A DNA stretch of 32,000 bases. Origin: Bacillota bacterium. GTDB taxonomy: Bacteria; Bacillota; Clostridia; Christensenellales; Christensenellaceae. Below, piece by piece: positions 1 to 32,000 of the stretch (position 1 is the first letter of the stretch; every line of letters starts with the position of its first letter). The stretch spans positions 8,985-40,984 of the forward strand of contig JAEYKI010000015.1 of the NCBI GenBank assembly GCA_023408315.1, read 5' to 3'. The position numbers and the translations under genes were made by a program. The notes beneath the pieces were generated by a model. It was not told the origin of the DNA and ran no database searches. It saw only the letters and a program-made list of their open reading frames with translations.

Positions 1-1649
1 ATATGCACGCTCCCGCAGGCAGCCGCGTATTGCACAACATCATAACCCAGATAGGTATCATCCAGTTTTGCGTCATGCTCCACAAGCAGCTTAATCTCTT
101 CTAGATCACCCTTTTCTATTGCCTCAAAAAGAAGTTGTCCGTTATCTTTGCCATAATCAAAATTCGGATCAGCGCCTTTATCCAGCAAAAGTTTCAATGT
201 ATCGATGTTGGTATAAAAAGCGTTAGATAAAGGAGAACCAAATCCGCTTTCGTTGCCGTTCACCAAAGCGCCCTGACTGATTACGTATTCCATTGCTTCC
301 GTATTCCCGTCTCTGGTGGCAGATACTAACGGACTGTAAAATTCAACCGAAGGATTTACGCAGCTCTTATACCTTTCCACCAAAAAACGCAGTATATCCA
401 TTTGCTTTCCCATAATAGCGCCTTTCATGGCGCTGCAGATATGCTTTTCATCTGTTCGCGCGCCCGCGTTCAGCAAAAGTTTTGCCAGTTCCATATCTCC
501 GCTCTGCGCTGCCGCGCTCAATTCGTCAGTAAAACCGTCATAACCGGTAACTATCTCGAAATTCTGAATATCTCCCTTGATTTCTGAGCCGCTGTCAATC
601 AAATACTTTGCAATATCCAAATGATCATTCTTCACCGCCCACAGCATAGGGGTAAACTTAGTGTCATACGCCTTGTATCCCTTGTTCACGTCCATTCCTT
701 TTCCGGCAAGGTACTGCACGTTTGCCAGATTGCCGTACTTGGCTGCAAGCAGGAGAGGGCATTCGTACTGGTTCACGGCATCGCTTGGCTGGCTGATCTG
801 CAATTTTTCCAGCAAATCAGGATTCCCAAACGCCGCCGCGCAGGCGGTTACCAGTTCCCTGTCCTGCTCGGGTATTCCTTTGTCTATCTCCTGCTTCAGT
901 TTATCCGTATCCGCCAACAATGCAGCTTCCGCCAGCGGGGACAGGCCTGTATCCTGTCCCTGTGCCCTGGCTGCCTGCGCCAGTTTCTGCAATACCAGAA
1001 GATCAATTTTTCTATAATTCTGGTATGCAAGCCGCATGGTCTGCGCTGTTACCTTTGCACCATGCTGCAAAAACAGGTCGACAATTTTATTGTCTTCCTT
1101 TTCCCGGTCATTTTTCAGGTAATACTCCAGCGCAGTGTACCCTTCCTTGGATACAATGTTTGGGTCAGCTCCATGTTCCAGCAATACGGGCAGATATTCC
1201 GCCCAGCATTGCTTAAACCTCTCTGCGCATATGCTAAGGCCTGTTTTTCCGGTATCGTCAACGGAATCCGGGTTCACGCCGCTATTGAGCAGGACCATTA
1301 GCTTTTCCATTCTGTTCGCAGGGTCATCCTGTCCGATAAGCACACCCAATGCTGTGGAAGGAAATTTCGCATCATACTTTTGTAATTGCGGTATTTCAAG
1401 ATGTTCGGACGTCGCACCGTTTGCCAGGGCTTCTTTTACCATTTCCAGGTTTCCATAGAGTCCCATTATGCCATTGTTCGTTAATCCAAGCAGCATACGG
1501 GTATTCTGGTATTCAGCGTTTGTATCGCTGGTGTTCATAATCTTATAATAATCCGCATCATTTCTGTATCCTGGCCATAATTTGCAGCTTGTAAGTATTA
1601 AGGCGCAAACCATAAGAATTGCTACCGCCAAAATTAGTTTTCTAAGCAT
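1..1649 (-). CDS. Ankyrin-repeat lipoprotein; its 3' end runs off the left edge, so more than 549 aa
   Basis: Absent from the ORF track because no stop lies inside the window. My reverse translation from the ATG (complement of 1647-1649) gives MLRKLILAVAILMVCALILTSCKLW..., a signal peptide plus LTSC lipobox. Repeated ankyrin-like units follow: TPMLWAVKNDHLDIAKYLIDSGSEI, SPLVSATRDGNTEAMEYVISQGALVN, LLFEAIEKGDLEEIKLLVEHDAKL. GGAGG RBS at complement 1655-1659. The + strand ORFs at 402-1540 are its antisense shadows. Confidence 0.8.
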   Translation of the reverse strand, partial: MLRKLILAVAILMVCALILTSCKLWPGYRNDADYYKIMNTSDTNAEYQNTRMLLGLTNNGIMGLYGNLEMVKEALANGATSEHLEIPQLQKYDAKFPSTALGVLIGQDDPANRMEKLMVLLNSGVNPDSVDDTGKTGLSICAERFKQCWAEYLPVLLEHGADPNIVSKEGYTALEYYLKNDREKEDNKIVDLFLQHGAKVTAQTMRLAYQNYRKIDLLVLQKLAQAARAQGQDTGLSPLAEAALLADTDKLKQEIDKGIPEQDRELVTACAAAFGNPDLLEKLQISQPSDAVNQYECPLLLAAKYGNLANVQYLAGKGMDVNKGYKAYDTKFTPMLWAVKNDHLDIAKYLIDSGSEIKGDIQNFEIVTGYDGFTDELSAAAQSGDMELAKLLLNAGARTDEKHICSAMKGAIMGKQMDILRFLVERYKSCVNPSVEFYSPLVSATRDGNTEAMEYVISQGALVNGNESGFGSPLSNAFYTNIDTLKLLLDKGADPNFDYGKDNGQLLFEAIEKGDLEEIKLLVEHDAKLDDTYLGYDVVQYAAACGSVH

Positions 1650-1670
1650 AAATTCCTCCAATACTATCTT

Positions 1671-3422
1671 TCACCAGCCGCTGCCACCGCCGCCGCCAAA
1701 ATCACCGCGGCTTAATATACTATTAGGGTCATAGGTATATGTAACAATAAACTTTCCAGTGTGATTTGGATCCGGTTTTACTTTTCCAAAAAGTATTTTG
1801 GTTTTCTGTGTGTTTTCATTAGCGTTTTTGGCAAGAGCATTTAGGAATCCTTCGTCTTCAGAAATAAGGGTCGCAACCATGTACATATTATCTTTATCTA
1901 AATCTCCCGCCATCATATTGGACCCAAACTGCCAGTACCTGTCTTGCCCGTGGTCGTCAGTAGACATGACCTGGTTGCCTTTATCGTCATATACTTGTAT
2001 ATTTGTCCGCACTCTTTTATCGGATGATTTATCTATTCTATAGTGATCCTCTTTATTGCCATCCGAATCCGTCTTGTTGCTTTCATATATTCCGAATTCA
2101 CCTCCCGGAACTAAAGAAAATGCTCCATAGTCCCCAAACCAAGGCCTGAATACGTAATGTTTATCGCCATAATCAAATCCCACCTTATCCGTTTCCAAGT
2201 CAAAGCCAAGTAATGGAGTTAACAAGTCATAAAAGTCCGCATAACCAAAATATTTTTGCGTGCCTTTATCATCGGAGTACCATTGTCCTGTTTTTTCATC
2301 ATATTGCATTCCAAAAACCTCCAAAACCCCCTGAAAGTTTTTGCTCAACTGTTCCTGCATGGCTTTTACGTTGTCTGCGTTTTTTGGGTCTTTTAAATAA
2401 TCTCCAATTATTTTTGCCACAGGCGAGGTAACTGTCTTCATTGTATCCTTATAAACGTCAGAAATACCTTCTAAGGTTTCATAAAGCGGATCATCCTTAT
2501 TTTCATTTTGTACTTCACTCGAAAGAAAGGCAACCTTGCCCTTATCCAGCCCAGCATTCCTGTTATGCTCGTTAAACGCTTTATTGATGATCGCCGTGTC
2601 GCTGCTGCTTGTATTCCCGCTGTCCTGGCTGCTCTCGGGGAACTTATAAATCGCTTTGTCGAGTGGTTTAGCCGATCGTTTAAACGCATCCTCTATGCTT
2701 TCTCCAGGCTTTGTATCATAGCGGTAAACCAGGTCGTTGAAGCTTCGCTTCGTATTGTCCGCGGTTGCCTTATCTGTAATCTTGTTCATGTTTGAGACCA
2801 TATCAAGGTAGCTCTGGCTGTTCTGCCCTGATGCCGTATTCTGTTCTGTCTTTGTCTGATAAGGTGTTACACCGGTGTTTTGCATCTGCAAAGTCTGCGC
2901 TGGCTTTTGCGTCGCGGCAAACGGGTTCTGCGCTTGATTGCCCATTCCCGTGTACGCCATGGACTGCCCCCAACCGTCAGTCAGGCTTGTTCTCGAAGGC
3001 GTAACCGCCGCCTGTATCTGGCTGTCGCTCGCTTTGGGCATAGCAGGGTATGTTTGCGTTGGCACGGTTTTCTTTTGGTTTGTTCCTCCTGTGAATCCGT
3101 CAAAAAAGCCATTTTCAAACTCGTTGGTAGCGGCGTCCGTTTTAGGGCCGAATATCCCGTCCTCTTTTAACTGATTACCGTTTGCGTCTTTATAGCCCCA
3201 GTCATTTAGTTGCGACTGCCACGCCGCGGTAGATGCATCAGGCTTGCCCAGATGCTGCTGGTACGTATTCATCTTTGCCAGCGCCTGCTGCGTTTTGGGT
3301 CCGGCTATGCCGTCCACTGCCAGCTTGTTCCCGTTATCGTCAGTAAACCCATAGTTGTTTAGCATCGTTTGAAGGTTTTTTGCCTGGTCTGCACTCCAGG
3401 TTTTGTTTGTTGTTATTGCCAT
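1671..3422 (-). CDS. Peptidoglycan-binding-domain protein with an uncharacterised C-terminal domain (583 aa)
   Basis: Two N-terminal PG_binding_1-like repeats (NGNKLAVDGIAGPKTQQALAKM and NGNQLKEDGIFGPKTDAATNEF). A long Q/T/S/N-rich linker follows. The ~290-aa C-terminal domain (..YFGYADFYDLLTPLLGFDLETDKVGFDYGDKHYVFRPWFGDYGAFSLVPGGEFGIY..) resembles DUF4474-type proteins from memory only. Gly-rich tail GGGGGSGW. No obvious signal peptide. Only 21 bp separate it from the ankyrin gene. Confidence 0.7.
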   Translation of the reverse strand: MAITTNKTWSADQAKNLQTMLNNYGFTDDNGNKLAVDGIAGPKTQQALAKMNTYQQHLGKPDASTAAWQSQLNDWGYKDANGNQLKEDGIFGPKTDAATNEFENGFFDGFTGGTNQKKTVPTQTYPAMPKASDSQIQAAVTPSRTSLTDGWGQSMAYTGMGNQAQNPFAATQKPAQTLQMQNTGVTPYQTKTEQNTASGQNSQSYLDMVSNMNKITDKATADNTKRSFNDLVYRYDTKPGESIEDAFKRSAKPLDKAIYKFPESSQDSGNTSSSDTAIINKAFNEHNRNAGLDKGKVAFLSSEVQNENKDDPLYETLEGISDVYKDTMKTVTSPVAKIIGDYLKDPKNADNVKAMQEQLSKNFQGVLEVFGMQYDEKTGQWYSDDKGTQKYFGYADFYDLLTPLLGFDLETDKVGFDYGDKHYVFRPWFGDYGAFSLVPGGEFGIYESNKTDSDGNKEDHYRIDKSSDKRVRTNIQVYDDKGNQVMSTDDHGQDRYWQFGSNMMAGDLDKDNMYMVATLISEDEGFLNALAKNANENTQKTKILFGKVKPDPNHTGKFIVTYTYDPNSILSRGDFGGGGGSGW

Positions 3423-3453
3423 AATTATTACCCTTTATCGTAATTTTAATAGC

Positions 3454-3462
3454 ATTATATCA
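3454..3462 (-). promoter_or_regulatory. Candidate extended -10 promoter (TGaTATAAT) for the 1671-3422 gene
   Basis: The complement of 3454-3462 reads TGATATAAT, about 30 nt upstream of the ATG. No good -35 element is present. Confidence 0.3.
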
Positions 3463-3656
3463 TACTATGGTGTGCAGTTAGCACCAATTTTTACGAAAAG
3501 GGGTATTTTTTTAAATTTTAATATGATTCGATTTAATACTATTTTACCACTAAATGTTAATTTGGTCTATAATTCTGTAATAATGGGGGATACGCCAGTG
3601 AATTAAAAGTTTGTGCGCCGGATTTGTTGGTGACCGAGGTAGAATGAAACTTCCCT

Positions 3657-3707
3657 TGGAATGCTGACAGTAAACTGGACAATTTTTTCTGCTAGTCTAA
3701 TTACCGG
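3657..3707 (-). mobile_element. Solo fragment (~51 bp) of the IS3-family right end
   Basis: tggaatgctgacagtaaactggacaattttttctgctagtctaattaccgg is nearly identical to 3974-4025, which is the terminal repeat plus stop-codon region of the transposase-bearing copy. Confidence 0.7.
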
Positions 3708-3732
3708 CTAGTATATGCATTTGTATGAGGGC

Positions 3733-3973
3733 TAAAGTTTTATCGTATTTGTTAAAAACGCCTTTAATAAAGGAAATATTGCTAGTTTTATTTTTAAAAA
3801 ATGTCTACTAATATTTTAAGATTTACTCTGATGACTGTATTATCAGTTAACTGTATTAATTAATTCCGTGTATTAATTAATCCTTATTTAAAGCCTTTAT
3901 AAAGATTCATGCGCGAGATTTTATGGGAACAAGGTAATATAAGAAATTGATCGCTCGGGGAGCGTTTTAAAAA
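3733..3973 (+). repeat. Direct repeat copy 1 (~240 bp, non-coding, AT-rich)
   Basis: Aligns by eye with 13315-13553. Both ends are strongly conserved (taaagttttat..gttaaaaa.gcctttaataaa.gaaatattgc.. and ..aagcctttata.agat...cgcga.atttta.gggaac.aggtaatat.agaaattgatcgctcggggagc.ttttaaaaa). The AT-rich middle is more diverged and has indels. It ends in a small hairpin plus T-run and abuts the IS end at 3974. Confidence 0.75.
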
Positions 3974-5090
3974 TGGAATGCTGACGGTAAACTGGACAGT
4001 TTTTTCTGGACAGTCTAATTACCGGGCAGCATTTTTTCTTTCTCCTGTTTTTCAAAATATTCACTTTCTGCCTGATTTGGCGTTATAAAGCCCAGACATT
4101 GATGCGGCCTATAGTCATTAAAATATTCTAAGTAATTCTGGACTGCTGTTCTTAGTTCTTCTTCTGTTGTGTAATAGCTACGTTTAAACTCTTTTTTAAT
4201 GGACGCAAAGAAAGATTCAGCAACAGCATTATCAAACGGTACACCAGGCTTCGAATAGGATGGCTTCACATGATGTTTTCGTAAAAAAGAACGAAATATA
4301 TAGGAGGTATATTGAGCTCCCTGGTCACTGTGAAGCATTAGACCTTGCGGTTGATTACGTACAGAAAATGCTTCTTTGAAAGCGGATGTCACTAAATCCA
4401 CATCAATTTTGTCTGAAATAGCGTGAGATACCACTTTCCTGGAAAATAAGTCGATAATAACGCAAAGATAGTAGGTTGCATCATTTACATATAGGTATGT
4501 TATATCAGTGACCCAAACCAGATTAGGCGCTTCCTGAAGGAATTGCCGTTTTAATTTGTTTGGATAGTATTTATATTTTCTGTCATTTGTAGCATTTGGA
4601 TATATGTTACTTTGGCACGACAACCCCATTTCTTTCATAAGGCGGCTAGTTCTTTTCTCGCTTATTACATATTGGTTTTCCATTAACTTGGCGCGGATTT
4701 TTCGTACGCCAAAGCGTCTTCCACTCTTTTCAAAAATTTCATTGATAAGAGGTCTAAATTCTTCATCTTCTTGCTGAATTATTGTTGTTTCTGGACTCCT
4801 TAGAATGTAGTTGTAGAATGTTGCGCGGTTGACCTCCAAAACATTGCATAGGACGTGAGTGCTGTATTCATTTTGTAACTGCTTCATGGCTGATAATTTA
4901 TCTTTTAAGGGGGCTGCAGCAGTGCATCCGCTTTTTATTAATATTTGATTGACTATACGGATGACCTGAACCCGAAAAATTTCAAGTGCCAGAGGTAATG
5001 TGAGAATGATTGCTTTGCGAGATTTGATATAACAGAGGTAAGGTTCAACTCCACTTGCTTCCGCAAAATTACTAAATAATACCAATAATT
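3974..5090 (-). mobile_element. IS3-family (IS150-like) element, truncated; right inverted repeat and orfB present, orfA and left inverted repeat missing
   Basis: The end begins with TG (TGGAATGCTGACGGTAAACTGGACAG...), as is typical for IS3. The transposase stop lies 41 bp inside. I found no orfA-type HTH ORF and no inverted copy of the terminal repeat between 5086 and the kdp promoter region. Confidence 0.65.
4015..5085 (-). CDS. IS3-family transposase OrfB (DDE/rve integrase core); orphan of orfA, so probably non-autonomous or a pseudogene
   Basis: HTH_21/rve pattern: ..LCNVLEVNRATFYNY.., WVTDITYL (D), HSDQGAQYTS (D), DNAVAESFF (E), YRPHQCLGFITP. Transposase-like sequence starts near ..LKDKLSAMKQLQNEYS (about 4900). 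The first ~60 codons of the ORF look like read-through of junk. Confidence 0.8.
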   Translation of the reverse strand: MVLFSNFAEASGVEPYLCYIKSRKAIILTLPLALEIFRVQVIRIVNQILIKSGCTAAAPLKDKLSAMKQLQNEYSTHVLCNVLEVNRATFYNYILRSPETTIIQQEDEEFRPLINEIFEKSGRRFGVRKIRAKLMENQYVISEKRTSRLMKEMGLSCQSNIYPNATNDRKYKYYPNKLKRQFLQEAPNLVWVTDITYLYVNDATYYLCVIIDLFSRKVVSHAISDKIDVDLVTSAFKEAFSVRNQPQGLMLHSDQGAQYTSYIFRSFLRKHHVKPSYSKPGVPFDNAVAESFFASIKKEFKRSYYTTEEELRTAVQNYLEYFNDYRPHQCLGFITPNQAESEYFEKQEKEKMLPGN

Positions 5091-5108
5091 TATTAAATTA
5101 TTGGTATT
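5078..5108. repeat. Perfect 15-bp inverted repeat with a 1-nt spacer (AATACCAATAATTTA-T-TAAATTATTGGTATT)
   Basis: Read directly from the sequence. It sits exactly where the transposase ORF loses its start, which is the truncation boundary of the IS. Confidence 0.6.
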
Positions 5109-5313
5109 ATTTTATTTGACAAGCTCATCAAGCATACAGGATTTCCAGTAGCAATAGAATTACTTGATAACATCCATATTAGGTTCATATAAGCGGAAAC
5201 AAACCAGTTTTTTCGTTTGTTTGACACACATAATATTGTAAAATAAATAAAAGAGTACGCTATTTTTATTGAAAACAATAAAAGGTCTTTTTTATATTAT
5301 GTAACCTGTTAAT

Positions 5314-5367
5314 CTTTATATTTTCTTAATATCCACCGCCAAATTCTTAACACTACCTTTATATAAT
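5314..5367 (+). promoter_or_regulatory. Candidate kdp promoter with an OmpR-type direct-repeat (KdpE-like) box
   Basis: CTTTATAT (5314-5321) and CTTAATAT (5325-5332) are direct repeats with 11-bp periodicity. They lie ~30 bp upstream of TATAAT (5362-5367) and about 100 bp upstream of kdpF. Confidence 0.35.
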
Positions 5368-5465
5368 CCGTGGTAATTTAATACCAAGAATGAAGCAATT
5401 ATCAAGCTATTAAGCATTAAAATGTAATGTTTAAAATATTGGAGAAAAAAGGAGGCGTTAGGATT

Positions 5466-5555
5466 ATGGGGTATGTGCTGGCTGTTGCGGCAGTTGTTGG
5501 ACTAGGTTTGCTCATATATCTTTTTCTTGTTTTATTCAGAGGTGAGAAGTTATGA
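5466..5555 (+). CDS. kdpF: K+-transporting ATPase small subunit KdpF (29 aa)
   Basis: Not in the ORF track because it is too short. ATG at 5466 follows the RBS AAGGAGG. The peptide [29 protein letters not shown] is a single hydrophobic helix. Its stop overlaps the kdpA start (ATGA). Confidence 0.8.
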
Positions 5556-7240
5556 ATGACGCAGTTTTACAGTCCGTTATTTATATCGCCATACTTATCT
5601 GCGTATCAATTCCGCTTGGTATATATATTTATAGGGTAATGACAGGGCAGAAGGTTTTTTTAACAAATGTATTTGCTCCCGTGGAAAAAGGAATCTACAA
5701 GGCGATGGGAATCAGGAAAGAGGAAGAGATGCCGCCAAAGAAGTATGCCTGGATGGTAATCGGCTTCTCCGCCGTGGGGCTTGGAATTGTTTTTTTGATC
5801 CAAATCATACAAAGCGTGTTGCCTTTTAATCCGCAGGGGATGGGGGCAGTAAGCCCGGACCTGGCGTTCAATACGGCTGCCAGTTTTATAACCAATACAA
5901 ACTGGCAGGCATACTCCGGGGAAACTGCGCTTTCATATTTTACGCAAAGCATTGGCCTTACTGTGCAAAACTTTGTATCGGCGGCAGTGGGTATAGCAGT
6001 TTTGTTTGTGCTGATACGCGGTTTTGTTTTAAAACAGCAGACGGGAATCGGGAATTTTTGGGTTGATTTGACCAGAGTAACACTTTATGCTTTGATTCCA
6101 CTTTCACTGATACTGGCGGTGCTGCTGGTGTCGCAGGGCGTTGTGCAGACGTGGAGCCAATATAAAGACGTCACAATACTACAAACCGGTGCGGCTCAGA
6201 CTGTACCGCTTGGCCCTGCCGCCAGCCAGATAGCGATCAAGCAGCTTGGCACGAATGGCGGAGGATTTTTTGGGGCAAACTCTGCATTTCCTTTAGAGAA
6301 TCCCACGGCCTTTTCCAATTTAATTCAGCTTCTGTCCATATTGCTGGTTCCGGCTGCGCTCTGCATATCATTCGGAAAGGCGGTGCGTGACGGCAAACAG
6401 GGAAGAACGATTCTGATTGTGATGTTGGTTTTGTTTGCAATATCCCTTGGGGCTGTTATAAGCAGCGAATTTTTGGTTTCGCCTGCTTTCCAGGGAGTTG
6501 CTGCATCGGGCAGCATGGAGGGCAAGGAAGTAATACACGGTGTTGGCACTTCGGCGATTTGGGGAACCGCCACCACTGCCGCTTCCAACGGATCGGTAAA
6601 TTCCATGCATGACAGCTTTACGCCGTTGGCCGGAATGGTATTGATGTTTTTAATGCATATTGGAGAAGTTGTCTTCGGCGGCGTTGGAAGTGGCCTGTAT
6701 GGCATGCTTGCATTTGTGATACTGACCGTGTTTATAGCCGGATTGATGGTGGGGCGCACGCCTGAATATCTGGGTAAGAAAATTGAGCCGTTTGATATGA
6801 AGATGGTCTGCCTGATTGTTTTGGTGCCCCCGCTTTTTGTTTTGTTTGGAACTATGGCGGCTGTACTTAATCCCCAGGTTTCTTCCTGGCTGACCAACAG
6901 CGGAGCGCATGGATTTTCTGAAGTGCTATATGCATTTTCTTCCATAGCCAACAACAACGGCAGCGCTTTTGCGGGATATAACGCGAATACTCCCTTTACC
7001 AATATACTGGGCGGCGTGATTATGCTGGTTACAAGATTTATTCCAATGGTTGCGGCCATTTTTCTGGCCGGGAGCCTTTCCAAAAAGAAGATTGTTGCGG
7101 CAAGCGAAGGCACGCTCTCTACAAGCAACGCCCTGTTTGGGGGCTTGCTGATCTTTATCATCCTGATCATAGGCGCACTGACGTTTCTGCCCGCTCTTGC
7201 TTTGGGGCCGATGGCGGATTTTTATACGGCCGTGCATTGA
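5552..7240 (+). CDS. kdpA: Potassium-transporting ATPase subunit A
   Basis: 562-aa polytopic protein with typical KdpA sequence (..[10 protein letters not shown].., ..[16 protein letters not shown].., ..NNGSAFAG..). It is first in the kdpABC gene order. Confidence 0.95.
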
Positions 7241-7250
7241 GGTGAGATAA

Positions 7251-9308
7251 ATGAAAAAAGGAATGGACAATAAAATTTTAATAGACGCAATCACCCAGTC
7301 GTTTGTAAAGCTGGCGCCGCAAACCCAGGTCAAGAATCCGGTCATGTTTGTTGTCTTCATTGGCGCAATTTTTACCACGGTTCTGTATTTCCTGACTTTT
7401 GGTGGCGTGCAGGACGCAAGCGCGTGGTACATTCTTACCATTGCTTTGATATTGTGGTTTACCTGTATATTTGCCAATTTTGCGGAAGCCATTGCGGAGG
7501 GCCGGGGCCATGCCCAGGCGGATAGCTTGCGCAGTGCAAGAAAAGATGTGATGGCTAAAAAGCTGAAATTTGCTGCATCCAATATAAACGATTATACAGA
7601 GGTGCTTTCCAGTACGCTGAGAAAAGGCGATATTGTTTATGTGCAGGCGGGTGAGCAAATACCTATGGATGGGGATGTGATTGAAGGAGCGGCCAGTGTG
7701 GACGAGAGCGCCATTACCGGAGAATCAGCGCCGGTGATCCGTGAATCGGGCGGGGACAGGAGCGCCGTTACCGGCGGCACCACGTTGGTCTCTGACTGGC
7801 TGATTATTCAGGTGACAGCGTCCCCCGGTGAAAGCTTTCTGGATAAGATGATCGCAATGGTAGAAGGCGCCTCGCGAAAAAAGACGCCCAACGAAATTGC
7901 GCTGCAAATATTGCTTGTTACTCTGACAATTATTTTTTTGGTGGTATGCGCGTCCCTTTTGCCGTTTTCCAGCTTCGCAAGGGAGCAAGCGGGAGCAGGC
8001 ACCCCGATATCAATAACAAATGTAATCGCCCTGCTGGTGTGCCTGGCGCCAACTACCATCGGCGCGTTGCTTTCTTCCATTGGCATTGCAGGAATGAGTA
8101 GATTGAATCAGGCGAACGTACTTGCCATGAGCGGGCGTGCCATTGAAGCGGCGGGTGACGTGGATGTGCTTCTGCTGGATAAGACGGGAACGATAACGTT
8201 CGGCAACCGGCAGGCAAGCGAGTTTATACCCGTATCCGGCATAACGGAGCAGGAACTGGCAGACACCGCGCAGCTTTCCAGCCTGGCGGACGAAACAGCC
8301 GAGGGCCGGAGCATAGCGGTGCTTGCCAAGCAGCGGTTTAATATACGTGGGCGCGATTTATCAAAGTTGGATGCAACTTTTATTCCGTTTACAGCAAAAA
8401 CAAGGATGAGCGGCATTGACTTTGGCGATAACGTAATCCGAAAAGGCGCAGCCGATTCTGTAAAAGCATATGTGCTTATACAGGGAGGGCAATACCCGGA
8501 AGAATGCGACCGGATTGTTCAGCGGGTGGCCCGTGAAGGTGGTACACCGCTGGTGGTTATAAAAAACAAGAGAGTTTTGGGTGTAATTTACCTGAAAGAT
8601 ATTGTGAAGAACGGAGTAAAAGAACGCTTTGGAGACTTGCGTAAAATGGGGATTAAAACCATTATGATCACGGGAGACAATCCTATGACGGCGGCTGCAA
8701 TAGCCGCGGAAGCGGGGGTGGATGATTTTCTTGCGGAAGCGACGCCGGAGGCAAAGCTTACGCTGATACGTGATTATCAGGTTAAAGGCCATCTGGTGGC
8801 CATGACGGGAGACGGTACAAACGATGCGCCCGCACTGGCGCAGGCGGATGTGGCGGTTGCTATGAATTCCGGCACCCAGGCGGCCAAGGAAGCTGGCAAC
8901 ATGGTGGACCTGGATTCCAATCCCACCAAACTGATCGATGTGGTGCGGATAGGCAAACAATTGCTCATGACTAGGGGCGCGCTGACCACATTCAGTGTGG
9001 CAAATGATATTGCGAAGTATTTCGCAATTATTCCCGTTCTGTTTTTCACAATATACCCGCAGCTTGCGGCGCTGAACTTTATGGGCCTTACCAGCGCGAC
9101 CAGTGCGATGCTCGCCTGCATTATTTATAACGCAGCTATAATTATCGCTTTGATCCCGCTGGCTTTGAAGGGTGTTAAATACCGCGAAACTTCCGCGGGA
9201 AAACTGTTACAGCAAAATATACTGATTTACGGGCTTGGCGGAATTGCCGCGCCGTTTGCGGCTATCAAAGCGCTTGATATGCTGCTGACCGCTTTCCATG
9301 TGGTGTGA
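7251..9308 (+). CDS. kdpB: Potassium-transporting P-type ATPase subunit B
   Basis: P-type motifs TGES (ITGESAPV), DKTGTIT and [20 protein letters not shown]. 685 aa. Confidence 0.95.
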
Positions 9309-9319
9309 GGTGAAGTTTT

Positions 9320-9880
9320 ATGAAAAAAATTTTTAAGGCACTGCGTCCAATCCTTGTCAGTTTTGCAATACTCACGGTTATTTGCGGATTAATTTACCCG
9401 GGGATTGTGACAGGAATTGCACAGGTATTCTTTCCGAGCCAGGCAAACGGGAGTATAATTACAGTAACATTGGAGGACGGCACCATAAAAGAGTATGGTT
9501 CCGCGCTGATTGCGCAGGATTTTACGGATCCCAAATATCTGATTGGCAGACCATCGGGTTCTTCAAATCTGAATCCCGTCAGCCAGGTAGAGAAAGATGC
9601 GGTGCAGCAGCGCGTGGACTGGTGGCATTCGTTTGATCCCGGAAATACAGCGGCCATTCCCGCGGACCTTGTAACCCAGTCGGGCAGCGGCGTGGACCCC
9701 AATATATCGCCAGAAGCGGCGGAATACCAAATAGCTAGGATTTCGGTCATAAGAGGGATCAGCCAGGAACAGGTTCGGGCGGTGATCAGTAAGTACACCT
9801 CAGGTAAGTTCCTGGGTTTTTGGGGAGAGCCTGCCGTGAATGTGCTGAAAGTAAATCTGGCTCTGGACGGACTGATTTAA
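9320..9880 (+). CDS. kdpC: Potassium-transporting ATPase subunit C
   Basis: 186 aa with a single N-terminal TM helix. KdpC-like motifs ..QSGSGVDPNISPEAA.. and position after kdpB. Confidence 0.9.
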   Translation: MKKIFKALRPILVSFAILTVICGLIYPGIVTGIAQVFFPSQANGSIITVTLEDGTIKEYGSALIAQDFTDPKYLIGRPSGSSNLNPVSQVEKDAVQQRVDWWHSFDPGNTAAIPADLVTQSGSGVDPNISPEAAEYQIARISVIRGISQEQVRAVISKYTSGKFLGFWGEPAVNVLKVNLALDGLI

Positions 9881-9920
9881 GTTTAATCAGAAGCAAATCT
9901 TTTAAGAGGTGGTTTAAAAA

Positions 9921-12632
9921 ATGGAAGACCTTGAAAACCAGCGCCCAGACCCGGATGCTCTGCTCCGGAGTATATGCCGGGAAGAAAAAAGCCGGGCTGG
10001 CAGGCTTAAAATTTTTTTTGGATACTCTGCAGGTGTAGGAAAGACCTATTCCATGCTGGGTGACGCGCATGATCTTTTAAAACACGGCGTAGATGTTATT
10101 GTAGGCTACGTGGAGCCCCATACAAGGCCTGAGACTATGCGGCTTTTGGAAGGGCTTCCCTGTATGCCGCCCCAAGTGCTTCCCTATAAAAACATAGAAC
10201 TGAAAGAATTTGATTTGGATGCAGCATTGAAAAGGCATCCGGAAGTAATCCTGGTGGACGAGCTTGCACATACCAATGCGCCGGGCGCGCGCAACAAAAA
10301 AAGGTATCAGGATGTGGAGGAGCTTTTAAATGCCGGGATTGACGTGTACACAACCGTAAATGTGCAGCACATTGAAAGCCTTATAGATATTGTACAGAAT
10401 ATTACTAATGTAAATGTACGGGAGACTGTTCCGGACTATATATTTGACAACGCGGATAAGGTTGAACTGATTGATATTGGGGCGGACGAACTGCTCCGGC
10501 GTTTCCGGGAGGGCAAGGTTTACAGCCCGGACAGGGCGCGGGCCGCCATGCATAACTTTTTTACAAAAGAAAATTTGCGTCTCCTGCGCGAACTTGCAAT
10601 GCGCAGCACGGCTGACTGGTTGGGAAGCGCAAATCAAAATGAACCGCAAATTGTAGAAAAATCAACAAATATCAAATTACTTGTTTGCATCAGCCCGTCT
10701 CCATCATCAACCAAGTGTATCCGCTGGACAGAACGGACTGCAAAAGCTTTTCATGCGCCGTGGGTCGCGGTATATGTGGAAGACATGCATAGCCATACTC
10801 TGTCAGACGAACAAAAGAAAAACGTCCGTACAAACCTGGACCTGGCGGAACAACTGGGCGCGGAAATAGCCACCCTGAACGGAAACGATATTGCCACGGT
10901 GATAGCCGAATACGCAAAACTTTCGGGGATTACAAACATAGTGGTGGGTAAAAGCAGAAGAAAAAAATCTTTTTGGAGTTATTTTGAAGCTGACCTGGAA
11001 GACAAGCTTATGTCCATGCTATCCACCGTGGAAGTACATATTATACCTGACGCCAGTAACGTTCAAAAGTCGTTCAGGAAACCGCCGAAAGTCAGGCTGG
11101 GCAGGGGCCTGCTTTTTTCCTGGCGCGATTTTTGGATGATGATTGGCATTCTTGCAGCAGCGACTCTTTTATCTGAAGGGCTGCGTGCGCTTACTATTGC
11201 GGACCAGAATATTATAATGGCATATATTTTATCTGTGCTCATTATATCCAGGATTACCACTGGATATCTGTTTGGGATCATTGCTTCCATATTGAGTGTG
11301 CTGGCCTTTAATTTTTTCTTTACGGAGCCGTATTTTACGCTGAACGCATACCAGCCCGGATATCCTGTTACATTTGCGATTATGTTCTTTGTGGCGTTTC
11401 TCACCAGCGCGCTGACTTCCACCGTAAAGGCACAGGCCCTGATTGCTGTTTCCAGGGAGCGGCGGACGGAGGTGCTGTACGAAATAAATAAAAAGTTGCT
11501 TGCCACCAGGGGTATTGAAAATATTGTGGCATTGACAAACGAATACCTTATTGCCTTGTTTGACCGGTCCGTTATTTTTTATGTGGACGATCCGGCAGAC
11601 AGCGCAGCAGAATATTTTGTGCAATCACCGGCTGAGCTGGATGCGTCCGCCATGAAGGGCGAAGATGAGCGTGCTGTTGCGCACTGGGTTTTTGTAAACC
11701 AGAAACGCGCGGGAGCGGGTACGGATACACTGATGGGGGCGATTGCGTTTTATATGCCCGTTATTTCGCAGGGCATTGTTTTAGGCGTGTTTGGCCTTTC
11801 CTGTTTTAAAGGAAAGGTTGACCATAAGGACAGGCTATTTTTACGGATGATCGCTTCGCTTGTCGCTTTGGCTTTGGAACGCCAGGCTTTATCTGACGAG
11901 CAGAGACAGATGACAATCCAGTCCGAAAAAGAAAAGGTGCGCAGCAACCTGCTTCGTGCGATTTCCCATGACTTGCGTACGCCTCTTACCTGTATTTTAG
12001 GCGCAAGCTCGGCAGTGCTTGAAAACGGAGATTCTTTGGATCACGAGACCCGTGACAAGCTAATTGGGGATATTAAGGAAGATTCCCAATGGCTGATTCG
12101 TATGGTGGAAAATATTCTGTCCGTAACCAGGATTGATGAAGGCACAATGAATGTTATAAAAAAACCGGAGGTTGTTGAGGAAATATTGGCGGAGGCTGTA
12201 AGCCGCATCCACAAGCGGTTTGGGAACAGAAAAATATCTGTAAAAGTACCGGATGAGCTATTGATCGTGCCCATGGACGGCACTTTAATAGAGCAGGTTT
12301 TAATCAACCTGATTGAGAATGCAATCAAACATTCACCGGATGATTCAGTTATACATGTTTCCGTTACAAAAAGCGGTCAAGAAGCCGTATTTGAAGTGGT
12401 GGACCACGGGAGCGGGATTGCAGTGGAAGCGCTCCCGCACCTTTTTGAGAATTACATTATGAACGGCGGGCAAAGCCCGGATGCAAGCAGGGGAATGGGA
12501 ATTGGGCTTTCCATTTGTATGTCTATTATAAAGGCGCATCATGGCGGTATGGAGGCGAACAATAATCCGGAGGGTGGAGCGGTGTTTAAATTTACTTTAC
12601 CATTGGAAGAGGAGAGGGAATATGCAGGTTAA
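9921..12632 (+). CDS. kdpD: Sensor histidine kinase KdpD (full length)
   Basis: N-terminal KdpD domain with P-loop GYSAGVGKT, Usp-like region, four TM helices, GAF-like segment, H-box AISHDLRTPLT, and HATPase G-boxes (DHGSGI, GMGIGLS). Confidence 0.93.
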   Translation: MEDLENQRPDPDALLRSICREEKSRAGRLKIFFGYSAGVGKTYSMLGDAHDLLKHGVDVIVGYVEPHTRPETMRLLEGLPCMPPQVLPYKNIELKEFDLDAALKRHPEVILVDELAHTNAPGARNKKRYQDVEELLNAGIDVYTTVNVQHIESLIDIVQNITNVNVRETVPDYIFDNADKVELIDIGADELLRRFREGKVYSPDRARAAMHNFFTKENLRLLRELAMRSTADWLGSANQNEPQIVEKSTNIKLLVCISPSPSSTKCIRWTERTAKAFHAPWVAVYVEDMHSHTLSDEQKKNVRTNLDLAEQLGAEIATLNGNDIATVIAEYAKLSGITNIVVGKSRRKKSFWSYFEADLEDKLMSMLSTVEVHIIPDASNVQKSFRKPPKVRLGRGLLFSWRDFWMMIGILAAATLLSEGLRALTIADQNIIMAYILSVLIISRITTGYLFGIIASILSVLAFNFFFTEPYFTLNAYQPGYPVTFAIMFFVAFLTSALTSTVKAQALIAVSRERRTEVLYEINKKLLATRGIENIVALTNEYLIALFDRSVIFYVDDPADSAAEYFVQSPAELDASAMKGEDERAVAHWVFVNQKRAGAGTDTLMGAIAFYMPVISQGIVLGVFGLSCFKGKVDHKDRLFLRMIASLVALALERQALSDEQRQMTIQSEKEKVRSNLLRAISHDLRTPLTCILGASSAVLENGDSLDHETRDKLIGDIKEDSQWLIRMVENILSVTRIDEGTMNVIKKPEVVEEILAEAVSRIHKRFGNRKISVKVPDELLIVPMDGTLIEQVLINLIENAIKHSPDDSVIHVSVTKSGQEAVFEVVDHGSGIAVEALPHLFENYIMNGGQSPDASRGMGIGLSICMSIIKAHHGGMEANNNPEGGAVFKFTLPLEEEREYAG

Positions 12633-13317
12633 ATCAGTAATTTTGATCGTCGAAGACGAGAGTGGAATCCGCAACTTTATATCTGCAATTCTAGGTTCCA
12701 ATGGTTTCGATGTAATAAAAGCGGAAAAAGGCGTGAATGCAATTTCAATGGTTGCCTCCTACTGTCCGGATGTTGTATTGCTTGACCTGGGGCTGCCGGA
12801 TATGGACGGAATCGAGGTTTTAAAAAGCATCCGCGAGTGGTCAAATGTGCCGGTTATTGTGGTTTCAGCTCGGGAACAGGAACGCGAAAAAGTAGAGGCC
12901 CTGGATTTGGGCGCAGACGATTATATCACGAAACCGTTTGGCACTTCAGAACTTCTGGCAAGGATACGTACAGCCTTGCGCCATAGCCATTCCAATGTGA
13001 GTGCGTCCGGAATCAAGTCAAATAGGGTAGTGATTGACGAATTGGAGATTAACTACGAAAAAAGGCTGGTAAGCCTGGCCGGTGTAGAAGTACACCTAAC
13101 GCCCATAGAATATAAAATTATCGTTTTGCTTTCGGAACATTTGGGCAAAGTTTTGACGCACGATTATATTATAAAGGAAGTCTGGGGACCGCATGTAAAC
13201 GAAGTGCAGGCGCTCAGGGTCAACATGGCTAATATTCGAAGAAAGCTGGAAGTGAATCCGGCTGAACCAAAATATATTCTAACAGAAGTAGGCGTTGGAT
13301 ACAGAATGGTGGAATAA
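12622..13317 (+). CDS. kdpE: OmpR-family response regulator KdpE
   Basis: I place the start at ATG 12622 (MQVKSVILIVEDE), behind the RBS GGAAGAGGAGAGGG and overlapping the kdpD stop by 11 nt. The ORF-track start at 12541 is an upstream extension. Receiver motif LLDLGLPDMDG and a winged-helix C-terminus (..LTEVGVGYRMVE). Confidence 0.9.
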   Translation: MQVKSVILIVEDESGIRNFISAILGSNGFDVIKAEKGVNAISMVASYCPDVVLLDLGLPDMDGIEVLKSIREWSNVPVIVVSAREQEREKVEALDLGADDYITKPFGTSELLARIRTALRHSHSNVSASGIKSNRVVIDELEINYEKRLVSLAGVEVHLTPIEYKIIVLLSEHLGKVLTHDYIIKEVWGPHVNEVQALRVNMANIRRKLEVNPAEPKYILTEVGVGYRMVE

Positions 13318-13553
13318 AGTTTTATTGTGTCTGTTAAAAATGCCTTTAATAAAAGAAATATTGCTTGATTGTTTTCAAAAAATGTCTACTCATATTTTAA
13401 GATATACTCATAAAACTGATTATTAATTAAATGATTTAATTAATCTCGTTTTTTAATTATTCCTTATTTCAAGCCTTTATATAGATCGTTACGCGAAATT
13501 TTAGGGGAACGAGGTAATATGAGAAATTGATCGCTCGGGGAGCTTTTTAAAAA
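13315..13553 (+). repeat. Direct repeat copy 2 (~240 bp); starts at the kdpE stop codon
   Basis: See copy 1 (3733-3973); same orientation. It ends with gatcgctcggggagctttttaaaaa, a weak hairpin plus T-run that may serve as the kdp terminator. Confidence 0.75.
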
Positions 13554-13767
13554 CAGAGATAAGTCAGCCGCCCTCGCCTCCGCTATTTACCAAATATCGC
13601 TGATGCATTCAAATAAGCTGCATTGGTGATATCTTTATTAAAGCATATGCATTCTTTTTTGCTAATTTAGTATACATGGTTCCTCATATTTTTTGACAAG
13701 AGGAACGGAAAGCCTACGAATGGAATCATTAATACATTTGGCGATGGAAAAAGCAAGTAATTGCACA

Positions 13768-13804
13768 GAAAAAAAGAAGAGCAATGAATATCCGTTCATT
13801 ACTC
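13768..13804 (-). terminator. Rho-independent terminator of the P-type ATPase gene
   Basis: On the minus strand, GAGTAATGAA-cggata-TTCATTGCTC (one mismatch) is followed by TTCTTTTTTTC, ~35 nt after the stop codon. Confidence 0.6.
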
Positions 13805-13838
13805 TCTATAGTGTAAGCGCTAAATACCGGGCAAAAGG

Positions 13839-16499
13839 TTAGTGTTTTTTAATTCTCCTTAATAGTAGCTTTACAAATTCAGATATCATAATAACACTAA
13901 ATGAAACCCCAAATATTTTTAGCCACATCATTAAGTCAAGGGGGATTGTCCCGAAAAACGCGCCTGCAAATTGTATAATTACAATTTGCAATACAAAGGT
14001 AATTGAAATAACCAGCAGCATAATCTTATTTTTCAACATATGCCTGAAAATACTGACCGAGTGAAGTTCACGGCAGTTAAAGGCATTAAACAGCTGAAAT
14101 AAAGCAAATAATGTGAAAAGCACGGTGGCCGTTTGTTCTTTTGCCGCTCCCAAAAAATTAAAGGCGTATTGGCATAAAAAGATGATAGAAATATATGCGC
14201 CGACAAGCCCAATCCTTATCAGCATATCCTTGGATACAATATTATCACTACGTTTTGTAGGCGGGCGGCCCATCAGATCATCGTAAATGGGTTCCAGCCC
14301 CAAGGTGAGAGCAGGAGGACCGTCCATGATGATATTGATCCATAAGAGCTGCAAGGCGGTAAAGGGTGCGTTGAATCCCAAAATAATCGATGTGAAAACA
14401 ACGATAACAGAGGACACGTTTACTGTAAGCTGAAATTGAATGAACCGTTTAAAGTTTTCGTAAATACCGCGTCCCCAGGCAACTGCCTTGACAATTGTTG
14501 AAAAGGAGTCATCCAGAAGTACGATATCGCTTGCTTCTTTAGACACTTCAGTACCTGATATGCCCATGGCAATGCCGACATCGGCATTTTTAAGCGCAGG
14601 GGCATCATTGATGCCGTCTCCGGTAACAGCAACCACATTTCCTTGCACCTTTAAAAGTTTGACAATCCGCATTTTTATGGTAGGGGTGCTTCGGGCAATA
14701 ACACTTATTTTTGGAAGCGCCATTAACAATTCATCATCGCTTAAATCTGCGATGTCTTTAGACTCAACAGCGATGCGCTCTCCGGATAAAACATGAAGTT
14801 CGTTGGCAATAGCGGTAGCCGTAACAATATTGTCTCCAGTCAGTATTTTAAGGTCAATACCGGCTAAGCGGCAATTCTTAACGGCTTCATACACATCGGC
14901 GCGCAGAGGATCGGATATGGCAACAAAGCCATCAAAAATCATGTTGGTTTCCATTGTGGCGTGGTGGAGCTCGTTTTCATAGTCCCGCATATCATCCAGT
15001 TCTTTGTGCGCAAAGGCTATTACACGCATGGCTTTTTCCTGCGCCTTTGTAATGTATTGCTCAATCTCGTTCTTTTTGGGAGCCGAAATATCGCACATGG
15101 CGAATACGCATTCAGGACTGCCTTTTACATAGGAGATAATTTTTCCGTCTACTTTGCTGATCGTGGTCATATGCTTCAATTCGGAGGAAAATGGGAAAGC
15201 GTATAATACATCATGCTCTGAACGTTCATCCTTATAGGATTTTCCGCTTTTTTGGCGGGCATCCGAGCGCTCGTAGAAATTTAAAATTGCACATTCTGTG
15301 GGGTTCCCGATAAAAGTACCGTTCTGAGAAATATCCGCAGTTGTGTTGAGGCAGATATTATGAACAATCCAATTGGATGAGAGCTCCGACGGCTTTTCAT
15401 GCCATTTGGTATCAAAGAAGGTCGAAACCGTCATTTTATTCTCGGTCAGTGTACCGGTTTTATCCGAGCATATCACATTGATACACCCAACGGTTTCGGA
15501 TGCAATCATTTTTTTAACCAAGGCGTTTTGACGGGAAAGCTTAATAATATTAAGCGAGAGGGATACGGCCACGATGGTGGGAAGTCCTTCGGGTACGGCG
15601 GCTACGATCAGTACAATGCTGGTGACAAAAGCCTCCAGCACTTCCTCAAATACAAGCCCGCCTGACATGGCAAAAGAGATGATTTCAGTTGTAAAAACAA
15701 TTGCCGCGGCGATTACTCCCAGAATGGTGATTGTTTTGCCGAGCCGCGCTAGTTTTTCCTGAAGCGGTGTGGAAGTTCTCTCCGTTTGAGTAAGTTCCTT
15801 TGCGATTTTTCCGAATTCCGTGCTGTCGCCGACTGCCGTTACCACCATTTTGCAATATCCGCTTGTGATGTAATTTCCCGAATAAAGCATATTAGAGCGA
15901 TCAGCAAGAGGTGTTTTTTCGTCTGCAATGAGAAAGTCGGCATCCTTTTTTGCCGGAACACTTTCGCCGGTCAGCGCGGATTCGTCCGCTGCAAGGCCCA
16001 CGCTTTCCAGCAATCTTCCATCAGCGGGGATTTTGTCTCCTGTAGAGAGAAGCAAAATGTCGCCGACCACGATCTCCTTTTGGCCTATTAAAACCGTATC
16101 ACCGTCACGCAGAACCTTGATAACCATGTCTTCGCTAATTTTTGAAAGAGCCTCGAATGCTTTGGCGCTCTTGCCCTCCATGACAACGGTGATAATGACC
16201 GAAAGCGAAATTGCGGCAAATATGCCGACACATTCCAAGAAGTCCGATTCGCCGCCCGTCGCTGCACGTATAATGTTGACGAAAAGCGCAATGATTCCTG
16301 CCATGATCAGCATCAAGACCATCGGTTCACGGGCGGCCCCTAAAATGCGCTTTGCCAAGGATTCAGGCTTTGCTTTTGTAAGCGTGTTCAGGCCAAATTG
16401 CACTTGGTTCTTAATTGCCTGATCTGTTGTCAGACCGGCAGATGGGCTTGTGTTCAACCGGCGTATCAGATCGTCTTTGGTTTCTAGAAATTCCTGCAA
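13839..16499 (-). CDS. Cation-transporting P-type ATPase, type II (Ca2+ and possibly Mn2+ exporter family), 886 aa
   Basis: Motifs LTGESVP, CSDKTGTLTENKM and VTGDGINDAPALKNADVGIAMG. N-terminal Cation_ATPase_N-like segment and ~10 TM helices. TTG start 8 nt after GGAGG. Confidence 0.9.
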   Translation of the reverse strand: MQEFLETKDDLIRRLNTSPSAGLTTDQAIKNQVQFGLNTLTKAKPESLAKRILGAAREPMVLMLIMAGIIALFVNIIRAATGGESDFLECVGIFAAISLSVIITVVMEGKSAKAFEALSKISEDMVIKVLRDGDTVLIGQKEIVVGDILLLSTGDKIPADGRLLESVGLAADESALTGESVPAKKDADFLIADEKTPLADRSNMLYSGNYITSGYCKMVVTAVGDSTEFGKIAKELTQTERTSTPLQEKLARLGKTITILGVIAAAIVFTTEIISFAMSGGLVFEEVLEAFVTSIVLIVAAVPEGLPTIVAVSLSLNIIKLSRQNALVKKMIASETVGCINVICSDKTGTLTENKMTVSTFFDTKWHEKPSELSSNWIVHNICLNTTADISQNGTFIGNPTECAILNFYERSDARQKSGKSYKDERSEHDVLYAFPFSSELKHMTTISKVDGKIISYVKGSPECVFAMCDISAPKKNEIEQYITKAQEKAMRVIAFAHKELDDMRDYENELHHATMETNMIFDGFVAISDPLRADVYEAVKNCRLAGIDLKILTGDNIVTATAIANELHVLSGERIAVESKDIADLSDDELLMALPKISVIARSTPTIKMRIVKLLKVQGNVVAVTGDGINDAPALKNADVGIAMGISGTEVSKEASDIVLLDDSFSTIVKAVAWGRGIYENFKRFIQFQLTVNVSSVIVVFTSIILGFNAPFTALQLLWINIIMDGPPALTLGLEPIYDDLMGRPPTKRSDNIVSKDMLIRIGLVGAYISIIFLCQYAFNFLGAAKEQTATVLFTLFALFQLFNAFNCRELHSVSIFRHMLKNKIMLLVISITFVLQIVIIQFAGAFFGTIPLDLMMWLKIFGVSFSVIMISEFVKLLLRRIKKH

Positions 16500-16538
16500 T
16501 GCAAATTCCTCCTATTTATAAGATATTCAATGGCTTGT

Positions 16539-16583
16539 ACAAAATAAAAGGCTCGTGCATAGTATTACCGCTATACACGAGCC
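16539..16583 (-). terminator. Leader terminator 2 (proximal to the ATPase start)
   Basis: On the minus strand, GGCTCGTG-tatagcggtaatactatg-CACGAGCC is followed by TTTTATTTTGT. Confidence 0.55.
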
Positions 16584-16585
16584 TT

Positions 16586-16631
16586 AAAAAATAAAAGACT
16601 ATGTACGGCTGTAGAAGCTATACATGAGTCT
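16586..16631 (-). terminator. Leader terminator 1 (directly after the candidate aptamer)
   Basis: On the minus strand, AGACTCATGTA-tagcttctacagccg-TACAT-AGTCT (one bulge) is followed by TTTATTTTTT. Confidence 0.5.
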
Positions 16632-16714
16632 CGTTTATTAAGACAAGCCAGACCTTTTACAGTCAGTATGTTGACTTGACACGCAGAATTCTGCGCAAAC
16701 TACTCCCTCACGAG
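16630..16714 (-). promoter_or_regulatory. Candidate yybP-ykoY-like (Mn2+) riboswitch aptamer in the ATPase 5' leader
   Basis: On the minus strand, CUCGU-GAGGGAGUAG-...-ACGAG. GAGGGAGUAG matches the highly conserved GGGGAGUAG loop of yybP-ykoY in 8 of 9 positions. A closing helix (CUCGU/ACGAG) and internal hairpins (GCGCAG-AAUU-CUGCGU and AGUCA-ACAUAC-UGACU) are present. I could not confirm the 3' half against the consensus from memory. Confidence 0.4.
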
Positions 16715-16733
16715 TATTTCTAATTATATTAAA

Positions 16734-16764
16734 ACTTTATCATGTACTAAGGAGTTTTGTCAAG
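16734..16764 (-). promoter_or_regulatory. Sigma-A-type promoter for the ATPase leader
   Basis: On the minus strand, TTGACA (complement 16759-16764), a 15-nt gap, then the extended -10 TGaTAAAGT (complement 16734-16742); TTGACA-to-TAAAGT spacing 18 nt. Confidence 0.5.
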
Positions 16765-16836
16765 GTAAAAACAATCTGGCTTTCAATCAGCTTCGGGCTA
16801 ACTATATAGTGAAATTGATAGGGCGAGGGTATTTTA

Positions 16837-16930
16837 GACAGTTTTTTCTGGACAGTCTAATTACCGGGCGGCATTTTTTCTCCTGTTTTTCGCAATATTC
16901 GTTTTCTCCCTGGTTTGGCGTTATAAATGT
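16837..16930 (-). mobile_element. Third fragment of the same IS3-family right end (last ~23 transposase codons plus the inner part of the inverted repeat)
   Basis: gacagttttttctggacagtctaattaccgggcggcattttttc..tcctgtttttcgcaatattcgttttctccctggtttggcgttataaa aligns with 3994-4088. The ORF-track peptide ..FITPNQGENEYCEKQEKK.. parallels ..FITPNQAESEYFEKQEKEK.. of the full copy. Confidence 0.75.
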
Positions 16931-17046
16931 ACAGTGCTTGACCAATCCTATTTTATACAAGTTAGAAAAGTGGCAAAGAGACAATTTTACTGGATATTCA
17001 GAAATATAATACCAAACTACTGCTAGATACAAATTTAAATATCATA

Positions 17047-17088
17047 TTGACATTCTTCGATTTGATAGCATATAATAGCCATATCGAA
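17047..17088 (+). promoter_or_regulatory. Sigma-A promoter of the arsR-hgcAB operon, with a possible ArsR operator
   Basis: TTGACA (17047-17052), 18-nt spacer, TATAAT (17071-17076). The inverted hexamers TTCGAT (17056-17061) and ATCGAA (17083-17088) flank the -10 element. Confidence 0.55.
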
Positions 17089-17111
17089 TATTTTAGATTT
17101 GAGGCTGCGTT

Positions 17112-17447
17112 ATGGAAAATTATATTGAACATACAAAAGTATTTAAGGCGCTGGGCGATCCCAAAAGAGCTATGATAGTTGATATGCTCTCTTGCGGGGA
17201 ACTGTGTGCCTGCAAAATTTTGGAGAAATTCAAATTGTCTCAGTCCACGCTGTCCCACCACATGAAACTTCTATGCGAGTGTGGGTTGGTTAATGGCAGG
17301 GAAGAAGGCAAGTGGACATATTACTCTTTGGATGCGGACACCATCAGCGGGACAAAACAGTTTTTTTGCACTATCACAACCGATAAAGAAAACTGCATTT
17401 GCAAAGGAAATGCTGACTGCTGCAAAGGATGTGATGAAAATGAGTAA
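17112..17447 (+). CDS. arsR: ArsR/SmtB-family metalloregulator (As(III)-type site) with a Cys-rich C-terminal tail
   Basis: LSCGELCACKILEKFKLSQSTLSHHMKLLCECGLV closely parallels the ELCVCDL..SRHL..L..GL core of plasmid R773 ArsR. The tail ENCICKGNADCCKGCDENE contributes six more cysteines. Confidence 0.9.
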   Translation: MENYIEHTKVFKALGDPKRAMIVDMLSCGELCACKILEKFKLSQSTLSHHMKLLCECGLVNGREEGKWTYYSLDADTISGTKQFFCTITTDKENCICKGNADCCKGCDENE

Positions 17448-17478
17448 AGAAAAATCGTGCTGCTCTTCTCCCGGCTGC
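17356..17478 (+). repeat. Cys-rich module, copy 1 (overlaps the arsR 3' end and the hgcA 5' end)
   Basis: Paralogous at DNA level to 17518-17640, with a 162-bp period. In the hgcA frame it reads NSFFALSQPIKKTAFAKEMLTAAKDVMKMSKEKSCCSSPGC. Confidence 0.75.
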
Positions 17479-18684
17479 CGACCGGATCAGGCCGCGCATG
17501 AACAGTCGGCAAAAAAAATCAGCTTTTCTGCATCAGCGCAACCTTTAAAAAAAGCTGTGTCAGCAAAGACTATGCTATCTGCTGAAAAAGGCTTGAAACT
17601 GAGTGCGGAAAAAGCATGCTGTTCTTCCAGTTGTAACTGTGACAAAGAGCTTATAACACCATATAAAACAGAGGATACGTGGGTAACGGGCTTGCTCTCC
17701 GCTTCAAAAGGCAAAGTGCCTGTCGTTTCAACCAAGACCGGATTTAAAGACACGCTCGGAGCATGGAAAGTGCGCTGGAACATAGGAAGAATGGATTACA
17801 GAATTAATCCCGGTATTTATGCCGTTGGTTCGCCGGACAATTCATCTCCAGTGCTTGTAAGCGCAAATTATAAATTGACATTTGATACTTTGCGGAAAGA
17901 ACTATCTGGACTTAATTGCTGGCTTTTGATATTGGATACAAAGGGCGTCAACGTCTGGTGCGCCGCAGGAAAAGGCACATTCGGCACTGACGAGCTTATT
18001 AATCGCATATCAAAAACCGGGTTATCTGAAATCGTATCGCACAGAAATCTCATTTTGCCCCAGCTTGGCGCAGTCGGCGTGAGCGCCCATGAAGTTGTAC
18101 GCAAGACCGGTTTTTCAGTTGTATACGGTCCGGTAAGAGCAAAAAACATAAAGGAGTTTATCCATTCCGGTTTCAAAGCAACTGAAGCCATGCGTACTGT
18201 ACGGTTCACGGCAGGGGATAGGCTTGTACTCGCACCCATGGAGCTAGTTGAGGTAGCTAAGCCTTTGTTAATGGTGTTTGGAGCGCTGTTTATACTGAAT
18301 TTGTTTGCGGCAAGGCCTTTTGGCTTTAATGATTTCATCATTGGCGTGGGAGCCGTAATTGCGGGAGCGGTACTAACGCCGCTACTCCTACCGTTTATAC
18401 CAGGCAAGGCGTTTGCGTGGAAAGGCTGGCTTCTTGGAGCTGTTTGGACAGCGGCATATGCAGCTTTAAGCGGATGGCTTGCTCCGGGCAATCTGCTTTT
18501 AGGGCTTGGGTATCTGCTGGTATTGCCAGCCATCTCAGCATATATTGCAATGAATTTCACTGGCTCGTCAACCTATACGTCCTTCTCCGGCGTCATCAAG
18601 GAAATGAAAATCTCGTTGCCGTTCATTATTTCTTTGTCTGTTGTGGGAACCGTGCTGGTGCTGATTAAGGGCTTTTTGGCTTAG
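17434..18684 (+). CDS. hgcA: Corrinoid protein HgcA (mercury methylation) with an unusual Cys-rich N-terminal extension
   Basis: Diagnostic cap-helix motif GVNVWCAAGKGTF, a CFeSP-like soluble domain, and five C-terminal TM helices. The start is ambiguous. ATG 17434 or 17440 is preferred (AAAGGA RBS at 17424-17429), but the frame is open from 17281. It overlaps the arsR stop. Confidence 0.9.
   Translation: MKMSKEKSCCSSPGCRPDQAAHEQSAKKISFSASAQPLKKAVSAKTMLSAEKGLKLSAEKACCSSSCNCDKELITPYKTEDTWVTGLLSASKGKVPVVSTKTGFKDTLGAWKVRWNIGRMDYRINPGIYAVGSPDNSSPVLVSANYKLTFDTLRKELSGLNCWLLILDTKGVNVWCAAGKGTFGTDELINRISKTGLSEIVSHRNLILPQLGAVGVSAHEVVRKTGFSVVYGPVRAKNIKEFIHSGFKATEAMRTVRFTAGDRLVLAPMELVEVAKPLLMVFGALFILNLFAARPFGFNDFIIGVGAVIAGAVLTPLLLPFIPGKAFAWKGWLLGAVWTAAYAALSGWLAPGNLLLGLGYLLVLPAISAYIAMNFTGSSTYTSFSGVIKEMKISLPFIISLSVVGTVLVLIKGFLA
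17518..17640 (+). repeat. Cys-rich module, copy 2 (inside hgcA)
   Basis: In the hgcA frame it reads ISFSASAQPLKKAVSAKTMLSAEKGLKLSAEKACCSSSCNC. About half the residues are identical to copy 1, with one clean 3-nt indel. Confidence 0.75.
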
Positions 18685-18693
18685 GAGGACGTT

Positions 18694-18987
18694 ATGAAAC
18701 ATAAATATCTAAAAAATGTTGCGACTCTGAATTTATCAGTTGAGAAATGCATCGGCTGCGGAAGGTGCGCCGAGGTTTGCCCGCACCGCGTATTCGGCGT
18801 TAACGAGGGAAAAGCGCAGATAAAAGACAAAAATAGCTGCATGGAATGTGGCGCGTGCGCAAAGAATTGCCCTGCAGACGCAATTTCTGTGGAGGCGAGC
18901 GTTGGATGCGCGGCTGCAATTATCAAGAGTTGGTTTACCGGAGAGGAACCCAGTTGCGACTGCTCGGGTGGCGGAGACTGCTGCTGA
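18694..18987 (+). CDS. hgcB: 2x[4Fe-4S] ferredoxin HgcB
   Basis: Two cluster motifs, CIGCGRCAEVCP and CMECGACAKNCP, an internal conserved Cys (SVGCAAA), and a C-terminal vicinal pair ..GGGDCC. AGGAGGA RBS. Starts 9 bp after hgcA. Confidence 0.9.
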   Translation: MKHKYLKNVATLNLSVEKCIGCGRCAEVCPHRVFGVNEGKAQIKDKNSCMECGACAKNCPADAISVEASVGCAAAIIKSWFTGEEPSCDCSGGGDCC

Positions 18988-19045
18988 AATGCAGTGATAA
19001 GCCCCGACTTTAGTGTATTGGTGATAGAAGGCAGGGAGATACTCT

Positions 19046-20719
19046 TTGAGGATTATTATTATTGGAGCGGTTGCCGCGGGTACTTCCGCCGCCGCAAAAG
19101 CAAGGCGGAATACCGAAGAGGCTGAGATTACAATATACGAAAAAGACCGGTATATATCCTACTCAGGATGCGGTATGCCTTATTACCTGGGGGGAGAAGT
19201 GGAAGAAGAAGCCGAACTGTATCCGCGTGATCCCGCGTTTTTTAAAACAAAATACAACGTGGATATACATACGGGGCATGAAGTAATTTCTGTTGATCCT
19301 GCGACAAAGACACTGCAGGTAAAAGATTTGGCAAATGGGCAGATATTCAACGATACCTACGACAAGTTCCTGTTTGCAACGGGAGCCATCGCTGCGGTTC
19401 CACCCATTAAAGGCGCAGACCGGGACAATGCTTTTGTTCTGCGCAACATTAGGGATATGCAGGCGATTGATGCTTATATCGAGAAAAATGCGCCCCAAAA
19501 TGCTGTGATTATCGGGACCGGTTTTATTGGCATGGAAATGTGCGAGAGCCTGGTGAACCGGGGTATCCATGTTACATTACTGGAAAAGCAGCAAACGATA
19601 TCTCCCTGGCTGGACCGTGATATGTCTGCCCATTTAAAGAAGTACCTGGACTTAAAAGGCGTTGGTCATATAACCGGCATTTCTGTTGAGCAGATTACGG
19701 AAAATCAGGTTTTGCTTGCAAACGGAGAGGAGATACCGGCGGATTTGGTGCTGCTGGCTGCAGGCATTATTCCCAATACAGCGCTTGCCGGCAAAACAGG
19801 AATTCAGTTGGGAACTACTGGGGCCATAGCCGTTAATGAGCGCATGGAAACAAGCCTTAAGGATATTTATGCCTGCGGAGACTGTATAGAAGTTGAAAAT
19901 ATCATAAGCGGCAAGCCGGTGTACTGCCCACTGGGATCAACGGCAAACAAGACAGGAAGGATAGCGGGCGACCGGATGACTGGCGGCGACCTGATTTTCA
20001 GAGGAGTACTTGGTACGGGAATCTACAAGGTATTCGACATGACGGTAGCCAAGACAGGGCTTGGAGAAGAACAGGCCAAATTGGAAGGAATTGAGACATC
20101 AGTATGCCACAACATCAAACCGAACAGGCCTGAGTATATGCACGGGCAGGAGATGGTCATTAAGGCTGTTGCGGATAAAAAGACAGGCAGATTACTGGGC
20201 GTTCAGATAATCGGCTACGCGGGTGTTGCCAAGCGGATAGATGTATTTGCGACGGCAATGACCTACGGTGCAAAAGCAGAGGACCTGTTTCATCTGGACC
20301 TCGCGTACGCGCCGCCGTTCGCCACCACCAAAGACCCGGTGCATTATACCGGAATGATACTTGATAACACAATACGGCAAAACAGCCCGCTGATTACGCC
20401 GGATGAGCTGCATGCCTTGATGAAATCAGGTGAGCGCTGCGTGATCATTGATACCAGGGCGCAAAGCACGTATGAAAAAGGGCATATCAAATCTGCAATC
20501 AATATACCGCTGGCAGACCTGAGGGCAGCTTTAAGCGGAATAGAAAAGAATGTGTCTGTCATAACCTACTGCAACAAGGGCGTGACCGGAAACGCGGCGC
20601 AGAATGTATTGATCGGCAGGGGATTTAAAATGGTTTATAACCTTTCGGGCGGATATAAAAATTTTAGTACGATGTATCCGGATGAAAATGAAAATACCAA
20701 ATCCGGTTTTGTACAATAA
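19046..20719 (+). CDS. CoA-disulfide reductase / NADH-dependent persulfide reductase family flavoprotein with a C-terminal rhodanese domain (CoADR-RHD)
   Basis: TTG start after an AGGGAG RBS. FAD fold [14 protein letters not shown], redox-Cys motif [13 protein letters not shown], second Rossmann fold [13 protein letters not shown], and rhodanese active-site loop YCNKGVTGN near the C-terminus. Confidence 0.8.
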
Positions 20720-20739
20720 ATAGTGGGGAGGATATTGCA

Positions 20740-21822
20740 ATGGATAAAAATAAAGAAGTCAGATTATCTTTTTTAGACCGGTTTCTTACACTGTGGATAT
20801 TTATCGCAATGGCCGCAGGCGTACTTGGAGGTTTTTTATTTCCGGGGCTTTCAAAGACGCTGGAGGGAATGAGTACCGGTACGATTTCATGGCCTATCGC
20901 AATGGGACTTATTGTTATGATGTACCCGCCCCTGGCGAAGATCAAGTATGAGGAAATAGGCAAGGTAGCCAGGAACAAAAAGGTGCTGGGGCTTTCTCTC
21001 ATCCAAAACTGGCTCGTAGGCCCTGTGCTCATGTTTGTGCTTGCGATCCTGCTGTTGCATGATCTGCCCAATTATGCAATAGGCCTCATCGTCATTGGCC
21101 TTGCCCGGTGCATCGCAATGGTGATCGTTTGGAATACGCTGGCCAAAGGTGACAACGAATACTGCGCTGCGCTGGTCGCTTTGAATTCCATTTTCCAGAT
21201 CATATTCTATTCGGTATATATCTACATATTTGTAACTGTGCTGCCGCAGTGGCTTGGGCTTTCCTGGGGCGGGACGGTTGTCAACGTCTCTATTCTGGAC
21301 GTTGCCAAAAGCGTATTGATTTATTTAGGTATTCCTTTTGCAGGAGGGTTTTTGACCCGTTTTCTGACACTTAAGAAAAAGAGCAAAGAGTGGTATGAAA
21401 AGAAGTTTCTTCCCAAGATATCGCCAATCGCGCTGATCGCGCTGCTGTATACGATTGTTGTGATGTTCATCCTGAAGGGCGAGTTTATAATCTCCTTACC
21501 GTACATTGTGCTCAGGATCGCTATTCCGCTGCTGATCTATTTTGCGGTAATGTTCCTGGTCAGCTTCTATATGTCATACAAGAAGGGCTTACCTTACAAT
21601 CAAACTGTTACTCTTTCTTTCACTGCCGCCAGTAACAATTTTGAGCTGGCCATTGCGGTCGCGGTTGCGGTGTTTGGTATCGCTTCGGACCAGGCCTTTG
21701 CAGCGGTAATCGGTCCTCTGATTGAAGTGCCGGTAATGATCTCACTGGTAAATGTAGCGATGCGTTTTAGAAAAAAATATTTTGATGAGACTGGTATGCC
21801 CCTATCAAAACAAGTCAAATAA
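20740..21822 (+). CDS. acr3: ACR3-family arsenite efflux permease
   Basis: N-terminus [23 protein letters not shown], conserved [12 protein letters not shown] Cys motif, and ~10 TM helices. GGGGAGG RBS 20 bp after the upstream stop. Confidence 0.9.
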
Positions 21823-21915
21823 AATTAAATTCATATGATTTCGCAACTAAAAGGGTTCCGCTGCGCTTCTTACAATAGTAAGGGAACATCTATGCTCAAT
21901 CTTACAGAAAATAAT

Positions 21916-21941
21916 AGATCAAGGAACCATATCCTTGATCT
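21916..21941 (-). terminator. Perfect 10-bp-stem hairpin between convergent genes (terminator for 21984-22604; possibly bidirectional for acr3)
   Basis: AGATCAAGGA-accata-TCCTTGATCT. A T-rich tract (ATTATTTTCT) follows on the minus strand only. Confidence 0.5.
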
Positions 21942-21983
21942 ATTAAATCTACCAACGCCACAAAAGAAATGTCTGCAGAGATA

Positions 21984-22604
21984 TTATCTTTTTAATTGAA
22001 GATCAAACTGCTTCATATATTCTTTTTCTTCATCAGTATATTTGCGCAGTGTATCAATGACTTTACCGTTGTTCCATTTGCGATCAATAATTTCATCGCT
22101 GGTACCCATAACGGTAATATTCAACTGGCGATGACGGGCACGCACATGATCCCAATCAATAAAATAAATGTGGGCGAATTCGCCTCCATCCAGTTCTCCA
22201 TCTTTGATCGTCATTGTTTCACTTCGCCCAAAGAATACGGAGCGCAGGTGCCCATCGGTATTCATACTCGTAAAGTCTCCCGGTTCGCCGACGTGACGGC
22301 CAAACTGGGCATGAATTGGGCCCGGATGACGGTATTGGTGCTCTTCAGCAAAATCCGGAATCATTTTTCTCATAATATCAAGTAAATCGTGCTGCAGGTA
22401 CTCTAGATCAAATGAATCTATATCGTGCGAGCATTCTTGCACCATAACGCTGCAAGTCGTGTGGTGGGACGCGATGCAGCAAGTGCCGTTTTTTATGCCT
22501 GAAGCAGCAATAATTTCGCGCACCTCTTTCGACACATCGTGAAATGTTGGTATCCATCCCCTGGACTGTAGTTCCAGCTCCTTTTGAACGACTTTAAAAT
22601 CCAT
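21984..22604 (-). CDS. YjbQ/UPF0047-family protein (secondary thiamine-phosphate synthase-like) with a C-terminal extension
   Basis: Motifs ..NGTCCIASHHTTCSVMVQE..D, ..YRHPGP.., and ..HLRSVFFGRSETMTIKDGELDGGEFAHIYFIDWD. I place the start at ATG 22604, 8 nt after GGAGG. The ORF-track TTG at 22619 lies inside the RBS. Confidence 0.65.
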   Translation of the reverse strand: MDFKVVQKELELQSRGWIPTFHDVSKEVREIIAASGIKNGTCCIASHHTTCSVMVQECSHDIDSFDLEYLQHDLLDIMRKMIPDFAEEHQYRHPGPIHAQFGRHVGEPGDFTSMNTDGHLRSVFFGRSETMTIKDGELDGGEFAHIYFIDWDHVRARHRQLNITVMGTSDEIIDRKWNNGKVIDTLRKYTDEEKEYMKQFDLQLKR

Positions 22605-22637
22605 CTTTTCGACCTCCAAAAACTTAAAAATTATTAT

Positions 22638-23339
22638 TTATAAATATAATTCATCCCAAGCGCGCCGTACTGAACTGATCATCTCTTCAACCATGGCTGC
22701 CCGGTCGGGAGCGTTTGTAACTCCGCTGGAAGAGCCTGTTGCATCTGCGCCGGAACGAATTACATTATATACGTCTTGCCCATTGCTGATTCCAGCTGCC
22801 TGCAGCACCAGAATCTTGGAGTTAATATTTTTAATGGCAGAAGTTGTTGCCGCTATATAATCAGTGCTGCTCGTTTTGCCTGTTCCAATCAATTCGGATG
22901 GTTCCGCAACTATGATATTTGGGCCAAGGCATGCAACTGCTTTGGCTTCTGCAATTGAATCTGCGCAGACAATTGTAGTGAGTCCGACTTCATCGGCCCT
23001 TTTAATGGTTTGATTTAAAACGCTAAGGGACAGTGGCTTTTCGCAATGGTTGAGCATGACCCCGGTTGCGCCGGCGGCAACCAAGGACTCGGCGAGTGTA
23101 TCGGCCAAACCGCGGCCAGGGCGCAAAGGATCCATATGGGGAGCAAAAATAAAAATACGTTCGGTTGCTTCTGCAATCCGGCGAATATCCACAACCGGTG
23201 TAGTAAAGATGATATCAACGTCATATTTTTTAGCAGCTGCATCGGCAGCCTTGGCTAAAGTCAGGACGTCATCTCCATAAAGATAGGACTTTGGTCCGAT
23301 TTCAAAAAAAGGGGGCTTTATTTGCGAATTCTTATTCAT
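22638..23339 (-). CDS. Archaeal-type triose-phosphate isomerase family protein
   Basis: Collinear with short archaeal TIMs. Lys in EIGPKSY, His in MLNHCE, and catalytic Glu in AEPSELIGTG, followed by LQAAGISNG. Start at ATG 23339, behind the RBS AAAGGA. Confidence 0.7.
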   Translation of the reverse strand: MNKNSQIKPPFFEIGPKSYLYGDDVLTLAKAADAAAKKYDVDIIFTTPVVDIRRIAEATERIFIFAPHMDPLRPGRGLADTLAESLVAAGATGVMLNHCEKPLSLSVLNQTIKRADEVGLTTIVCADSIAEAKAVACLGPNIIVAEPSELIGTGKTSSTDYIAATTSAIKNINSKILVLQAAGISNGQDVYNVIRSGADATGSSSGVTNAPDRAAMVEEMISSVRRAWDELYL

Positions 23340-23369
23340 CGTGCACATCCTTTTTTATTGTTTTTAATT

Positions 23370-23398
23370 ATTATAAAAAAAACAAAAAAATAAGTCAA
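23370..23398 (-). promoter_or_regulatory. Sigma-A promoter for the TIM/YjbQ pair
   Basis: On the minus strand, TTGACT, 17-nt spacer, TATAAT. Confidence 0.55.
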
Positions 23399-23422
23399 TA
23401 ATATTTTCTAAAAATTTTCGTA

Positions 23423-23451
23423 TTGATTTCCTATACAAAAAATATTATAAT
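23423..23451 (+). promoter_or_regulatory. Sigma-A promoter for the SIS-DeoR-MFS genes (divergent partner of 23370-23398)
   Basis: TTGATT (23423-23428), 17-nt spacer, TATAAT (23446-23451). Confidence 0.5.
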
Positions 23452-23510
23452 ATAAACAATATTTTGTAAAAAATGTTGAAGCCACAAAGATTAAAGGGAG
23501 GCTGTTCAGG

Positions 23511-24107
23511 ATGGATGCAGCAATGGAACAGGCAAAAGAATCATTTAAGATTGAAGCTGATTGTTTATATGAACAATTCAAATATATTGATGAGAAAGAA
23601 TTTACGCGTGCTATAGATGCGCTGGCAACGGCGGAAAGAATTGGAGCCAGCGGTTGCGGCCATTCAGGGATTGCATGCCAACATTTTGCCCATTTGATGT
23701 GTTGTATAGAGCGGCCTGCGCGTTTTATTTCTCCGGCTGAAGCTGTTCATGGGGCTATGGGCTTTATTAAGAAAGGCGATATTATGCTGCTTGCGTCCAG
23801 AGGCGGTAAGACGAAGGAACTTCTTCCTATTATGGAAGTTTGCAAAGAAAAACAAGCCACTGTCATTGCTTTGACTGAAAATATAAATTCTCCGCTTGCA
23901 AAAGGCGCCGATATCGTAATTGCCATGCATGTCAGCCGCGAAACGGATAAGTACAACAGTCAGGGGACGACAAGCTTTATAGTTCTTTCGGCAATTTTTG
24001 ATGCTCTGCAATCTGCTTTGGTAGAGAAAACAAATTACCAAAATGAGCAATTTGCATTGATTCATCCGGGCGGCGCCGTTGGAGAACGTCTGAATCAAGA
24101 AAAATAA
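23511..24107 (+). CDS. SIS-domain sugar-phosphate isomerase (KpsF/GutQ-like SIS module without CBS domains)
   Basis: SGCGHSGIACQHFAHLM.., ..ISPAEAVHGAMGFIKKGDIMLLASRGGKTKEL.., and ..VIALTENINSPLAKGADIVI match the SIS fold pattern. Confidence 0.75.
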   Translation: MDAAMEQAKESFKIEADCLYEQFKYIDEKEFTRAIDALATAERIGASGCGHSGIACQHFAHLMCCIERPARFISPAEAVHGAMGFIKKGDIMLLASRGGKTKELLPIMEVCKEKQATVIALTENINSPLAKGADIVIAMHVSRETDKYNSQGTTSFIVLSAIFDALQSALVEKTNYQNEQFALIHPGGAVGERLNQEK

Positions 24108-24192
24108 GAAATTAGTTTCGAAATGGTTCGTATTGTGATATGGTGAAAATATATAAATTGATTGATTATATTTATATTTTGGAGGGGATAAA

Positions 24193-24978
24193 ATGGCAGT
24201 GGGAGACTTGAAGATAGATGCGCGCAGAAACAAAATTTTAGAGATTTTAAACCGTGACGGGCAAGTACGGGTAACGCAGCTCAGCGAAGAACTGGGAGCC
24301 ACAACGGTTACGATCCGTAGTGATTTAGACGCTCTGGAGCAGGATGGATACCTTGAACGTATTCAGGGCGGCGCTGTTCAGACTGTAAGAAACTATTATA
24401 ATTTAGAATTTCTGAGAAGAAAACAGGAGAACAGTGAAGCAAAAAAAAGCATTGCATCGGCGGCAGCCGATATAATTCGCGACGGTGATACAATTTTAAT
24501 CAATTCCGGTACCACCACGTATTATACTGCGATTGAACTGAAAAAACGTAAAAAATTAAATATCGTTACAAACTCGCTAATGGTTGCTTCGGAGCTAGGG
24601 GCTTATCCGACTTTCCGGGTTATTTTATTGGGCGGAGAGATTAATACGCAGTATTCTTTTACCTATGGCAGTGATGCGCAAGAGCAACTGAGACAATATA
24701 AGGCTGAATATGCGATTTTATCAATGGATGGCGTTTGTTTTGAAAATGGATTAACTACATACCATGCGGAAGAAGCGGTAATAAACCGAATTATGATGGA
24801 TCGGGCAAAAAAGACGGTGATCGTTGCGGACAGCCGTAAACTGGGACGTGAAGGATTCTTACATGTATCTGATCTTTCAAATATGGATATTCTGGTTACG
24901 GATCAAGAAGCAGATTTGCAATTCTTAAGCAGGCTTCAGGAAAAGAAAGTAGAGGTTTTTTACGGAAAAGACGAGTAG
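24193..24978 (+). CDS. DeoR/GlpR-family transcriptional repressor
   Basis: N-terminal HTH (RRNKILEILNRDGQVRVTQLSEELGATTVTIRSDLDALEQDGYLERIQGGA) plus a DeoR C-terminal sugar-phosphate sensor domain (ILINSGTTT.., ..ADSRKLG..). Confidence 0.9.
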   Translation: MAVGDLKIDARRNKILEILNRDGQVRVTQLSEELGATTVTIRSDLDALEQDGYLERIQGGAVQTVRNYYNLEFLRRKQENSEAKKSIASAAADIIRDGDTILINSGTTTYYTAIELKKRKKLNIVTNSLMVASELGAYPTFRVILLGGEINTQYSFTYGSDAQEQLRQYKAEYAILSMDGVCFENGLTTYHAEEAVINRIMMDRAKKTVIVADSRKLGREGFLHVSDLSNMDILVTDQEADLQFLSRLQEKKVEVFYGKDE

Positions 24979-24982
24979 ATGG

Positions 24983-26134
24983 ATGCCGGTATTTTTGTCA
25001 GCATGCTTAATGCTTTTTATTGGGTTTGAAGTAGGAGGATTTCAGTTCGTTCTATCTGATATTTCAAGAGAATTCAACACAACGAAAATCGGTATGGGAT
25101 TTTTGGCGGCGGCACAATATATGAGCGTTATTGTAATGCCGCTTTTCTTTGGCAGGTTGGCAGATAAAACAGGCAAAAAGCCCATGCTGGTAGGTTTCGT
25201 CATTGTTTTTATTTTAGGGTGTGCAATAGCAGCGCTGTCGGGTTCCGTTTGGATATTTATTATTGGGGCTTTCTTGATCGGCGCAGGTTATAGCGTTTGT
25301 GAAAGCGTAAGTTCTGCACTGATTACGGATTTATATCCTGAAAAGAATATAAGGTATATCAATATATGCCAATGTATGCTTAGCGTAGGCGCGGTTCTAG
25401 GCCCTGTTATTGTTAATTGGGGCATAAAAAATTCAAGCTGGCGTACGCTGTTTTTTATATGCGCAGCCGCCTATTTATTTCTGCTGTTTCTCTTAATTAA
25501 AACCAAAATTCCCTTAAGTGATAGCCGGAATAAAACTGAAAACATCTTTAAAATTGGAAAATTTATGAAATCTCCCGTCTTTGTAATATTGCTTGTATTG
25601 ATTATTTTGTATGTCGGGCTTGAAAATGGAATCGGATATTTTACAGAGACTTTGTTTTATTCAAAATTCTCGCAAGCCAGCCTTGGAGCTTATGCAATTT
25701 CCGCATATTGGATAGGGATGGCTGCATCCCGCCTGGTGAGCGGAACCAGAAGGCAGCCGCATTACCGTGTATTGCTTGTATGTTTTATGCTCGCCTGTGC
25801 ATTGTTTGCGGTGCTGGCTTTTTCTCAGGAAGTTTACCTTTCGCTTGCCGTATGCGCTCTAACAGGCGCGGCATTTGGTCCTATCTGGTCAACTTTAATA
25901 GGATTGGCGGCAAAACAATTCCCTCAAAATACAGGCGAATCTGTAGGGCTAATGAGTTCGGGGTGTGGATTGGGCGGAGCTGTTTATCCTGTTTTAATGG
26001 GGATAATGGCAGATTGCTTTAATATAAGCACCGCCTTTTTGTTTTTAGCGGCGACGGCGCTTGCGGGAGGGGTAGTGTGCGTTGTGCTGATTACTTTCAA
26101 ACTGAAGAAACCTAACAATGCGGCGCTTCAATGA
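24983..26134 (+). CDS. MFS transporter (probable sugar or sugar-derivative permease)
   Basis: Twelve-TM-like hydropathy profile and the MFS loop motif FGRLADKTGKKP. The start is uncertain because the RBS is weak; 25010 is an alternative. Confidence 0.75.
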   Translation: MPVFLSACLMLFIGFEVGGFQFVLSDISREFNTTKIGMGFLAAAQYMSVIVMPLFFGRLADKTGKKPMLVGFVIVFILGCAIAALSGSVWIFIIGAFLIGAGYSVCESVSSALITDLYPEKNIRYINICQCMLSVGAVLGPVIVNWGIKNSSWRTLFFICAAAYLFLLFLLIKTKIPLSDSRNKTENIFKIGKFMKSPVFVILLVLIILYVGLENGIGYFTETLFYSKFSQASLGAYAISAYWIGMAASRLVSGTRRQPHYRVLLVCFMLACALFAVLAFSQEVYLSLAVCALTGAAFGPIWSTLIGLAAKQFPQNTGESVGLMSSGCGLGGAVYPVLMGIMADCFNISTAFLFLAATALAGGVVCVVLITFKLKKPNNAALQ

Positions 26135-26170
26135 TTGAAATTTGATATAAGAATTACAACATGATCAAGA

Positions 26171-26206
26171 AAACCGGCAAACGAAAATTTATGGCCGGTT
26201 TTTTCG
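26171..26206 (+). terminator. Rho-independent terminator after the MFS gene
   Basis: AAACCGGC-aaacgaaaatttatg-GCCGGTTT followed by TTTT. Confidence 0.7.
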
Positions 26207-26395
26207 TTAATTAACCAAAAAATTCACTTAAAATATTTTTTTCTTGCAATTAAATAATGTATAAAAAAGCGCAAAAAAACAAACCATCTAATAATATTTG
26301 CGATTAAATAAAAATAAAAAATTAATAGAAAGAAAAATGAAAATATTACTTGCATTTTAGAAATATATAATTTAGAATGAGCTTATTGCTACTGG

Positions 26396-26407
26396 CGAAA
26401 TATTTCG
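26396..26407. promoter_or_regulatory. Perfect 12-bp palindrome CGAAATATTTCG; candidate operator upstream of the ABC operon
   Basis: Read directly from the sequence, ~40 bp upstream of the permease start. The regulator (LacI at 30141 or DeoR at 24193) is unknown. Confidence 0.25.
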
Positions 26408-26448
26408 TGAATACACTTAACTTGTTAATATTAATGGAGGAGACAGTA

Positions 26449-27423
26449 ATGGGGAACGCAGACAAGTCTAATAGTTGGTTGAGTAAAATATTCAGTATAA
26501 GAGAAATGGGAGTAATTATTCCTTTAATTGTTGCGGTTATTATCTTTTCGTTTGGGAACAATTTCATGACCGTTGGAAACATGACGGATGTTTTGAGGAC
26601 TACTTCATTTACTTTTATTACCGCGATTGGAATGGCATATTTGATGATCTCGGGAGGATGGGACTTGTCGGTCGGCGCGGTTTATGCACTTGCCGGCGTT
26701 GTTTGCGGCCTTCTTATGACGGCGGGCATTCCAATTCCTCTGGCAATTGCTATTTCTTTGTTGGTTGGCGTCGCCGTAGGCTGTGTCAATGGTTTTTTTG
26801 TACAGGTTGTTAATCTGAATCCTTTTATAGCCACCATGGCAACAATGTATTTGGCCAGAGGGTTTGTGCTTGGTTTTCAAAAAGGCCAAGCGGTTTATCC
26901 TCTTCCCGACGGCTTTAATGCAATAGGTCAGGGCAGTTTGATGATTGGTACTATTGGTATCCCTTATGTGGTCATTATTGCGGTTGCCCTGGGTGTTATT
27001 GCTACTCTGGTATTAAGGTATACGGTATATGGCCGAATGCTCTTCGCGGTTGGCGGTAATGTGGAAGCTGCTCGTTTGGCGGGTATCCCTACAAATAAAA
27101 TTCGTTATAGCGCATATGTGCTGACTGGTTTACTTGCCGCATTGACCGGTATATTAATGGCGGCACGCTTGGGTTCGGGCCAGCCAAACGTAGGCTCCGG
27201 CTTTGAAATGACTGTTATTGCAGCCTGTGTTATCGGCGGTGTAAGCTTAGCCGGTGGTGTAGGAAAAATATATGGCGCATTTTTAGGTGCTGTATTTATG
27301 GCGATGATTTCAAACGGTATGACCATTATTCAGATATCCTCTTATTGGCAACAGTTGGTTCTCGGTATTGTATTGTTATTGGCTTGTTCTTTGGAATATT
27401 TTAGAATCCGCTTTAAAAAATAA
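26449..27423 (+). CDS. Sugar ABC transporter permease (CUT2/RbsC-like)
   Basis: I place the start at ATG 26449, behind GGAGGAG. The product has ~10 TM helices and RbsC/branched-type permease sequence (..ISGGWDLSVGAVYALAG.., ..ARLGSGQPNVGSGFEMTVIAACVIGGVSLAGGVGK..). Confidence 0.85.
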   Translation: MGNADKSNSWLSKIFSIREMGVIIPLIVAVIIFSFGNNFMTVGNMTDVLRTTSFTFITAIGMAYLMISGGWDLSVGAVYALAGVVCGLLMTAGIPIPLAIAISLLVGVAVGCVNGFFVQVVNLNPFIATMATMYLARGFVLGFQKGQAVYPLPDGFNAIGQGSLMIGTIGIPYVVIIAVALGVIATLVLRYTVYGRMLFAVGGNVEAARLAGIPTNKIRYSAYVLTGLLAALTGILMAARLGSGQPNVGSGFEMTVIAACVIGGVSLAGGVGKIYGAFLGAVFMAMISNGMTIIQISSYWQQLVLGIVLLLACSLEYFRIRFKK

Positions 27424-27436
27424 GGGAGGGTTTACT

Positions 27437-28948
27437 GTGTCAGAATATTTGCTGGAAATGAAAAATATAACGAAAAGTTTTGGCGGTGTCCAGGCGCTAA
27501 AAAACGTTTCGATCAATTTAAAGAAAAATGAGATTCTAGCGTTGGTGGGAGAGAATGGTGCAGGAAAATCCACATTGATGAAAATTCTCAGCGGCAGCTA
27601 TTCTCATATGTCTTATGATGGTGAGATATGGATAGAAGGTTCGAAGAAGAATTTTGCTACCCCGGCTGATTCTGAGTCTAGTGGAATCGAAATGATTTAT
27701 CAAGAGATCAGCGCCCATCTTGATTTAAGCGTTGCCGAAAACATTTTTTTGGGACGCATTCCGGTCAAAAGCGGCATTGTACAGTGGAACAGGATGTTTG
27801 AGGAAGCAAAAATTTACACGGATATGGTCGGTCTTGATGTTTCTGTTCAGCAACCCGTAAGTGATCTGTCTACTAGCCAACTGCAGATGGTTACCATTGC
27901 CAGAGCGTTGTCCAGGAATCCTAGAATTCTCGTTTTGGATGAGCCGACAAGTGCACTTACAGAGAAAGAAGTAGCGCATTTGTTTGAAAACCTTTTTAAG
28001 TTGCGTGATCAAGGCATTTCCTGTATTTATATCAGTCATAAAATTAAAGAGGTAATGTATCTGGCGAATCGAGTGACTGTCCTAAGGGATGGGTGCAATG
28101 TTAGTACCAACGATATTAAAGAAGTAACGGCGGATAATATTGTAGAAAAAATGGTAAACCGCAAAATTGTTAACATGTATCCCAAAGAAGATGTTCAAAT
28201 TGGAGAAGAAGTTTTACGAATAGAAAATTTAGTCGTTCCTCATCCGTTTAACCCAGGTAAAAATATTGTAGATAATGTATCTTTCAATTTGCATAAGGGT
28301 GAGATATTAGGTCTTGTAGGCCTGGTAGGTTCAGGCAGGAGCGAGACTGTCAATGCGATTGTCGGCGCGATTAAGGCGGCTTCAAAAGATATTTATTTGG
28401 AAGGAAAGAAAGTTCAGATCAGGAATCCTCGTGACGCCATAAAAAAAGGGATTGTATTGCTGAGCGAAGACCGCAAAATAAACGGTTATGTACCGACTTT
28501 GGATATAGCGGGCAATATTTCGCTGGCCAGCATTAATAAAATTTCACGGAGATACATACTTCAGAAGAAAAAAGAAAAAGAGTATGCACTTAAATATATT
28601 CAGAATCTCAGTATAAAAGTTCGCAATGAACTTGACGACGTATTGAATTTGTCCGGAGGTAACCAGCAAAAGGTAGTTTTAGCTAAATGGCTTATGACTG
28701 AGCCCCGCGTGTTGCTCTTGGATGAACCTACGAGAGGCATTGATGTTGGCGCAAAGAGCCAAATATATCAGATCATGTCCGATTTAGCTAAGCAAGGTAT
28801 GGCAATTGTAATGATTTCTTCTGAACTGCCCGAACTTGTTGGGATGTGCGACCGCTTTATTGTGCTGTCCGAAGGCCGGCAAAAGGCGGAATTAGGGCGG
28901 GGAGACGCCGATGAAGAGAAGTTTTTGCGTATAACCACAAATGGCTGA
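27437..28948 (+). CDS. Sugar ABC transporter ATP-binding protein with duplicated ABC domains (RbsA-like)
   Basis: GTG start at 27437, after AAGGGAGGG. Walker A GENGAGKST, signature LSTSQLQMV, Walker B ILVLDEPT. The second half has LSGGNQQKV and LLLDEPTRGID. Confidence 0.9.
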   Translation: MSEYLLEMKNITKSFGGVQALKNVSINLKKNEILALVGENGAGKSTLMKILSGSYSHMSYDGEIWIEGSKKNFATPADSESSGIEMIYQEISAHLDLSVAENIFLGRIPVKSGIVQWNRMFEEAKIYTDMVGLDVSVQQPVSDLSTSQLQMVTIARALSRNPRILVLDEPTSALTEKEVAHLFENLFKLRDQGISCIYISHKIKEVMYLANRVTVLRDGCNVSTNDIKEVTADNIVEKMVNRKIVNMYPKEDVQIGEEVLRIENLVVPHPFNPGKNIVDNVSFNLHKGEILGLVGLVGSGRSETVNAIVGAIKAASKDIYLEGKKVQIRNPRDAIKKGIVLLSEDRKINGYVPTLDIAGNISLASINKISRRYILQKKKEKEYALKYIQNLSIKVRNELDDVLNLSGGNQQKVVLAKWLMTEPRVLLLDEPTRGIDVGAKSQIYQIMSDLAKQGMAIVMISSELPELVGMCDRFIVLSEGRQKAELGRGDADEEKFLRITTNG

Positions 28949-28995
28949 TGTGGCTTCAAACGGGGAATCCCGTCAAATAAAAAGGAGGAAAAAAC

Positions 28996-30069
28996 ATGAG
29001 AAAGATTTTTGTTTTGATCTTGGTAGCTAGCCTACTCTTATCTCTGGTAGCGTGTTCTGGCAATGGAGCCCAAGCAGGCGCTGCGACGAGTGGAGAGGCG
29101 GCCAGCAGCAGTGCTCCGGTTAGTGAATCCGCAGCAGCCGCAAGTTCACAAGGATCGTCGGCGAAACAGCCCCATATCGTTTTGGTTAACGCAATTGTTG
29201 GACATCCGGTATATGAGCAGCAGGCTGAAGCTGCCAGAGAGGCAGCCGCAGATTATAATGTAAAGCTGGATATTATCGGGCCGCCTATGGGAGACAGTGA
29301 TCTTGTAGGTACCACTGTAACCAACTTTGATAATGCAATTGCTATGCATCCCGACGCCATAATTACCGAGCCTTGGGATCCGTCCTTCATGGCATCAATG
29401 AGTAAGATCCGTCAAGCGGGCATTCCAAACTTTTGTACAAGTAACGCTCCAACCAATGCGGATGACTATGTCGCTATGATTGGTACGGATAATATTAAAT
29501 ATGGTCAGACTGCTGCCGAAATGATTGCCCAAAAGACCGGCGGCAAAGCAAATGTGCTTATCATGTTCGCTAATCTTGCAGCAGCAAACCAGATGGAACA
29601 AGCAAAAGGGTTTGAAGATGCGATAGCAAAGAATTACCCCAACATTAAGGTAGTTGCCAAAGATGCGGATAACGCGGACGCTTCAAAAGCCGTTACTCAG
29701 TTTGAACAGGATTTTAAAGCTTACCCGGAAATCGATGTGGTTCTGATGCTTGAGGGTACCGGCGGACCTTCTGCGGCTCAGGTGGCTGCCGAGATGAATA
29801 AGAAAGTTCTGATTCTCGATATTGATGCAACTGATCAGACAATTGCCAATATTACCAAAGGTACCGAATGGGCTACCTTGGCTCAAAACTTCTATAAAAG
29901 GGGATACGAGAGCGTACGTATGGCTGCCGAATATTTACAGAACGGCAATGCAAGTTCCTTTAACAAGGATAATGACTCGGGTACTGTATTGATTGATTCT
30001 TCCAATGTTGCTGACTATAAAGCGGTGCTGCAAGCTGCAATCAATAAAAAGGGGACTCCTTTGAAATAA
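28996..30069 (+). CDS. Sugar ABC transporter substrate-binding lipoprotein (periplasmic-binding-protein type I)
   Basis: Signal peptide with lipobox LVACSG, an Ala/Ser-rich tether, and a PBP1 fold pattern (..IVLVNAIVGHPVY.., ..VLMLEGTGGP..). Confidence 0.85.
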   Translation: MRKIFVLILVASLLLSLVACSGNGAQAGAATSGEAASSSAPVSESAAAASSQGSSAKQPHIVLVNAIVGHPVYEQQAEAAREAAADYNVKLDIIGPPMGDSDLVGTTVTNFDNAIAMHPDAIITEPWDPSFMASMSKIRQAGIPNFCTSNAPTNADDYVAMIGTDNIKYGQTAAEMIAQKTGGKANVLIMFANLAAANQMEQAKGFEDAIAKNYPNIKVVAKDADNADASKAVTQFEQDFKAYPEIDVVLMLEGTGGPSAAQVAAEMNKKVLILDIDATDQTIANITKGTEWATLAQNFYKRGYESVRMAAEYLQNGNASSFNKDNDSGTVLIDSSNVADYKAVLQAAINKKGTPLK

Positions 30070-30076
30070 AATAGGG

Positions 30077-30125
30077 TTTTATGGGGGCCTGTCTAGGTGT
30101 ATATCTAGTATCAGGCCCCATAAAA
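30077..30125 (+). other. Strong hairpin (14-15-bp stem) between the binding-protein gene and lacI-type gene
   Basis: TTTTATGGGGGCCTG-...-CAGGCCCCATAAAA. No T-run follows on the + strand, so it is a possible partial terminator or mRNA stabiliser rather than a canonical terminator. Confidence 0.4.
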
Positions 30126-30140
30126 CAATCGAGGTTGGAT

Positions 30141-31127
30141 ATGGTAAGGCTGAAAGATATTGCTGATAAAGCAGGAGTGACTGTGGGGTCAGTCTCGAAG
30201 GCATTAAGCGGCAGCCCCGAAATTAGTGCATCAACTGCACAACGTGTAAAAACGGCAGCTTATGAGATAGGATACCGCTCTAAGAAAACATCAAAAAATA
30301 CAAAATCAATCGGTATCGTTCTGCCTGAAGTTCGGAGTCACTATTATGCTGAGTTAATGCATTCTTTAAATGATGAAATAAGTAAATATGGGTACTCAAC
30401 AATTACAATGCTAAGCGGCTTTACTACGGAAGGCGTTTTAAACGCATATGAAAATATGCTTCAGCATGATATTAAGGGCCTGTTTATAAGCGGCGTTACT
30501 TTTTTAACCGAATCATTATGTAAGCGCATCATTGCTGAAGGGGTTCCGACAGTACTTTTTACTGAGTACAAATTCCCTTATGCCATTGATTCCATTTATG
30601 TAAAAACAGATAATGTACTGCGTCTTGCCGTGGAACATTTGAAGCAGCTGGGTCATAAGAAAATAGGCTATTTGGGAGAATTTAATTCAAATGTCAGATA
30701 TGACGCCTTATGCGAAGTCCTGAAACAAAACAGCCTTGAGATTAATCCTAAGTTTGTTAAAAAAGGCAAAGAAAGATTCGAATTGGGAGGTTATTTGCGC
30801 GCTTGCGAGCTGTTGCAGGAAAAAGAGCTTCCAACAGCGGTCATTACGAGTTATGACCAGATGGCTTTTGGCGCAATGCGCGCTTTTTTTGAAAAAGGAA
30901 TTAAAGTTCCGGATGATATTTCCATTGTGGGCGTTGATAATCTTGTTTTAGATGAATATCTCCCTGTTCAGATTACGAGTGTCAACAGTCCGGTCCAAAA
31001 AATGGGAGTCATCGCTGCGAAATTATTGCTAGATAACATTGGAAACCCATCTGCGCATGTGGTGCAAAATGTTTCGTTGCAGAGCAAGCTGATTATTCGG
31101 AATTCAACCAGTTCTCCAAATAGGTAG
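30141..31127 (+). CDS. LacI-family transcriptional regulator
   Basis: I place the start at ATG 30141 (MVRLKDIADKAGVTVGSVSKALSG..), a classic LacI HTH. A PBP1-type effector domain follows (..SIVGVDN..). Confidence 0.9.
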   Translation: MVRLKDIADKAGVTVGSVSKALSGSPEISASTAQRVKTAAYEIGYRSKKTSKNTKSIGIVLPEVRSHYYAELMHSLNDEISKYGYSTITMLSGFTTEGVLNAYENMLQHDIKGLFISGVTFLTESLCKRIIAEGVPTVLFTEYKFPYAIDSIYVKTDNVLRLAVEHLKQLGHKKIGYLGEFNSNVRYDALCEVLKQNSLEINPKFVKKGKERFELGGYLRACELLQEKELPTAVITSYDQMAFGAMRAFFEKGIKVPDDISIVGVDNLVLDEYLPVQITSVNSPVQKMGVIAAKLLLDNIGNPSAHVVQNVSLQSKLIIRNSTSSPNR

Positions 31128-31152
31128 TAATTGAAAACGAGGAGTGACAAAG

Positions 31153-32000
31153 ATGTCTGATAAAAAGGTAGGTTTTGTGTGTTTTGGCGAAATAAATACA
31201 CCTTATGATAAACTTCAGATAAAACATGATGAAGCACTTGCGTCCCTAACAAAGCTGAATTACGACATTTTAGATACTGGGATTGTTATAGATGATATTG
31301 AATATAAAACCGCTGATAATGCTGTAAAGAAATTAAAACAGTTTGAAATGGATTGTTTGATTGTCTGTGTTGCCGGTTGGATCCCGACTCATGCTGTTAT
31401 ACGTGTTACCGATGCTTTTCGGCACGTTCCAATATTGCTTTGGGGCCTTTGCGGGTGGCATGAAAACGGACATCTGGTAACTACAGCTCCGCAGGCGGGC
31501 ACGACTGCGGTTAGGCCAGTTTTGGAAGCGTTAGGTTATACTTTTAAATATGTGTACAGTGTAATAAATCAGCCTGTTCCATTCCAAAAGATTGATGCTT
31601 TTGTTTCTGCCTGTTATGCAGCGAATTGCCTTCGAAAAGCCCGCGTGGGTACCATGGGGTACAGGGATATGCTTTTGTACGGGACTCAATATGAAGGAAA
31701 TTCGCTGCGCGGAAAGATAGGCGTGGAAGTAGAGCCATTTGAAATGCTTGAAATGTTGCAAAACATGGAGCATTTGGACTTGGCTCAAATACAGGAAGCC
31801 TTGGATTATGTAAAAAAATTCTGGAATTTTGTCAAGCCTTGTGACGATATGGTTATTGAGCAGGGGATTAAATATGCGCTTGCAATTGGCAAAAAGATCA
31901 AAGAACGGGGATATGAGGCAATTTCTTTGATTGATGTTGACGGGATGAAGAAACTGCTGGGTTTTCCGCCTGCCATGGTGTTTATGCTGCTAGAACACTA
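31153..32000 (+). CDS. L-fucose/L-arabinose isomerase-family protein (5' part; runs off the right edge)
   Basis: Absent from the ORF track because no stop lies in the window. My translation from ATG 31153 (RBS GAGGAG) gives MSDKKVGFVCFGEINTPYDKLQ...DCLIVCVAGWIPTHAV...LLWGL...TTAPQAGTTAVRPVLEALGY...GTMGYRDMLLYG... This resembles COG2407-type isomerases. Confidence 0.55.
   Translation, partial: MSDKKVGFVCFGEINTPYDKLQIKHDEALASLTKLNYDILDTGIVIDDIEYKTADNAVKKLKQFEMDCLIVCVAGWIPTHAVIRVTDAFRHVPILLWGLCGWHENGHLVTTAPQAGTTAVRPVLEALGYTFKYVYSVINQPVPFQKIDAFVSACYAANCLRKARVGTMGYRDMLLYGTQYEGNSLRGKIGVEVEPFEMLEMLQNMEHLDLAQIQEALDYVKKFWNFVKPCDDMVIEQGIKYALAIGKKIKERGYEAISLIDVDGMKKLLGFPPAMVFMLLEH

Follow-up and report, generated by a model that had tools for sequence, protein, structure and literature searches.

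An hgcAB pair in a probable arsenite-controlled operon joining two known arsenic-linked gene arrangements

The five-gene locus and its relatives

The genes arsR-hgcA-hgcB-pno-acr3 (17112-21822, + strand) of the 32,000-nt stretch of DNA analysed here (the window) bring together two arrangements that are both known, a rare combination but no new system. One is the clostridial arsR-hgcAB cassette, in which the end of arsR overlaps the beginning of hgcA and acr3 or arsC is often next; the other is pno-acr3, a pair found in the arsenic-resistance islands of Firmicutes. We think it reasonably likely that their union constitutes a chromosomal, ArsR-repressed metalloid-response operon of a Clostridia-type host. 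Dimers of ArsR would occupy conserved boxes overlapping the -35/-10 promoter and the RBS, and capture of As(III) by Cys32 and Cys34 of helix alpha-3, with Cys28 or the C-terminal cysteine cluster as third ligand, would release the repressor and allow the five genes to be transcribed from one promoter. Acr3 would export As(III), HgcAB would be co-induced within the regulon, and Pno, working through NAD(P)H, FAD, the rhodanese Cys509 and Cys42, the last probably together with CoA, would reduce a thiol adduct or persulfide (an As-S species or CoA persulfide, for example), which would preserve the thiol pool and keep As(III) exportable.

The original prediction had listed these five ORFs, and their positions, strand and identities are borne out, the identities by family profile scores and motifs (Table 1); the spacing is likewise as described, with arsR overlapping hgcA and the following gaps measuring 9, 58 and 20 nt. 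What is not supported is its proposal that the locus may be an undescribed functional module, because both halves are published, acr3 lies directly 3' of hgcB in 17 of the 72 informative related loci, and Pno is known in ars clusters. Those 72 belong to a comparison set of the 80 closest hgcAB loci, among which an ACR3-family gene is found in 24 and an LMWP arsC in 23; arsR overlaps hgcA in 26 close relatives. A survey of how often hgcAB is flanked by CoADR-RHD plus acr3 had also been proposed, and its answer is 0/80: neither the five-gene combination nor a CoADR-rhodanese gene between hgcB and acr3 occurs in any of the related loci, and the combination appears to be new. Independent assemblies of this organism have the identical layout, but it was seen in one species only, and may therefore be a recent, selectively neutral rearrangement.

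Table 1. Features of the arsR-hgcA-hgcB-pno-acr3 locus (window positions)
Feature	Position	Strand	Evidence or remark
Sigma-70-type operon promoter, TTGACA-18-TATAAT	17047..17076	+	12/12 consensus match; same -35/-10 pair 5' of arsR in ~23 related hgcAB loci
Putative ArsR operator	17056..17104	+	Three conserved boxes; predicted ArsR binding
arsR, ArsR/SmtB repressor	17112..17447	+	NF033788, 93 bits (cutoff 55); Pfam HTH_5, 54 bits
Diverged tandem duplication, arsR-3'/hgcA-5' junction	17330..17627	+	Copy 1, 17330-17468; copy 2, 17484-17627
hgcA, corrinoid protein with C-terminal membrane domain	17434..18684	+	NF040863, 472.4 bits (cutoff 275)
hgcB, 2x[4Fe-4S] ferredoxin	18694..18987	+	NF040864, 132.9 bits (cutoff 99)
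pno, CoADR-like flavoprotein fused to rhodanese	19046..20719	+	Pfam Pyr_redox_2 + Pyr_redox_dim + Rhodanese
acr3, arsenite efflux permease	20740..21822	+	TIGR00832, 445.9 bits (cutoff 282.8)
14-bp hairpin between convergent acr3 and yjbQ	21912..21945		Fold z = -4.3 for 21823-21965

Flanking of hgcAB by acr3, arsC, arsM and arsR has been described previously (McDaniel et al. 2020, PMC7438021, Fig. 6), the association of hgcAB with ars genes is cited as established in PMC10349881, and an arsenic-related native role for HgcAB has been both proposed and tested (Gionfriddo et al., 10.1101/2022.10.17.512643). With the published hgcAB-ars loci of Hg-methylator genomes (arsR, acr3/arsB, arsC, arsM; PMC7438021; P. 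mercurii ND132) the present locus shares an ArsR-family gene directly 5' of hgcA, probably co-transcribed with it, a same-strand ACR3 pump downstream, and the idea that hgcAB belongs to an arsenic-responsive regulon; it differs from them in the CoADR-rhodanese gene between hgcB and acr3 and in the absence of arsC from the window. The arsR-pno-acr3-arsC arrangement is known from Firmicutes ars clusters, of which Pno is a recognised but uncharacterised accessory gene (Serrano et al. 2017, PMC5525254), and the name Pno is also used in PMC9751042. Those clusters encode the same two-domain protein, with the loop CNKGVTGN and with an ArsR regulator and ACR3 flanking it, but there arsR is immediately 5' of pno, whereas here hgcA and hgcB intervene. 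The question of why microbes have hgcAB is an old one and bears on environmental health, since it is these genes that drive the production of methylmercury. Since the arsenic link is already published, the locus brings no new principle, but it is an unusually clean natural test case, with hgcAB placed between an ArsR of the canonical As(III) type and a pair of genes found elsewhere in arsenic-resistance islands.

HgcA, HgcB and the duplicated gene junction

A check against HgcA and HgcB profiles had been suggested with the original prediction, and both proteins score above cutoff, HgcA covering model positions 1-324 of 325. The HgcA cap helix GVNVWCAAGKGTF (aa 171-183, nucleotides 17944-17982) contains the NVWCAAGK motif with the cobalt-ligating cysteine, and both the motif and the cysteine, as had been claimed for this protein, are retained here and in 80/80 relatives. 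Where five transmembrane helices had been claimed alongside it, a Kyte-Doolittle hydropathy scan gives four strong segments (approximately residues 269-293, 299-326, 353-373 and 391-416) and a weaker fifth (approximately 328-347), not five clear ones. HgcB has two CX2CX2CX3C motifs (Cys 19/22/25/29 and 49/52/55/59), an extra Cys72 and a C-terminal CC (96/97). HgcAB is predicted to be able to methylate Hg(II). Two other assignments of HgcA were considered and rejected, as a fused HgcAB-like paralog (NF043039, 208.7 bits, below the cutoff of 285) and as the acetyl-CoA synthase (CFeSP) gamma subunit (NF003195, 85.4 bits, below the cutoff of 306).

The start of hgcA is ambiguous owing to a tandem duplication of the arsR-3'/hgcA-5' junction, the two copies of which align locally with a score of 97 compared with 20.8 +/- 3.5 for shuffled sequences. 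Candidate starts are ATG 17434, ATG 17440, which is used in the public annotation and gives 414 aa, and an in-frame TTG at 17593. The second copy is open in the hgcA frame only, and it lengthens the HgcA N-terminus by about 45 aa with a second CC motif. An N-terminal CC/CU extension of HgcA has been described (Haft 2022, 10.1101/2022.07.06.499078); the present protein has the all-Cys form of its motif, SCCSS...C, as do most of the 80 relatives, but carries the motif twice as a consequence of the approximately 150-nt junction duplication.

Promoter, operator and regulator

The five genes probably form one arsenite-controlled operon. The promoter named in the original prediction is a perfect consensus match, and its conservation in the related loci makes it more than a chance resemblance. 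An RBS precedes each of the five genes, no gap exceeds 58 nt, and no terminator-like hairpin was found in the two intergenic gaps searched, in agreement with the earlier claim that the operon has no internal terminator. Together with the conserved promoter, these features make the single five-gene transcript proposed there, from arsR to acr3, a plausible transcription unit; against it, a weak promoter-like site (9/12 match, 20688-20717) just 5' of acr3 means that acr3 may also be transcribed separately.

The putative operator comprises the boxes TTCGATTTGA (17056-17065), between -35 and -10, CATATCGAA (17080-17088) and TAGATTTGAGG (17094-17104), the last overlapping the RBS, and in an alignment of 11 hgcAB-linked promoters the operator columns are invariant or near-invariant. 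Among pno-linked arsR genes, those of loci L122 and L084 keep the promoter and all three boxes, and those of L088 and L120 keep the promoter but, of the boxes, just the first. A promoter/operator common to hgcAB-linked and pno-linked arsR appears to be new, and suggests that clostridial hgcAB is under an ars-type regulator. Conserved across many Clostridia, this element might allow arsenic-controlled hgcAB expression to be predicted from sequence, and could be used in the design of reporter or gel-shift (EMSA) experiments.

Could hgcAB and pno-acr3 be neighbours without being functionally coupled? By this account, which is possible but which we consider doubtful, a recent rearrangement or transfer brought them together, HgcAB performs an unrelated corrinoid methyl transfer from an ArsR promoter that is merely shared or borrowed, Hg methylation is incidental, and pno-acr3 is an ordinary pair of arsenic-resistance genes, able to work independently of its place. 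The absence of the five-gene order from the 80 closest loci is in keeping with such an origin, as are the nearest non-identical pno homolog, which has no hgcB upstream, and the junction duplication, which indicates that rearrangement has taken place in the region. Loss of hgcAB, moreover, leaves the ND132 knockout resistant to As(III), and the level of hgcA transcript is no predictor of methylation (Gionfriddo et al., 10.1101/2022.10.17.512643). However, arsR-hgcAB-acr3/arsC keeps reappearing in many divergent genomes, a pattern that speaks for selection and against accident, the operator is conserved across arsR-hgcAB loci, and neither a terminator nor a strong promoter was found between hgcB and pno.

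In the ArsR-repressed metalloid-response operon that we favour, the regulator fits the R773-type ELCxC class, and would bind the operator and be released by As(III). The ELCxC As(III) site claimed for it is present in a protein with an HTH_5 winged helix, being read from the sequence as SCGELCAC at aa 27-34. The C-terminal tail is also rich in cysteine (NCICKGNADCCKGCDENE), and the 11 cysteines of the protein include a C-terminal CC cluster. ArsR is 60-86% identical to the products of the hgcA-overlapping arsR genes of 26 related loci, in which the cysteine positions and the SCGELCAC site are conserved. In P. mercurii ND132 an ArsR-like regulator, ArsR2, controls hgcAB and responds to As and also to S-adenosylhomocysteine (SAH) (Gionfriddo et al., 10.1101/2022.10.17.512643); ArsR2 has a four-Cys site, unlike the alpha-3 ELCxC and C-terminal cysteine cluster found here.

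Pno, ACR3 and the possible roles of HgcAB

The pno gene starts with TTG behind the RBS GGGAG. Its product aligns end to end with Npsr of Shewanella (3NTA), the B. anthracis CoADR-RHD (3ICR) and CoAPR of E. faecalis (8A56), with E values of about 1e-107 to 1e-109 and an identity that is moderate as judged from the alignments. The SGCGMPY redox cysteine and the rhodanese cysteine are kept, Cys42 and Cys509 aligning with the catalytic cysteines of 3NTA and 3ICR. The two-domain architecture and both cysteines of the CoADR-rhodanese flavoprotein originally proposed are thus confirmed, but the protein falls below the CoADR equivalog cutoffs (TIGR03385, 444.7 vs 578.8; NF007123, 388 vs 458), and in its rhodanese loop, CNKGVTG, threonine replaces the arginine of the canonical CX4R. 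It is therefore CoADR-RHD-like and not a proven CoA-persulfide reductase, and its chemistry may differ from that of the characterised persulfide reductases, which are encoded in sulfide-stress operons and not, as here, in an arsenic context.

The loop CN[KR]G[VTI][TS]GN is conserved among Pno homologs, and a comparison of the loop alone finds CNKGVTGN identical in the published Fusibacter protein WP_069871897. The three nearest sampled pno homologs (59-66% identity) are all in ars islands, with the order arsR-pno-acr3 or arsR-pno-arsC-arsR-acr3-arsD-arsA. By its loop, its adjacent ACR3 and the ars islands of its homologs, the flavoprotein is assigned to the ars-linked Pno family, and the locus adds ars-linked Pno to the candidates for thio-arsenic or persulfide chemistry. 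The efflux pump expected from the original prediction is present, RCIAMV motif included; it passes the ACR3 equivalog cutoff, keeps the transport residues Cys124 (RCIAMV) and Glu329 (LIEVPV), and is 86% identical to the acr3 product of another ars island (L119).

Gene placement suggests a metalloid link, as had been proposed. It is nevertheless unlikely that hgcAB was captured into an arsenic-resistance operon in which HgcAB works in As or thio-As detoxification, with Hg methylation a side reaction. One option would then be a corrinoid-dependent methylation or handling of As-S species that are prepared by Pno and removed by Acr3, hgcAB being under the same ArsR/operator pair as pno-acr3. Under As, ND132 makes presumptive thioarsenicals and up-regulates rhodanese proteins, but mono- or dimethylarsenicals were not detected in its cultures (Gionfriddo et al., 10.1101/2022.10.17.512643), and this, with the resistance of the knockout, leaves a direct arsenic role of HgcAB unsupported in the one organism tested.

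Quite unlikely, too, is a regulator that senses not arsenite but another thiophilic signal, whether Hg(II) or other soft metals, persulfide or reactive sulfur, or SAH. The operon would then be a thiol/persulfide-metal stress unit in which Pno reduces CoA persulfide and the ACR3-family protein exports some cargo other than As(III). Persulfide sensors (BigR) are found among the ArsR/SmtB proteins, and in other Firmicutes CoADR-RHD genes are under persulfide control; the number of cysteines in ArsR exceeds the needs of an As(III) site, the structure 8A56 matched by Pno is named a CoA-persulfide reductase, and ND132 ArsR2 answers to SAH as well. Yet ELCxC on alpha-3 is the classic As(III) site, the BigR profile gives ArsR only 41 bits (cutoff 155), the transporter scores above the ACR3 equivalog cutoff and has its catalytic Cys and Glu intact, and the pno subfamily adjoins arsC, arsD and arsA in other genomes, which points to arsenic.

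It is very improbable that HgcAB itself transforms arsenic, passing a methyl group from its corrinoid to As(III) or thio-arsenic species while Pno supplies or reduces the sulfur-bound substrate and Acr3 exports the product or residual As(III): hgcAB does sit between an arsenic sensor and pump, the CC motifs, N-terminal in HgcA and C-terminal in HgcB, would suit the handing on of a soft metal(loid), a chemical methylation of arsenite by methylcobalamin has been reported when thiols are present, and the ND132 thioarsenicals and rhodaneses would fit, but the ND132 cultures lacked detectable methylarsenicals, which ArsP exports and Acr3 is not known to export.

The metalloid-response operon would end with acr3, after which a clear + strand intrinsic terminator was sought and not found. 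The strong hairpin beyond acr3 offers no T-tract to the + strand operon; a T-run accompanies it on the minus strand alone, which makes it the terminator of the convergent yjbQ.

Identity and organization of the probable operon

Five ORFs, all on one strand, occupy positions 17112-21822 of the window, and their originally predicted identities are borne out, with small corrections, by curated models and diagnostic residues, HgcA and HgcB both scoring above the cutoffs of their profiles. HgcA retains an intact cap helix, GVNVWCAAGKGTF, HgcB has Cys72, a terminal CC and two ferredoxin motifs, and ACR3 bears LIEVPV as well as the RCIAMV motif noticed earlier. The ELCxC site attributed to ArsR is present within SCGELCAC. 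Assignment of HgcA to the carbon-fixation CFeSP subunits or to the fused HgcAB paralogs is ruled out by the intact cap helix and by scores far below both cutoffs (85 versus 306 and 209 versus 285, respectively). ArsR is neither a BigR-type persulfide sensor (41 bits versus a cutoff of 155) nor a four-Cys regulator of the kind represented by ArsR2, the hgcAB regulator of P. mercurii ND132, from which its ELCxC pattern differs.

Features of the operon and its surroundings (window positions)
Feature	Position	Strand	Model score or description
IS3-family transposase gene	4015-5085	-	
kdpABC-kdpD(-kdpE)	5552-12632	+	
Ca-type P-type ATPase gene	13839-16499	-	
ATPase 5' leader	16500-16763	-	very stable fold, z = -5.6
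Promoter-like site of leader	16763-16734	-	
Terminator hairpin and T-run of leader	16585-16548	-	
Consensus region 5' of arsR	17040-17111		
Promoter	17047-17076		TTGACA-18-TATAAT
Putative operator boxes	17056-17065, 17080-17088, 17094-17104		
arsR	17112-17447	+	NF033788 93 (cutoff 55)
arsR-3'/hgcA-5' junction	17330-17468		
hgcA	17434-18684	+	NF040863 472 (cutoff 275)
Diverged tandem copy of junction	17484-17627		
In-frame TTG of hgcA	17593		AAAAAGG before it
hgcB	18694-18987	+	NF040864 133 (cutoff 99)
pno	19046-20719	+	Pfam domains Pyr_redox_2 / Pyr_redox_dim / Rhodanese
acr3	20740-21822	+	TIGR00832 446 (cutoff 283)
Hairpin 3' of acr3	21912-21945		T-run on minus strand

The sigma-A promoter predicted ahead of arsR is a perfect match to its consensus, a Shine-Dalgarno sequence precedes each of the five genes, and arsR overlaps hgcA, with spacings of 9, 58 and 20 nt thereafter. 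As predicted, the hgcB/pno and pno/acr3 gaps contain no terminator or structured element, both folding like shuffled sequence (z about 0), and no known RNA family reached its gathering score anywhere in the window. Taken together, these signals make co-transcription of all five genes likely; the single transcript originally proposed is plausible, although a weak promoter-like site (9/12 match) directly 5' of acr3 qualifies it. The strong hairpin beyond acr3 has its T-run on the minus strand and is thus assigned as the terminator of the convergent yjbQ gene.

Two documented arrangements combined

How unusual is this gene order? A scan for HgcA using one genome per species retrieved 80 related loci, nearly all from Bacillota or Clostridia, the closest HgcA being 72% identical and the best named relatives belonging to Clostridia MAGs and isolates (65-72% identity). 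In 26 loci the arsR is 60-86% identical to that of the window, with an overlap between its stop and hgcA and with conserved cysteines. Where the neighborhood is informative, the gene adjoining hgcA belongs to the ArsR family in 43 of 73 loci, and a gene of the ACR3 family, of which both clades pass TIGR00832, begins at most 700 nt beyond hgcB in 17 of 72; such a gene is found anywhere in the locus in 24 of 80. The low-molecular-weight-phosphatase type of arsC is present at a distance of up to 6 kb in 23 of 80. From these counts, arsR-hgcAB-acr3(-arsC) is a common clostridial layout, in agreement with the literature: acr3, arsC, arsM and arsR flank hgcAB (McDaniel et al. 2020, PMC7438021), the hgcAB-ars association is treated as established (Zhang et al. 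2023, PMC10349881), and an arsenic-responsive ArsR-like regulator was shown to control hgcAB (Gionfriddo et al., 10.1101/2022.10.17.512643). The window itself is devoid of arsC, arsD, arsA and arsM. Relatives with arsR-hgcAB-acr3 include Ruminiclostridium hungatei and Acetivibrio mesophilus; in strain N2K1 of the latter (NZ_RLII01000001.1) two distinct arsR-hgcAB loci lie roughly 100 kb from each other.

The flavoprotein encoded by pno shows full-length similarity to Npsr (3NTA), to the B. anthracis CoADR-RHD (3ICR) and to the E. faecalis CoA-persulfide reductase (8A56) and keeps both of their catalytic cysteines. However, it scores below the CoADR equivalog cutoff (445 versus 579), and its rhodanese loop, CNKGVTG, has Thr in place of the canonical Arg. 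This loop is kept across the subfamily as CN[KR]G[VTI][TS]GN, and proteins of the same family, with a CoADR domain, a rhodanese domain and the loop "CNKGVTGN", were reported from Fusibacter and from five more Firmicutes as uncharacterised products of genes that have arsR and acr3 as neighbors (Serrano et al. 2017, PMC5525254); the label Pno was given later (PMC9751042). An Acr2/Cdc25-type arsenate reductase is ruled out because the loop is not of the extended CX5R type, as Serrano et al. likewise judged, and arsC adjoins pno in one arsenic locus (L120), so Pno is not a general substitute for ArsC.

A metagenome scan recovered two loci (L087, L088) with arsR (63% identity), pno (59%) and acr3 and without hgcAB. 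All three Pno homologs sampled from a search of 5.8 billion proteins (63-66% identity) lie in arsenic islands of the order arsR-pno-(arsC)-arsR-acr3-arsD-arsA, with ArsM-like and ArsN-like genes nearby, and the ACR3 of the window is 86% identical to that of one pno island (L119). Given these islands and the published family, the pno-acr3 half of the operon is a known ars submodule. A 973-aa called product (P0098) with ArsR HTH, CoADR-rhodanese and SBF/ACR3 Pfam matches probably represents either read-through or a fused call of arsR-pno-acr3, the three genes again being adjacent. A further metagenomic locus (L084, 225-4252) has arsR, an ArsP/SaoE-like permease, a ferredoxin and a DF-family (seleno)protein/thioredoxin-like gene followed by pno, which ties the subfamily to organoarsenical-type or SAO-like genes.

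In none of the 80 related hgcAB loci does pno lie between hgcB and acr3. When the five-gene order was sought in other organisms, the closest non-identical pno homolog (72%, L124) had no hgcB in the 640 nt upstream, and the gene for another homolog, P0003 (L125), was preceded by a thioredoxin-like gene and followed by arsR. The operon is a rare union of two arrangements that are each already documented. Its portrayal as an undescribed functional module does not hold, both hgcAB-ars (McDaniel et al. 2020; Gionfriddo et al.) and arsR-pno-acr3 (PMC5525254) having been published; the proposed arsenic link remains sensible. Among the 80 loci, only L013 (492-4549) encodes a relative of the flavoprotein, a CoADR-RHD protein of 38% identity; its gene, together with a small rhodanese gene of a single domain, lies directly upstream of arsR-hgcAB. 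Here hgcAB is paired for a second time, and independently, with a persulfide-reductase-like gene, in a different order.

Shared putative operator and junction duplication

Two details alone are apparently new, namely the shared putative operator and the duplication at the junction. The ~70 nt 5' of arsR, with the consensus CATATTGACAttttTCGATTTGAcGcATATAATagTCATATCGATatTTaTAGATTTGAGGTG, is strikingly conserved in about 23 of the hgcAB loci, which represent different clostridial families, and its layout, TTGACA...TCGATTTGA...TATAAT...CATATCGAT...TAGATTTGAGG, is kept in many Clostridia. The comparison covered the arsR upstream regions of L001-L029 and of four pno loci: in L122 and L084 the arsR preceding pno has the same promoter and all three boxes, and in L088 and L120 the promoter and first box only are shared. 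The boxes were detected solely by this cross-genome comparison, an inverted-repeat search of the promoter with default logic yielding trivial palindromes only. They overlap the promoter and RBS, positions expected for a putative autoregulated ArsR operator. Judged from sequence, the clostridial hgcAB cassette may thus use the same type of regulator/operator pair as the pno operons of ars islands, a likeness of which we found no mention in the literature examined.

The tandem copy of the arsR/hgcA junction aligns with a score of 97 versus 20.8 +/- 3.5 for shuffles and is open in the hgcA frame only. It accounts for the ~45 aa by which the window HgcA exceeds its relatives in length. An N-terminal SCC(C)S...CC motif is common in those relatives and is the Cys form of the CU/CC motif (Haft 2022); in the window HgcA it consequently occurs twice. 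The in-frame TTG, which the duplication created, could be the true hgcA start, giving a 363-aa protein, as in relatives, and a 145 nt arsR-hgcA gap.

Proposed function and neighboring features

We favor, with moderate confidence, an operon in which As(III) would derepress all five genes, Acr3 would export arsenite, Pno would use NAD(P)H to reduce a persulfide or thiol adduct, and HgcAB would be co-induced. In the window the hgcAB and pno target sets stand behind one copy of the putative regulator/operator pair. Neutral adjacency of hgcAB and pno-acr3 is an alternative that we regard as unlikely. That ArsR responds to an effector other than arsenic, such as persulfide, Hg or SAH, appears improbable. 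Whether HgcAB evolved for arsenic-related purposes is a question posed by Gionfriddo et al., who did not find methylarsenicals in ND132 and observed that As(III) resistance was kept in an hgcAB mutant, although presumptive thioarsenicals were formed and rhodanese proteins induced; that HgcAB itself performs arsenic chemistry is the least probable reading, very doubtful in our estimation.

The only Rfam signal in the stably folded leader of the P-type ATPase gene was a weak, partial match to the Mn2+ riboswitch (15.6 bits versus a gathering score of 45). With its promoter-like site, and with a terminator hairpin just before the start codon, the leader may represent an attenuator or riboswitch of an unclassified type. 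The IS3-family transposase gene lies ~12 kb upstream of the operon, and a complete potassium-uptake locus, kdpABC-kdpD(-kdpE), separates it from the ATPase gene.
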